From Haliotis rufescens (Eukaryota): a stretch of 64,000 nucleotides of DNA. The notes under the pieces are model-generated. The model saw only the letters and a list, made by a program, of their open reading frames with translations, was not told the DNA's origin and searched no databases. The stretch is from contig NW_025963802.1 of assembly GCF_023055435.1 (NCBI RefSeq), positions 8,060,001 to 8,124,000 of the forward strand, in the 5' to 3' direction. Both the position numbers and the translations under genes were made by a program. Each line of letters opens with the position of its first letter. Within the stretch, counting starts at the first letter, position 1. This document shows, piece after piece, positions 1 through 64,000 of this stretch.

Positions 1-921
1 TTATTTTCCTATTTCCGCATGATCACAATTTCACGCAAAAAATGTTTAAAACTCAGATTTTACAGCCAGGTCTTGAGGAACAGAAAAACGTTAATTAATC
101 CACGAACAATGTTAAAAGGAATCCTATTTAGTTAGTTAAGGGACTGTAGCGTGTTCCATAATTATAAAGTAAACAATGTACCATCTTGGTCTTTCTGCTG
201 ATTTGAGTTTGAATTGCAGTGCGTGTCGTTTAAAGGTATTCTACAAAGGTTTACAATTACGTACACCATTCAGACCAGTGTTTTTTAACCAGGTCGACTT
301 ACTTAAACTTCCTTGTTTTTTACTATTGAAATAGCAGTTAGCTTATGACCTTTCATTAAAACTCTGTTTATTTCACCCGACTGATAATTACTGCTTTAAG
401 CAATCATTATAGCAACGATATTATATTATTGATAACAATTTCTTTGTTTAGTTCGTTTGTTGTTTAACGCCGCTCTCAGCAATATTCCAGCTATATGACG
501 GCGGTCTGTAAATAATCGAGTCTGAATTCATTCATTCATTCATTCATGCATCAACCAAGTCAGCGAGCCTGACCACCCGCTCCCGTTAGTCGCCTTTTAC
601 GCCAAGCATAGTCACCTTTTAGGGCAAGCCAGGGTTGCTGAAGACCTATTCTATCCGAGATCTTCACGGGTCTATATATTGATTACAAAAGCCGAAAATT
701 AATGGTAAATTATGGTAATGGTTCTATTTTTAATGTTTCTTGAAAGAAAATGGAAAATTACACACGGGAAATTCAGAATGACAACCCCTTTGTACAAATG
801 CATATACATATTATCACATTACATGTATATTATAAAGATATCATAATATCATACAAATAACCAAACGAACTTAATGTGATCATGGTCGCTTTATCCAGTC
901 ACATGTGTCCTTATATTTCAG

Positions 922-3108
922 GGCTTGATAATGCAGGGAAATCCACGCTGTGTTACCTGCTAACATCACGACTTCACGGCACGCCGCCAACCCGCTGTGA
1001 GTAGGACCCTGCAATACAATGTATTTAAATGATAAATTATAAGTCTGCATTTCACTGGGGTCAGTTTAACTCTCCAAGTATACATCGAAAGAAATATGGG
1101 GCGGTCGGGTAGCCTAGTGGTTAAAAGTGTTTGCTCGTCATGCCGAAGACCCAGGTTCGATTCCCCACATGGGTACAATGTGTGAAGCCCATTTCTGGTG
1201 TCCTCTGCCGTGATGTTGCTGGAATATTGCTAAAAGCGGCGTGAAACCACACTCTCACTCACTCACTCACTCACTCACTCACTCACTCACTCACTCACTC
1301 GAAAGAAATATTAATCTGTGAATGCCAATAAACTCTCGCCAGCTTCTACAAATATAAAACTCGTGTTTTTTCGTTCATTTTTATTTCACCTCATTTGTTA
1401 TGTATTAACTGTATAGAACAATTCGTGTTGTGTGATGTTAATGTAGTACATACCGAAATTTGTTTGTTGTTTTACGCCCCACTCAGCACTATTCCAGCTC
1501 TATGGCGGCGGCCTGTAAATAATCGAGTCTGGACCAGACAATCCTGTGATTGATATCATGGGTATCAATCTACACTTGGGATATGATGACTTGCATCACC
1601 CGACCATCCGATCCGTGAGTCGGGTTGCTGAAGACGACTCAAGCCCGGATCTTCATGGGTTAGATAACTGAACTAAGCATCGTTGGTTGTGACTGTATGC
1701 CATGCCAGTTATAACGGCGGTTTATGTTTCAGATGATGCCAAAAAGACATTAGTCTACAACAACATCAAGTTGACACTGATTGACGGGGGGCAGAGAAGG
1801 CGTGGGGTGAGTTATGTCACATGGTTTAAGATCAACTACTCAAATAACACAGCAACACAAATAAGCTTTGGAATTACATAAAATGTAACGGACTAAAACG
1901 GCTAGGTTCGGGATGTTTCAGTATTGCTGTACTTATACGTCGACACAATGTGTGATCTACATTAATCTTCAGGTCGCCTTTTAAGACAAGCAAAGCATAT
2001 GACTTATTCTGACCAAGAATCCATTTGATTGCCATTGGTCCTTTGCGAGTGCCTGACCGTGTGTGTTTGGTGTCCTGATGATGCTTGTTGGTATGTCGCC
2101 ATCAAGTCTACGTTTGTTGTTTTCACCAAAGCGGTAAACGTCTAAGATTTTATCGCGTCGGACATTCGTCGGACATCAAGCTGACGCATGCGCTGAAATA
2201 CTATTCAACGTTGCTTTGAAACAAATTACCCCACTCCCAAGTTAGGCTTAGACACTGTAATGCATAATGGTAGTAGCCTGTGACGGCTGGAGAGCAGCTC
2301 CCCGCCGCATCAAGCCGCTGTTCATGAGATGATTGTCCCCCATCCCCAGTATCCCCGGCACAACTACAAACACATCGACGTCGTCCTGTTCATGGTAGAC
2401 AGCAACGACCGGGACCGTATACAGGAGGCCCAGGACGAACTGAGACTTGACGCTCAGGATGCAGCACTCAAGAACACCCCCTTCCTTGTCCTCGCCAACA
2501 AGCAGGACCTGCCGGCCGCCCTGACAGCACCAGAGGTTGCCGAGGCAATGGACTTCCAGGAAATACTCAAAGCTCACAGTAAGTTGCAGATAAAATTATT
2601 CTTATACTGTTTTCTTTCTTTTCCATCATTTTGTTTGTTTGGTGTTTAACGCCGCACTCATAATAAACATTATTAACGTAAACATTGTCGCCGTCAGAGT
2701 ACACATGGAACCACAAAGAGAGTTCGCTATATTCGTTATTTCGTCATAAGCGTGTTCGTTATATCCAACAATTCTTTTAGATAAAATAGACAGCAAATGG
2801 CCGGGACAAAATCCTGTTCGTTATATCCGTCAATTCGTTGTAAGCGTCTTCGTTATAAACGTAGTTTACTTTACATGCTTCCAGGGGCCAACATTATAGG
2901 ATGCAGCATTCTCTCAAGGTCAGGCATTAAAGACGCCTTGGATTGGCTGACACAAGAATTCCAGAGTCCCTGTAAAGGCTCGAAAGCTTCCCCTTACAAG
3001 GAAGAGATCGATGAAGCCATAGTTGGGAAACGCGAGGCTTGGTCCATTTTTACCTACATAAGAGACATATTTGAATATTTGAAAAGATACCTACCTAAAT
3101 TGAAATGA
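922..3108 (+). CDS. Divergent ADP-ribosylation factor (Arf/Arl)-family small GTPase, 5'-incomplete, 4 exons visible
   Basis: Phase-consistent GT-AG exons 922-996, 1733-1806, 2350-2578, 2885-3108. They give GLDNAGKS (P-loop) ... LIDGGQ (G3-like) ... VLFMVDSNDRDRIQEAQDEL ... PFLVLANKQDLP (G4) ... GCSI..SGIKDALDWL, then a ~45-aa C-terminal extension. The first coding exon was not identified. Confidence 0.85.
1098..1300 (+). mobile_element. tRNA-derived SINE, family A (~170 bp plus (ACTC)n tail)
   Basis: A box TAGCCTAGTGG, B box GGTTCGATTCC, tail GCTGGAATATTGCTAAAAGCGGCGT followed by (ACTC)n. Other copies at about 8387-8552(-), 8671-8841(-), 9015-9180(-), 12369-12534(+), 26215-26385(+), 26424-26580(+), 26621-26782(+), 30508-30640(-), 33295-33451(+). 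Confidence 0.9.
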
Positions 3109-3525
3109 TCCAGAGACTATTACATACCCGAAATATTAAACAGACTGTTTGGCCATGGTAACACCACCATGTTTGGTTGGTTGGTGTGTTGTTTAACGCC
3201 GCTCTCAGCAATATTCCAAGTATATTAGGGCGGTCTGTTAATAATCGAATCTGGACCAGACAAACGAGTGATTGACATCTAAGCATCGATTTACGCAATT
3301 GGGATACGAGGACATGCAGGAACCATGTCAGCGAGCATGTCCATCCGACCCTGTTAGTCGCCTCTTACAACAAGCATGGGTTGCTGAAGATAAATTCTAA
3401 CATGGAATCTTCAGGGGAACACAATACTGAGGTTGGGTGTCATGTTTCGTCACCCTTCACATCTGGCAGACTGATTCCTTGTTAAATTCTTTGGATCAAC
3501 AAAGTTTCATATTTCCCTCGGACTC

Positions 3526-3912
3526 ATTGGATTGTACATTATATGATCGAGTGTTGACATCGTGCACAGATTGGATTGCACATTATATGATCGAATGTTG
3601 ACATCGTGCATAGATTGGATTGTACATTATATGATCGAATGTTGACATGGGTGCACAGATCGGATTGTACATTATATGATCGAATGTTGACAAGGGTGCA
3701 TAGATTGGATTGTACATTATATGATCGAATGTTGACAAGGGTGCATAGATTGGATTGTACATAATATGATCGAATGTTGAAAAGGGTGCATAGATTGGAT
3801 TGCACATTATATGATCGAATGTTGACATTGTGCACAGATTGGATTGTACGTTATATGATCGAATGTTGACAAGAGTGCATAGATTGTATTGTACATTATT
3901 CGATCGAATGTT
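3526..3912. repeat. Minisatellite, ~45-bp unit, about 8.5 copies
   Basis: Unit approx. TTGGATTGTACATTATATGATCGAATGTTGACAAGGGTGCATAGA; explains the 15-aa periodic ORFs at 3539-3969. Confidence 0.95.
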
Positions 3913-4329
3913 AGTGTTGTTTATTTGATTGAATGTTGAAATTGTGTACATACATGTATATCTCATCACTGGAGGTGTGTTTCAAACTTTCACTTAATGT
4001 AAATGTGAATATGTGTGCTTTTTTTGTTTTACGGACATTATCATCATTGCCACATGCTGTGGATGTATTATTTATAACTAATAAATCGCTTAACTTGTAA
4101 GTTCTTGCAACGCCTTTTTAAGTATCCCACAATATCCACATATACGATACAGTGGTTGATCGAGGTTTCTGTTTTACATTTTCCACAGCAATGAAACGGC
4201 AGGGGGACACAAAAATGGACTTCACAAGATTGTACCGGAAACGCTTTTTAATGAATGGGCTATCACACTGCCATTATTTCGCTGACAGAAAGATAGTTTA
4301 TTATAGTCTCGCCTTAAAAATAAAGTGCA

Positions 4330-5410
4330 TACGGAACATATTAAAATATACATAATGCGCCATCCCTCATCTTGGGATTGAGATGCTAAATTAAATTTAT
4401 ATAATAATTTAAATTCTCTTAAGAAATTGTTATTTTAATCTGAACATACATCAAATAAAGAGTTTGCAAGATTTTGATATTAGGGGCAACAGTCGTGCAA
4501 ATGAATTCGAGTGGCGTATAGCAGCCTGTGTCTACACGTAGGGGGGCTACCCACGCGTCTGCACATCGACAGCGCTCCCTTGTGACATACTCTCTGTAAT
4601 AAAGGCTTCATCCCCATAGTCTGTCTTAAAGGCGCGGTTAACCCGGGAGTTTATTTCCTGTCCTGCCATTTCTGCTATTTTGAGACACTTTATTGTCTCG
4701 TTCTAATCTTCTTTATACTTCTTGAAAAGGACGTTCTGTACAAAAGATACAATAGTTTAAATCTTGAGTCCGTTGGAACCATCAAATACGTCAGGGAGGT
4801 TTATAGCGTTCAATTTGACACGTATACGTTTGATCCAGTTGTTCTTATTAAATAAAGCTTGTCGTCTAGCCCATCGGAACACATTGTATGTGAGTGTTTG
4901 TGTCTAGGCTATTCAGTCTTGTGTAGACCGAAGAATTTGAATTTGGATATTAATAATCCCTGCTCCCGATTGGCCGAGCTTGCTACTGCTTTAGCCATGC
5001 GCGAGTAATCTAAATGCTCTGTTATCAATAGTAACTGTCAGCAATTTCAAGAAGTATATTTCCACATTAAAGACAGTCTGTCCTTGGTGTTGCCAAACGT
5101 CTACAGGAAAGAACTTTACATTTCTCCTGGTGCACAATGTTTGTTAATATCGCACCAGTTATGAAGACATTCTAAGAAAGCATTTGGGTCTGCTTCATAT
5201 TTCTGCTAGAAGTACTGATACGGTTTATAGGCTAATACAGTTCCTCATCGTCGTTCCTCATCCTATATGCAATCCATTTAAAGTAGTAATGCGTTCGTTG
5301 AATTTGTTGCCCTCTTCTCCTATTGAACCACTTAAATTCTCGGTAAGCCTCACACAACGTTTAACACTTGTATATACAGATACAATAGCTTGATACGTTT
5401 GTCCACACAT
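4330..5410 (-). pseudogene. Highly decayed non-LTR retrotransposon (LINE ORF2, post-RT region) remnant
   Basis: Interrupted minus-strand translation gives LECLHNWCDINK, KAVASSANR..GLLISK and VAPLRVDTGCY, resembling the LRIETGRY motif of CR1/L2-like ORF2 C-termini; many stops and frameshifts. Confidence 0.55.
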
Positions 5411-6140
5411 ACCAAGGAGTACTGAGAAAAAAAGATTTGATGTAATTACCGAAAAGTATACAAATATTTGAAGAAACAATTATTCATCTGTTTTGCAATA
5501 AATGTAAAATAATCCTGGTGACAGAAGGTTTAAACAGTTACAAAAGGCACATTTTCTAAGAAGAGCCAAGCAAATTTGAATTGCGGCTTGACATAGAAGG
5601 ACAATGATGGAGTCACGTGATCATGACAGCGATCAGAGAATGGTAATGTTACGGAGTGAGTGCCAAGACAGGGGCTGGTACATCACGCCCTGGAAATGTT
5701 AAATGTTTGAAGATCTCTATTGGTCCTATCTACCCTCGTGGGGATGCCGTGTTAGAATAGTCTCCCGGCAGTCGATGCCGGTCGTAAGGGACGATCGGGT
5801 GGTCAGGCTCGGTGACGTGGTTGATTGCATGTCGGCCTACCCCGACGGCGAGGATCGTTGCTCATAACATCAATCACTTGGTTGTCTGACCTAGATCGAT
5901 TATTTACAGGCCGCCGTCATATAGCCGGAATACTGCTGAGTGCGACGTTAAACAACAAACAAACAAAACAAATACATTGACAAAAAGGAAACCGTATTTC
6001 GTCCAACACACGACCTAGAAATTGTAATAGCCCGGTGTGGATTAGGGGCCCCACCTATGTCTTTACGGCTGTACGAACTGATCACTCAACCTTCTGGTGC
6101 TACCTTCACTTTTCGACATTAAACAGCACTTTACGACATT

Positions 6141-6904
6141 AATCGGTACATTTCATCATTAATCGGTACATTTCATCATTAATCGGTACATTTCACCATT
6201 AATCGGTACATTTCATCATTAATCGGTGCATTTCATCATTAATCGGTACATTTCATCATTAATCGGTGCATTTCATCATTAAACGGTGCATTTCATCATT
6301 AATCGGTACATTTCATCATTAATCGGCACATTTCATCATTAATCGGTACATTTCATCATTAATCTGTGCATTTCATCATTAACTGGCACATTTCATCATT
6401 AATCGGTACATTTCATCATTAATCTGTGCATTTCATCATTAACTGGCAAATTTCATCATTAATCGGTACATTTCATCATTAATCGGTGCATTTCATCATT
6501 AATCGGTACATTCCATCATTAATCGGTACATTTCATCATTAATCGGTGCATTTCATCATTAATCGGTACATTTCATCATTAACTGGCACATTTCATTATT
6601 AGTCGGCACATTTCATCATAAATCGGTACATTTCATCATTAATCGGTGCATTTCATCATTAATCGGTGCATTTCATCATTAATCGGTACATTCCATCATT
6701 AATCGGTACATTTCATCATTAATCGGTGCATTTCATCATTAATCGGTACATTTCATCATTAACTGGCACATTTCATTATTAGTGGGCACATTTCATCATA
6801 AATCGGTACATTTCATCATTAATCGGTGCATTTCATCATTAATCGGTGCATTTCACCATTAATCGGTACATTTCATCATTAATCGGTGCATTTCATCATT
6901 AATC
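6141..6904. repeat. Minisatellite, 20-bp unit AATCGGTACATTTCATCATT, about 38 copies
   Basis: Direct reading; variant units recur as a 180-bp higher-order block (6481-6660 vs 6661-6840). Confidence 0.97.
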
Positions 6905-8670
6905 TATTGGACTGGTTTATGGTATTTTTGGTTTGGAGAATAATGGGATATATAAAATACATTACTGCTTTGTCTTTTTTTTATCTATTCCTTTCTGTTA
7001 CAATGGATGAAACGTTTCTGCGTTTGGCAAAGCTAAACAAAACTGTTAAATCAAGACAATTCTCACACTCATAGCCAGTTTACATACACTATCGCCAGGT
7101 CTGGAGGGGATCAAAACACGATATATTGGTTGTCACGTGAAGTATAAGAAAAAGGGCGGGGGTACGTGTCTGATGCATATTTATGACACCTCAATAAGAA
7201 ACACCGAAAGATATCCAGTAACGACCGAGATATTGCAGCATGTTTAAGTATCTGCAATCTACCCTACACAATTCACATCCGAATTCAGCTCGCGTACCCG
7301 GTTCAACTTCACACGAAGCTATACTTACACGCGCTAATACTTAAGTAAACAAACAAGACGTCGCAGACTATCACGTGACCTAATTCCTTGATAGCGGTGT
7401 TGAGTCTTAGATTGCGTGTTAACCTTCTTCCGGGTAGCCTGGCCTGCCCCGACCCATGGGTAGTGTTTGAACACCTTGTTCAGTTTTGTTACATGCAATC
7501 GACAGTACATATGCTGCCGTCGACGAGGTGATACGTATTTTATGGAGGACGTGAGTATATAGTGGTCACATTAAGTCTTTCCATAAAGTTGTGTGTGACT
7601 AGGAATCAAGTAGTAGTATTGGCGTTGGCAAGGTGGAGATTTCGCTCATTCAAACGTACTCATTCTGATAATGTAACCTTCACCTTAACCTTATGACCAG
7701 CTAAAGTCTTACCCATAGTAAGAAACAGACATTCACGTAGTCTGTCTCACAGTCTCTGAAGCATAATCTCTTCCTTCCATCCAGCCCTTACTGTTACCTT
7801 ATAGCTCTAAACGAAGTCTAGATTTTCCATAGGTTCAGGATCTCCTTTTCATTTCAAATGAATTTTTTTGTTTCGACGAAAATAATTTACTTTCAGAGAC
7901 TAATCGTAGGTCTAAATGTAAGAGCAAGGCACATTGTATACAAATGTAAAGGCTGAAATAAGGGTATGTTTAGAAATAACGTGAAAATATGAATACATAG
8001 AGACATATTATATCCTTATTATGTCCTGAATACATGACACGTGTTATGGATAACAACTTGATAAAGGGGCAAGGAGTAGCCCTGAAAGGTCGTAACAAAG
8101 AATTATGAACTTGTTATCAATAACAAAATGCCATGTAATCTGTTCTTCAAGCTTCCAAATGCCTATCGAAGATTATATATTATATAATTAAGATCCTCAA
8201 AGTAAAACTTTTGGTTTTAAATGCTGCAGTTTGTTTCATTCCTTTATGAGTGAGTGAGTATGATGTCACGTGTAGCATTCCAGTCATAACCAGGATTCGA
8301 ACCTGAAAAGCCAAGTCATTAGCCACTGTATCAGTTTCCCCAACACACCTCTCCCTATTGTTGTAAGCTACCTTAATGGGATGATGAGTGAGAGAGTGAG
8401 TATGGTTTTACGCCGCTTTTAGTAATATTCCAGCAATATCACGGCGGGGGAAACTAGAAATGGGCTTCACACATTGTACCATGTGGGGATTCGGACCCGG
8501 ATCTTCGGTGTGACGAGCGAACGCTTTAACCGCTAGGCTACCGCACTGCTCCTTATGTGATAATGTAATTAGTTGTAAAAAACATTCCTGTGACTGTTAC
8601 CAGATATAGACATGCCCTAACACGGCTTTAATTCGTTGTGGTGTTGATCACTGTCTGTAACACTGACAAG

Positions 8671-8841
8671 AGTGAGTGAGTGAGTGAGTTTGGTTTTACG
8701 CCGCTTTTAGCAATATTCCAGCAATATCACGGCGGGGGACACCAGAAATGGGCTTCACACATTGTACCCATGTCGGGATTCGAACCCGGGTCTTCGGCGT
8801 GACGAGCGAACGCTTTAACCACTAGGCTACCCGACCGCCCC
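8671..8841 (-). mobile_element. Family A SINE with clear target-site duplication
   Basis: Full-length copy flanked on both sides by AACACTGACAAGA. Confidence 0.9.
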
Positions 8842-8929
8842 AACACTGACAAGACTGAGAACGTTGTCAGCAGGGCACCAGGTCACTGGGAATGCCGTAA
8901 GCAGAGCAGCTGGTAAGGGGCTGTGTACA

Positions 8930-9426
8930 TATTGATTACTAAACCAATACCGTAGATACTGTCTTTATTACAATGACTGGTTTTTAAAACGTATCTAACG
9001 AACAGGCGAGTTAGAGTGAGTGATTTAGTGAGTTGGTTTTACGCCGCGTTTAGCTCCAGCAATGTCACGGCGGGGGACACCAGAAATGGGCTTCACACAT
9101 TGTACTCATGTCGGGAATCGAACATTATCACTCGGCGTGACGAGCGAACGCTTTAACCACTAGGCTACCAGACCGCCCCTTGGGCAAGTTAGAAACGTTT
9201 TGAAATAAAACGGTATCTACGAGCTCGTAAAGGGATCGAGTGTATTAATTTATTTATTGCTCGCTTAAACTCAGCAAATTAAACTACCCGGTATCTCAAT
9301 TCAACGTCGAAAAAAGATGTTGTGTCAACGTTCGTTGAAATACACTCGTTATAAAAACGGTATCAAAACGTGCTTTCATATTTTGATAACGTGTAAAGTA
9401 CAAGAGAGTAATAAATACATATATTT
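8930..9426. mobile_element. ~300-bp hairpin-containing non-autonomous element, copy 1 (interrupted by a family A SINE at 9015-9180)
   Basis: Aligns to the reverse complement of 11337-11627 (e.g. CGTTCGTTGAAATACACTCG, AAAACGTATCTAACGAAC); SINE TSD GGCGAGTTAGA/GGCAAGTTAGA. Confidence 0.7.
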
Positions 9427-9479
9427 ATTCTCTGTCCATTTTGATAGAAACAAACAGACAGGCATCCATGACAGTTTAT

Positions 9480-11080
9480 TCAGTAAAAAGGTCATAGGCC
9501 CATAATACAGATAGTGTTTAATTGCATGAACTACGCATGGCAATGAAGTAATCGACTAAGTTTCTCTTAGAAGTTGGACTTTCCATATCCAATAGAAATC
9601 TCTGCTTAAAGCAGAGTCGAAGTTTAAACCTGCTACATCTGAAACGAGTCATGCATATTCTCAGATGTACTGGAATGGGGAGTGTCAGATCTTTTTCTAC
9701 ATTTAACTGGGATTTAAAATGTTTATTACAAAATATATCAGATATACTACTGATAGAACTGTTAGAAAAGATGAAAGGTTATCAAGTAATCTTTGTTTAA
9801 AGAGATGAATAAATATCTTCACATTGCCAACACCTTGTGTTATCCGTACATATCCAAATCCTAATTTAAACAAAATATTTTTAATATGGGGGATTGAGTA
9901 GCCCATGTGGTGCGACCAGAATCGTCTAGTGAGTTGAGCATTAAATAGCATGGACGAGGCAGTCTGTGATCATCCAAGAGCAGTAACCCTCGTATACACA
10001 AGTTGGAGGGGGGCTCTACTACACTCTCCCAAAGCCATAGCCTTGTTTGTTTTACCCGTTTTAAGAAACCATTTATTCGTTTTATACTGTACATCTTCAA
10101 TAATATTACAATATGATGTGCCCCATAATTCGGCACCGTAACAAACTATAGGCACAATCATAGCATTAAATATTTTAAATAAATACCGTATTCGACGAAA
10201 TAAGCGCCCAGGTCGATCTCAAAATTAGAAATAGGAGGCTCTTATTAGAATATATTTTTGGTGAAAGAGTTGAGAGATCGTATATTTCGTGTTTTATGCT
10301 GACAGAATGAAATGATACAAAAGAAAAGTCTGTGCGTATTTTCACGACAGATATATGTTTCCAGAATGTAATTGCCCATAATTAAGGGTGCATGTAGCAC
10401 ACGAGTGCGTATTATACACGAATAAATATGTGTACATTGATCAATCGGAAGGGTGCTTATTGGGATTGTTCACTAGCAAATATCGCCGTGGGCGCCTATT
10501 ACGTTGAATACGGTATTGTCAGGGAATAACTTTCTTTTGATATCTGTATAGTGTCATAATGACCTTGTTACTCGTGCGGCAATAGTAGCTAGTGCTTTAG
10601 TCCAAACAAGTTCAGGCTTGAACAACATACCCAAATATCGATAAAACGACACAGTTTCAATATATACACCATTAAATTTTCATTTAATTGTTGAATACTG
10701 TAATTTTAGTTTTCTTCAAGTTTACCTTCATACAAGTGGTGTTGCAAACATATTCTAAGGCACAAATCTTCTCTTGTAGATTTAAAGGTGTATCAATAGA
10801 TGACATGTCATCAGCATGCATAAGTGCATATATTTCTAGACAGTCTTTAGTAATAAATACGGTTTGTCCATACAATGTACAAGTATATTTTGAATATTAA
10901 AAACATGTGTGGGCTAAGAATGCATCCCTGACGGGTACCTATGTTACACTTTAACAAGTTCAAGTATTTAGATAACCCAGCAGGTGTTCTAACACAGGCC
11001 CACATTTTAGCATACGTTGCTTTAGTAATTGACAAAAACATTCCACAGGCACCACTATCAGATACAAACAACTCCATTAA
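9480..11080 (-). pseudogene. Decayed LINE (CR1/L2-like) reverse transcriptase ORF2 fragment
   Basis: GTRQGCILSP (RT motif), LMHADDM (YADD-equivalent), MKVNLKKTKI, IVPIVCYGAELWG and MALGECSRAPL spread over frameshifted ORFs 9703-11077. Confidence 0.85.
10184..10515. mobile_element. MITE (Tc1/mariner-pogo-like) inserted in the LINE remnant
   Basis: ~26-bp imperfect TIRs: TACCGTATTCGACGAAATAAGCGCCC vs reverse complement of the right end TACCGTATTCAACGTAATAGGCGCCC; TA at both ends. Confidence 0.75.
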
Positions 11081-11336
11081 AATGAAAAGGATCCCTAATG
11101 AGACGGGAGATCCTGAACCTGTGGAAAATGCAGACTTGCTTCATTTAGAGCTATAACGTTACAGTAATCGCTTAGTAGAAGGGGGTGTAACATGGTCCAG
11201 GGACTGTGAGACTGACTGATCTTACTTTGACTCTCCGTTTATTGCAATGGATAAAACTTTAGCTGGTGGACAAATGGGGTTGACAGTTACATTACCAGAA
11301 TCAGTACATGCTTGAAAGTTTAAGCGAGTTATAAAT

Positions 11337-11627
11337 AAATATATTTATTACTAACTGAAACTTTAATCGTGATCACAATTCACGATTGGATATCGTTCTT
11401 ATTGCGAGTGTATTTCAACGAACGTGATAACAACGGCTTTTATCGACGTTGAATGTAGATAATGTGCTGAAAATAGGTGGGTTATAAATAAATTACTACA
11501 CTCGCCCCTTTTGATACCGTTGTTATTTCAAAACGTATCTGACTCGGCCGTTCGTTAGATGCGTTTTGAAATGCACCCATTGTATAATATACGGTATCGA
11601 ACGGGATTCGTTTAGTAATCTATATTT
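11337..11627. mobile_element. ~300-bp hairpin-containing non-autonomous element, copy 2 (inverted relative to 8930-9426)
   Basis: Internal hairpin TTTCAAAACGTATCTGAC...GTTAGATGCGTTTTGAAA; homologous to copy 1. Confidence 0.7.
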
Positions 11628-12833
11628 CTGACAGCTAGCGTCTGCTTACTTGTCAAGAACAAATACTCAAACAGTAAACCGTGACTCTGTTATTTCGACA
11701 GACTAGCTTGCAGTGGCACACTTTATGTGACTTCAAAGATTTTTGTATGAACATTATTTTCTTGAAATTACATTGAACACTATCAGGTGTGTACATCGTA
11801 TCCCAAGTGTATCCCAGATCGATGATCACGATGTCAATCACTGGATTGCTTGGTCCAGACTCGATTGTTTACAGACCGCCGTCATAAAGCTGGAATATTG
11901 TTGAGTGCGGCGTTAAACAACAAACAAGCAAACATAAAGGAATTAGACCTTTTTCCTCGCTTGTATGTTTTTGACATAGAACAACAAGCATAGAGGTAAA
12001 ACAATTGCACAATTACAGTTTCTTACAAAAACAGTACAAGTAAACATGCACCATGTGTCATAGGTGTCCATAGTTAGACTCACTCAAGAAATTGAAAGCT
12101 TTGTTCACTCATTTTAGACATAAATGGGTCGTGTCAAAATGACAAAACTTGCAATTAATGGAAAGAAAAGTTACAGGTGTCCAATCATGAATCAAAAGTC
12201 TGCCATTAAATATATATATTTCCCACAATAAGAGTAATGGGACACAGTACACAATAATAAGAAGGAAGGCACTTGTGTGGCGTTTAAAGGCCTACCATGT
12301 CGGTATGAAATGACCTGGTCACATCTAAAAATGCAACCAAAATTTACAGCGTCTCTTATACGATGTTCGGGGCGGTCGGGTAGCCTAGTGGTTAAAGCGT
12401 TTGCTCGTCACGCCGAAGACCCGGGTTCAATTCCTAAAATGGGTACAATGTGTGAAGCCCATTTCTGGTGTCCCCCGTCGTGATATTGCTGGAATATTGC
12501 TAAAAGCAGCGTAAGACCATACTCACTCACTCACTTATACTATGTTGGTGTTTTGCAGGGGAAGAAACTTGCCCGACATTTGGCAGTGTACAAAGGAACA
12601 GAACACCATGGAAGCAATCATATTCCCTCGTTCGAGGTGCCGGCCATGTAGGATGTTCTCGGTGGTCACGATACCACAAAATGACTTCATGCAGCAACCT
12701 TTAACCTGAGTGGAGAACTTGACCTTCACCTTGACCCTGACTTCACTTACAGATTTTTTTATTTCTACTGGAATGTAAAACTTTCATTTTCATTTCTCTT
12801 TCAATTTGAAGAAACTCTCAACACACTCAAACA

Positions 12834-14858
12834 ATGATGGGATATGTTAGAATCATCCACACTGTCGTTTATATTTTCGCTTTAACATGTCATATTATGT
12901 TTGGCTGTAATTTCCTCACCTCAAGCGATATCAGCTCGAGTTGCCCGACCAACTGTACTTGCAACACAGAAGACGTGTACTGCAACTCGTCCTTGATCAC
13001 AGTTTTGAATGGTTCTCTGGACAAACCTGGACTCTTTCGATCCTTAATGAATAAACATATTAATATCTTGGATTTGTCATCCAATGGAATTGCAGAAATT
13101 AAGGATGGATTTTTTGAAAACTTAACTATCAATATCCACCATCTTCGTCTATCCTACAACAAAATCGCAGAGATCAATGGGCCAGAGTTCAAGGGCATTG
13201 TCGCAAAGTTTTTGTATCTATCCCATAATCATATTCATCGGATAGACCCATATGCTTTTGACGGATATGTTACCTGTGTCGAAGGTGTGGATTTATCTTA
13301 CAACAAACTGACCTACTTTGAACCTTGGCCTTTCACAAAAAATAATCAAATTTCGACATTCAACTTTAGTCACAACGACATCAGCATCTTCCGGAACGCT
13401 CCAAACCTCACCATTGTGGACATACTAAGGACATCAAAACTAGGTCTGAATAATCGGGTTGATCTCACCTTCAATAACTTCTCGGGGTGGATCCTAGAAG
13501 CCCTGGAAGATGTCTACCACTTCAATGCTGATCCAGATACAGTCATCACGATGAAACTTGGAGCAATGGGGTTTCTTCTCCAGAACAATCCTTGGCGATG
13601 CGACTGCATGCTGTACGAATTCAGACATCAGCTGCATTCAGACACATTTATGTTGTCAAAAACAATACGTGACCAATTATCCTTCAAATGTGTAACCCCG
13701 AAGAGACTCAGTGGTCAGAATGCACTGGACGTGCCAATTACTGAGTTGGTATGTCCTGTTCTTGAAGGCTGTCCCACTTCCTGCCATTGCCAGAGTGTAC
13801 CAGCGTATAAATATACAAGCGTCGTGTGCTCCACTCTTATCTCATTTCCAGACCAGATGCCCTCGGGGCCATTATATTTAAACTTAAGTTGGAATTATAT
13901 TTCAAAACTTGAATTTAGACCATACCTATCACGTGTAACATACCTGGATTTGTCCAATAATAGATTGTTTGTTATAGAAGGGGGTGCTGTTCAAGTCATG
14001 GGAAATATAGCTATGCTTAATCTTGCTTCAAACCAGCTGATGACGCTTCCGAAAGAGTTACAAGTTGTGCGATTCAGTAATGTTCATTTGGAAGGAAACA
14101 TACTCGACTGCTCTTGTGATTTGACTTGGGTTTCTGATTGGATAGACGTCACGAGTGACGATCCAGCCTATCAGCGATCAGTATGCTACAAGGATGGGTC
14201 GCCTATCAGACTATCTGCCATGAAGGACCGCATTGACTGTGTCACTGATATAGTGGTTCCCGTAACAGTAGGCGTTACCATCACCGTTGCCGTGGTAATA
14301 CTCGCTGCTGTAGCATGCAGAGTTTGGGGAAAGAAAAAGCTTCCATTTGTAATGTATTTAATAAGAGGAAGAAAAGTCCAACCTGTTGGCAAGTATGAAG
14401 ATGACGAAGCGGAGATGGACTACCATGGTTACTTGTCGTTTGATAACGACAATATGGACATTGTACTTTGGGTTAAAAATGTCCTTTTGGAAAATTTGGA
14501 AAATAATGATCAAGGCTTTCGAATCTGCTGTCCGTTACGGGATTTTGACGTTGGAGTTTCACAGGCAGAGGAAATACTGAGTTATATTGACAGAAGCAAG
14601 CGGTTTATATCCATCGTATCTGACACATACTTCAACGCTCTCAACTGGACATCTTTTGAATATGACCAGGCACGACACAAACACAAAGACCACGAATCCA
14701 ACATCATCATGATTATTTACAACAACATTGACGTTGATAATGTAAGGTCTGAGGCCGCAAAGACAGCGTTGAACAGGAAGGAGTATTTGAGAAGGGAAGA
14801 CAATTTGTTTTGGCAGAAACTTAAGTTTCTGGTCCATACCGGACATAAATTGTTTTAA
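12834..14858 (+). CDS. Toll-like receptor, multiple-cysteine-cluster (protostome/Toll-type), single coding exon, 674 aa
   Basis: Signal peptide; LRRNT CPTNCTC..VYC; LRRs (LDLSSNGI, LRLSYNKI, LYLSHNHI, VDLSYNKL); LRRCT NPWRCDC; second LRRNT CPTSCHC; further LRRs; LRRCT NILDCSC; TM VPVTVGVTITVAVVILAAVAC; TIR boxes YHGYLSF, RDFDVG, FWQKLK. Confidence 0.95.
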   Translation: MMGYVRIIHTVVYIFALTCHIMFGCNFLTSSDISSSCPTNCTCNTEDVYCNSSLITVLNGSLDKPGLFRSLMNKHINILDLSSNGIAEIKDGFFENLTINIHHLRLSYNKIAEINGPEFKGIVAKFLYLSHNHIHRIDPYAFDGYVTCVEGVDLSYNKLTYFEPWPFTKNNQISTFNFSHNDISIFRNAPNLTIVDILRTSKLGLNNRVDLTFNNFSGWILEALEDVYHFNADPDTVITMKLGAMGFLLQNNPWRCDCMLYEFRHQLHSDTFMLSKTIRDQLSFKCVTPKRLSGQNALDVPITELVCPVLEGCPTSCHCQSVPAYKYTSVVCSTLISFPDQMPSGPLYLNLSWNYISKLEFRPYLSRVTYLDLSNNRLFVIEGGAVQVMGNIAMLNLASNQLMTLPKELQVVRFSNVHLEGNILDCSCDLTWVSDWIDVTSDDPAYQRSVCYKDGSPIRLSAMKDRIDCVTDIVVPVTVGVTITVAVVILAAVACRVWGKKKLPFVMYLIRGRKVQPVGKYEDDEAEMDYHGYLSFDNDNMDIVLWVKNVLLENLENNDQGFRICCPLRDFDVGVSQAEEILSYIDRSKRFISIVSDTYFNALNWTSFEYDQARHKHKDHESNIIMIIYNNIDVDNVRSEAAKTALNRKEYLRREDNLFWQKLKFLVHTGHKLF

Positions 14859-15549
14859 AGAGGAAGGGAAGATGATCAATATGTCCTCCATGCATAAAGG
14901 ACAATGCAACGTCGTCATCACTTGTCCATATATTTACAAAGTCGTTGACATCAATAATATCACAACCCGTGAAGATCCGGGGTAGAATAGGTCTTCAGCA
15001 ACCATGCTTGTCGTAAAAGGCGACTAACGGGATCGGGTGGTCAGGCTCGCTGACTTGGTTGATGCATATCATCGATCCCAATTGCGTAGATCGATGCTCA
15101 TGTTGTCAATCACTGGATTGTCTGGTCCAGACTCGATTATTTACAGAAAGCAGTCATATAGCTGGAATATTGCTGAGTGCGGCGTTAAACAACAAACCAA
15201 CCAACATAATATCATATACATGTATACCTTTAAAGTCACATGACATAAGAATCTGTTTAGCACATAATTTGGTACTTTTCCACACAGACACTCGACAGAC
15301 TTTATTTTACTTTAACTAACCTTAACAATTGTTGATAAAGCTCTATTTGAATGAGGATAACACAAGGGGAGTTGTCGGATAATGTTAATATTATTGATCT
15401 AACTGTTAATTATCTGCTTAAATCTTCACTGACGGACATGTGCCCATGTAATGACAAGAGGCTGTGTCGTTTCGCTCTTTCATTTGCGGTAATTGTCCAT
15501 GTAGATTTCATGCGCATAACGTAGTATACAATGTACTTATTCAACTGAT

Positions 15550-16560
15550 ATCAGAGCTCATATTTGTGTACCAGTTTCAACATATTAAAGACAGGACAAT
15601 TAAAAAATCGTTTGTCTGAGGTTGTGTCACATTTGTATTGTCCAAGTTCCGGGAATAATACATGTTTAAAATTTAACTTAGAGCTAGATTTACATATCTT
15701 TCCAGACATTAGGGAAGGGGGGTTGCTTGTCAATAAAGCATTCAACACTGACAAGACTGAGAGAGTCAAGACCAACAGCGTTGGCTGTTTGTTTTGGAAG
15801 TCTTTGAATCGTTATACAAAACTAGCGCTATATAGCTTCAAACATTTCATATTCAGCAACCCATTCTTGCCGTAAAAGGCGACTATGCTTGTCGTAAGAG
15901 GCGACTAACGGGATCGGGTGGTCAGGCTCGCTGACTTGGTTGATGCATGTCATTGTATCCCAATTGCGTGGATCGATGCTCTTGGTGTCATTTACTGGAT
16001 TGTCTGGTCCAGACTCGATTATTTACAGACCGCCGTCATATAGCTGGAATATTGCTGAATGTGGCGTTAAACAACAAACAAACAAACAAATTATATTCCC
16101 TGCAAGATAGTTGACCCCAAACAGTAGTAACACTCTTTCCCAGACACGAGCAGCTGATGTAGGGCTCAATCCAAGTACACACAAAGCTATTATTCGACGG
16201 GACAGGTGCCCGGGACATGTACTTGAGGCTTGAGAGACACGTCTTATGTATTTTCAGCTTATTTAAGCCATTCGCTGATGAATATTTTGACAAGATAGTA
16301 GGTATGGTTTAAGAGACAGCATCGAGTGGTTGCTAGCGCACGGTACGACGTACATGTAATCATAATGTATCATATTTAAGCAATATATGTTGTTATGCAA
16401 TGTATGTTTCCTTGCAATGTTGTCATTGGCGGAGGAGTCACCGGGTGCATAGATTGGTCAACGGAGTTGCAGCATTCCATTCCTGTTTAGTAGGGAAAAC
16501 AGGCCACACGCGAAACGGTATGGAACCTATATCCAGGCATGCGGGGATACAACCGTTTCG
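15550..16560 (-). pseudogene. Possible decayed Mab-21/cGAS-like (cGLR) nucleotidyltransferase remnant
   Basis: Fragments across frames: IPFRVWP..KQEW, YYLVKIFISEWLK, CLSSLKYM, LCVYLD*ALHQLL, LFGVNYLAG, in the order expected for a Mab-21 domain; many stops; interrupted by a family B SINE (15853-16090). Weak, recognised by eye only. Confidence 0.3.
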
Positions 16561-17109
16561 AAACGTGGGGCGTACTTAAACTTAAAAAGATGCTGGCACA
16601 TACTTCAGGAAACTATTTAAATATATCACCAAAGGATTCAACAATGTTTGTGGCATCCCTGCATACACCCGTTGGGGTTCCGGGTTAGAACAGGTTCAAG
16701 CATGAATGATTTGGATGATTCGGTTGGTTAGGCTCAATGACTTGGTTGATGCGAGTCAACGTACCTCGACGACTTGGATCGTTGATCACACTATCGATCA
16801 CTGGATTGTCCAGACTCGAGTGTTTACATGCCACCGTCATATAGCTGAAATATTAACACGTGCGGCGTTAAACAACACAAAAGCCACACGCGCACACAGA
16901 GAGGCATACACGTCCTCGCGCCTCCTGGCCCAGACTGCATTTGTCCACACTGACAGCTGAACACGGTAGAGGACATCTTCAAGTTCAGATTAAAAGAAAC
17001 TTCATTATGATTAGAAGTCACGGCGAAAATAACATTAAATCTGAGTTGTTTTGCATCACTGACATTATGGAGGCTAAATATCAAAATAATAACACTTTAG
17101 TTCTGAATA

Positions 17110-17390
17110 GGGGCCACGGGTGGCCTAGTCGTCTAAGTGGTCGCAATTCGCGGTGCAGAGCTGCGTCCCTTCGGCACGCCAGAAACCTATGATTGTGGGT
17201 TTGAATCCCGGTTCGGCCCGATTATGTTTCTAGGTTTGTCAGCACCATACCCGTGCTGGTGGGTTTTACAAAAGTGGTAAACGTCTGAGACCTGCATCAC
17301 TTCGGGCTTTCCTCCCACATTAAGCCGACACGCTGTGATATAACTGGAATACTGTTAAAAGCGGAATTAAACACAACTCACTCACTCACT
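17110..17390 (+). mobile_element. tRNA-derived SINE, family C (~285 bp)
   Basis: A box TGGCCTAGTCGTCTAAG, B box GGGTTYGAATCCC, body with TTTCCTCCCAC, shared tail plus (ACTC)n. Copies at 25764-26044(+, TSD CATRTAACTACAG), 28250-28520(-), 35046-35330(-), 46617-46846(-); partials at 26815-27000, 31265-31390, 53545-53650. Confidence 0.88.
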
Positions 17391-17412
17391 TAGGTCTGAA
17401 TAAACTTTTTAA

Positions 17413-19483
17413 AGGGGCACTAATCTAACGCAATTCCCCGGGACTGGTTGTTGCCTTTGTTATTGTTTTTTCCCAGTGAGTACCCGGATGTATAGCAGAA
17501 ATCTAGACTAGTTCGCGACCTCTGCTGCGCAATTCGTAAGCGCATCAGTCACTTTTATGGGTAGTAATAAGGGCGTATGGTCACATTGATCAACAAAATG
17601 AAACACAGTTTTCGAGATAATAAGGAAATGTAGGTATATTTGTGGGTAGCATCGGTAATGGTGACGAAGTTTTGATAAGTCACTTTCTTAGTAATTTTGC
17701 GATTTTCGTTTACACTATTTTGACTTGCAACACAAAGTAAATATTTCAGCTGAGCATTGCTTTTTTATAGTGTGTATATTTTTTTACTGTCAAAAGTGTA
17801 ACATTTTCAAATTTATTAAACGTCTAAATATTCAGTTATTTTACAAAGTGACTGAAAAACATTTCCATCTGTATTATTATGATAACGAATTCCAAACATT
17901 TTGATGTTTAATGTCATCACCAAGAGACTGAAAATGTTACGTTGAAAAGTACATTTCTATGTTGTTTGGCTTCTAATCCTACATAATAATCTGTTGTGAT
18001 GTTTGTAGGTCCTTTTGATCATCTTAATCAATCTGGACAGATTTTTTAGTCAAAATGACTGAAATATTTACACATTTTATAAATTGCCTGAGAGAATCAC
18101 ATTTTACAAATTGACGGTAATATATACACGCTTACAAAGGAAAAGACCTGTGAAAAGAACGTCTATCGCGCATTGAAAAAATTCCCAACCAAGACGTAGA
18201 GAAACAAGAACGAATCGGTTCAAACGAAGGAAAACCAAATTTCAAATACCATTATTGCAACCTACCAAATTTATGTGTATAAATTTTAGGCAGCTTCCTT
18301 GGTCGAGGAATGTATCCGTGAATATCCACACAAAGGAACAATATCCTACTCGTCTGCAGCTGTACAAAGAAACTTATTCGATGTCACGTGTCTCTGTAAC
18401 AATCAAATATTTTAAAAGATATATATCGGTTCAGGATATTATAACCCGTGTTCCTTTCTCAACTTATCACTTAGATTGTTTCAGGTGTTTCACATAGGTG
18501 TCACGTCTCAAGGGTCGGCTGAGAAATCCCACGTGACAACTATTTCAATAACGTCCACGGTTCCTAAAAAATCCATTGAGTGATAGATAACAATGAGCAA
18601 TCAATCAACGTATTATTAGTTAACCCATTGAACAAAGTATGTTGTTTTTACATCGACACTTCACGCCATGATATGCGTGTATTCCCTTTGTTTTAGTAAA
18701 CCTAGACATGTAAACACTCCCTTTTGACATATCCACTGTGCAAGATAACAGTGATTAATCAATCAACGTATTTTCTGTTAATCCTTTGATGACTAGGAAC
18801 GATCCGTTGATTTACAAAAAAAGTAAATGAACTGATCATTCACCTCTTGCTGGGCTGCCACGTGCATATTACATAACACACATTTCACCTCACTTCAAAC
18901 CTGGATTTAGATTGAATAATTACCCCAGACACAATAAATGCCAAATGGGAACCTTTGTCAGGTAATCTAAGTGGTGCTACCACTAATTGTACCTGTAATA
19001 AATTCATTAACTGAGCATCAAGTGAATGACGACAAATACACAAGTGTAGGGTTATACGAGAAAACGTGGAGGACAACAAGGGAGTAGTAATCGTATTATC
19101 GACGCAATCCGAAATCCGAAAGTGCTTTCACTGCATAGATACTTATTTTAGTATTAAACTATAATCATTTAGGTATTTCCACATGACGACATCCGATGAG
19201 CTCCGACGTTCTCTTTATCTGTTTGTTTAGGCTGAAGAAATTAATTAACATGCGCCCTTTGTCGAAATCTTTATAGATCACAGTTAACCAATCAGTGTTT
19301 ATGCAAAAATGCGTAAAACAAATATTGCCTCCAGCCTCCAAGTTTATTTAGCTGTCCTTGCAGACGGTAGCCCAGTCTCTGGTCACGCTCAGTTGCGTTG
19401 CGTAACATACGGGTGCTCACGGGGGAAAAGACAATAACAAAGGCAACAACCAGTCCGGGGAATTGCGTTAGATCAGTGCCCCT
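17413..19483. mobile_element. Non-autonomous Kolobok-type DNA transposon, 2.07 kb
   Basis: ~75-80-bp TIRs (AGGGGCACTAATCTAACGCAATTCCCCGGGACTGGTTGTTGCCTTTGTTATTG... and its reverse complement ending GATCAGTGCCCCT); TTAA at 17409-17412 and 19484-19487; AG...CT termini; no transposase ORF. Confidence 0.85.
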
Positions 19484-20847
19484 TTAATTCTAGCTTCTAT
19501 TTTATGCACGTCGTTTTGATTATATTATAATCTCGTCTTTTGCACGAGACTTTAGACAAGTTAAAACACAAAATAACCCCTCCCCCCAACAAAACAACAA
19601 CAACAAAAACAAAAAAGCACAAAAACAATAGCTACGTGCATCACGTTTCCATGACAATCGCCAATTGGCTCGATCCGTCTCTGTTAGGGATGTTGATCTA
19701 TTTGCGAAATAAACGTACACGGACAGAGTTACATCCCCTCTTAAAAACTCCACAACAAAGGCTCTTACCGACTGGGCTTTTGTCTGAGGACAGACACGTT
19801 GAACTAAATTATCCCGGCGGATGCGCATTTATCCATTGCGCCAGTCGGTAAAACGAGCTGAGCGCTGTGAGGAGTTCAGTAATATTGTTCAACGAGAAGG
19901 TGTCCGATGCTTGCATTTTGCGGCTTTGAGAGACAAAGATTCTGGATATGATATATAGCTGTAATCCTTTCCGAGTGGATCTTTTTTACAGAACAGGATA
20001 TTTCGAAAGAGAAAACACCGAGGTATTCACAGTATCTGTTTTTGCATGTAGATGTTGATCTTCAAAGAAAAATAAACACCTGATGCTATGACTAGATCAT
20101 ATTAGCAGGTTATCAGCTGGTTATAGTAGGCCTAGATTGTATTTTCTGTTGCTCAGTGATTCTTGTGTTACCGCGTTGTCATGGGGATGGGAGGAATGGA
20201 AATAAAGCAGGTAGATATTTGATGAAATCATTTATTCTCTGTGAATTGAAAAAAAAAGTTAAAAGATAAATCGTATTTTAAAGGCCCATCAAGTAGGTTC
20301 TACATAGACGTGTGAGTACAGTTGATCAATATTTACAAAATACAAAGTGTTCTTGAAAATACTTGAAAATATCAAGTTACAAAAAAATGAAATTGTTTGC
20401 AGGATTTGTGCATACACCTCAAGACCAAAATTAGATTGTAACTTTACTTTATGATTGTTTACAAATATTAGCTTTAGAAATTCCATGAAACCAGAAGTAC
20501 ATGTGGTCTTGTAAAGCTAAAAAATATTAATCAAGGAGATCACCAATGATTAAGAAATTGTATAGTGCCATATTAATGACTAAAGCCTTTGGGAGGTGTT
20601 AGGGATTGTCATATTTACTTCTTAAATTTGTTGCCATATTAATGACTTAAGTCTTTGGGATTACATTTTAGGGAGGTGTTAGGGATTGTCAAATATACTA
20701 GGGCTGTGACTGGTCCAAATTTACAAACAGGGTACCCAACACCCTATTGCACGACCCTACCCGGACACCCACAGTAGATTCAAGAGATGGGAACAAAATG
20801 TGCGATTAGGAATTGTTTTACCCGACCCCCTGGCAAAAGGTATTTAA

Positions 20848-21499
20848 AGGGCAAGTTCACACGGAAATGAACCTAATTTTCTTGTACTTTTTCCACAATA
20901 AAAGTGTTAACCTTGAAGTGTCATAGACAAAAATATAAAAATATCACAATTAATTAACATATGTTTTGCATTAAATCGATTTATATTTTTCACATTTACC
21001 AAGTGTTCTATTTCCATAACAAAAACACCATGGCTTATGCCCCTTGCAATATGACGTCATTGGTGCCAATTGATAAACATTATGACGTCATCATGCTATG
21101 TTAGAGCCGCTTCACGTGGTGTAGGTACTGGTGTGTGATTCTAGCGTCTCAGATGCCAGCCAGCATAGTGTTATGCTGAGTCACCACTGCGCCGGAGTGT
21201 GTCGTAGGCCATGTTGTTTTACCGAAAACGTGTACTTGATATCTTTTGCGTTCAGAATAGACAGGGACCCAGTTGAATTGGCACCAATTACGTCATAATC
21301 TAAGGGGGATAACTCAGGCCTGTTTAGCTAGAAAAACGAAAGCATCATAACGGCATATCATTTTCACACTATTGTGAGCTTCCTACTTTCACTGTGAAAA
21401 AAATGAGTGTATATTTTCAAACACAGATACTAACTAATTCTAAAATTGCGTTTTGTTTAGAAAAAGAAAGAAAGTGATTTTTGCGTGTACACTTCCCCT
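20848..21499. mobile_element. Kolobok-type MITE, 652 bp, in the putative 5'-UTR intron of the fucosyltransferase
   Basis: TTAA|AGGGCAAGTTCACACG ... CGTGTACACTTCCCCT|TTAA; internal inverted repeat (about 21037-21071 vs 21276-21311). Confidence 0.75.
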
Positions 21500-21732
21500 T
21501 TAAGTACATCTATAAAACAATCTGGTCATGCATACACTGAAGTTGACTGAAGCTGAATCTTTACATAAAACATATAAGAGTAAGGGTCAGAAAGTTGTAC
21601 GAACATTAGCAATTTGTAGGTAATCATGGAATTGTGGTAGTGAATTTTTCTCATTATGTGACTAACCCTAATATTTACATGGTTGTTTCAGGTGTTGAAT
21701 TTGCAGGGTGACCAGTCTGCTATGCTGACCAA

Positions 21733-22899
21733 ATGTTTCTAAGATGGCCATTTCGACCAAGACAGAGGAAGTTCTGTACACTGTTGGCCATCATTACAGG
21801 AATAGTGTTGGCACCTATACTTTACAAAAGGTTCAGATGCAACCAGTCTGGTGTTCCACCATCACAATGGAGCCACAATTCCAAAGATCCTCGGTTTGTG
21901 ACAGTCTTCCCCGACGCAGGCACCCCTGTTGGCCATACCGGTGACGGCCGGAAGCTTGTCCTCCTGTGGACATCCTTCTTCACAGGACTCGTGTGGGATG
22001 CTGACCACAACGTCTTCCAGGACTGTCCAGTGACCAACTGCGAGGTGACCACAAACAGACACCTCCTCACGTCGAGTCACGCTGTGCTTTTCAATGTCCG
22101 AGATTTATCTGACCATCTTGACAGTCCGCTACCCTCATCCCGAACTACAGATCAGATCTGGATTCTACATAACACTGAGCCTCCCTATTATATATATCTC
22201 CCACTGAGCAAGTTCAATGGTGTATTCAACTGGACTAGCTGGTACCGTAAAGACGCCACAATCTTTTCTCCATATGGGCAATGGGTACCATTAAATCCTC
22301 AAGACAAAATTTTGCATTTTAGGGAAGAAAATTACCACAGGAAGAAAGCAAAAATGGCATTGTGGGTGAGCAGCAACTGTAATGATCGCAGCAATAGAAT
22401 TGATGTTGTTCGAGAACTCCAACAGTATGTAGGAATTGACATATACGGTAAATGTGGTAATCTGGATTGTAAAAAGAGCTGTAAAGACGTGTTTGATGAC
22501 TACAAGTTCTATTTGTCATTTGAGAATGGGTATTGTCGTGACTACTTGACAGAAAAGTTCTGGCGACCTATTATTCGGGATCAGATCCCGGTTGTACGAG
22601 GCGGAGCTGACTACAAAACAATGGTGCCACCTGGGTCCTACATTAACGTGGATGACTTTGAAAGTGTCAAAGCTTTGGCTCAATATCTGCTTAAAGTTGC
22701 GAGGAATGAATCTCTGTATAATTCCTATTTTTCCTGGAAGAAGGATTACAGGCTGCTCCCTAATGGGTGGACACGTATGAACTGGTGCGGCCTCTGTGAA
22801 CGTCTGCATGATGTCAAGCAGCCAGCACAGGTGTACTCCAATCTCCGGGGATGGGTGCAGCAAGACACGTGTCGCTATGGAGATGGCTGTGCATTATAA
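21733..22899 (+). CDS. Alpha-1,3-fucosyltransferase (GT10 family), type II membrane protein, 388 aa, single coding exon
   Basis: N-terminal TM LLAIITGIVLAPIL; GT10 motifs FNWTSWYRKDATI, WVSSNC, IDIYGKCG, YKFYLSFENGYCRDYLTEKFW, PPGSYINVDDF, YNSYFSWK, WCGLC; splice acceptor at about 21691 upstream of the ATG. Confidence 0.95.
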   Translation: MFLRWPFRPRQRKFCTLLAIITGIVLAPILYKRFRCNQSGVPPSQWSHNSKDPRFVTVFPDAGTPVGHTGDGRKLVLLWTSFFTGLVWDADHNVFQDCPVTNCEVTTNRHLLTSSHAVLFNVRDLSDHLDSPLPSSRTTDQIWILHNTEPPYYIYLPLSKFNGVFNWTSWYRKDATIFSPYGQWVPLNPQDKILHFREENYHRKKAKMALWVSSNCNDRSNRIDVVRELQQYVGIDIYGKCGNLDCKKSCKDVFDDYKFYLSFENGYCRDYLTEKFWRPIIRDQIPVVRGGADYKTMVPPGSYINVDDFESVKALAQYLLKVARNESLYNSYFSWKKDYRLLPNGWTRMNWCGLCERLHDVKQPAQVYSNLRGWVQQDTCRYGDGCAL

Positions 22900-24268
22900 T
22901 GCTGTGTGGATGTGGCTGTCTCTTAAATACAGAAGACATTTTAGTCACCTTTTTGTAGAACTTTTTTTTATCATTACCAATGGTTGAAAAGCACTTTAAT
23001 TTAAGCAGTGATCTTGAAAAGGCCTTAAAATGTCTTGTGATCAAAAGAACTTGAATTTCATGTGTTTTTTTGTTTGTTTATTTGTCAGATGATTGTTCTG
23101 AATTTATTCATTTATACTTAAAAGTACTGTCATTTTCAGTGGCCCATAATTAATTTTGATTTTTTTTTCAGCGAAATAGTACTTGAAAACTTAATTTAGT
23201 CTTTGGAAAGCCTTTTTGAAGCCTTTAAATTTAGGACATAGTGACAGTTTTGGATGAACCATGTTACCAATTTTGAAAAATATCTTTGGGTCATTTTTGA
23301 TGACAATGTCATGGAAAAGGAACCAATATGAAACCTTGAAATAATGAGAGAGCATGAGATATAATTTAATGATTATTAGATGTTTCCACTACATAGTCAT
23401 GTATGCATCACTCGTTGAATTGATAAACATGGTTGATATTGTTCATATCTACATGGTGTTAAACCAGGATGGCTTATATACTGATCAAATTAAATAAGGG
23501 AACATAGCAATACAGCAGAAGGAAGTCACTTGTGTTCAATGTAAATGCTTCACATTGACAAAATAAGTCTTGAAGTGAACTGTTGGTATCAAATGTCACA
23601 ACACTGCCAGACAACCTCCGATCATTTACAGAACACATTCTGGATATCATATCAAACATATGTTCCCTTATTTATTACTTTCAGTATTATTACTGTTAAC
23701 AGCTGTTGGGTATGTTGTAGGTTATATGAAGCAAGATCTGTTATGTCGTAGGTTGTCATGGTGATATGAAGCAAGATCTGTTATGTTGTAGGTTATTTGA
23801 ACCATATGTAATATATGTAAAGGGATATGTCCTGCAAAATCTTTTTGTTTCATGATAATCATATTTGTGGGCTTAATGTCCGTAGCTATGCAACTTTTTG
23901 AGAACAGAGTAAGCTAGTAACATTTTCCATTTTTTTTCAGAAGTCTTTGTCTTAAAACCAAATATTTTTGTCATTAATTATGTTCAATTATAACAATTTT
24001 CTATGCTATAATGTAGCCATGGTGTTTGTGGATGTTTTATAAAATTCAGGCATGTCAAATAATTGGTTATTACCATTGCAACTGCAGACCTTATATTTAA
24101 GTTTCTTGGAACAAGAAACATTGCATGTACTACATGTGCTATTTTCAGTAATATAGACATTGGGAGGGGTTTGCTTGTTGTAAACTATATGACTGTAAAC
24201 AGAAGTATAGAATGGATGTTGTCAGCTTCTTGATAAAAATATATTTACACAAGGCCATCCTATCACTG

Positions 24269-24529
24269 GACCCGTGAAGATCCGGGGTAGAATAGGTCTT
24301 CAGCAACCCATGCTTGCCCTTAAGGGTGACTATGCTTGTCGTAAAAGGCGACTAATGGGATTGAGTGGTCAGGCTCGTTGACTTGGTTGATGCAAGTCAT
24401 TGTATCCCAATTGAGTGGATCGATGCTCATAATGTCAATCACTGGATTGTCTGGTCCAGTCTTGATTATTTACAGACCGCTGTCATATAGCTGGAATATT
24501 GTTGAGTGCAGCATTAAACAACAAATAAA
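24269..24529 (+). mobile_element. SINE-like family B (~260 bp, (AAAC)n tail), copy with 13-bp TSD
   Basis: Starts GACCCGTGAAGATCCGGGGTAGAATAGG, ends GCTGGAATATTG..TTAAACAACAAA; flanked by CATCCTATCACTG on both sides. Other copies near 450-672(-), 1460-1660(-), 3170-3415(-), 5735-5970, 11795-11935, 14965-15205, 15853-16090, 16665-16880, 27990-28150(-), 28590-28815, 35548-35800, 36375-36550, 38105-38297(-), 55238-55490, 60540-60630, 63720-63855(-). Confidence 0.9.
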
Positions 24530-26149
24530 CATCCTATCACTGTCACCTGATCTAGACAATCCAACCTCAAACTGGGGCAGTTAGGAATGAATATCTTGTG
24601 TAATTTGTGTCCAAAACAATTAGTAATCATTCTTGGCATTTCTCGACATTGTGTTTGCTGAAAATAAATCCTTTGCATTATATTCAACTGGTATTACCCA
24701 AACTTCAAAATCTGTAAACCTCCAATCATACATTAAGACAGTTTGGTAATATTTGATTCATTTGGGGTATTAATTATTTATTGGTAATATGTGTGACAAT
24801 CACTGCAGCAAGGTCATTCATTATCCTGTCTGTTACAGAAATGTTTTTCAGAAAGATATGGTCATATATTTCACTTAATTGTATTGGTGGAATTATTTTC
24901 AGAATATTGTAATGATTTGTCTGAAATGGTAATGGTAGAAAGCTCTGTAGGATCACATCACACTTTAGGTGGAAGTCAACACTATAAGACTGCAGCAGCT
25001 GTGGTAAATATTCAGGGCTGATATAACACCCTGAGAAGCCACAGTCACCAGTCATTGTAGGGTTGATTAGGAAACTAGGAAACGGCATGGTGGAATTTGG
25101 TAAATAACTTTCAGTGAACTGACAGAGAACAAACAAATTGGTATGTGGCAGTTAGGCCTGAAGGCATGCAACATTGCAATAGTGTTGTCTGAGTTTGAAT
25201 CCTCATTCAGATGTCATACCTGGACATAACCTTCCAGTCATGTTACTTATTAAGAGTCATCCACAATGCGTTTTCCAAGTGTTTCTGTATAATATTTAGT
25301 TTCTAATATAATTCCATATGATCTGTTTACATTAATTATGACTTGCGTTTATGGGGTATGTGCAAATAATTCTTAATTATTCAAATTGTCATTTTTCTTA
25401 AAACTATTCATTTGATTTCTCACCCTGTTTGGTTTATATGTCCCAAAACATTTGTGAAGTGATGCATGCGTACAATGGTGTACAAGCTCCGTTCCAGTCA
25501 TTCCATTTTTCCACTTGCAATATTCCAGAGATGGTTTTATTTGTATGTTTACTGTAGCATATTTATTGTCACTATGTCTTTATAAATGAAGAGCCCACAA
25601 GCTCTTCAGCTCGCTTAACAATTTGTGTTTTTTGTACAAGGTCAAAATGAGGTAAGAATCTTAAATATTAACATGTGAGTTGGATTCATTAAATTGAATG
25701 GTATTTCTATTATATACTACTTACAAGAAGTTAAGGACCATCTGATTTGTTCATGTAACTACAGGGGGGCACGGGTGGCCCAGTCGTCTAAGGCGCCGCG
25801 ATTCGCTGTGCAGAGTTGCGTCCCCTGGACATGCCAGAAACCTATGATTGTGGATTCGAATCCCGGTTCACGCCGATTATGTGTCTAGGTTTGTCAGCAC
25901 CATACCCGTGCTCGTGGGTTTCACCGAAGTGGTAAACGTCTAAGACCTGCATCACTTCGGGCTTTTCTCCCACATTAAGCTGGACACGCTGTGATATAAC
26001 TGGAATAATGTTAAAAGCAGCGTTAAACCTAACTCACTCACTCATATAACTACAGTAAAACTTAGCCATCATGACAGATAAAACATAGTGATATGGACAA
26101 ATTGGGTGGTCCTTAACTCGGTATGAATAGTATCTCAAGGTGTGTATCC

Positions 26150-26880
26150 TGACACCATTTTGAGTGTTTGTATTTTGAGTGTTTTGCACAGCGCTAGCTG
26201 CTGTCTTATTATCAGGGGCGGTCGGGTAGCCTAGTGGTTAAAGCGCTCGCTCGTCACGCCGAAGTCCCGGGTTTGAATCCCAACATGGATACAATGTGTG
26301 AAGCCCATTTCTGGTGTCCCCTGCCGTGATATTGATGGAATATTGCTAAAAGCGGCGTAAAGCCAAACTCTCTCCCTCTCTCTCTCTTATTGTCATGCTG
26401 CTTGCCTTGAGCAGTTAATGGCTGTGGGGTAGCCTAGTAATTAAAGTGTTCGCCCCTCATGCTGAAGACCTGGGTTTGATTCCCCACATGGGCACAATGT
26501 GTGAAGCCCATTTCTGGTGTCCCCCTGTGTGGTATTGCTGGAATATTGCTAAAAGCGGCGTAAAGCCAAACTCTCTCTCTCTCTAATTGTCATGCTGCTT
26601 GCCTTGAGCAGTTAATGGCTGTGGGGTAGCCTAGTAATTAAAGTGTTCGCCCCTCATGCTGAAGACCTGGGTTTGATTCCCCACATGGGCACAATGTGTG
26701 AAGCCCATTTCTGGTGTCCCCCTGTGTGGTATTGCTGGAATATTGCTAAAAGTGGCGTAAAACCATACTCACTCACTCACTCTTGAGCAGTTGGGTTCAT
26801 GTTCCGAAACAACAGAGTGACTGAGTTGAATTTTGAACAATATTCCAGTCATATCATGGCTTAACTTAATGTGGGAGGAA
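26150..26880 (-). pseudogene. Decayed duplicate of the 5' part of LYAR exon 5 plus flanking intron, broken by SINE insertions
   Basis: GACACCATTTTGAGTGTTTGTATTTTGAGTGTTTTGCACAGCGC...TTATTGTCATGC..CTTG.CTTGAGC..TTG.GTTCATGTTC.GAAA..ACAGAGTGACTGAGT matches 31157-31340. Confidence 0.8.
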
Positions 26881-29707
26881 ATCCTGATTTGGCGTGGATC
26901 TAAGATGTTTTCAACTTTGGTATGGTGCTGACAAACCTCAAAACATAATCAGGGCAAACCGTGGGTGTCTGGCATGGCTAAGGGACACAACTCTGCACAG
27001 GGAACTGGGGGAGAGTCAGTTGGCACGTAACAAGTCTGAACCAGACAAACCAGTGATGGCTGGTGTGAGCATGTACCTACAATAACATTAGACAGGTTCT
27101 TGTTCTTCCATCCATGGGGGGTTTGCCAGCCCTGGATCTAAAATGCTACAACTATGCAGAGTTGCTTCCCTTAGGCATGCCAGGATACAATGATCTTTGG
27201 TTCCAATCTCAGATTCGACCTGATTATCATCACTGGCTTGTCAGCACATACTCAATGGTTTCCCCATCCAAAGACCTCAAATTAATCTGTAAAGGCAGGA
27301 TATGACTTATATACTGCCTTATATCGTTACTGAACTTGCATATTCTTTTATACCTACACAGCGGTTCTTGTGGCCAGCTTGAGTAAGCAACATTTAAGTC
27401 ATCAAAGAAGTGTCATTTGTTGCAGACAGACAATAGACAATAGTCAGTAGAGGTGTGACGGTATGGTGGTGTCGCGATGCAATATGTATCTCAATACTAT
27501 GGGTGCAATGTGATTTGTATCCCTTTACAGTACTTTTATTTCACATGTTGATATTCTTTCTCTTTGCTAGTGAATCACAACCCTGAATCAAGACTTGACT
27601 GACTGTTCAAAAACTGATCAACTACTACACACACACCACTACAATTTGTAATGTATAGTAGAATATGTATCGCGAAACCGAGGTTGCAAATCAATGTATT
27701 GTATCTTGGCTTTCATATCGGGATACAAAAGTGATCTGCTGTATCTTTACAAAACTATTTGTCAGCAGCCCAAGAAGTTAGTCAGTGAGTGAAACCTCCT
27801 TGAATGGTGATTACTGCCACGGTGAACTACATTCAAGCCATATCAAAGAGAACCGTAAATGGTCCAGTCTGGACCAGGCAAACTAGTAGTTGATAGCATG
27901 GGGCAGGGATCCATGCCACATGGCAACAATGACACACCACCTCCAATGGTCACACATTGTTCATTTGACAAGGAAACAACACAAGAACGTTTGTTGTTTA
28001 ACGCCGCACTCAGCAATATTCCAGCGGTCTGTAAAGAATCGAGTCTAGACCAGACAATCCAGTAATTGCATCATGAGCATCGATCTATGCAACTGGGATA
28101 CAATAACAGGTATCAACCGGGTCAGCGAACCTGACCACCCGATCTCGTTACGGCAACCCTTGAATCTGTACGTCAATTCGTCAATCATGGTTGGTTGTGT
28201 GCTGCTTGATGCCTTATTTAGCAATGTAACAGTGTCCTGTAAATTGTGAGAGTGAATTGGGTTTAAAGCTGCTTTTAACAGTATTCCAGTTATATCCCGG
28301 CGTGTCAGTTTAATGTGGGAGGAAAGCCTGAAGTGATGCAGGTCTCAGACGTTTACCACTTCGGTGAAACCCATGAGCACAGGTATGGTGCTGACAAACC
28401 TAGAAACATAATCAGGGCGAACCAGGATTCGAACCTACAATCATAGGTTTCTGGCGTGCCCAAGGGACGCAACTCTGCACAGCGAATCGCGGCGCCTTAG
28501 ACAACATGGCCACCTGTGCCTTTGAATAAACAACTCCAGACAAGACAAATCAGTGAGTGATACAATGTACAACATCAACGTTAGGGTAGAGTGTCTGGGT
28601 TAGAATAGGTTCTTCAGGAACACATTCTTGCGTAAAAGGCAACTATCCTTGTCGTAAGAGGCAACTGACGGGATCTGGTGGTCTGGCTCTCTGACTTGAC
28701 TGATGCATGTCATCGTATGTCACGTGGATCGATGCTAATGATGTCAGTCACCTGGACTGTCTGGTCCAGACTCGATTATTTCCAGGCAATATTGCTGGGT
28801 TAAACAACAAACAACAGCAAATCAACCAAGTCATTGAGTCTGTAGTCGCCTCTTATGTCAAGCAAAGGCTGCTTGGGATCAGTTCTTACACAGAATCCCC
28901 ACAGGCTGTCCATGAACAATGCATACTCTTTTCATGGTATCTATTGCAATAATATCGCATTAAACATGTTAAATGAAAATAACATTTACCAACAATGATA
29001 CAATTTTCTTCTTTGTAGACAACTTTATTACCATTCCTTTTCAACGACATAACAAATATTTCCATTTCAGAAATAAGTAAAAGAAACATCATTTAGCATG
29101 TTTAGTGAAAGATGACAGGAGTAGAACAGTGATACACAGTTACCTCCCTTTAGACCTTCAACTGATTGTGGCCTTGTCAATAATGACTCTAGAAACACAT
29201 GCAAGAGAGTTTTTTTGGAGGTGAGCACCAGGCAACCCCTCTCTGGATCCACAAATGATAAAAGAGATTGAAATGGGTCCAGGGTATTTATCACAATTAA
29301 CAAAAGTGATACATTGTACACTCAAGAATTATTTCTCACTATTACACAGATACAATGCTCAGCAGTATACCAGCACTGCTAAGAAGTCGACCAGCTTGAT
29401 AAAGTCTTCATGTACTTTGGCTCCATTGCCATGGATTTAGCTGTTCAAAATAACATGATGGTATACATTTCCACATCTTCAAGTTTAAATTATTTTGAAC
29501 ATGATATTTTGGGTATCATTATTAAGAATAACAATTCCTTTGCCCTTATTAAAAAAATAAATTCAATTTGACCATAAAACAGTCTACACTCTTGCCTCGA
29601 GTCTTTAGATAACTCATCTGTATCTAAACATGTTAAAAATGTTATTTTTTCATTGGCCATGTTAACAGTGTAGGCTTATTGATATCATCATAAAACAGAA
29701 ATTTGTA

Positions 29708-32700
29708 TCACGTCTGTGCTACAAGCTTAACACGTTCTTTGAACACTTTGAAGTTTGGGTTTTTGGAAACTTTCTTCTCAAACTTGGCCCACAGCTTTTC
29801 CTCCGACTTTGGTGCCCCCATCTGTGATAGATACTCGGATATCACCTAGTGGACAGAAATAGAGATTGTAAACATACATGAAAATCATTCTACAGACACT
29901 CAAGATATCAACTGGGGAATAGAAAGGGGGATTATTAATGTATACATGTAAACCATTCTACAGATACTAGGACATCACCTGGGGAACAGAAATGGAGATT
30001 GTAAACATACCATATTCTCTTGAATATAGTGCGCACTTTTTTCACCAAAAGCACAGCTGTGTAGAAAGGGGTGCACATTATAAACGCAATAATGAGGTTT
30101 GATGTTTTTTTCCCACAATGCAGACACTACTGTGAGCACGTAACACCGGTAATACCATGTCAATAAATCCGTACTGAAGTACGCAAATTAATCATGTAAA
30201 ATGACACTGTCTGGTTATAAAAAGTGTTCATTTTATATCTGGACTTATATTTGTATTTATACAAAATTCCATTAAATATTGTTTTAATTAATTTCGGCGA
30301 AATCTTGTGTGAAGCAACCGGAAGATCGCACAACTCACCGTTATTAACAGCAACCACGGTCAGATTACCACTATTGATGCCTTGAAACGAACTTTAGTTG
30401 ACAGAGAATGGATTCATATATCATAAATGCCATATTTTGACTCGTAAAAGAAAATATTTGTTGTTTGAAAAACATTCTACAGCTACTCGGAGATCAACTG
30501 GGGAACAGTGAGTAAGTTGGTTTATGCTGTTTTGAGCAATTTTACAGCAATTTTACAGCGGAGGACACCAGAAGAGGGCTTCACAAATTGTACCCAAGTG
30601 GGATATCGAACCCAGGTATTCGCCGTGACGAGCCACCACCCTTTGCCCATTTGGCTACCTAACCCCCAGGGAGACAGAAAGAGATAATGTAAACACATAT
30701 GTGTGTTTCATTCCTTCTACATGCTGCAGAGCTGGAATATTGCTGAATGCGCTGTCAAACAACAAACAAACACAAACACTCACTTTCTTCTTCAATTTCT
30801 TGATTGCAATTTCCCCTTTTGACGTCAACACTTCAGTGATGACATTTTCCCAGTCAAACTTTGTCTTTTTCTTAACAGGTTCCTCCTCCTCTTCTTCTTC
30901 AGGCTCATTTGGTTCTTCCTCCACCTCTTCTTCCTCCTCCCTCTTCCTCTTCTTTCCCTTCACCTCAACCTGCTCTTCCTCGTGTTTCCGTTTCTTCTTC
31001 TTCTTCTTTTTCACCTGCTCGTCTGTTATTTCCTCATCTTCATCATCCACTTCACCCTTGTCTTTCTTCTCCTTCTTATTCATCTTTTTCCTCCTTTCTT
31101 CCTTCTTTTCTCTCTTACTCATTTTCTGCTCTTTCTCTGCATGTCCATTTTCACCGACACCATTTTGAGCGTTTGTATTTTCAGTATTTTGCACAGCGCC
31201 ACCTGCTAACTTATTGTCATGCGGCTTGTCTTGAGCGGCTTGGTTCATGTTCTGAAAAAACAGAGTGACTGAGTGAGTGAGTTTTCTTTTGAACAATATT
31301 CCAGTCATATCATGGTGTGTCACCTCAATGTGGGAGGAATACCCAAAGTAATGCAGGTCTCAGACATTTACCACTTTTGTGAAACCCTGAAGTGAAAGTG
31401 AAGTTAAGCAACGTCGGTCACGGAGAGTCCTTACATGGGTGACCACATTCTGCAGACTTTGTTCGAATTGTGCTTCTGTTCATCCAGCAGTGAATGGGTA
31501 CCCAGTAGGATGAGATGTTAACCTTCTAGCGCCTAAAGGCAGCTTGGGGTGTATACTCCCCAGGGAGCTGAGAATGATTGTTCAGTGCACACTGATCCAT
31601 TAACCAGGGTAATAAATGTCTAAGCACTTAGAGCATTCGTATTCATGGAGTACAGCACCATATAAATGGACTATTATTATTAACAATTCGGGTGACCTGA
31701 CTTCTGTCAATACATTGAAAGTCAAGCCTGCCTCCCCACAGGTGGGACTCACTCATCATGAAGCTATAATGAATACATAATGTGGCTACCCCTTCATGTC
31801 TATATTCTGTATCAATTCAGGGTTTCAAAAGAGTGTGTCCTGTACGCATACAAATTTAGAATGGATGCAAATAATATCCACTGCGAGTCCCACTGGATGA
31901 GAGGTTGTGGGAAAGGTTAAAAGTAATTAAATTGAAACATGTATGCTAGATTTATAGTGTGACTCTTTAATATCGTGGTATTGTTAAATCTCATAATCTA
32001 CATCCCCTGTCGACTGTTTACTTATGCAAAACTAAGCACAACATTTCATTGAAAGATCGAAAACAGGACTTGTTGCGGTTGTCACAGCTACACCATGTAC
32101 ACGAAAGGATAATCTTTTTTATGATAGTTACTGGAATGTTTTTGAGGTGGAATTACCCCTACCTCCATTCGAAATAAGTTAGAAAGAATCCATCAAGAAT
32201 TCAGTTTGTTATAAGCGAATAGCCGATAAATAAAAAAGGTTTGTTATAGCGGTCAGTTCATTATAAACGTGTCCGTCATCAACGTAGTTTACTGTACTTC
32301 ACATTTATTTGCAATTGGCACATCTGTCACCATGGGAACCCCCATTGAGCATTACTGAGAGTCCCCACCTTATAACTACTTGGCTTTGCTTTATCATACC
32401 ATCTATCACAAAACATAATGCTAATTCTCATATGCATTTTATTGTGACTCGAGTAAGTATCGATACATGAGGTAGGTTATCTTGACACCTGTAACTAAAA
32501 CAAGACCTAAGAACCACAGGTGTTTCTATTTCACCTTGATGGCCTCCTCCATGAGCACATTCCACAGCTGGGAGATTAAACTGGGATCACGGATCCGTAG
32601 GCTGTTCATCAGGAAATTCTGAAATAACGCAATGACATGTTGAATATACAATCAAACAGCTCAGCATGGCATGGTATAAGTGGTCCACCGGTCTCAAGAG

Positions 32701-35700
32701 GGACATGTGTTGATGTGTCCACTATGGTGTAGTAGATGCAGAGATGCCAACCCTAACTCAAGCTATGGAGTAATCACTGGGGTAAAAAAAGCATAGTTTC
32801 ATGTGAAAAAGAGTAATGTTAATAGTACGATGCGAGCTTTCGTTTTGACATTTTCATTAGGCCAAGATGTATGTGAAACACGGGTACACATGTAGTAATG
32901 TTAGTAAAATAGCTGCACACAACAGCATCACTATTTGAAAAATAGGGCAATGAATACTAGGGCTCAAAATAAAGCAGAAACAATTACCAGCTTAAAAAAC
33001 ACGCTTAAACTTAACTGAATTAATTTTTTCTGCTTATTTTGAGCTTCATTGCCCAAATTTCAATTAGTGATGCTGTTGTGTGCAGTTATATGCCAAACTG
33101 CCTAATAGTTAAGGTATCATAAGGACTAGCAGAAATTTGCCATTTATAAGGGTTTTGGTGTATGTTGTCATTATCATGCTTATAAGGACTAATGGACTAA
33201 AACTGCTTTGAAGGTGGTGATGTTACTTCCCCCTAAAAAGTATTATTGCAGGGACTGAGTCTGTGATATTTTTCATAACAGAAATACAGGATAAGGGGAT
33301 GTCGGGTAGCCTAGCGGTTAAAGCGTTCACTCGCCGAAGACCCGGGTTCGATTCCCTACATGGGTACAATGTGTGAGGCCCATTTCTGGTGTCCCCCGCC
33401 GTGATATTGCTGGAATATTGCTAAAAGCAGCGTAGAACCATACTCACTCACATACAGAATAAGGCAAGTTTTGTCTATATACATACAGAATAGCTCATCT
33501 TATTTATAATCAATATATATAGATACTGATATTTAAAATTTGAATTTCCAATCAATGACCTCAAACTTGTTCTTCTTTCGTGGAATGTTGGGATAGTTCT
33601 TGATGCTCTCCAGGGTGCCTCGTAGTCGGGGGTTGCCCCCCTTCTGGTTGTCTATTGCTGACTGGACTTGCTGTAATGTCATGAACAAAAAGAAGTTACC
33701 ATGGTTACAGTTTTCATAGTTCCATCATAGACATGATTACTATTAAATCTTTTAAATTCATAAAAGTGAGAGATACCATGGTCATTATTACAAAATGTTT
33801 AGGAATTCAGTGAAATCAGGTCAATAGACTTGGTACCATTCCCAGAGAATACATCAGGAACATCATGATTATCAGTCTTATGGCTAAACACAGCATTCTT
33901 ACAACATGTACAAGCTATGTATAAAGACCAAGAGTCTCACAGCTCTATGCATACATCCTATGCGTCAAACGTCACAATAACGAGTTTCCTAAAGGTGTCA
34001 GTGTTCACCCACCTCTATCCATCGATCCTGCTTGGCCTCGCCCTTGTTGACTTTGGCCACATACCCCTTCCCAGAGTACTTCTGGTCTTCACTGATACAC
34101 TTGGTGTGCTTCTCGAAGTCATTTCCCCTGTAACCACCACAACAGTTTAACAGACATGACAAACGTGCTACTACCAGTCTTAGTCAGGAATGGAGTTGAG
34201 CATGTTGAGGTATTCACCCCACACATACACAAATTACCATGTTATCCTTGATTATCACGGAAGTTTCTGTTCCCTGTCACAGAAAATAAACACAAGCTGT
34301 ACTCATTTTATGAGGAAATTTAATCCATGGTTATGCATGGCGTGTGTAGTTGAAAGTTGGTATATTAAGATTTTAACTTGATGATGCCAAATATGCTGTT
34401 CCTATATCATGTACAAAATGTGAGAAACAGAAAACACTGACAGACTATTTTAAGTAGATGAAGCAAGTTCTTAAGAAAGTAGCACTTGCATTTACACGAG
34501 GAAACGTGTGTCGTTGATGTGATAAATTCAGTGAGTAATGTCTCTATTGTTATGTATAAATGGGAAAATTATTATTATTTTTGCAATGTCATTAATTATA
34601 AATTAAAGAATGCATGAATAAACAACACAACAATATAAATATTTCATTTTTAATGATTTTATTACAAGGTACACAGGGTTTATATCTATCGTATAGACGT
34701 CCGATTTTCGATCACAAATCACTTAATTTTGTTAATCCGACATACTTGTTAATCCGACACAATCATGTGCAACCAACGATGTCGGATTAACGAGACTTGA
34801 CTGTATATGCATAACCACTGACAATGGAATCACCTTGTGTGCATTGGGCATGTTGGGAGTCCCATTGGCCAGATTCACTGACATGTATGAGTAAATCATG
34901 AAAACTAATTTAGTTGTTAACCAACATTTCTCTTCTGATCATGCTGATGGGAACACAACCTAACGCTTAAGTCTGTCTGCATGGTCTATTTCAGATCTGT
35001 TTTGTCTTAACATGTCAGCAAATGGTTGAACAAGACATACACTATGAGTGAGTGAGTGAATTGGGTTTAACAACGCTTTTAACAGTATTCCAGTTATATT
35101 GCGGCATGTCAGCTTAATGTGGGAGGAAAGCCCGAAGTGATGAAGGTCTCAGACGTTTACCACTTCGGTGAAACCCACGACCACGGGTATGGTGCTGACA
35201 AACCTAGAAACATAATCGGGGCAAACCGGGATTTGATCCAATCAACCATAGGTTTCTGGCGTGCCCAAGGGACGCAACTCTGCACAGCAAATCACGGTGC
35301 CTTAGACGACTTGGTTACTCGCGCCCCCTACATACAGTATGAAATCACCATGTTGATAACAATATATGGCAAGGAAGAGAATATATGGATGTCAACATCT
35401 TTATTATGAGGAACACAACGTATCAGAGTATATGCTTTACCCCTTCATCAGGTGAATAATCTTCCTTATGTGTATCACTTCCAAATGCCTTTCAACACGT
35501 TCAAAGACCTGATGATATGGTGAGTTGGTGTTTAATGTACTTGTCTGACCCGTGAAGATCCGGGGTAAAATAGGTCTTCAGCAACCCATGCTTGCTGTAA
35601 AAGTTGATCATGCTTGTCGTAAAAGGTGACTAACAGGAACAGTTGGTCAGACTAGCTGTCTTGGTTGATGCGTGTCATCGTATCCCAATTGCATCGATTG

Positions 35701-36234
35701 ATGCTCCACGATGTCGATTACTGGATTCTCTGGTCCAGACTCGATTATTTACAGACAGCCGTCATATAGCTGAGTGTGGCATCAAACAACAAACAAACGT
35801 ACTAGTTTGGACTGATGTTGGTTTTATAGTGCTAGCACAAGATACCATGCCACAGTTTAACATGGATATCCCACTCTCTGGTTAAGGAGTCGGAGCCAAC
35901 AAGTCATTGCTTTATCCTTTCAATGTGTTGCGGTAGTCTGATTATGTCCAGTTTGTCACACAGAACAAACAGGGAACTCCCAACTTCAATCCCAGGATCC
36001 CCAAAGATTATTCCAAAGGTTTTTGATCTAAAAAAGATTGAGTGTATTGCCAAGATTTCATGTTTGATAAAATCAGGCAAAGTGTTGCCATGTAAATTCC
36101 TGTACTTACCAGAAGTCCTGGCCACAATCAATACAACACACTGACTGACAGTTCCGACATTTTGTCATGCAGTGTTTTTCCACCTGGTTCTTTTTCAGGG
36201 CTTCATTACACACGTTACAGGAGAAGAACACCAT
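29708..36234 (-). CDS. LYAR: Cell growth-regulating nucleolar protein LYAR
   Basis: Phase-consistent exons 36234-36110, 34127-34013, 33670-33560, 32618-32535, 31251-30784, 29845-29708. They give MVFFSCNVCNEALKKNQVEKHC..C..CIDCGQDFWGNDFEKHTKCISEDQKYSGKG (LYAR C2HC zinc fingers), YPNIPRKKNKFENF, a K/E-rich region, and KFDWENVI..L..KGEIAIKKLKKKV..Y...KFEKKVSKNPNFKV. Confidence 0.95.
31400..31682 (+). mobile_element. 5S rRNA-derived SINE (SINE3-like)
   Basis: GAAGTTAAGCAACGTCGG...ATGGGTGACC resembles the 5S rRNA internal control region; central CCAGCAGTGAATGGGTACC and TATACTCCCCAGGGAG blocks; LINE-like tail AAGCACTTAGAGCA...ATATAAATG followed by (TAT)n. Confidence 0.65.
32909..33089. repeat. ~180-bp palindrome / fold-back MITE in a LYAR intron
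   Basis: ATAGCTGCACACAACAGCATCACTA..GGGCAATGAA..GCTCAAAATAA.GCAGAAA pairs with TTTCTGCTTATTTTGAGCTTCATTGCCC..TAGTGATGCTGTTGTGTGCAGTTAT. Confidence 0.8.
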
Positions 36235-37446
36235 GGTCAAGCTCAATCAGGAATCGTCTGAAAAGATCAGCAATCATCACAGACAATGTTAAGTAATCAT
36301 GAATATACAAATTGTTAAAGAAACACTGGTTTGTTGATAGAGACTATATTAGAAGCCACAAACCATTATGATCATGGTCTTCAGCAACCCATGCCTGTTG
36401 TAAGAGGTGATTATACTTGTCGTAATAGATCGTGAGATAACTGACGGGATTGGGTGGCCAGGCTCATTGACTAGGTTGATGCATGTCATCGTATCCCCAT
36501 TGCATGGATCAATACTCAAGATATCAATCACTGGATTGTCTAGTCAAGACTATTGTGTATCATCATTAATTATCCGTGTTAACAGTGACTAGAATAAAAT
36601 TCTATAATATGACATACAAAGTCCACCTAATGTTTTATTGATATGGAATCAAAATACTATAACAATATCATGAAGAGACAGTGCTGTTGGAAACGCAAGG
36701 TGGCAAAACCTGTTTTGCCTATGTTGGTGCCGTTTTGTCCAATGTAGTGTCGTTTCGACATGGTTTAGCACTAACCCACCATTACGGATGTAGCCAAGAT
36801 ACTGATAGCAGTTTGTCAACGTCATAAAAATAAACCTGGTTAAGAATTTGAGCAAGAGAGCAGTTTACCAGGCATAGACTCCTTTGATATTGCTTGTCAT
36901 GTCTAAAATTAGACCAAAGAGAGCTCCACCACTTGCATGTTTACTTGTTTGGCCACTTTCTCGGAGTTTCTGTTATTTGAGTTATAAAGTAGACCACTTA
37001 GCCATGATCGTGATGTGGGAATATTGGAATATATACATGGCTCTATTAGTATTATCTGCGAAAATAAAGGGACAGAAATATTTTTTTCCTGCCGACATGT
37101 CACCAACCTCGCTGGAAAAATAATGCTATTTTCTAAATATGTAGGCCCATATTTGGAAGTAACGCACGACACAATACCAATATAAGCTGTGAAGCCACTG
37201 ACTAACCTAAAATTAAGTAGCACATTTAGTTTACCCCTCTCAATAATCATATATTTGAGCAGAGGTGGTCATGAATCAATGTCAATATCAACTTTTGTCC
37301 ACGAATGATAGTATCATGAATGTACAAATGCGGATGTTATAGTTGTCAGTATATGCATCCGTATCAGCACAATTACAGACTAACCGTATCCTCCGACACG
37401 TGTGGAAACAACCGGAAGCACAACACTGTCTGTTCGGGCCGCTTAC

Positions 37447-37688
37447 CTCATTGAAAAAGACCCTTACAACATTGCAAACGAAAACGATAAAAACACATGA
37501 AATGATAAAACTCGTTATTAACGATACGTAAGTAAACACGATGAACAGGTAAAAAGAATACCTGTCCGATAAAAAGTCTTGGCGAGTGTCATAAAATAAC
37601 ACTATTATCATGATAATTGTATGAGGTATTTTTGGGTATGATTTGGGGAAATATTTCAAATCGAAAGAGAAAGTAGATACTTTACATC
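37447..37688. promoter_or_regulatory. Putative bidirectional promoter between LYAR (-) and the PARP14-like gene (+)
   Basis: The LYAR ATG exon has an acceptor at 36258-36259, so an upstream non-coding exon is needed. A strong minus-strand donor GAG|GTAAGC lies at 37447, and the PARP14-like ATG is at 37689. IRF-like GAAAGAGAAAGT at 37663-37674. Confidence 0.55.
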
Positions 37689-40600
37689 ATGGACGACAGG
37701 ATTGATCAGCGTTGTGTAATCTTACGAGGCTTCCCTCCAACCCCTAACCCCAATCAGGATATACATAGCCTTCTCAACAATCTCGCTGGGATACAGATTA
37801 AAAATATCTGTCAACTGCACACCCTGTCTACCACCAACACACCGGACTGGGTTGTACTGTGCCAGAATGTGGAAGGTCAGATTTGTTCTCAGATTTGTTA
37901 CGTGTAGGTCTTAGTTAAATGTAGCCAGACACCGTTGACCGAACAGGTTTGACAAATTTCACAAACATAGGTAATAGTTGACGCCTGTGCTTTCTCCCCG
38001 CCACAGTATGTTCGCTTATCAGCTGCTTACTCCTTGGGTAGATATCAAGTGGGGTCATACTGTGGTCGTCGCTTTTTTACACACGTCATACTATGTATCG
38101 GGCATAGTTGGTTGGTTGGTTTGTTGTTGAACGCCGCACTCAGCAATATATTCCAGCTATATGACGGCGGTCTGTAAATAATCAAGTATGGACCAGACAA
38201 TCCAGTGATTGATATCATGAGCATCTATCCACGCAATTGGGATCAATGACATGCATCAACCAAGTCAGCGAGCCTGACCACCCGATCCCGTTAGTCGGGC
38301 ATAGTGTAAAGTAAGGAATGGATTTTAGAAAGGAGTTTGGATTTGAATACTGGAATGGAATTTGGAGGGAGGGAGGGGGAGAAAATAAAATATGAAAATA
38401 TAACAAAACGCGGCGCAGACTATATTAATAAAATAAATAAACTTTAGCACTAAATTAATTTGCCGAGATGAAATACTGTAAAAGGTAAATTCGGTTAGGT
38501 TAACTAATGTTTTTAAACATTCTCACATAAAAGTGTTGTGTGAACGTATCTCTTAACATTCAAATGTTAAAATTGTTGTGTGGTTTATGTGGGCGTTTCT
38601 GCGCAATAAAAGTCATGATTTTGTAATTGAGTTGACTCGTCCATAACAACCTCTGTAACACGAGATGACACGCCAGAAGTATTAGTCCTGCATCATGGCT
38701 GTGGAATGATATCCATGCTTTCCGTAAAAAGTGACTATGCTTGTCGTAAGCGGCGAGATTTCCCGCATATGCTCCCAATTTTCATGTCTATTATCTGTAC
38801 CTTTGCTCCCAACAGCGATTGTCATATATCTCTCAATTTTGGAAGCGATCGTTCGGCCATGGCGTTTATCTCCGTTGCTCAGCTACATCTACGAGGTGCA
38901 ACTCACTTGACCATCGCTATCGCGTGGGAAATACCGGAATTTGAACACTCGTGTCGTAAACAGAAAACACAGGCGCATATCTGAGTTCAGAAAAGTCATA
39001 AGTGCCCTAGGGTCATATCACGTCACGAGACAACACTATACTGTTTCCGTCATCCGGACGGCATTGGTCACGTCATTCGACATTCGTCACTACTCGCCCC
39101 TTTCCGTGACCTACAAAAAGACTCGTCCCCCTATCGATGAATGTTATGTGCGAAAATACGACAAACCAATCAGAATGCGCGTATGATTTCAAGTTCTTTG
39201 TCAAAGAATCCCTCAGAAATAATATTTGAAACCAAAGACACAGTTAAATGTGTTCAAACATACTGTGTAATTCCGCATGTCCTGATCTGCACTAAATTGC
39301 ATCTGAAATATATATACTATACGGGGAAATATGTGTGAACCATTACACAACGAGTTGACAACTGTTTTAGGTATGCCCGTTTGCGCTAAGACGGAACCCG
39401 ATCGCAAAAATGGCCACGAGAGGGGCACGAGTCGCTATTCGGCTTGTCCCGGAATAACACGAGTTGGTCACGAATGGTCATTCGAATCTTATTCACTACT
39501 CGCCCCTTTCCGTAACATGTTTGTCCCGGAATAACACGATTTGGTCACGAATGTTATTGTGACGTGAGGTCGGAATGACGTGACACTATAAACGACGTCA
39601 TAGCTGAAAATTGTGTCGTCATTCGACAAATTGTGGTTCCGCTGCTGTTGCGACTTTCTGTCCTTATTGACCTTTTTCACACTTCGGTACTTCCGGTTTG
39701 AAAGCGAGGCTTGGAGAGCATCGCTGCTTATGCAGGTAGTGTCAACACACAGGAAGTAATGGCTCACTGTTCGGTCCCATTCTGTACGAGCGATCGGAGA
39801 AAAGCAGTTTCTTCGGAATTGTCTTTTTCCAATTTTCCTAAAGACAAGCATCTCAGGAGGAAATGGATCGCAGCCATACGTCGAGATGTGAGCAACTCCT
39901 TCCAGGTAAGCAGACTGTCTGTAGTGGTACATGTGTCGAATCACGAAAAATGTTTATCGCCAGTTCACAAGAAGTCCGACTAATTTGTTGCAAACAATGA
40001 TACCACAAAATTATATTTCACTAAAAAATGACAAGAACATCGTGTTCTACATTATTCTAGGTAAAATAATAATTGTTTACATGTAATTTCAAAATTTACT
40101 TCAATATTTCGAGCCATTCGTTACCGATGAGCTCTTGACAACTTCATCACACGATCAGTGAATGGGTTGACATAAACAGACGGCAAACCTAATGTTATGT
40201 AAAAAATGTATTATTTATTTAAATGTTGATAATCTGGGGAAAGATTTACTTGAATGCAATGCCAGTAAGTAACACTGACACAATAGTCGACCTTATACTT
40301 GAGAAATAGTTATGTAATAAATATTTGTGGTTTGGGCCCTAGGCCTATAGATCTATATTGACTAAGCATGTCTGTCTCTATGGCTGCCTGAAAAAAAATG
40401 TAAATATTATTTTGATTAAAGAATACTACCGGTTAATGAAATGTTATGGTTATGGTCGTTTTGCTATCCTGCAAGTCAGGTTTATTTTCAGCAATCCTTG
40501 TACTGAAAATGTTCATACATTAAGGTAATATACAGGTAACTTCTACCTTATGTATGCTACTTTTAACATTTTATGGCCATAGATTTTGTAATAATGGTTA

Positions 40601-43600
40601 TATACATATATGTTTTTTTACAGCTTCACTATTTTGAATAATAGAAACTTAATAACATTGTTAAATATGTTTATTGATGTTAATTTTTTTTGTTTCAGAT
40701 TGGTCGCAATATTATTTTGTATGCTCTAACCACTTCAAGCAATGTGAAATTAAAAGAGGTCTGGGAGGGCACAAAAAGAGGCTTGTTCCAGGAGCTGTTC
40801 CATGTATTTTTAGATGGAACAGTGCCAACAAGAGTAAACCAACCAACAAGGTCCAGGACAGAAGGTATTGATTTGACTATCTCTTATTATCATATCAATT
40901 ATTACATATAATATACAGTTCACTAAAATAGTTGTAATCATAATTTGTCATGACATTAATATTTTATTTAATCATTCATTTCTATTCCAGTGCATGTACT
41001 GTACAGTGTGTGACACTGTAAATGTATTATGATTATATTAATGTGTAAATATATTATTATTATAATAATGGCAGTATTGCTCCCAGACAGGTGCGCGGAA
41101 GCTATGTCCAATTTTTTAAAAGTACTGATTTAACTTCGAAATTTTACTGCATTCGCCATCTTTGTTTATTTGACTTGACTATTGTCATTGACTTATTACA
41201 TTTCTTTGTGTGAGTGTTGTCCAAAATGCACCCAATTGCTTAAAATGCAATCAAAAGTATAAAATATTTATGTGAACCCCCCAAAAGTTTTCCTCTTTTT
41301 GAGGGAAAACCTGCACACATCCCTGATGATATAATTTATGGTACCAAAATTACTATTCTAGGATATGCTTATTTACGAGGGAATATGAAATGTTCCGTGA
41401 CTTACACTTTTCAGGTTGGATAGCATGGACTGTGTACCAACAATGCCTACACCAGCTGACACTGCAGATCTGGCTTCGACTACGGCCAGTGACCCGACCC
41501 AAACGTCTACTCCCCACCTAACAGCAGATCATGATTACCATGAGAAACAACATGCCACAACTGAAGAAAAATTAGCTTCTGCACATGCAGAGATAAAACG
41601 CTTACAAAATTGTGTAAATGTTCAGTCTGCAAAATTATTTTCTATAAGGCGTTTCGCTACCAATCCTATGGACATCAATTTTTATACAGGTTTTGCTGAT
41701 TTCAATGAGCTAGATCATTTTTTTCAGTGGCTCTATCCTACTGCTTCAAAGATGCAAACCTGGACACAGTTTCAGAGAGGCACTGATGTTGACAAACTAC
41801 ACTGTGGATTTCCATGTTCTTTGTCATTGTTTGACCAATTATTTGTGTTTCTCATTAGAGTAAGACAAGGTTACCCTGAAACACACTTGGCACATCTGTT
41901 TAATGTCATTATTTCAACTATTTGTAGAATAACTATTACATGGGCCAATTATCTGTATTTTTTGCTTGGATGTGTATGCATTTGGCCCTCTAGAGAAATG
42001 ATAAATGAAAGAATGCCACCAGAATTTAAATGTTCTTATCCTGCAACACGGGTTATTGTTGACTGTACTGAATTGAAATTTCAAACGCCAACCTCTAGGG
42101 TTGTCAATTCAGAAATGTTTTCGCATTATAAAACCCACACCACTATGAAAGCATTGATTGGTATTGCTCCCCATGGGCCAATTACTTTTATCAGTTCCCT
42201 TTATGAAGGATGTATTTCTGATAAGGAAATAACCAAACAGAGTGGTCTCTTGTCATTGTTAGAGGTAGGCGATGGAGTTATGGCTGACAAAGGGTTTTTG
42301 ATTGATGATCTTCTTCACTCTACTGGTGCTCACTTGATTATCCCCCCCTTCCTCTCAAAATCAAATGATTATCAGTTTACTAGAAAGGATGTAGAAAACA
42401 CACAGGAAATATCCAGACTACGTATACATGTGGAGAGAGCTATCAGAAGAGTGAAGGAATACCATATTTTTGATGGCATAATTCCATTAACCATTGTAGG
42501 ATCTGTAAATCAAATTTGGACTGTTTGCTGTCTATTATCAAATTTCAGGGGTGATGCAAAGAGAAAACTTATGAAACATAACATGGCTAATGACTTTGGA
42601 CCATTACTTGAACCATGTCATCATGGTGTGTCATCTTGATAAATACTCATTAAACAGAAATGTGATAATTGTTTACTGGTACATTACTTCAATATGGTAT
42701 ATTATGCAATCAGTTTTGCAAGTTCTTGTGTCATAGTTGAATGGCATGGTAATGGGAGAGTGGAAACATCTTTATTTCCTTGTATTACTAATACATTCAT
42801 GCTGAAACAGTGCAACTAAAGTTTTCAAAACTGAAGTATGTCAATACCATAACAATTTGATCATTCATGAATATGTGTGTACATATCTTACCATGGTTAC
42901 ATGTCTAACACATCAATTGTCAATGTCTCATGTCAGAGAAGTAAAGAAATTCATCCTTCATGAAACACATGAATTACAATGTCACTTGGCTGATGTATGA
43001 ATCACATCATTACCCGATTACTAATGTAAAACTTCATTACCCATAAAAATAGACATTTACGGGTTGATATGTCAGTAGTCTGTCTGGTTTCCAACCGTAC
43101 AAGCTACTTGTCAAATTACTTTCCATTCATTACATCAGTCAACTTGCCCCTTACTGATAATATTGTTTAGATTTTACCAAGGATGTAATTTATGAAATAG
43201 TTGAAGTAAAACAGATCCAACCTGGTTTTCATTTCATTGCAAAATTCTTCATTGAAATATATTCTCTCCAAGTGGTAATCATCTTTGCACCAAACAAAGA
43301 AATCGACCTACCTGGCCCCAGAGAGTAACATTTGCCCCATTACTTGATGATAATGCTGGAATGTTTCTTTGAGCTTGTATGTACCTTGAGATGTTAACTT
43401 AAGGTAGTTGATATTTGATATGGATTGTGCAGTGGAACATTTGATTTCTAGCAAACCCCAAGGGTCACTCTCAGACGGGTCATATACCCGCCTGTCTGGT
43501 GAAGTGGCTAGATATGGACATGTATGGTTAATGACAATTCCACAAGCATGGACATTAAGCTTCTGCAGCCTTGAATATGCCTCAGCAGCAGAGTCCTCAT

Positions 43601-46600
43601 TCTCCATGCCATACTTCATAGCCTCAGTTTGTCTTTTGGATTTCAGTAGAGAGTCACACAAATGTTCAAAATTATCTTGTCTGGTATGCACAAATTTAAA
43701 GTTACTTGAAGATAGGCGATGTGCCTTAAGTTCCAACCACTTCTTTTGCTCACATTGATCTTGTGTTTCCTGCTCGTATAAAGCACTCTGTGTTGATGAA
43801 ACTGACAGTCCATCGAGAAATGTTTGTTGGTTTGATGTAAGTGGGCCATTTAGTTTGCTTTTAATATCAGGCGTTACAAAAGGTGGGGGAAAGGGGTGTG
43901 AATGGTTTATGATATGACTTTTGTTTATGTTTGATATATGAGGCTGTTGAAGTGAAATGGTTGAACCTTTGGGAACTTGACCAAACGCAGAAAGTACAAG
44001 AACTATATCATTCATATTCGGAATGATTGATGAGAACTGATTAGCCTTAGGATTTTGTCCACAAATGTTTTTTAGAGTGGAAGAAAATTCATTATGGTTG
44101 ATGTCTTTGGGCAAGGGATTGTATAGAGTAGACCTCAAACCATCAAGGCATCTCTTTTTTAAAGGGACAGGTTTCGCATTGGAAGATGATGAGTGAGTAA
44201 GTGTAGGAGAAGCAGAGGAAGTGTTAGTAGAGGCAGCAGATGTAGTTGAGGCAGCAGATGTAGTAGAGGCAGCAGATGAAGTAGGGGCAGTAGAAGAGGT
44301 AGTATCTGTTGATGACTTAGATGTAACAGATCCACTGGCAGGTGTTTTTATTTTTTGAACAGTGATTTGGTCTACCTTTTTGGCAAAAAGGCCTTTACTT
44401 CTTTGTGGAACGTGCCATGTCTGTGGCAGCGATGTTTTTGACAATGCAGGTGGCACTGTTTTTAAGTCAAGGGATTGATAGTGTTGTAACAAATACAGTA
44501 AACCAATCACGTGATTACATTTGCCCTGGCCAGATTCACAATTACATGAAGTCTGCTCAATGAGAGTTGAATCGGTTGTATTGATCCAGATCTGAAAAAT
44601 ATCACTGGTAGTCTATTGTTATTATTGTTTTATGTGGTAATATCTGCTCAGTGTAATAGCACTTTTTTCTTATGAGGATTAATTGGCCTTGTCCAATTAT
44701 AACCATGACTTGAAAATAATTATGCAGGGAACCCAGTTATCTTTTCTAAGCCTTGAGCATACTAAAGGTTTCTTCACTAAATTGATTGTTCTTCAGACTA
44801 TTGATTCAAGGTGTGGGTTTTCAATAAATGAGAATTTTAATTATCTTTCCATCAAAAAGTACTTTATTTTCACAGCCACAATTGTTTTAAATGTATCTTA
44901 ACGAGAAAATATGAAACAATTTATTGAGTACAAAAACACAATTTCCTTTTGGTTTTATTCACCTTCATGTGATAAGGGGTTTCATTCTTTTTTATTGACT
45001 TGAAGTTTCGAGCTCTGCAAACTGCTCCATCAGGTTGAGGAGATACTATAATCATAAAAGTAATTGAATATCCTGCCTGTTATAATCATGATAATATCAA
45101 TGTATATAATTGATTTAGAACAGGTCTGTAAAATAAACCCTTGTATACAGTTTATATCATTCTTTGTTGTATTTAATTTGCCTGCATGTGTTTACTTTTA
45201 GTCTGACTCATGTTACCATAAAATGGTGAGTTATTACACATTTACTTCTTTGGATTTATGTGAATGTTTATTGGTCACACAGCAGATCATATGGACACAG
45301 TCATATTACTCAAATGTGGAGGGCAATAGAACATTATCTGAGCTCCCTGGTAATGTTTAACACTGAACATGAATGGTACACTATGTACAGTGAAAAACAA
45401 AATTGATGGAAAACTGTGAAACGAATCTTTACTTAAGGTGAGTTGCTGCAGGTTCTTAGGCTTATGATGATAAAGGGACTTTTTCACAAGTTCAACACGT
45501 TTTCTTTGAGGTTACAACAAATGTGAGTAGAAATTTATGTTTTGATAAAATATGGTATCTGCTTCAGCCTAACAATAGTTATGTGACATATGAGAAATTC
45601 ATACAAATCATACAGTGATCAACGCAGCAATATATATTTTTTTATCTTTAAATTTCAGTTTTACACATACTGTTATATTACTCATTTCATGTTAAAAACA
45701 ACACCCAATATTTTTTTTATGATTTTTCATTGCTACTACAGTAGGAAGCTAACACGTTTTTTTGTTTTGGAAAATATTTATACTTCTGGTGGAATGTAAA
45801 CAATGAAAAAAATCCGATTATTCATTTCCAAAGCTGTTCTTATTTGGACTCATATCAATAAGAAAACAAATCGAAACAACTTCACAGCCAAATTAAAGTG
45901 TTGTTTATTGTTTACTAAACAATGTGATGTAATGATTATCACATCAACAATACTAGGTGTCACATGTATTATAAAAACCGCAAGATGTGTGTTTTTGGAG
46001 GACTTTGATAAGATAATATTTAACGGAAAATTCACTTCCGGGTTGCCGACACAACCAAGCCCCTACCTTCAACATCGAATATGTATCCCTCGCAAAAATT
46101 GCCATAGGCTCTTTTTAATACTTTTCTGGGGACTTTTGCAATTTGGTTTACCCAAGTTTTAACAAAACCGGGTCTTATGACCGGGACACAGTTTAAATTT
46201 TTGGTCCACACAGTCTTCGCGCTCAAATTGGTGGAAGCCATTTCGATACTGATTCCTTGACACGGAAGCACCGAATGCTCTCCAAGCCTCGTTTTCGATC
46301 CAAGATGGCGAAAGTGTGAAAAAGGTTAATAGGTAAACACTAAAATTCGTCTCTGTATGTAGACATCTTCTTCGGTAATAAAAAGAACATTATATTCGTG
46401 TTCATATTCGCTCTCGCTCGGGAAATACCGGAATTTAGACATATGTCGTAGACATAGTATGACATGAACACTCATATAATATCCTCTATATATGTCCCCA
46501 CACAAAACACAGGTGCTGTGCCGGAGGGACATATATGTCCTACACAAAAGTCAAGTTACACGGTGCGGGCCTTACACTAATCGATGTTACTGCCCTCCTA

Positions 46601-49600
46601 TTAAAAGGGATACCAGTGAGTGAGTGAGTGAGTTGAGTTAAACACCGCTTTGAACACGTGTTCAGCTTGTGGGAGGAAAACCACTTTGGTGAAAAACACG
46701 AGTACGTGTATGTTGCTTAAAGACCTAGACACATAATAGGGGCGAACCGGGATTCGAACCCACAGTCATAGGTATCTGGCTTGCCAAAGGGACATAACTC
46801 CCAACGAATTGCGGCGCCTCAGGCGACTGAGCCCCCCGTGCCCCCAAAGGGCATACTGTGAGTAGGTGCTACTAGCACTTGGGACATGGCAAGGTGAAGG
46901 AGTGGAATTCAGTGGAAATATGTCATTATCGAGTGATTACTGGGGTATTAACTTCTGAATTCATGCTTGGAACCAAATCAAAACTCGTCAATGGATTCAT
47001 GAAAATGATATTTGTGCATACGGCAATAAACGATGATCATGTTTCATAGTGTAGTTTTATCTGAAATAATCCCCGAAAGTCTCTAAACACCTGTTGTTAC
47101 ACGCACTTGATGTTATGTCATACACTACTTGAATATGTTTCATGCGATAGATCGTAATATGTTTCACTCCTTGCGCCATGATACCAGTTTCAGTCATGCC
47201 CAAGGCTAGATATACACTCGTTTGAGCCAATCTGGACATGGTGAATTCGGTGTCACACATACAACTGATGAACGTTTGTTGTATCATTACCTTGGAGACC
47301 CAACAGTCCATGTGCTTGTAATGTGCCATGAAGGACACGTTCCGGCCAGTTTGTCTCATAGATATGAACAGTTTCTGTTCAGTGATCGAATCCCAAAACG
47401 ATGAATGGAACATTTTTGGACACACGTCGTTCCATTACTATGTGTATTTATGTTTGCAAAAAAATAACTTGCATGAGGTTCGAAGTTGAGATGTGCATTT
47501 CTTTTGGAACATAGTACACGACAAAGCGAATGAGTGAGTTGGGTTACATTTATCTTGTATTAGATCATGGCGTTGGAGGAATTATTTGTATATTTTGATA
47601 TGAATTATTAAGCAAGTTTGCGCACTATAACACACAAAACACGAGTCAAACACACACAGAGTGTCACAAGTGGTAGATGTTTATCACTTTGGGCAACACA
47701 TGGCAGGGTGGACATCCCGGGCATTCTGACATTTTAACCCTTAACCCATCACGACCATCCAGACCTTGTTCCACAAAGTAACCTTGGCGACACGACTGTC
47801 GTAAGAACAGGCCTTAGGTACTTTTGGCAACCTGGACAGATTGTTGATCCCTAGATGCGCTATGCCTTGGGAACAATGGCTTTAAGGCCTTAAGACATTG
47901 ATGTTTACACTTATCAACACAAACATTCATAAATTGGCAACAATAAATGAGATCAATCTATGTAAAGAAGTTTTATGTTTCAATCCATGAACCATTGCAG
48001 ATGCAAATGCAATCAAGGGCAAGGTGTTTCCAAATTACCAAGGATGTCAGCTGATTATATCACCTTGTGGAGCTGAAGATGTGCCGCAAGAATGGAGGAC
48101 ACCTGCTTCGAAACCTGAGGTATGTGAAATACTTAAACAATTTCCCTATCAGGTTCGATGTAAGGTCATTATATTCTCTAATCCATGTTCATAGTATATA
48201 CAGCACAGACACTCGGTCAGATTGAATATTTCCCATGAAACGATGTCTTATATCATGTGATGTGTGGTTCAGTTAGCGTTCAGTTAACATATGCTCATGA
48301 TATAGTCAGATATGGAAAGGGATTTGTCGCTTTATTTCCTTCTGGTTTGTCTTTTGTTTTACTCACCTGGCCTGATAGAGGGGCCATGTAATGAAATTTA
48401 GCACACACATATTCTGGATTTTGCAATAATCTAAATTTTAACCTTTTTATATTTAAAATTTAATAATATTTGGTAAGTGGACAGTTAGTAATAGGGTTAA
48501 ATTTGAACCTTTATTTGACCTTTGCTCTTTGACCATGCTTCAAAAGTTGTTTCATCAAAGCTTTGAAAACGTTTTATGGAAGACATGTGGAACACATTTC
48601 CAAATTTTACGCATCAGTGAGAATTTCCTGTTTGTCAGGTGAAGAATTGACTTGCATTTGCATGTGTTTGTGACGGGTGCCACCGGTGAGGCAGGATACG
48701 CTTAACTTTTCGCGAACACCTGGAATAAACACATGCTGATAATACAGTCAGAATCGAACAATCAACTGCATTCAGAGGAGATTTCTTATAAGTATGGAAA
48801 GGGTTTTCTCGCCTTTACCCGAATCCTTCCAAAATGCATTTTCTTCACACTGCAAACATCACCTCACAGCTGGACGAATAAAGCTGAAATTTCACATACT
48901 TTTTCCCAACAATGATGACACCTAATTGTCTTCAAGAGGTTCGAATTTAATTTTCAAAATGACCACATGACAGTCCACAAAACCCCTCTATTTATGACTA
49001 CTATCATTTCTGTTCAGAATGTACTATATTGCTCTTATGGTCTCTCCAAAGTTATATATGACAATCTTCCATGAACTTTCCAGAGTGGGGGAACCTGAAC
49101 TTTGGCATGTGTGTTTCTCGCTATGATGATATTTCTTGAGGATTTTTCTTTGTGAAACAGTTTGAAATACTCTTCTAAGCGGGTATATAGGGTCATAGTA
49201 ACATTGAGTAAAGTACGTTTAACTGTTGTGTATTGCAACAATATTCCACAAAAGTACATTGATTCTTGCCGATTTAGAAATGTATGGACTTTCAGTAAGC
49301 TGCTTTCATATTTGTTAATACATTTGTTATCTGTACTTATGCAGAAAATATTTGAATAGTAATGTATTTATTATATGTAACATAATATAGCATTTTAAAA
49401 AACCGCCGACATTAAGTTTAAGGGCTTTAGAGATTACAAAAATCTGAAACCTTGCTTCACCTATTATTTTTCACATTACAATATTACAGGGGACGATGCG
49501 TTCTTTGAGGTCAAACAATGCTTTCGGATCATCTCCAGGAGGTTATCAACATGGTCAGGATATACTAGAAGAACCGCCCATGTCAGGTTTTAAGTCAATG

Positions 49601-52600
49601 AACTACAATATAGATAACCCGGAGGCTGGTGGGAGGGGAGGTATTACTGGAGGATTCGTGTCATTGAACAGGGTCTACCCAAACACAAGCGGAAGTGAAC
49701 ACCTTTCAGACGATTTTGCACCAAGGCAGCCACTTCATCCTGGTTATCGTCCCACGCACCCGCCAGGGATGCCTTTTTATGCTGAGTCACCTGCGTTTCA
49801 AGGAGTACCATGGCCACCGTCATGGAATCATTATCCTGTGAATCCAGACCAGGGTTACTACTGGCCACCTTATTACCAGTATCCACATGGTCCGATTCCT
49901 AGGTTCCCAGGACAACCACCTGCACCAGTTCCTCTTTTTCAAAATCAGCCAAACATCGGAAGTGGTTTCCCTCAACCTACTCGGTACACACAGCCATTAT
50001 CGTCCATCACCGTCGACCACCCAGTCAGTTGGGCCCCTATGCCACGTCCTCAAGAAATGTACGACTCACCTGAACTGCAAACGCAACGTACAGGTGAGAA
50101 CAATCCAATAAGCACTTACACTTAGTTTTGCATAGTTCACGGATCCGCAGACCTTAAAAAGCGAAACCCAGAAGAAGAAAACAATCAGAATGACAAATTG
50201 TTGTTATATCGCCGACGTATATATTTGTATCCGTGCCACTTAGACAATTGGTAATTACGTTTACCTATTCCGTGCCAGTAAAACACACGCATCATCTGCA
50301 GCTGTATACCTATCATCCTTGATGATATATTTCTAAAAGATCTAGAACACCATGTATGTCAGACAAACACATGATTTATTTTGATGGTAAGTGATGCAGT
50401 AAAATTTGTTACCACAAAACTCGTACTTGTGAAGACACTTTTTTAAATGTCTAATGAATTGCAATGTTTATCAGAAAAGTCCCCATATGTGATTGTAAAT
50501 AAATTCCTACCCATTAATCTAAATTACATATATATGTCATACTCCTTGTCCCAACAAATGAGACTTTGTAAAAGGATATAAATACAACGTTGCTATCATA
50601 ACACATGTATATGTACATGCTTATAAATACAATGACAAGGCATCATTACCTGCACCCCTAAATAAGGTCGAGATCGACGTTTCTTGAAAAATTGACGTCA
50701 AGTGAGTTTATTCAACATGGACTATAAAGTAGCATCTGGAACAATAGCCCATGGGATGAAACATGCCCTCACAGATATAATTAGTGAGACACAATAGGGT
50801 CTTCTTAAGGGTCGTTGTATTTGAGATACTAAACGAATATTATACAACATTTTGAAATATTGTAAAATACCTGAAATACCAGGCTTACTCGTTACTGCAG
50901 ATGTTTTAAATGTTTTTAGTGATAGTGTTGAGTGGAGATTCATAGATAAAGCTTTTGAGGCTTTTAACGTTGGTCCCATTTTGCGATATTGGGTCAAACG
51001 TTTCCAGAAAAGTAGCTTCAGTGCAACAGTAATCTTGGCTTAGGCTTAAGGCAGGGTGATCCATTGTCCCCTTATATATTTACTATATGTGCTGAACTAC
51101 TTTCAAGCTCAATCAAAAGTAGCAATCTATAAAAGGTATTGATATCAAACGAATGGAATACGTTAATATTCCAATATGCAGATGATGCCAACTTTACTTT
51201 AAAGGGATCAGGAGAAAACCTCTCAGAATTGATAAGTATACTAAGAACATTTGCTATAGCTTTGTGTTTAAGAATCAATTGTGACCAAAATATGGCTACT
51301 TGGAATGGTTCAAGGAAGAATTCAAATGAACAGTTATGTCCCAATATACCATTGCACCAGTCAAAAGAACCATTTAAAATTCTAGGCGTCATAAAAATGT
51401 TTTTGTGGTTTGGAAGTGGTGTTAGATATATTTGAGAGATATTTTCACAGATACTGGGCACTTGAAATCATTTGCAAACCTAACAATATTATTAGAATTA
51501 AAAGGAGCACATTGTCACTATTTTAAACTAGTAAACCTTATCCCTCAGTATTGGATAACACTTGCACAGTGTGTGTTTGTAGAGAGAGAAAATATGCTTG
51601 AGTCTAACTATTGCAAATTTATATGTAAATTATTAAGGCAAGTACAAGCAACCCATTTGATATTCTTTGTGCACAGTGGAAGTCGAAGATAACTGAGACT
51701 TTATTACCCGAAGAGTATATGTCAAACTGCTTTCATATGATTCAGATATGGATTCGGTAATGGATCGAGAAACTTACAACACAAACTTATGCATAGAATT
51801 ATGACAACCAGACAGTTTTTTTCTTAATACTGGAAAAAGTTCAGATGAACTATGCTCGTTCTAATACTTTGAAAACATAAACACTTGTCGTTAATAAGAT
51901 TATTATAAGTATTATATTTCATAAAACATTATCACAACCTAGAAACATATCAGGATACCACAGACAGTGTTGAGCTAAACGAATAATGACCAATTCTTGA
52001 CTTAGATATTGCTCTCCTATCTCCTCTTCCACACCCTTCTTCTTTTCTAGTGCACAAACCCCACCCCACCGTCACAGTCACTATTGAAAGAAGTTGCTAA
52101 GATAAGGCCCAATAACCCTTAACCACGTGGGTATGTCAGGTATGTAAGGGATTGCATACATTTCCACTAAATAAAGAAAACAAACAAACAAACCCAAACT
52201 ATAGTGAAAAGCTATTCCTTTGAATAGTAAACCCTTTCCATGTTCATTAAAATCGATTGTACGATTCCGACTATATCTCGAGCATGTGTTTATGAATCAC
52301 AATCGAATAGTGATGAGACCAGGTTCGCGAAAAGGCGAGCGGATACTGCCCTACCGGTTGCAACCATCACAAACGCATGCAAAGGCAAGTCAATTGGTCA
52401 CCTAAAAACAAACTCGGCAACATATGTTGTAAGTAAAAATAGGGAAATGCATCTGACACCATTCTTGTTACTGATGCGTCAAATTTGGAAATGTCATAAA
52501 ACCTTTTAAAAAAAACTTTTCTGAGGCCTTGAATGTTGTAACCTTGATCAAACTTCTTAGCAAGAGTCGCATGATGCTCTTTGAAATCTTAGACGAAAGA

Positions 52601-55600
52601 GCATGCTCGATTGTCTCTCAAAAGTTGTGAAATGTCGGCTGGAGGAATATTGCTCCACAAATAGGTAAAGATGACGTCATCCCTCTTGTGATACAGTCTT
52701 GTGGAGAATAGATCAAAATATGAAACAGATGAAGTGGTCTCACTGGTGTTTATATCAGTTCAGGTTGGTAAATCAGTGGAAGGAAATTGGCTAATCTTAA
52801 GTTAGACTTCTTGGCCAAATGTCCTTGTTTTGACTTTGCCAATCCGAGTAGAAATTCTTATTCAAATGCACAGAAACAGATCAGCAAGAAAGGGATCATA
52901 ATTGGTAACCATGTGGATGCATACCTCTTCCCTAAATGCCTTACCCCCAAATTCTACATATACGTTATCAACGAAGAAGTCAAACATTTCACATATTGTT
53001 TTCCCAATAAACCTCAGATGTTTTCGTTGTTGACAAACTGACCCGAACCTCTGACGATAGCTATATAACTGTGTCAATGATCACTACGTTTTGTAACAAA
53101 AAAAACCCATGGATTTTGGAATTATGTTTTTCCCTAAGTTTGTCATGTGGGATTGTGGTGTACAAAGTTGAAAAATCAAATCTTTTGACAGAATTTCTGA
53201 GTTTATAAAAAGTCAAGCAAATTCATCTTCCTTGATTGTGTTAAAGATTAACAAACGTTTAAACAATTCCAGTTCACCACTTAAAGTATCCCGATGCAGA
53301 CGAACTGGTTTTTGCCAGGAGAACGATTGAAGTTCATGGATGTGACTTTGCATCAGGAAGTTTGGACAAGTTCAAGTATTATTTTGAAAACGAAAGACGA
53401 GGAGGAGGAGACGTAGAAAACTTCGAAAATGACGAGGAAAATAACAGGCTTCTCATTACATTCAAAGATCCTGCAGGTACGTTTTCTAGGTTTGGTACGT
53501 TTAATGTAATGAAATCAATTCATGTATTTTATAAAAAGGAGAGTTGCGTCCCTTAGGCGTCCCACAAACTTATCGTGGGTTCGAATCAGAGATTTATGTT
53601 TCTAGGTTTGTCAGCGCCAATTAAAAGTGGCCTTAAACAAAGCTCACTCTTTCCGAATTCAGTATATTTTGGACCATTCTGTGTGATATATTCAGTATAT
53701 TAATTAGTATTAAATGTAAATACCAAATTTGTATTCGTCACCATACATTCGTTTTGAGACCAGTAGGAAAATGCACACTAAAAATATACGACGTTTCAAA
53801 TTATACTCATGTGCGAGAGAAATATATTGTGAGAATTATACCAATAAGTGTGACGGAGACGGTCACGTCACTTCAGGTTTTGTAGTGATTAAGTCAAACT
53901 ATTTATGATAATAGAATAGGGATATGATACACTGGATTATCGGGGAAGATTGTAGACATACTTCACATATTTCTTCCGAAATGGGAAACAGAAGAAATGA
54001 TGTAAATATTTGAAAGGTTATTTGTACACACCTTGATAATTCAGTAAATTACAAATAGTTAGTTAATTACTTATTTAATACAACTAACCTCGATCACTTT
54101 TTTAAAATTATAAAATATTATTGGTCTGTTTCAGGCATAACATTTGCAACCCTCCTTTAAATGATGTGACTGCCGATGAGATGTAAAATTTTAACTCACT
54201 CACTAAAAGAGTGAATTTTATTGCAAAATGCAGAAAGCGTATTGCGTATTCTTAAAGGCGACTCACCCATTGGTCAGATGAGCTGAAAGGGGCATAAAAT
54301 CTACAAGAACCGAGGAGTAAATTAAGCTTTTTGTTTCCTCATTCAATAAACACTTAAACTTATGAATAGGTTCAGCGTTTTATATATATATGTGTAATTA
54401 TAGCAGGGTTATATGTATATATCTTGAGAGTTCAGTAATAGATACAACATATTGTTTTTTAAATATTTACAGTGGCACAGAGACTCGTCGAGAAGGGAAG
54501 AGTAACCATAGCAAAGGAAGAAGCGGAAATAAGACCTCATACACCAATGCCAGTCTACGTGGACAAAGTGCTTTTGAAGTATCCAGGTGCACACCTCGAT
54601 AAGGACTCAGAGGACCTTTCTATCTATCTTCAAGCAAGGGCCAATGCTGATGTGAAGGGAGTCAACAAAGGAGCCAAAGATGGTGTGCTGTTGGTAACTT
54701 TCAGCGACCCTATTGGTAAGGAGAAATATCGAAGTTTATGTTAATACGATTGGCTCCCGTGGTACATATCTTGATTTCGACATATTATTAGCAAGTAATA
54801 CTATAATTATTAAAAAGATAAAGATGTTTCCTTCTGCCTGTATTTTTGCTTTTGTTTGTAATACATAAAATAACCTCATAATCAAATCTCAATTTTAACT
54901 CAAATATTTGGAATTATAAAAGGATATCACCTGGATAGTGTGTAATTATCATATTCCAAGCAGCCTTCTAGTAATTTCCCTAAAAATCTAATCTAAAAAT
55001 TCTCATGAAAACAAAGAGCTGTCCATTATTATTTTTTAATTTATTAAATACATTATGTGTAAAATAGGTTATGTTTTATCTGTGTTCATCGTATTCTTCA
55101 TAAAAAGTTATATTTTAGAATTTGCCAAATAAATCACTTGAAGAATTCATAATAATCAAATAAAATGGTCACTTTGTCGACCTTTGAGGATAAAGTACGG
55201 CTATGTTTGACTTTTATCTTTGTACTTGCACATACCTCCCGTGAAGAGCCGGTCTTCAGCAACCCATGCTTGCGGTATAAGGCGACTATGCTTGTCGTAA
55301 GAGGAGACTAATGGGTTATTGTGGTCAGGCTCGCTGACTTGGTTGATACATGTCATTGTATCCCAATTGCATGGATAGATTCTCATGATATCAATCACTG
55401 GATTGTCTGGTCCAGACTGGTACAGAGCGCCGTCATTTAGCTAATAATATTGCTGAGAACTGCGTTAAACAACAAACAAACAACAAACAAATTATATATC
55501 ATACTTCATTCAGATATATCCAAACTCCAGTCAGCTTGTAACAACAAACCCTTCAAAACGAAAGCGGTGACAGCGTTTAAGGTACCTGCCACCAGAGTAC

Positions 55601-58600
55601 TGAGGGTTGAGGGCGTCCCATTGTCAGTTGCCTCGGAGACAATTTCAGATTACTTTGAAACCCGGAAATGTGGAAATGATACGAGTTCAGAGGTAGTCAA
55701 AGTGGAAGGATTAGATCAACGTGGATGCTACCTTGTCCATCTCGCTGACCACAAAGGTGAGGAAGAACAAAGGGCTATAGTACATGGTCCGCTTAAGATC
55801 CGGAGCCGTGAATTTACAGTATAAATTACTGATATGAGAAATAATGCTTGCCATGGATTGCATAGTGATGGCTTCAATAATATTGATACTACATGCATAC
55901 ATATAGAACAAGGCATGAAAGAAACATAATGATATATTGAATGTTTGCCTGTTTTTTTCTCAGTTGTTGAGCAGATCAGCGAGAGAGTGCATACACTTGG
56001 AGAAGCAAATATAAAAGTCTACCTCCATCACAAATGTGTCGGATGGCAGTCACCTGAGTCCACTGACACAACACCAGCTCAGATGTCAGGCGCCATACCC
56101 CTTGAAAGTATTGACCAACTTGTACCACGGTTTCTGAAGAAGTCACCCAAAGTACTCAGAAACATTCAAGAAAAACTAGGTGGTTACGGATTGTCATTAA
56201 AGTTGAATGAGTCCAACCAGTTGTTCGTATTTCGTCAAGTCGGGAGCGAGTGTGGAACTACAACTGCTGATGGAATGGATTACAAGAGTTCAGCTAGGTC
56301 GGTCATCAGTGAATTTGTTCTTCATGTTTTGGTTCAGATTCCCATGGAATTAAAGGGCAACATTGATACAATGTTAATGCAGGTCAATGTTGATGAAACA
56401 GAGGTTAGGATGTACACTGACAAGGAGGTCGTAGCAATTGTCGGCATTCCTACGAAAGCTAATGAAGTCAAGGCAGAAGTTGAGAAACATATTGCGCATG
56501 GAATATCTTCAAAAGGCCCCCCAAAACCCGAAATTGTGAAACCTTTAGTACCTCTTAAAGCCAAATTTCTTCGAGAGTGCGGTTTTAAGGAGATGATAAA
56601 ACAATTCCCTGGAGTGAGTGCGAGATTTGATGCAAATGGTGTCCATCTGTCTGGTCCAGAAACCTCTGTGAAAGAAGCAACGATTAAAATGTATGAACTG
56701 GTGAATGGAACGCAAACTTCAGAGATAGAACATGTTTCCAAACAGCAACTAACTGAGCTTCAGAAGAAGGCAGTTGAGGATGATCTGAGGAACGAACTGA
56801 AGAAAATTGGCATTGTAGCATCATGGCATGCAAAAGAGTCATCACTAGAAGTAATTTCAACAACTCCAGAAAAAGTTGGACAAGTCGGTGAAATGATACT
56901 TAATACTGTGGTGGAAAGAGTTGTTCCCCTTGAAGGAAAAATGCAGTTACTAATCCAATCAGAATCGTGGGAAAGCCTACGGAAATCATTGATTTATCAT
57001 TTGCCTGACACCTTCAGTATTCATAATCTCCAAGACAAGAATTATCTACTCATTGTGGGGTTAAAGGATGATGTGGAATGTGTTTATGCTGAAGTCACAA
57101 TGTTTTTGTCCTCCAACACCGTAGATGAAACACGTCTCTCGTTTACTAAAGGGCAGCACAGATTCCTTCTGGCCCACTACAAAGAAGAAGTTGCAACAAT
57201 TGCTAAAGATTTGAAGGACTATCATGTCCGGATTATATACCAGGAGAATGGAACCGAGTTCACTATTAATGGCTCAAAAGAAGGAATCGACAAATGCCGA
57301 AAGGAACTGACCTTCCTGGCCGACAAAGTAATGAGCCACAAGGAACTGTTACAGAAGGCTGGCATGGCCAGAATGCTCAAAACAGGACAAGGAGGACACA
57401 TTATTTCTCATGTAGAAAAGGTTGAAAGATGTATCATAGAGGTTGTTAATGAAGAGAAGGGGGAGGATGAAAACAAACACGAAGGACAAGGTAATGCAGC
57501 CACTCAAGAGCCAGTATCCACCATAGTGGCTGTCTCAAACATAGCAGGTGGAAGGAAGATCTATGTAAGAGAAGGAGACATTACGACCATGAAAGTCAGT
57601 GCCATTGTCAATGCTGCTAATGAGAGATTAGATCACTGTGCAGGTCTTGCCAAAGTCATCGTTGACAAAGGTAATACTTTTTTTTTTTAAAGTAATAAAT
57701 ATATATTATATATATATCCAAAATGTTTCCACATTAAAACTGGATATTTTCACGGATTATGTTTACAGTTAATGAAGTGTTATACAAACGTTTTAATATG
57801 CCAAGTGCGATTTACCATCAGAATCCATAATTGGTAGAGAAGAAAATATATTTTTGAACATATTTCAGCTGGAAAAGACGTGCAAGATGAGTGTAACGGA
57901 CACGTGAATTCGTATGGTGCAGTTCTGGATGGAGATGCTGTGTTGTCGAAGCCAGGAAGACTGAAAGGTAGCTGTGATTTCATTGTGCATGCAGTGGGTC
58001 CAAGATGGGAAGGAGGAAAGAAGAGAGAAAAGGAAAAATTGAAAGAAGCTGTCACCCGGAGTCTGGAGCTTACAGACAGTAGACAGGGGAGCTCTATTGC
58101 AATACCTGCTTTGAGTGCTGGAATCTTTGGATATCCCAAAGATGCTGCTACAAGGGTTATAACTACTGCAGTAAGAGACTACTTTGTGAAACATAAATCC
58201 AGTACAATCAAGGACGTTTATTTGTGTACAGTGAATGGCAAAACTGTGGACAGCTTTGTAAAATCGCTGCAAGATGTCTTAGGGGCATCAAATGTTCACA
58301 TACAACCACGTTTACAAGGCGGGGCAGGTGCTCAGATGCAACAATCATCCCCCAGAACACAGAGAAGAGTTTCTGGTATGTCAACTTGAAATATAATAAC
58401 CAACTGCATATGATAATATGTAAAAAGTTGAAATAGTGAATGGCATCATTATCCGAGGCCTATTTTTTCTCTGGTTTGACTACGTGGCAAGACAAGCTAT
58501 GAGTGTTTGTACTGCAGTATTAGTGCTACAACTGTTTTGCACCATGGACCCAAGGCAATAACGAAGTCCCATGTTTTAATAGTTATACCACATTCATATA

Positions 58601-60446
58601 TTTCATGCAGTTTCTATTTATTCATTGTAGCTCTATCAGATGTGAAGTGTGGGTATAAAGTAAAGCTGGTTGAAGGAAGCATTGCTGAACAAAAGGTATA
58701 AACACCATGAAACCTTTATTCACCTGTATCATCTTAGCATTCATGTGTATCATGCCAAACGTTATGAAAGATGATGACAAACGATGATGTATAATTTCGT
58801 TGAATGTTTCTGTAAATATAGAGGTGTCAATGTAGATTGTGTGTTAGTCAGGGCTTCAAATATGTATTTTGATAACAAATAAAAATCGCACATTCGAAAA
58901 TGGTAATGTTTACTGATACAGTACAATTTCAAGTTATTTGTAACAGGTGCGCTAATTCCCTGTTATGTAGATAAGAAAAACATTTTCGGAACCTAATTCA
59001 TCAGGCTGTGGTTTACAGTATCAGTTTATACACCATTTTTCTTGTATGTTGCTATTAATACTGTGAGAGCAGGAATGACTAGACAAGACAAATAATGAAG
59101 CCTGTCCAAATAATAATCCATTTTCTTTATGTATATTGTGATAGGTCTGGGAAGAATTCAGATTCACTTTTGTAAATATTTTGTAAACATTTTGTAAACA
59201 CCTATACACACGAGAACATATACATGTATTTTGTGTTTTTCAGGTAGATGTTATCGTCAACACAACGAACAAGGAATTGAATTTACAAAATGCAGGGCCA
59301 GTTTCGACAGCCATTCTTGAAGTCGCTGGTCCAGAGTTATTGTCTGCCTGCAGGATATACCCACAAGGCATTAACCCTGGTTCAATTGTTGTCACACCTG
59401 GTTTCAAACTGAAGTGCAAAAAGGTGTATCATGTTTGTATGAAGACATCCACACCCCTGCGAATGCCCTTTCTTCGTCAACAAACACCAAATACAACTGT
59501 AAAAAAGGTAAAGCTGTACTTGAGGTAAAGGTAAAGGTAAAATGATTAATGTTAACGTGATGGATATCTGTCCATTAAAATGAATAGCATTCATGTTGAT
59601 GTGTGAAAGTGTGTACTTTCAAAAGGCATGATCGAAGTTTGACCAAACTTAGTATACAGGTGTATGATCGCAAGAGCAGGGTTTGAATCAAATAAAATGC
59701 CCCTGCCACCTGAAATACCCAAATGTGTCTCGAAATAAAATAATTGTGAAAGTTTGACCTTCATATCTTGTGCCTTGACAGAGAAGCATATAGATCGGTA
59801 ATCCATATATCTATAAGCCCTAACTGTATTACTGCATTGATAAATATTCGGGTATGGGCTATCAACTACAGTTAGAGTACTCCCATAAAACCCAGGTACA
59901 GAAAAAAAGGCACCTGCAGTGACCAAAAGAAAGCACCATTTCAGAACTGTTGGTGATGCATACATTATTTTACCATCTCTTATTCTAATTGCGCACCTAC
60001 TGTCGTTGTTTTTTTTATCTTTGAAATAGATGTATTCAAAGTTGATTATGCTGGAAAAAGCTTTGCCAAATGACATCATGGCAGGTGGCATTATGAACAG
60101 TTTTCTGGAACTTCGTGTTCATTCTGTTGATATATATTATATAAATGTCCTCGTCAAAAAAATATCTTCCCCAATATCACTATCTGTATGTGGGTTTCAA
60201 TTGAAATAGAAATCTCTTTTGCAGGCTGTGGCAGACATAGTTAAGGAATGCTTAACAACTGCTGACAGACACAACTGTTCCAGCATCGCAATGCCAGCAC
60301 TTGGTACAGGGATTGGAGGATATTCTCGAGATCTGGTAGCCGAGGCTATGTTATCAACCATACACGACTTCTGGTCACAGTGCCCGAATACATCCCTCAC
60401 AGACATAAGAGTCATCCTGTATCCCAGGGATAGGGAGAACATACAG
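37689..60446 (+). CDS. PARP14: PARP14-like macrodomain mono-ADP-ribosyltransferase gene, 3'-incomplete (RRMs, KH-like region, macro 1, macro 2)
   Basis: Eleven phase-consistent GT-AG exons: 37689-37875, 48001-48119, 49490-50093, 53273-53476, 54473-54715, 55514-55756, 55964-57670, 57869-58375, 58631-58695, 59244-59507, 60225-60446. Motifs: YYFENERRGGGDV (PARP14/NMI-type RRM); GDIT...IVNAANERLDHCAGLA...HAVGPRW...SIAIPALSAGIFGYP (macro 1); VDVIVNTTN...SIAMPALGTGIGGY (macro 2). WWE and ART domains are not in the window, so orthology within PARP9/14/15 is unconfirmed; linkage of the first three exons is less certain than the rest. Confidence 0.85.
39759..42639 (+). pseudogene. THAP + HTH + DDE (DDE_Tnp_4/Harbinger-type) transposase, frameshifted in exon 2
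   Basis: Exons 39759-39905, 40699-40864, 41415-42639. THAP: CSVPFC..FP.D...RRKW...IRR / VCSNHF..LVPGAVP. HTH: LAHLFNV..STICR. Triad: VIVDCTE, MADKGF, RIHVERAIR. The phase-0 junction reads IGRNII.., whereas VCSNHF lies in another frame (net +2/-1 indel near 40710). Confidence 0.88.
43167..46241 (-). pseudogene. SWIM zinc finger + YqaJ/lambda-exonuclease (PD-(D/E)xK) protein with a premature stop
   Basis: Exons 46241-46067, 45045-44963, 44591-43167. SWIM: CNCESGQGKCNH. YqaJ: TQDQ..KW....HRLSSSNF, MKYGMENE, PYLATSPDRRV, LLEIKC, YHQVMGQM. TAG at 43310-43308 sits where W is expected (GAR*VDFFVW); the frame continues to TAA at 43169-43167. Confidence 0.88.
47057..47517 (-). mobile_element. Tc1-like transposon 5' remnant
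   Basis: Paired-like N-terminus MSRLAQ..ALGMTETG...ITIYR; TIR-like end TACTATGTTCCAAAAGAAATGCAC. Confidence 0.5.
50720..51900 (+). pseudogene. Decayed L1/Tx1-clade LINE reverse transcriptase fragment
   Basis: IISETQ*GLLKGR.I, DSVEWRFIDKAFEAFNVGP, GLRQGDPLSPYIFTICAELL, IFQYADDA across frameshifts. Confidence 0.8.
52500..53090 (-). pseudogene. Penelope-like element reverse transcriptase remnant
   Basis: VDNVYVEFGGKAFREEVCIHMVTNYDPFLADLFL resembles the PLE motif F..FGG.VFQQ.VGIPMGTNCAPLLADLFL; downstream SNIP..ISQL...RACS. Confidence 0.7.
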
Positions 60447-60877
60447 GTTTGGTGTATTTCTTTACACATCATCTTTTTTATATCTTTTCATTACAGACAC
60501 ATATGCCCCGTTCATGAATGTCAATTGCAAATATCAAAGACTGGATTATCAGGCCGAGATTCGATTATTTACAGACAGTCGTCATACAGCTGAAATATTG
60601 CTGGATACGGCGTTAAACAAAAAAAACCAAAACTAATACCTATGCCAGGCAAGGTTTCACCTATTATGTAAAAGTCTTCAATAAAATATTCATTATATAA
60701 TCTAGGGCGTTAAATCAAGCTTTTTAACCGTATACATAAGGTATGCTAACTACCAGGTTCATGTCTTGATTTGTTACTTTTGGCACATAATGATGACTAT
60801 TAAAACGAGCTGTACGATTGTTATAAGCCGTATATGTAAACCTCATGTGATGCAAAAGTTGTCCCAAAGCAAGTTTA

Positions 60878-62289
60878 TCTTGTGTTCCAAAAGAATATGA
60901 GCAGAAAGGAATTTTACCGAAGACCAGAAATTGAAGGATTAGAAAACATTGAAAAACTTTTTTTGTCATGTAACTGTCATGATATCAGCAGACCATATCA
61001 GGTGTCACACAGACACCCTAGGGAGTGCAGAGACAGAAACGTCAGTAACGTGGGTATGATCCACGGACATTACAAGTCGTTGAATGCTTTTCTGAGGCAA
61101 ACGGATCCATTCTTCATGAAGTGCGGCTTCAAGTCCAGGGAGATTTCGAACTGGGAGATCACGATGTCTGATTTTCCGGCCAAGAATGTCCCAGAGATGC
61201 TCAATCGGATTAAGATCCGGACTACAGGCCGGCCAAGGAAGATTGGCAATAGCTTCTTGACGCAAATAAGGCAAAACTGCCCGAGATCTGTGTGGTCTAG
61301 CATTGTCGTCGATGTAAACAGGTCTTGTCTGAAGAGGATGGTTGTCTAAATGAGGGACTACCACTGGTTGAAGAACGGCATCTTGGTATTGTTGGCCATT
61401 CAGGTTTCCACGAATTGTCACCAGCGGAAGTTTGCAGCTGAAGGAAACACAACCCCATATCATGACAGACCCCCCGCCACATGCTATGGTCTTCTGGATA
61501 TTCCTTGGTGCAAAACGAGTGTTATGTTGCCTCCAAACGCGTATTCGACCATCAACAGTTCGTAGCACCATTCGACACTCGTCAGACCAATGGATCCTTC
61601 TCCAGTTGGCCAAGTTCCATCGACTACGGGCACGACACCATATCAGACGATTCCGCTTGTGCTTTCAGTCAGTTGAGGACGTTTTACTGGTCTTCTGGCG
61701 TTATAACCAGGCGACGCCTTACGGTCATCGTCGAGAGTCTGTGATGGGTAATCCACTGCAGTCTTAAATCTGTTGAAGTGGCAAATGGATTTCATCTGAC
61801 TATCCTGAAAAGACGTCTATCCTCTCTGTTAGAGGTCTTTCTTGGCCTACCAGACCTATGCCTGTCATTGGCATCATTGGATTGACCATGTTTGACAATC
61901 AAACGAGTGATAACACTGTGATGACGACCCATTTGTCTTGCAAAGGCCCTGCATGACATGCCAGCATTTGACATGCCTATCACCTGCCATCTTTCAGCGT
62001 TCGTTAACTTTCTCCTCACCATGGCTGATTTTCAACCTCTATTGGAAGGGGAATCTCACACAGGAGCAAAATGCAACCACGTGTCTGAAACTTGAATTTC
62101 ACTATTTATAGGTTAGGGGAACTGCAGCAACACGAAAGGCACGCTTTTCTTGTGGTATCTGGACAAACTTGGGTTCACGAAACTATGGAAGCCTAATTCA
62201 GTCATACATCATCATATTTCGTATTTCTGATTCCCACACGTGAAATCAAGAGACTGTGAATATGGTGGCGCTTAATTTTTGTGCATGTG
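60878..62289 (-). mobile_element. Tc1 (DD34E) transposon, degenerate, in a PARP14-like intron
   Basis: HTH MVRRKLTNAERWQVIGM...RSGRPRKTS (62022-61792); WSDE, DDNARPH and SPDLNPIEHLW with 34 residues between D and E. Stops, frameshifts and a C-terminal deletion before GSYPRY*. Ends are approximate and the TIRs poorly matched. Confidence 0.85.
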
Positions 62290-64000
62290 TATACATGATG
62301 AATCTATTATTGGGAACCTATTGCTACCATCAAATAATAAATTCATGACACCGAGTAGTTATAAAATATGTATTGAACCTTTCCCCTGTGGCTATCTGTT
62401 CTTGTATTTTTGCATTTTTCATCTCCTCATCCAGAGCCTTTATCGTAACTTTGTGTTGTAAGGTTCTTCCCTCTACTCACTCATTCCCCATCCCACCCCC
62501 GTGACATTGTAAATGCCCCACCCTCACCCCTCAACCACATATACCCCTCCACCACATATATTTCTATTTATATTGTTTTGTGATTTTGTGTATTGGTATT
62601 GACCCCAACAGCTGAGTTTGATCGCAAACAAATGTAGTGGTAATACTGTTATGTAAATGGCTAGTCATTTAACACTGATATATAACCAAACACTGTTCAA
62701 AGGCAGTCCCAAGACCACGCCAACTCACTCAAACGATTAGGCTGAATCATAAACTTCAGCAAAATTTAATAATCAGGAATCTTTCAAACTGATGAAAAGC
62801 CTGAAAATGAACATTATATAATTAAATATATCATATAAGTCACCAATTTTCGAATTGTCACAAAGTACCTTTGGTCAAGGCCTGAATTAACCACCATGGT
62901 ATGGTTACGTTTATGGTTTCGATTATTGCTACAGTGAAATCGCTTCACAACCTTATCACAGCTCATGAAAAAGTCATTATATTATCTGGTGATATAGCTT
63001 CTATTAAACTCGAACCCTGTCTCTTTTGTTTGGCTGTACAATTTAATTGTCCAAACATTTTACTCATGACAATTGTGATACATTTAATAACACTTAAATA
63101 GAAGCGACAAAAGCCTGTCTATTACTACAAGAAATTGTACGATTCCGACTTTCCTCTGCACTTGCCGTGTGACAAGGTCAAGCCATTTGAACACCTTCTG
63201 TTAATAGCAATGGAAATAGAATCACTTTGATAGTGATTCATAAAACACATGCTCATGTTATAGTCGGAATCGTGCTTTCTATTGGATACGGAAATGGTTG
63301 TGTCGCTTTATTTGTATAAACACAGTTAAGAGTGTATTTACAATTACACTACTTTGATTGTAATTTGAAATTGTCTGGCATCTCATGGCTGCGATTATAA
63401 ATTTGTCATTGACCTTTTGTTTCAAACTTGTGCTGTGTTAGGGATGTGTTTGGGAAGTCATGTCCTGAAACTAAAAGTTCATATGACATGTTTTGGGGGG
63501 AGCTAGAGATATGGGACTACATTAGACAACAAATATAAAAATGAATAAAGAACAGCTGTTACCTTATTTTGTAAAGTCAAACGGGTTTATTTTTCTGATG
63601 GCATTCAGGAAAAAATTGTGATGGGTTTGCTTCTGGTTTTGCATAAAATGCAAACACCTTAAAGTGAGTAAGTTTGTTTTATTTGGGCTGTAAACACCTT
63701 TCGGGTTATTATTTATTGATTGATTGATTGTTTAACGCCGCACTCAGCAATTTTCTAGCTATATGACGGCGGTCTGTAAATAATCGAGTCTGGACCAGAC
63801 AATCCAAGGATTGATATCATGAGCATCCATCCATGCAATTGGGATACGATGACATTTCAAGTTATTAAATTTGTATTATATGGGCAGTAACCTTTCCAGA
63901 TAACCTTTTTGAATGTTACTGACAACATGTTTCACACTGTTCACAGTGTTTGTTTATATGATTTTGACTTTAACTTGTGAACTTAAATATTTTATGCATG

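Follow-up and report, generated by a model that had tools for sequence, protein, structure and literature searches.

Bipartite ends of an ISL2EU transposon in Haliotis rufescens: an inner box at a set distance from both termini as a likely transposase docking site

ISL2EU transposons form a group within the PHIS superfamily that occupies animal hosts and combines a THAP-HTH-DDE transposase with a YqaJ exonuclease and an AT target-site duplication (PMC4482050, PMC9179366). The accessible text of the first of these sources, including rows of Table S2, gives terminal repeats of 6-259 bp without an inner box or promoter, reports that the repeats usually begin with GG and that the target is usually A-AT-T, and describes the role of the exonuclease gene as unknown (PMC4482050), while a statement in the 2022 paper holds that no proof of ISL2EU activity was known (PMC9179366). 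Inner terminal sites have been described in other transposons. For example, the Drosophila P element carries a terminal repeat, a spacer of 9 or 21 bp and an inner site bound by the THAP domain (PMC7776569), and THAP also binds an inner site in Galileo (PMC3688188). Maize MuDR contains two convergent genes, and both of its terminal repeats hold a transposase site together with promoters (PMC3440606, PMC10401008). Similarly, RAG-like transposons have a convergent gene pair, and the vertebrate RAG signal is bipartite with a set spacer, although invertebrate RAG-like forms reportedly depend chiefly on their terminal 15-17 bp (PMC7204232).

The window analysed here (64,000 nucleotides of contig NW_025963802.1) contains, at 39668-46328, one 6,661-bp ISL2EU transposon bounded by an imperfect inverted repeat with AT on either side, in which a plus-strand THAP-HTH-DDE transposase gene converges on a minus-strand SWIM-YqaJ exonuclease gene (Table 1). 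Pfam matches on the plus strand were to THAP (E 3.8e-9), HTH_Tnp_4 (1.2e-11) and DDE_Tnp_4 (2e-38), and those on the minus strand to YqaJ (3e-14) and, weakly, SWIM (0.013). The element shares the transposase domains, the YqaJ gene and the AT duplication with the ISL2EU group. AT flanks 11/11 complete copies, and an empty-site joint in RNA contigs (39665 to 46329) retains a single AT; TA as the duplicated dinucleotide was ruled out by the empty-site joints and AAT left flanks. In contrast to the usual ISL2EU pattern, the family begins with TG rather than GG, and its target is mostly T-AT-A rather than A-AT-T (flank TAT in 75/84 distinct ends). Both features are variation within the group, the TG start because other families in the same genome begin with AG, TC, GG or AA.

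Table 1 Features of the transposon, in positions of the window.
Feature	Position	Strand	Evidence
Left AT target-site duplication	39666..39667	.	AT in 11/11 complete copies; empty-site joint
Left outer terminal repeat, 17 bp	39668..39684	+	End comparison
Left spacer, 15 bp, ETS-like ACTTCCGG at 39689-39696	39685..39699	+	Motif scan
Left 22-bp inner box (core AAAGCGAGGCT, 39701-39711), a likely site for the transposase	39700..39721	+	Gene-less family shares to 39720
GTGTCAA, left end; outside shared end, weak support	39739..39745	+	p about 0.09
Transposase exon 1, N-terminal THAP	39759..39905	+	Pfam THAP E 3.8e-9; RNA contigs break at 39905
Transposase exon 2, remainder of THAP; frameshifted near 40714 in window copy	40699..40864	+	RNA contigs, sister copies
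Transposase exon 3 (HTH_Tnp_4, DDE_Tnp_4), with an approximate end	41415..42560	+	Pfam; GT-AG joint 40862/41413 in 4/4 runs
SWIM-YqaJ exonuclease main exon	43167..44591	-	Pfam, ORF
Exonuclease exon 1, predicted, ATG at 46241	46067..46241	-	Prediction; RNA contigs show no splice
GTGTCAA, right end; weakly supported	46257..46263	-	p about 0.09
Right 22-bp inner box (core AAAACGAGGCT), a likely site for the transposase	46275..46296	-	Gene-less family shares to 46275
Right spacer, 15 bp, YY1-like CGCCATCTTG at 46301-46310	46297..46311	-	Motif scan
Right outer terminal repeat, 17 bp	46312..46328	-	End comparison
Right AT target-site duplication	46329..46330	.	11/11 complete copies; empty-site joint

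The window copy is not intact: loss of 1 bp near 40714 has put THAP out of frame by comparison with six sister copies (five open, one broken elsewhere), 14 bases are missing at 42550 relative to the RNA contigs, and the exonuclease main exon holds an in-frame TAG at 43308-43310, the frame running on to 43167. The exonuclease gene also contains an 18-bp coding tandem repeat (window 44207-44314) that has grown to more than 1.5 kb in another copy (L070:2250-3900). The sequence into which the element inserted (39000-39667 and 46331-46500 of the window) is an abundant repeat that is well represented in RNA contigs, and one gene-less copy (L014) lies in that same repeat at nearly the same site. A 161-bp miniature copy is composed of the right 101 and left 65 bases (L043, G000:C583:57972166-57972326).

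Comparison of the two ends revealed an outer repeat at +1-17 from each terminus that is alike at 16/17 positions, a spacer at +18-32 that is alike at only 5/15, and a box at +33-54 that is alike at 21/22, a level of match reached by 0/1000 shuffles. The left spacer carries ACTTCCGG at +22, which we take to be ETS-like, and the right spacer carries CGCCATCTTG at +19, presumably a YY1-like motif; the start codons follow at +92 and +88, respectively. As the box lies at an equal offset at both ends, it is the inner half of one bipartite imperfect inverted repeat of ~54 bp. The original prediction had described mirror-image ends in which both genes start some 90 bp inside the terminus behind a common box, and all of the motifs that it listed are present in their places. 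The common 22-bp box was borne out, but the mirror is this bipartite end signal and not a 90-bp leader. GTGTCAA, which had been counted as part of the mirror, sits at unequal offsets (+72 and +66) and on its own is within chance (p about 0.09), and TGTCAA occurs in 6/18 family ends against 0.6 expected, albeit as a motif picked after looking. ATGGCT has likewise to be dropped from the mirror as an ordinary start context, with ATGG found at 12/18 listed start codons. No exact fit was found between the box and the THAP consensus sites, which we take to be TxxGGGx(A/T) and TxxGGCA.

The box had been proposed to be conserved while the spacer diverged, and this applies between the two ends but not among copies, where each version of the spacer is kept equally well. 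Across 13 left and 11 right ends of autonomous copies, mismatches numbered 6/273 and 6/231 in the box (the right box was scored in copy comparisons as +34-54, one base short, with no mismatch at +33), 4/195 and 2/176 in the spacer, and 19/390 and 15/330 in the next 30 bases inward. Gene-less copies were also compared, 39 being picked by their interior; anchors were present for 35 left and 38 right ends, of which 2 and 1 were dropped as having lost the end, leaving 33 left and 37 right ends for scoring. These had 7/1190 mismatches in the outer repeat, 10/1087 in the spacer, 9/1470 in the box and 157/8853 in the inner region, the last figure counting subfamily variants many times. Among copies, the whole end block is conserved: the box is better kept than its inner flank but does not stand out from the spacer, and a selection test within the family on the 39 gene-less copies contained too few changes to separate the two.

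How much of each end travels was apparent from a search of the element's own genome, in which about a dozen copies of the autonomous type appeared alongside many matches ending at the box edge. A 4.0-kb gene-less family, with no ORF of note in its interior, has bases 1-53 (98%) and the last 54 bases (100% over 52 aligned) in common with the autonomous element, and this holds in 5/5 aligned gene-less copies and 5/5 shorter derivatives. As the gene-less copies share only these 53/54 bp, the travelling unit is therefore the outer repeat, spacer and box, without the GTGTCAA spacing or the ATG. The 53/54 cut-off represents a single founding event with two breakpoints; a further derivative (L153) retains 55 bp at the right, one autonomous copy (L071) has no left box, and two single derivatives of family I end at +40-44, before the left box. 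Exact end patterns occurred 221 times in the genome versus 0 in the control. The 3' half of the box occurred 332 times versus 19 in the control, and 66 of its first 100 places fell in inward-facing pairs less than 10 kb apart (1.8-6.9 kb), so this half is element-specific. Truncated matches to family B, considered as minimal derivatives, proved to be a sister family, and no derivatives of family E were found in the genome. The gene-less family (L061:100-4137, G000:C2) has about 150-200 copies, its interior being unrelated to the autonomous element and yielding 195 first-look candidates. A GT donor at its +153 matches a loose end of 100 bases present in two sets of RNA contigs, a hint that the left end may give rise to a spliced non-coding transcript.

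Other ISL2EU families in the genome were gathered through a transposase search, and nine were recovered with both ends. An inner box common to both ends was identified in 8/9 families (p 0.001 or less versus shuffles), the exception being family J, and in 9/9 the predicted start codon of each gene is 74-172 bp from its end. Family A, to which the window element belongs, forms one clade with families B and C (support 98/98; about 50% transposase identity), and the three have the core AAAACGAGGCT in common though the outer repeat of A differs (p 0.0005 for 4 end pairs of 162 tested). Four right ends unused in finding the copies were compared between B and its sister family B2, and were identical at 111/116 positions of the outer repeat (96%), 104/114 of the box (91%), 12/16 of the spacer (75%) and 406/568 of the coding sequence (72%).

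A scan of 54 metagenome loci (219 kb) returned the exact core AAA(A/G)CGAGGC 8 times against 0.6 expected. Five of these lie ahead of a THAP or exonuclease start at termini that were inferred from AT plus a shared repeat on single contigs (+33, +33, +34, +34 and +46), one is upstream of a THAP gene and two are elsewhere. Every carrier of a terminus core fell into one clade (95/94 support) of a 27-row tree, and relatives outside it have other boxes; clade member L254, with no end seen, was left unscored. The core is located at +33 or +34 at both ends of A and in L235, L237, L246 and L247, and at +44 to +46 at both ends of B and in C and L236, while its distance to the ATG ranges from 15 to 58 bp. 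The core is anchored to the tip, with two spacings about one helical turn apart. Given that kin share motifs by descent and that the metagenome termini are inferred from single contigs, its presence across the clade points to long-term constraint but not to which protein binds, and co-evolution does not follow.

These families also provided several observations in their own right. L235 and L236 belong to one metagenome element whose core is at +33 at the left end but +46 at the right (termini inferred), an asymmetry like that of the P element. Families G, H and J (L091, L093/L125, L128/L147) form one clade with a motif such as CCAGGTGGCGC, which we take to be CTCF-like, ~25-45 bp inside the ends. 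At the left end of family I (L130:1576-1740), ETS-, NRF1- and YY1-like motifs crowd around a box, CGAGGGACAAACATTGC, that has CGAGG in common with the window core and GACAAAC with family E. In family E (L082, L083, L141), exonuclease matches fall on both sides of the transposase DDE exon, so that its two genes interleave through each other's introns. Family D includes six head-to-tail copies at about 5.56-kb spacing (G000:C1:43410762-43439041).

Set against the described systems, the window element is like the P element in having a repeat, a spacer and a conserved inner site at a set distance, and in both cases about one turn separates the two spacings (9 and 21 bp in P; +33/34 and +44/46 in the window's clade). 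However, P has one gene, an 8-bp duplication and another DDE family, and the spacing in the window's family is symmetric; the 2-bp AT duplication and DDE_Tnp_4 domain place the element outside the P superfamily. Similarly, it resembles MuDR in its two convergent genes starting just inside the ends and in non-autonomous copies that keep the repeats around unrelated DNA. MuDR differs in its near-identical repeats of about 215 bp and its Mutator transposase without THAP, whereas the window element has a ~54-bp unit with end-specific spacers; lacking both a Mutator transposase and long near-identical repeats, it falls outside the Mutator superfamily. RAG-like transposons have its convergent gene layout, and the vertebrate RAG signal its two-part design with a set spacer, but they are set apart from it by a Transib-type enzyme and a 5-bp duplication.

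The ends also have features of promoters. In the window element they are CpG-rich (observed/expected about 1.0 versus 0-0.8 inside), and across 18 end-to-ATG segments, ETS-like motifs were found in 9 (0.5 expected from shuffles), YY1-like in 4 (0.3) and CTCF-like in 5 (0.06), with the caveat that these patterns were chosen after looking and that the two ends of a pair are not independent. YY1 and ETS motifs mark human promoters in ubiquitous use, according to the accessible part of a preprint (bioRxiv 10.1101/2023.06.27.546584), and by inference the same role may carry over to the host of the window element. The proposal that the two spacers hold different housekeeping-promoter motifs is supported for the right end by the nearest relatives L246 and L247, in which GCCATCTT or GCCATGTT recurs in the spacer and the YY1-like motif is kept at the same place. 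The ATG lies at +49 in L246 and +63 in B2, so an internal promoter would have to start in or before the box.

Transcript data consisted of contigs from four runs taken as RNA, and contigs cannot show start sites. The GT-AG joint of transposase intron 2 was present in 4/4 runs, and a contig of transposase exon 1 reached +24, inside the spacer, in 3/4, this position being a graph branch point common with the gene-less family and not a start. Transposase RNA includes the box, although read-through from the flanks gives the same picture. No spliced exonuclease joint was found in the contigs of 4/4 runs, and its introns were crossed unspliced in 3; as contigs drop rare forms, this does not imply that the gene is silent. 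In several runs, long unspliced contigs extend over window 42560-46330, starting in the transposase and covering all of the exonuclease gene as far as the right end, possibly as antisense read-through (the contigs are strand-blind). The original prediction of inward-facing promoters is therefore plausible on the CpG-rich ends, the motif enrichment, the ATG at +49 in a relative and the spliced transposase RNA into the spacer, but contigs cannot separate it from flank read-through; by analogy with MuDR, the ends likely double as inward promoters of both genes.

With promoters in both ends, the box could be a host transcription-factor site that is needed for this function, and that gene-less copies keep by accident of origin. 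The shared boxes of families D, E, F and G themselves contain ETS-, YY1- or CTCF-like motifs, and the 11-bp core occurs 1018 times in the genome against 297 and 212 in controls, with 19 of the first 30 matches outside ISL2EU ends and some of these promoter-like (L196, L208, L214). However, the background of this count is loose (Markov estimates 457-610; another control 788), leaving the core excess outside elements unproven. In addition, the box has an element-specific 3' half, the position of the core follows the terminus and not the ATG, and gene-less copies stop at the box edge at both ends. We regard this explanation as unlikely.

The gene-less 53/54-bp unit, the clade-wide core and the inner boxes in 8/9 families suggest that the box is likely the sequence-specific inner end site on which the transposase docks. 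This much of the original prediction of a transposase site gains from the gene-less copies, which keep exactly to the box edge at both ends, and from a core that is fixed relative to the terminus across a clade with differing outer repeats and spacers, even though box and spacer are kept equally well among copies. The autonomous copy without a left box (L071), the two family-I derivatives that end short of theirs, the host-type motifs in the boxes of families D, E, F and G and the matches to the core outside ISL2EU ends weigh against a transposase site. Each end would then be a ~54-bp two-part signal, the outer 17-bp repeat and the inner 22-bp box being held at a fixed distance. By analogy with P and Galileo, the transposase would dock most likely through its THAP domain, which may anchor the enzyme to the box, leaving the HTH and DDE parts to work at the tip. 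Two box spacings ~one helical turn apart would be expected if the box and the cut site must be in phase.

Alternatively, the box might be a transposition signal bound by the HTH domain of the transposase or by the exonuclease partner, in the manner of the Myb-like partner at Harbinger ends. Several exonuclease starts do resemble small DNA-binding modules, presumably SAP-like ones. The second protein of Harbinger is described as binding the ends (PMC9179366), but the known inner-site binder in P and Galileo is THAP (PMC7776569, PMC3688188) and the core is kept in a clade with widely differing exonuclease starts, making such a binder improbable. Finally, a functionless remnant of one end once copied onto the other is largely excluded: end-to-end homogenisation has been proposed for Mutator elements (PMC10401008) and the box is not conserved beyond the spacer within the family, but spacer and leader have diverged between the ends and the box has not, the core survives about 50% protein divergence and recurs in metagenome records, and between B and B2 the box has changed less than coding DNA.

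If the box is indeed the docking site of the transposase, the same short stretch would likely also serve the inward-facing gene as its promoter and leader, with host ETS- or YY1-type factors perhaps using the spacer. Because bound transposase would sit on the start region, it might also dampen both genes, a speculative suggestion that is geometrically plausible and that we hold only tentatively. P transposase represses its own promoter by covering the TATA box, and MuDR reportedly shows only limited autoregulation. Taken to its full extent, one helically phased THAP site, conserved across hosts, would act as a dual-use switch that licenses transposition and covers both start regions, so that a single protein sets the dose of transposase and exonuclease and the ETS/YY1-type spacers set their ratio; as a whole, this scheme is rather doubtful.

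The element is an ordinary ISL2EU member, and P and MuDR provide precedents for an inner transposase site and for promoters in both ends. No description of inner boxes in ISL2EU elements was found in the parts of the open literature consulted, although one may exist in Repbase Reports or subscription papers. What is added here is the core found across the clade, the spacing of that core and the unit of 53/54 bp. Because P and MuDR already follow this logic, the result is not a new principle but a precise and testable map of an unstudied group, in which a natural minimal end (53/54 bp), a conserved core of 10 bp and a rule for spacing supply a transposition assay with its substrate and first mutations.

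What the first reader, a model, noticed from the sequence alone, without database searches (positions are those of the whole stretch)
39668..46328. Complete two-component transposon pairing a THAP-DDE transposase with a SWIM-YqaJ exonuclease
Seen: inverted termini TGACCTTTTTCACACTT / TAACCTTTTTCACACTT, AT on both flanks, and two convergent three-exon genes. Established: a THAP-HTH-DDE transposase plus a YqaJ exonuclease and an AT target is the organisation reported for ISL2EU elements (PIF/Harbinger-related PHIS group), whereas classical Harbingers use a Myb/SANT accessory protein. To my knowledge the exonuclease's role is untested. Inference: lambda-exonuclease-family enzymes resect 5' ends for single-strand annealing. 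The element may therefore encode its own resection activity for donor-site repair or target processing, coupling cut-and-paste with recombination. This copy is close enough to intact to reconstruct both partners. It is the best candidate for a poorly described system in this window, although the superfamily itself is not new.
Basis: partly seen in the sequence, partly recalled or inferred. Interest (0 to 1): 0.8.

Follow-up and report, generated by a model that had tools for sequence, protein, structure and literature searches.

The report
Decayed ISL2EU transposon with exonuclease gene
This is a broken copy of an already described kind of two-gene jumping DNA (ISL2EU), whose second gene encodes a lambda-exonuclease-like nuclease whose role nobody has tested; it is ordinary for its kind.

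Summary
Window 39668-46328 is one 6661-bp DNA transposon. It has 17-nt inverted termini, AT on both flanks and two convergent three-exon genes. One gene encodes a THAP/HTH/DDE_Tnp_4 transposase. The other encodes a SWIM-type domain joined to a lambda-exonuclease (YqaJ) domain.

- **Family:** six other near-full copies lie in the same 1.33-Gb genome, 96-99% alike. A roughly 2.1-kb non-coding family shares the terminal 52-53 nt.
- **Target:** paralogous empty sites show a single AT where filled sites have two.
- **Transcription:** contigs of three runs that the tool only guesses to be RNA carry both transposase introns removed. No splice of the nuclease gene was seen.
- **Classification:** the organisation matches the published ISL2EU group of the PHIS superfamily. 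It is a new family of a known kind, with a T|AT|A target context and TG termini instead of the usual A|AT|T and GG.
- **State of this copy:** there are more than two lesions. They are a 1-nt loss in THAP exon 2, a 14-nt loss that removes the normal transposase stop, and a premature stop in the nuclease. None of the seven copies has both genes open.
- **Nuclease role:** it remains untested. Conserved catalytic and 5'-phosphate-binding residues fit a resecting exonuclease.

The scan noted similar elements elsewhere in this genome (s1-814442, s1-810354).

The parts
39666..39667 (.). Left copy of the duplicated target AT, preceded by T
   Evidence: Among 44 distinct ends, the outside bases are -1 T in 43, -2 A in 43 and -3 T in 38.
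39668..39684 (+). Left 17-nt terminal inverted repeat
   Evidence: Identical in the other copies.
39700..39721 (+). Left 22-nt subterminal box, inverted copy at the right end. It lies within the 53 nt shared with the non-autonomous family. Likely a protein-binding site or core promoter (inference).
39759..39905 (+). Transposase exon 1 (start codon, first half of THAP)
   Evidence: Pfam THAP 3.8e-9. Its last 27 nt are seen as the loose end joined to 40696/40699 in X15 and X17.
40699..40864 (+). Transposase exon 2 (second half of THAP). One base fewer between 40714 and 40715 than in the 5 other copies that cover the site, which shifts the frame.
41068..41327 (.). High-copy short repeat nested in transposase intron 2, present in all seven aligned copies
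   Evidence: bin depth 5904 in DNA run X1.
41415..42639 (+). Transposase exon 3: HTH_Tnp_4 and DDE_Tnp_4 with the full D..K..D..D..P..R(3)E signature. A 14-nt loss at 42550 removes the stop used by 4 of the 6 other copies and lengthens the reading frame.
   Evidence: Joint 40864/41415 with GT..AG in X15, X17 and X18, absent from DNA run X1.
43167..44591 (-). Nuclease gene exon 3: end of the SWIM motif, Ser/Ala/Thr-rich linker, conserved middle region and lambda-exonuclease (YqaJ) domain. Premature stop at 43308-43310, where 6 of 6 other copies read on.
44225..44294 (.). 18-nt tandem repeat (3.9 copies) encoding the Ser/Ala/Thr linker. Copy number varies between copies.
44963..45045 (-). Nuclease gene exon 2 (strand region ahead of the SWIM motif)
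   Evidence: Aligns to P0001 residues 107-128, E 3e-6. GT/AG kept in 7 of 7 copies. X17 contig 20 ends exactly at 45045.
46067..46241 (-). Nuclease gene exon 1 (start codon 87 nt inside the right tip)
   Evidence: Aligns to P0045 residues 17-66, E 8e-13. Open in 5 of 7 copies.
46275..46296 (-). Right 22-nt subterminal box (21 of 22 identical to the left one, inverted)
46312..46328 (-). Right 17-nt terminal inverted repeat. It has one substitution at its second base that the other copies lack.
46329..46330 (.). Right copy of the duplicated target AT, followed by A

Best explanation
Window 39668-46328 is a dead copy of a recently amplified family of ISL2EU-group (PHIS superfamily) cut-and-paste DNA transposons in an animal genome.

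Shown:
- It is a unit bounded by 17-nt inverted termini plus an inverted 22-nt box.
- It inserts at T|AT|A and duplicates the AT.
- It carries a spliced gene for a THAP-HTH-DDE transposase and a convergent gene for a SWIM-type domain fused to a lambda-exonuclease-fold nuclease.
- Only the terminal 52-53 nt are needed in cis, because a non-coding family shares just those.

Inferred:
- The THAP domain (or the SWIM-domain protein) binds the subterminal box.
- The DDE domain cuts and joins with a 2-nt stagger.
- The second protein is an active 5'-phosphate-dependent 5'->3' exonuclease. It loads on the double-strand ends left by excision and resects them. Repair then goes by homology from the sister or homologue, which restores the element at the donor site and gives a net gain of copies.

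My odds are about 0.95 for the identity and about 0.4 for this specific role of the nuclease.
For: Anatomy and domains.

One unit that moves:
- Six further near-full copies are 96.2-99.0% alike and all hold DNA of both genes.
- At 44 distinct ends the flank reads TAT before the tip.
- Filled site L046 reads ..CACAT-AT-[element]-AT-ATTTCTCC, against the empty paralogue in the window..CACAC-AT-ATTTCCCC.
- Filled site L043 reads GGT-AT-[element]-8 nt-AT-ACGG, against GGT-AT-ACGG in 6 of 6 paralogues.

Non-autonomous relatives: 27 of 40 scored places match only the first 53 nt, out of 205 first-look candidates. Two full copies of 2084 and 3565 bp are AT-flanked and have no ORF of 60 aa or more inside the element apart from one of 61 aa.

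Transposase: it matches the published signature D(19-29)K(29)D(18-40)D(11-19)P(18-28)R(3)E. The intron 2 joint 40864/41415 (GT..AG) is in 3 of 3 runs guessed to be RNA and absent from the DNA run. The end of exon 1 is joined to exon 2 in 2 of those runs.

Nuclease:
- 2399 relatives at E<=1e-3.
- The profile hits LHK-Exo at 1.6e-29 and lambda exonuclease at 1.7e-8.
- Model pLDDT 78.7; Foldseek TM 0.75 to 3syy. VIA Z 16.8 and 16.6 for a full-length relative.
- Residues kept: D366 in 60/61, E382 in 56/60, K384 in 58/60, E332 in 63/65.
- In the printed alignment the nearly invariant Arg of W-x3-R aligns with Arg28 of lambda exonuclease, and S-P-D and E-x-K align with its S-P-D and E-L-K. The roles of those lambda residues are from my own knowledge.

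Linkage across diverged families in this genome: 20 of 22 nuclease-like hits at 45% identity or less have a DDE hit within 8 kb, and 15 of these are convergent.

Literature: the ISL2EU definition is.
Against: - The target context is T|AT|A and the tips start TG. PMC4482050 reports A|AT|T and 'usually GG' for ISL2EU.
- I could not place the transposase in a tree with reference ISL2EU, Spy and PIF sequences.
- No splice joint of the nuclease gene appeared in any of 3 runs guessed to be RNA. Their contigs run unspliced through 44592-44962. In X18 one contig runs from transposase exon 3 to the right end, so that coverage may be read-through or antisense RNA.
- The X15 contigs carry the window copy's own lesions, so transcription here says nothing about activity.
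- Variable sites among the 7 copies show no codon-position bias (57/65/74, p 0.33). Coding sites are as variable as non-coding ones (6.3% against 6.8%).
- The two empty-site comparisons are paralogous, 76-93% alike and AT-rich. One paralogue (L024) has one extra T, and L043 has 8 filler bases.
- Nothing here tests nuclease activity or its role.
Confidence: 0.85

Rival explanations
1. The nuclease is an obligatory second catalytic subunit. The DDE transposase would cut only the 3' strands, and the PD-(D/E)xK-fold protein would remove or cut the 5' strands, as TnsA does beside TnsB in Tn7. ISL2EU would then have a heteromeric transposase.
For: The nuclease gene stays linked to the DDE gene across diverged families: 20 of 22. 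The active-site residues are kept in 56-63 of 60-65 relatives. The fold class, restriction-endonuclease-like, is the same as TnsA's (my own knowledge).
Against: The closest structures are processive exonucleases, not site-specific endonucleases. The Arg that reads a free 5'-phosphate end is kept, which presupposes an existing end. Related PIF/Harbinger elements manage with a non-catalytic Myb-like partner, and Spy elements with the transposase alone.
Confidence: 0.12
2. The second protein mainly works as the Harbinger Myb-like protein does. It would bind the subterminal box through its SWIM-type domain and recruit or import the transposase, with the nuclease activity dispensable for transposition.
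For: An N-terminal domain with a high-confidence model in relative P0108 aligns to the SWIM region of ZSWIM8: Z 9.6, rmsd 2.6, 100 residues. The zinc ligands are kept in 40-45 of 45-46 relatives. PMC4482050 itself calls it a DNA-binding protein.
Against: The transposase already has THAP and HTH DNA-binding domains. Long-term conservation of the catalytic residues argues that nuclease activity is selected. SWIM domains also serve protein contacts.
Confidence: 0.15
3. The two genes are neighbours by accident: two nested or adjacent elements, or a host gene beside a transposon, rather than one unit.
For: None found. It was considered because the genes are convergent and no transcript evidence for the second gene was obtained.
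Against: All six other near-full copies hold both genes in the same order between the same termini. Both start codons lie about 90 nt inside mirror-image ends. Linkage recurs in diverged families.
Confidence: 0.02

Closest known systems
ISL2EU group of the PHIS (PIF/Harbinger-ISL2EU-Spy) superfamily of DNA transposons (PMC4482050, PMC4122938; passages read)
   Same: A transposase with THAP, HTH and DDE domains, a second ORF with a YqaJ exonuclease domain, a 2-bp AT duplication, inverted termini within the reported 6-259 bp range, and an animal host. At 6.7 kb it is near the reported mean of about 4.8 kb once introns are counted.
   Different: The target context is T|AT|A, not A|AT|T. The tips start TG, not the usual GG. 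The passages I read do not mention the SWIM-type domain of the second protein or the bipartite ends (17 nt + 15-nt spacer + 22-nt box).
PIF/Harbinger elements
   Same: Related DDE_Tnp_4 transposase, two-gene organisation, AT-rich target.
   Different: Harbinger has a 3-bp TWA duplication and a Myb/SANT partner without a catalytic domain. Its transposase lacks THAP.
Spy elements
   Same: Sister clade of transposases; invertebrate hosts.
   Different: Spy has one gene, makes no duplication and inserts in AAATTT. Here there is an AT duplication and a second gene.
Lambda exonuclease / LHK-Exo / herpesvirus alkaline nucleases (PDB 1avq, 3syy, 2w45)
   Same: The fold of the C-terminal ~220 residues and the residues aligned with the active site and the 5'-phosphate pocket.
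   Different: It is fused to a SWIM-type domain and a conserved middle region. No annealing-protein partner is encoded in the element. Oligomeric state and activity are unknown.
Tn7 TnsA/TnsB (works-like comparison only; my own knowledge)
   Same: A DDE transposase paired with a restriction-endonuclease-fold nuclease in one element.
   Different: TnsA is a site-specific 5'-end endonuclease. It is not a member of the lambda-exonuclease family, and no relation by sequence was found or sought.

Membership tests
ISL2EU (PHIS superfamily) | DDE transposase of the IS5/PIF type with the shared signature D..K..D..D..P..R(3)E | tested here: met
   Pfam DDE_Tnp_4 2e-38. The published spacing pattern matches the exon 3 translation.
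ISL2EU (PHIS superfamily) | THAP zinc finger at the N-terminus of the transposase, plus HTH | tested here: met
   THAP 3.8e-9 and 4.6e-6 on exons 1 and 2; HTH_Tnp_4 1.2e-11. In this copy the THAP frame is broken by a 1-nt loss.
ISL2EU (PHIS superfamily) | Second ORF with a YqaJ exonuclease domain | tested here: met
   YqaJ 2.9e-14; profile, fold and residues.
ISL2EU (PHIS superfamily) | 2-bp AT target-site duplication | tested here: met
   AT at 43 of 44 ends. A single AT at paralogous empty sites for two insertions. Caveats: one extra T in one paralogue, and 8 filler bases at one junction.
ISL2EU (PHIS superfamily) | Target context A|AT|T; tips usually GG (reported as usual, not absolute) | tested here: not met
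   T at -3 in 38 of 44 ends, giving T|AT|A. The tips read TG in all copies.
ISL2EU (PHIS superfamily) | Transposase falls in the ISL2EU clade and has the six group-specific residues (Y, L, S, I, H, R) of PMC4122938 fig. 4 | not tested
   No reference ISL2EU, Spy or PIF sequences were on hand. Figures and supplements are not held.
Lambda-exonuclease / YqaJ family (second protein) | PD-(D/E)xK core with Asp, Glu-x-Lys and an N-terminal Arg for the 5' phosphate | tested here: met
   S-P-D, E-I-K and W-x3-R are present in the window copy, kept in relatives, and aligned with lambda exonuclease.
Lambda-exonuclease / YqaJ family (second protein) | 5'->3' exonuclease activity; ring-shaped trimer | not testable with these tools
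   Needs protein work.
SWIM zinc finger (second protein) | C-x-C-xn-C-x-H motif recognised by the Pfam model | tested here: inconclusive
   The motif C-N-C-x6-C-N-H is present and kept in 40-45 of 45-46 relatives. The Pfam score of 15.0 bits is below the 19.6 cut-off. The N-terminal domain of relative P0108 aligns to ZSWIM8 with Z 9.6.

The most novel reading that the evidence does not exclude
The lambda-exonuclease-type protein is an integral part of the ISL2EU transposition reaction rather than an accessory. It would either process the 5' strands at the element's ends, making a two-enzyme transposase as in Tn7, or channel the excision break into homology-directed repair through its SWIM-type domain, so that a cut-and-paste element behaves as a replicative one. 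The mirror-image 22-nt boxes would be its loading or binding sites.
Probability: 0.15. Interest if true: 0.7.

Novelty: new member of a known kind. Interest (0 to 1): 0.3.

Why it matters
Mostly it does not change anything. The element belongs to a group described years ago, and this copy is dead.

Its modest value is as material for an old open question: why ISL2EU elements, alone among PHIS transposons, carry a nuclease. This family is young, with copies 96-99% alike. It has a numerous non-autonomous partner family that defines the cis requirement as the terminal 52-53 nt. It is transcribed and spliced in runs under three organism labels. Its second protein keeps every residue expected of a 5'-phosphate-dependent resecting exonuclease.

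The T|AT|A target and TG tips widen the described range of the group slightly.

Tried and rejected
- **Extra exon.** I first took 45440-45505 (minus strand) for a further exon of the nuclease gene. Relatives P0045 and P0001 run straight from the exon 1 sequence into the exon 2 sequence, so I dropped it.
- **Alternative boundaries.** I considered a TA duplication with tips one base further out, and no duplication with AT as part of the tips. Both need 2-3-nt gaps against the empty paralogues. The AT duplication needs none against the window paralogue.
- **False empty site.** The right flank of L062 has an inverted paralogue whose likeness stops exactly at the element's end. Its other side does not match the left flank, so it is not an empty site.
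- **Local flank search.** A search of all flanks against everything fetched gave only one usable case, L046.
- **Selection test.** A codon-position test on the seven copies gave no signal. Support for function comes only from distant relatives.
- **PDB search with one sequence.** It returned only chance hits to the Ser/Ala/Thr linker. The profile search was needed.
- **Allelic empty site of the window copy.** Not sought. The element with flanks exceeds 6000 letters, and the single read-laying run went to splicing.
- **Literature.** Three searches found no paper testing the nuclease, judged from listings and abstract starts: 'ISL2EU' (46 papers, 25 listed), 'YqaJ'+'transposon'+'Harbinger' (3 papers), and 'YqaJ'+'transposable element' (27 papers, 25 listed). 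I read passages of PMC4482050, PMC4122938 and PMC9179366. Their supplements hold the family tables and target logos and were closed. They may already list T|AT|A families.

Full report
**What is there.**
- The stretch 39668-46328 (6661 bp) starts with TGACCTTTTTCACACTT. It ends with the reverse complement of the same 17-mer, with one substitution at its second base. These are the only two matches in the 64-kb window at up to 2 mismatches. Chance would give 0.03, and 0 of 100 shuffles reached 2.
- The repeat finder extends the arms to 57 nt at 79% complementarity. Each end is bipartite: the 17-nt tip, 15 unrelated bases, then a 22-nt box (39700-39721 and 46275-46296, 21 of 22 alike, inverted).
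- AT lies directly outside both tips.
- Both start codons sit about 90 nt inside their tip, at 39759 (91 nt in) and 46241 (87 nt in).

**The two genes.**
- *Pfam, exon by exon.* THAP is split over plus-strand exons 1 and 2 (E 3.8e-9 and 4.6e-6). HTH_Tnp_4 (1.2e-11) and DDE_Tnp_4 (2e-38) lie in exon 3.
- *Transposase signature.* The exon 3 translation matches the spacing signature published for PHIS transposases, D(19-29)K(29)D(18-40)D(11-19)P(18-28)R(3)E (passage; match).
- *Nuclease gene.* On the minus strand the long last exon gives YqaJ (2.9e-14). SWIM scores only 15.0 bits against a cut-off of 19.6.
- *Its exons.* Exon 1 (46241-46067) aligns to residues 17-66 of database relative P0045 (E 8e-13). 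Exon 2 (45045-44963) aligns to residues 107-128 of P0001 (E 3e-6). In those proteins the two stretches are contiguous. The phases fit (and the sequence). All eight GT and AG dinucleotides are kept in 7 of 7 copies, except one site deleted in L006.
- Two convergent three-exon genes is therefore correct.

**Reads.**
- Twenty runs from 8 studies under four coded organism labels hold 41-68% of the stretch's sampled words.
- I laid three small runs that the tool guesses to be RNA (X15, X17, X18, three labels) and one DNA run (X1) on 40301-46300.
- The joint 40864/41415, with GT..AG ends, is present in 3 of the 3 guessed RNA runs and absent from X1. In X15 and X17 a 27-nt loose end before 40696 equals the end of exon 1. 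Both transposase introns are therefore removed, and the runs do contain RNA.
- No joint of the nuclease gene appeared in any run. Contigs run unspliced through 44592-44962. In X18 one contig runs from 41413 to the end of the stretch laid. That coverage may be read-through or antisense RNA, or merged convergent transcripts, and contigs cannot tell which. One X17 contig ends exactly at 45045, the predicted start of exon 2. That is a weak hint only.
- The X15 contigs are nearly identical to the window copy: 0 other letters and 0 gaps over the spliced 417 nt, and 4 differences in 2701 nt. They share its premature stop and its 14-nt loss. So a dead copy is what is transcribed there.

**Lesions of this copy.** Compared with six other copies:
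- Exon 2 of the transposase has one base fewer between 40714 and 40715 than the 5 copies that cover the site. This breaks the THAP frame.
- A 14-nt loss at 42550 removes the stop that 4 of the 6 other copies use (…SNFRGSLF) and adds about 30 residues.
- A 22-nt loss follows at 42590.
- The nuclease gene has a stop at 43308-43310, where 6 of 6 other copies read on.

Every copy has its own damage. One keeps the three transposase exons open, and another keeps nuclease exon 3 open. None of the 7 has both genes open.

**It is a family that moved.**
- The own genome (1.33 Gb, 615 contigs) holds six more near-full copies. The window copy is 97.1-98.1% identical to them, and all pairs are 96.2-99.0% identical. 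All contain both genes in the same order.
- At up to 3 mismatches, both tips were found in 4 of the 6. One has an altered right end, and one has its first 241 nt 22 kb away.
- A second, non-coding family shares only the first 53 and last 52 nt. Of 40 scored places for the first 123 nt, 13 match at full length and 27 match only positions 1-53 at 97-98%, out of 205 first-look candidates. Two complete members measure 2084 and 3565 bp and are AT-flanked.
- Variable sites among the seven copies show no codon-position bias (57, 65 and 74 at positions 1 to 3; p 0.33). They are as frequent in exons (6.3%) as outside them (6.8%). The copies have simply decayed since insertion.

**Target and duplication.**
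- I counted 44 distinct ends. An end was counted only if it matched the 17-mer with up to 2 mismatches and had the box within 70 nt. Ends closer than 12 nt to a locus edge and duplicate loci were dropped.
- The outside bases read T at -1 in 43, A at -2 in 43, and T at -3 in 38. That is TAT|element|ATA.
- Two insertions lie in repeats with empty paralogues.
  - L046 reads …CACAT-AT-[element]-AT-ATTTCTCC. The paralogue inside this window (around 39331) reads …CACAC-AT-ATTTCCCC. A second paralogue (L024) has one extra T.
  - L043, a 782-bp internally deleted copy, reads …GGT-AT-[element]-TTTATATT-AT-ACGG. Six of six paralogues read …GGT-AT-ACGG. The 8 filler bases are unexplained.
- A 2-bp AT duplication at T|AT|A fits best. 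A TA duplication or no duplication would each need gaps.

**The second protein.**
- *Relatives.* A search of 1.84 billion representatives found 2399 relatives at E<=1e-3 and 445 at E<=1e-10. Atlas clusters of a full-length relative are eukaryotic, most often cnidarian or arthropod, with YqaJ in 97-100% of members.
- *Solved structures.* A 65-sequence profile hits the alkaline exonuclease LHK-Exo (1.6e-29), mimivirus R354 (2e-12) and lambda exonuclease (1.7e-8).
- *Models.* The model of the open exon 3 product of L004 has pLDDT 78.7, and above 90 over the last ~230 residues. It matches 3syy (TM 0.75) and lambda exonuclease (TM 0.65). The model of the full-length relative P0108 (pLDDT 84.6) gives Z 16.8 and 16.6 to those two. 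Its N-terminal domain (39-156) aligns to the SWIM region of ZSWIM8 at Z 9.6, rmsd 2.6, over 100 residues.
- *Conserved residues.* The Asp of S-P-D is kept in 60 of 61, the Glu and Lys of E-I-K in 56 and 58 of 60, and the Glu of G-x-x-x-E in 63 of 65. The four SWIM ligands are kept in 40-45 of 45-46.
- *Alignment with lambda exonuclease.* In the printed alignment, W-x3-R aligns with W24…R28 of lambda exonuclease, and S-P-D and E-x-K align with its S-P-D and E-L-K. To my knowledge these are its 5'-phosphate pocket and its active site.
- All of these residues are present in the window copy upstream of its premature stop.

**Linkage beyond this family.** Among 22 nuclease-like matches at 45% identity or less in this genome, 20 have a DDE-transposase match within 8 kb. 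Of these, 15 are convergent as here, 4 are divergent about 350-900 bp apart, and 1 is tandem. Only the best candidates are scored, so the two without a neighbour prove nothing.

**Comparison with what is known.**
- PMC4482050 (passages) defines ISL2EU by four features: AT duplications with target A|AT|T, a transposase with DDE, HTH and THAP, a second ORF with a YqaJ exonuclease domain, and tips that are usually GG. It lists 25 families in 14 animal species, and it states that the function of the additional ORFs is unknown.
- PMC4122938 and PMC9179366 (passages) say the same of the organisation.
- The element meets the four defining features I could test. It departs in the flanking context (T|AT|A) and in the first bases of the tips (TG). 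Placement in the transposase tree was not tested.
- It is a new family of a known kind.

**How it most likely works.**
- *Shown:* the cis ends, the duplication, the coding capacity, the splicing of the transposase gene, and the conservation of the nuclease active site.
- *Inferred:* the transposase binds the ends through THAP/HTH and cuts and joins with a 2-nt stagger. The second protein is a 5'-phosphate-dependent 5'->3' exonuclease that resects the double-strand ends made by excision and so favours homology-directed repair, which restores the donor copy.
- *Rivals:* it is an obligatory strand-processing subunit (about 0.12), or it is mainly a DNA-binding or recruiting cofactor (about 0.15).
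- None of these can be told apart without experiments.

**Limits.**
- The kind 'RNA' of the runs is the tool's guess, supported only by the spliced joints.
- The empty sites are paralogous, not allelic.

Noticed in passing
L061:101-2184 and L062:101-3665 (own genome, C101 and C24); 27 further places: A non-coding family of about 2.1 kb shares only the first 53 and last 52 nt with the autonomous element. It is AT-flanked, with 205 first-look candidates. It is the likely non-autonomous partner of this family.
   Followed up: partly
window 41068-41327: A ~260-bp high-copy repeat sits inside transposase intron 2 in all seven aligned copies. Many 80-87% matches lie across the genome, and depth in the 41101-41300 bin of the DNA run is 5904.
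   Followed up: no
window 44225-44294; own genome C2:2517211-2518749 and C583:19038357-19039847: The 18-nt repeat that encodes the Ser/Ala/Thr linker of the nuclease protein has 3.9 copies here. In two other copies of the element it has grown into arrays of more than 1 kb.
   Followed up: no
window 42442-46300: Contigs of runs guessed to be RNA cover the nuclease gene with its introns unspliced. In run X18 one contig runs from transposase exon 3 to the right end. This could be read-through of the transposase transcript, antisense to the nuclease gene.
   Followed up: partly
L043:2282-2289 (own genome C79): Eight extra bases (TTTATATT) lie between the right tip of an old deleted copy and the duplicated AT. 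They are absent from six empty paralogues.
   Followed up: partly
L062:3666-3965 and 4511-4810: The right flank of a non-autonomous copy is repeated in inverted orientation 850 bp away. The likeness stops exactly at the element's end. It may be a rearrangement tied to the element.
   Followed up: partly
own genome C2:32729444-32731268, C334:24761517-24763271, C117:69971-71795, C556:23024644-23026469: In four loci a shorter YqaJ-like frame (250-277 aa open) and a DDE transposase lie head to head, about 350-900 bp apart. This architecture differs from the convergent one.
   Followed up: no
own genome C1:43410504-43439044: Six matches to a transposase 45-46% identical to this one lie at a regular spacing of about 5.56 kb. 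Five have open frames of 306 aa, and the sixth (303 aa) holds a TGA stop. This is a tandem array that includes a PHIS-type transposase gene.
   Followed up: no
own genome C594:8549758-8550105: A YqaJ-like match (44% identity) lies within a 494-aa open frame, with no DDE match within 8 kb among the scored hits.
   Followed up: no
window 12834-14858, 21733-22899, 55945-57690, 61005-61613: Long single-exon frames: a Toll-like receptor type (LRR plus TIR), a family-10 fucosyltransferase, a frame with a PARP14-type KH domain, and a DDE_3 (Tc1/mariner-like) transposase fragment.
   Followed up: no
window 38168-38297 and 14 other places in the window: A ~130-bp repeat occurs at 15 places in the window, 72-98% alike, and in many fetched loci. 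A further repeat at 39083-39476 serves elsewhere (L046) as a target of the non-autonomous family.
   Followed up: partly
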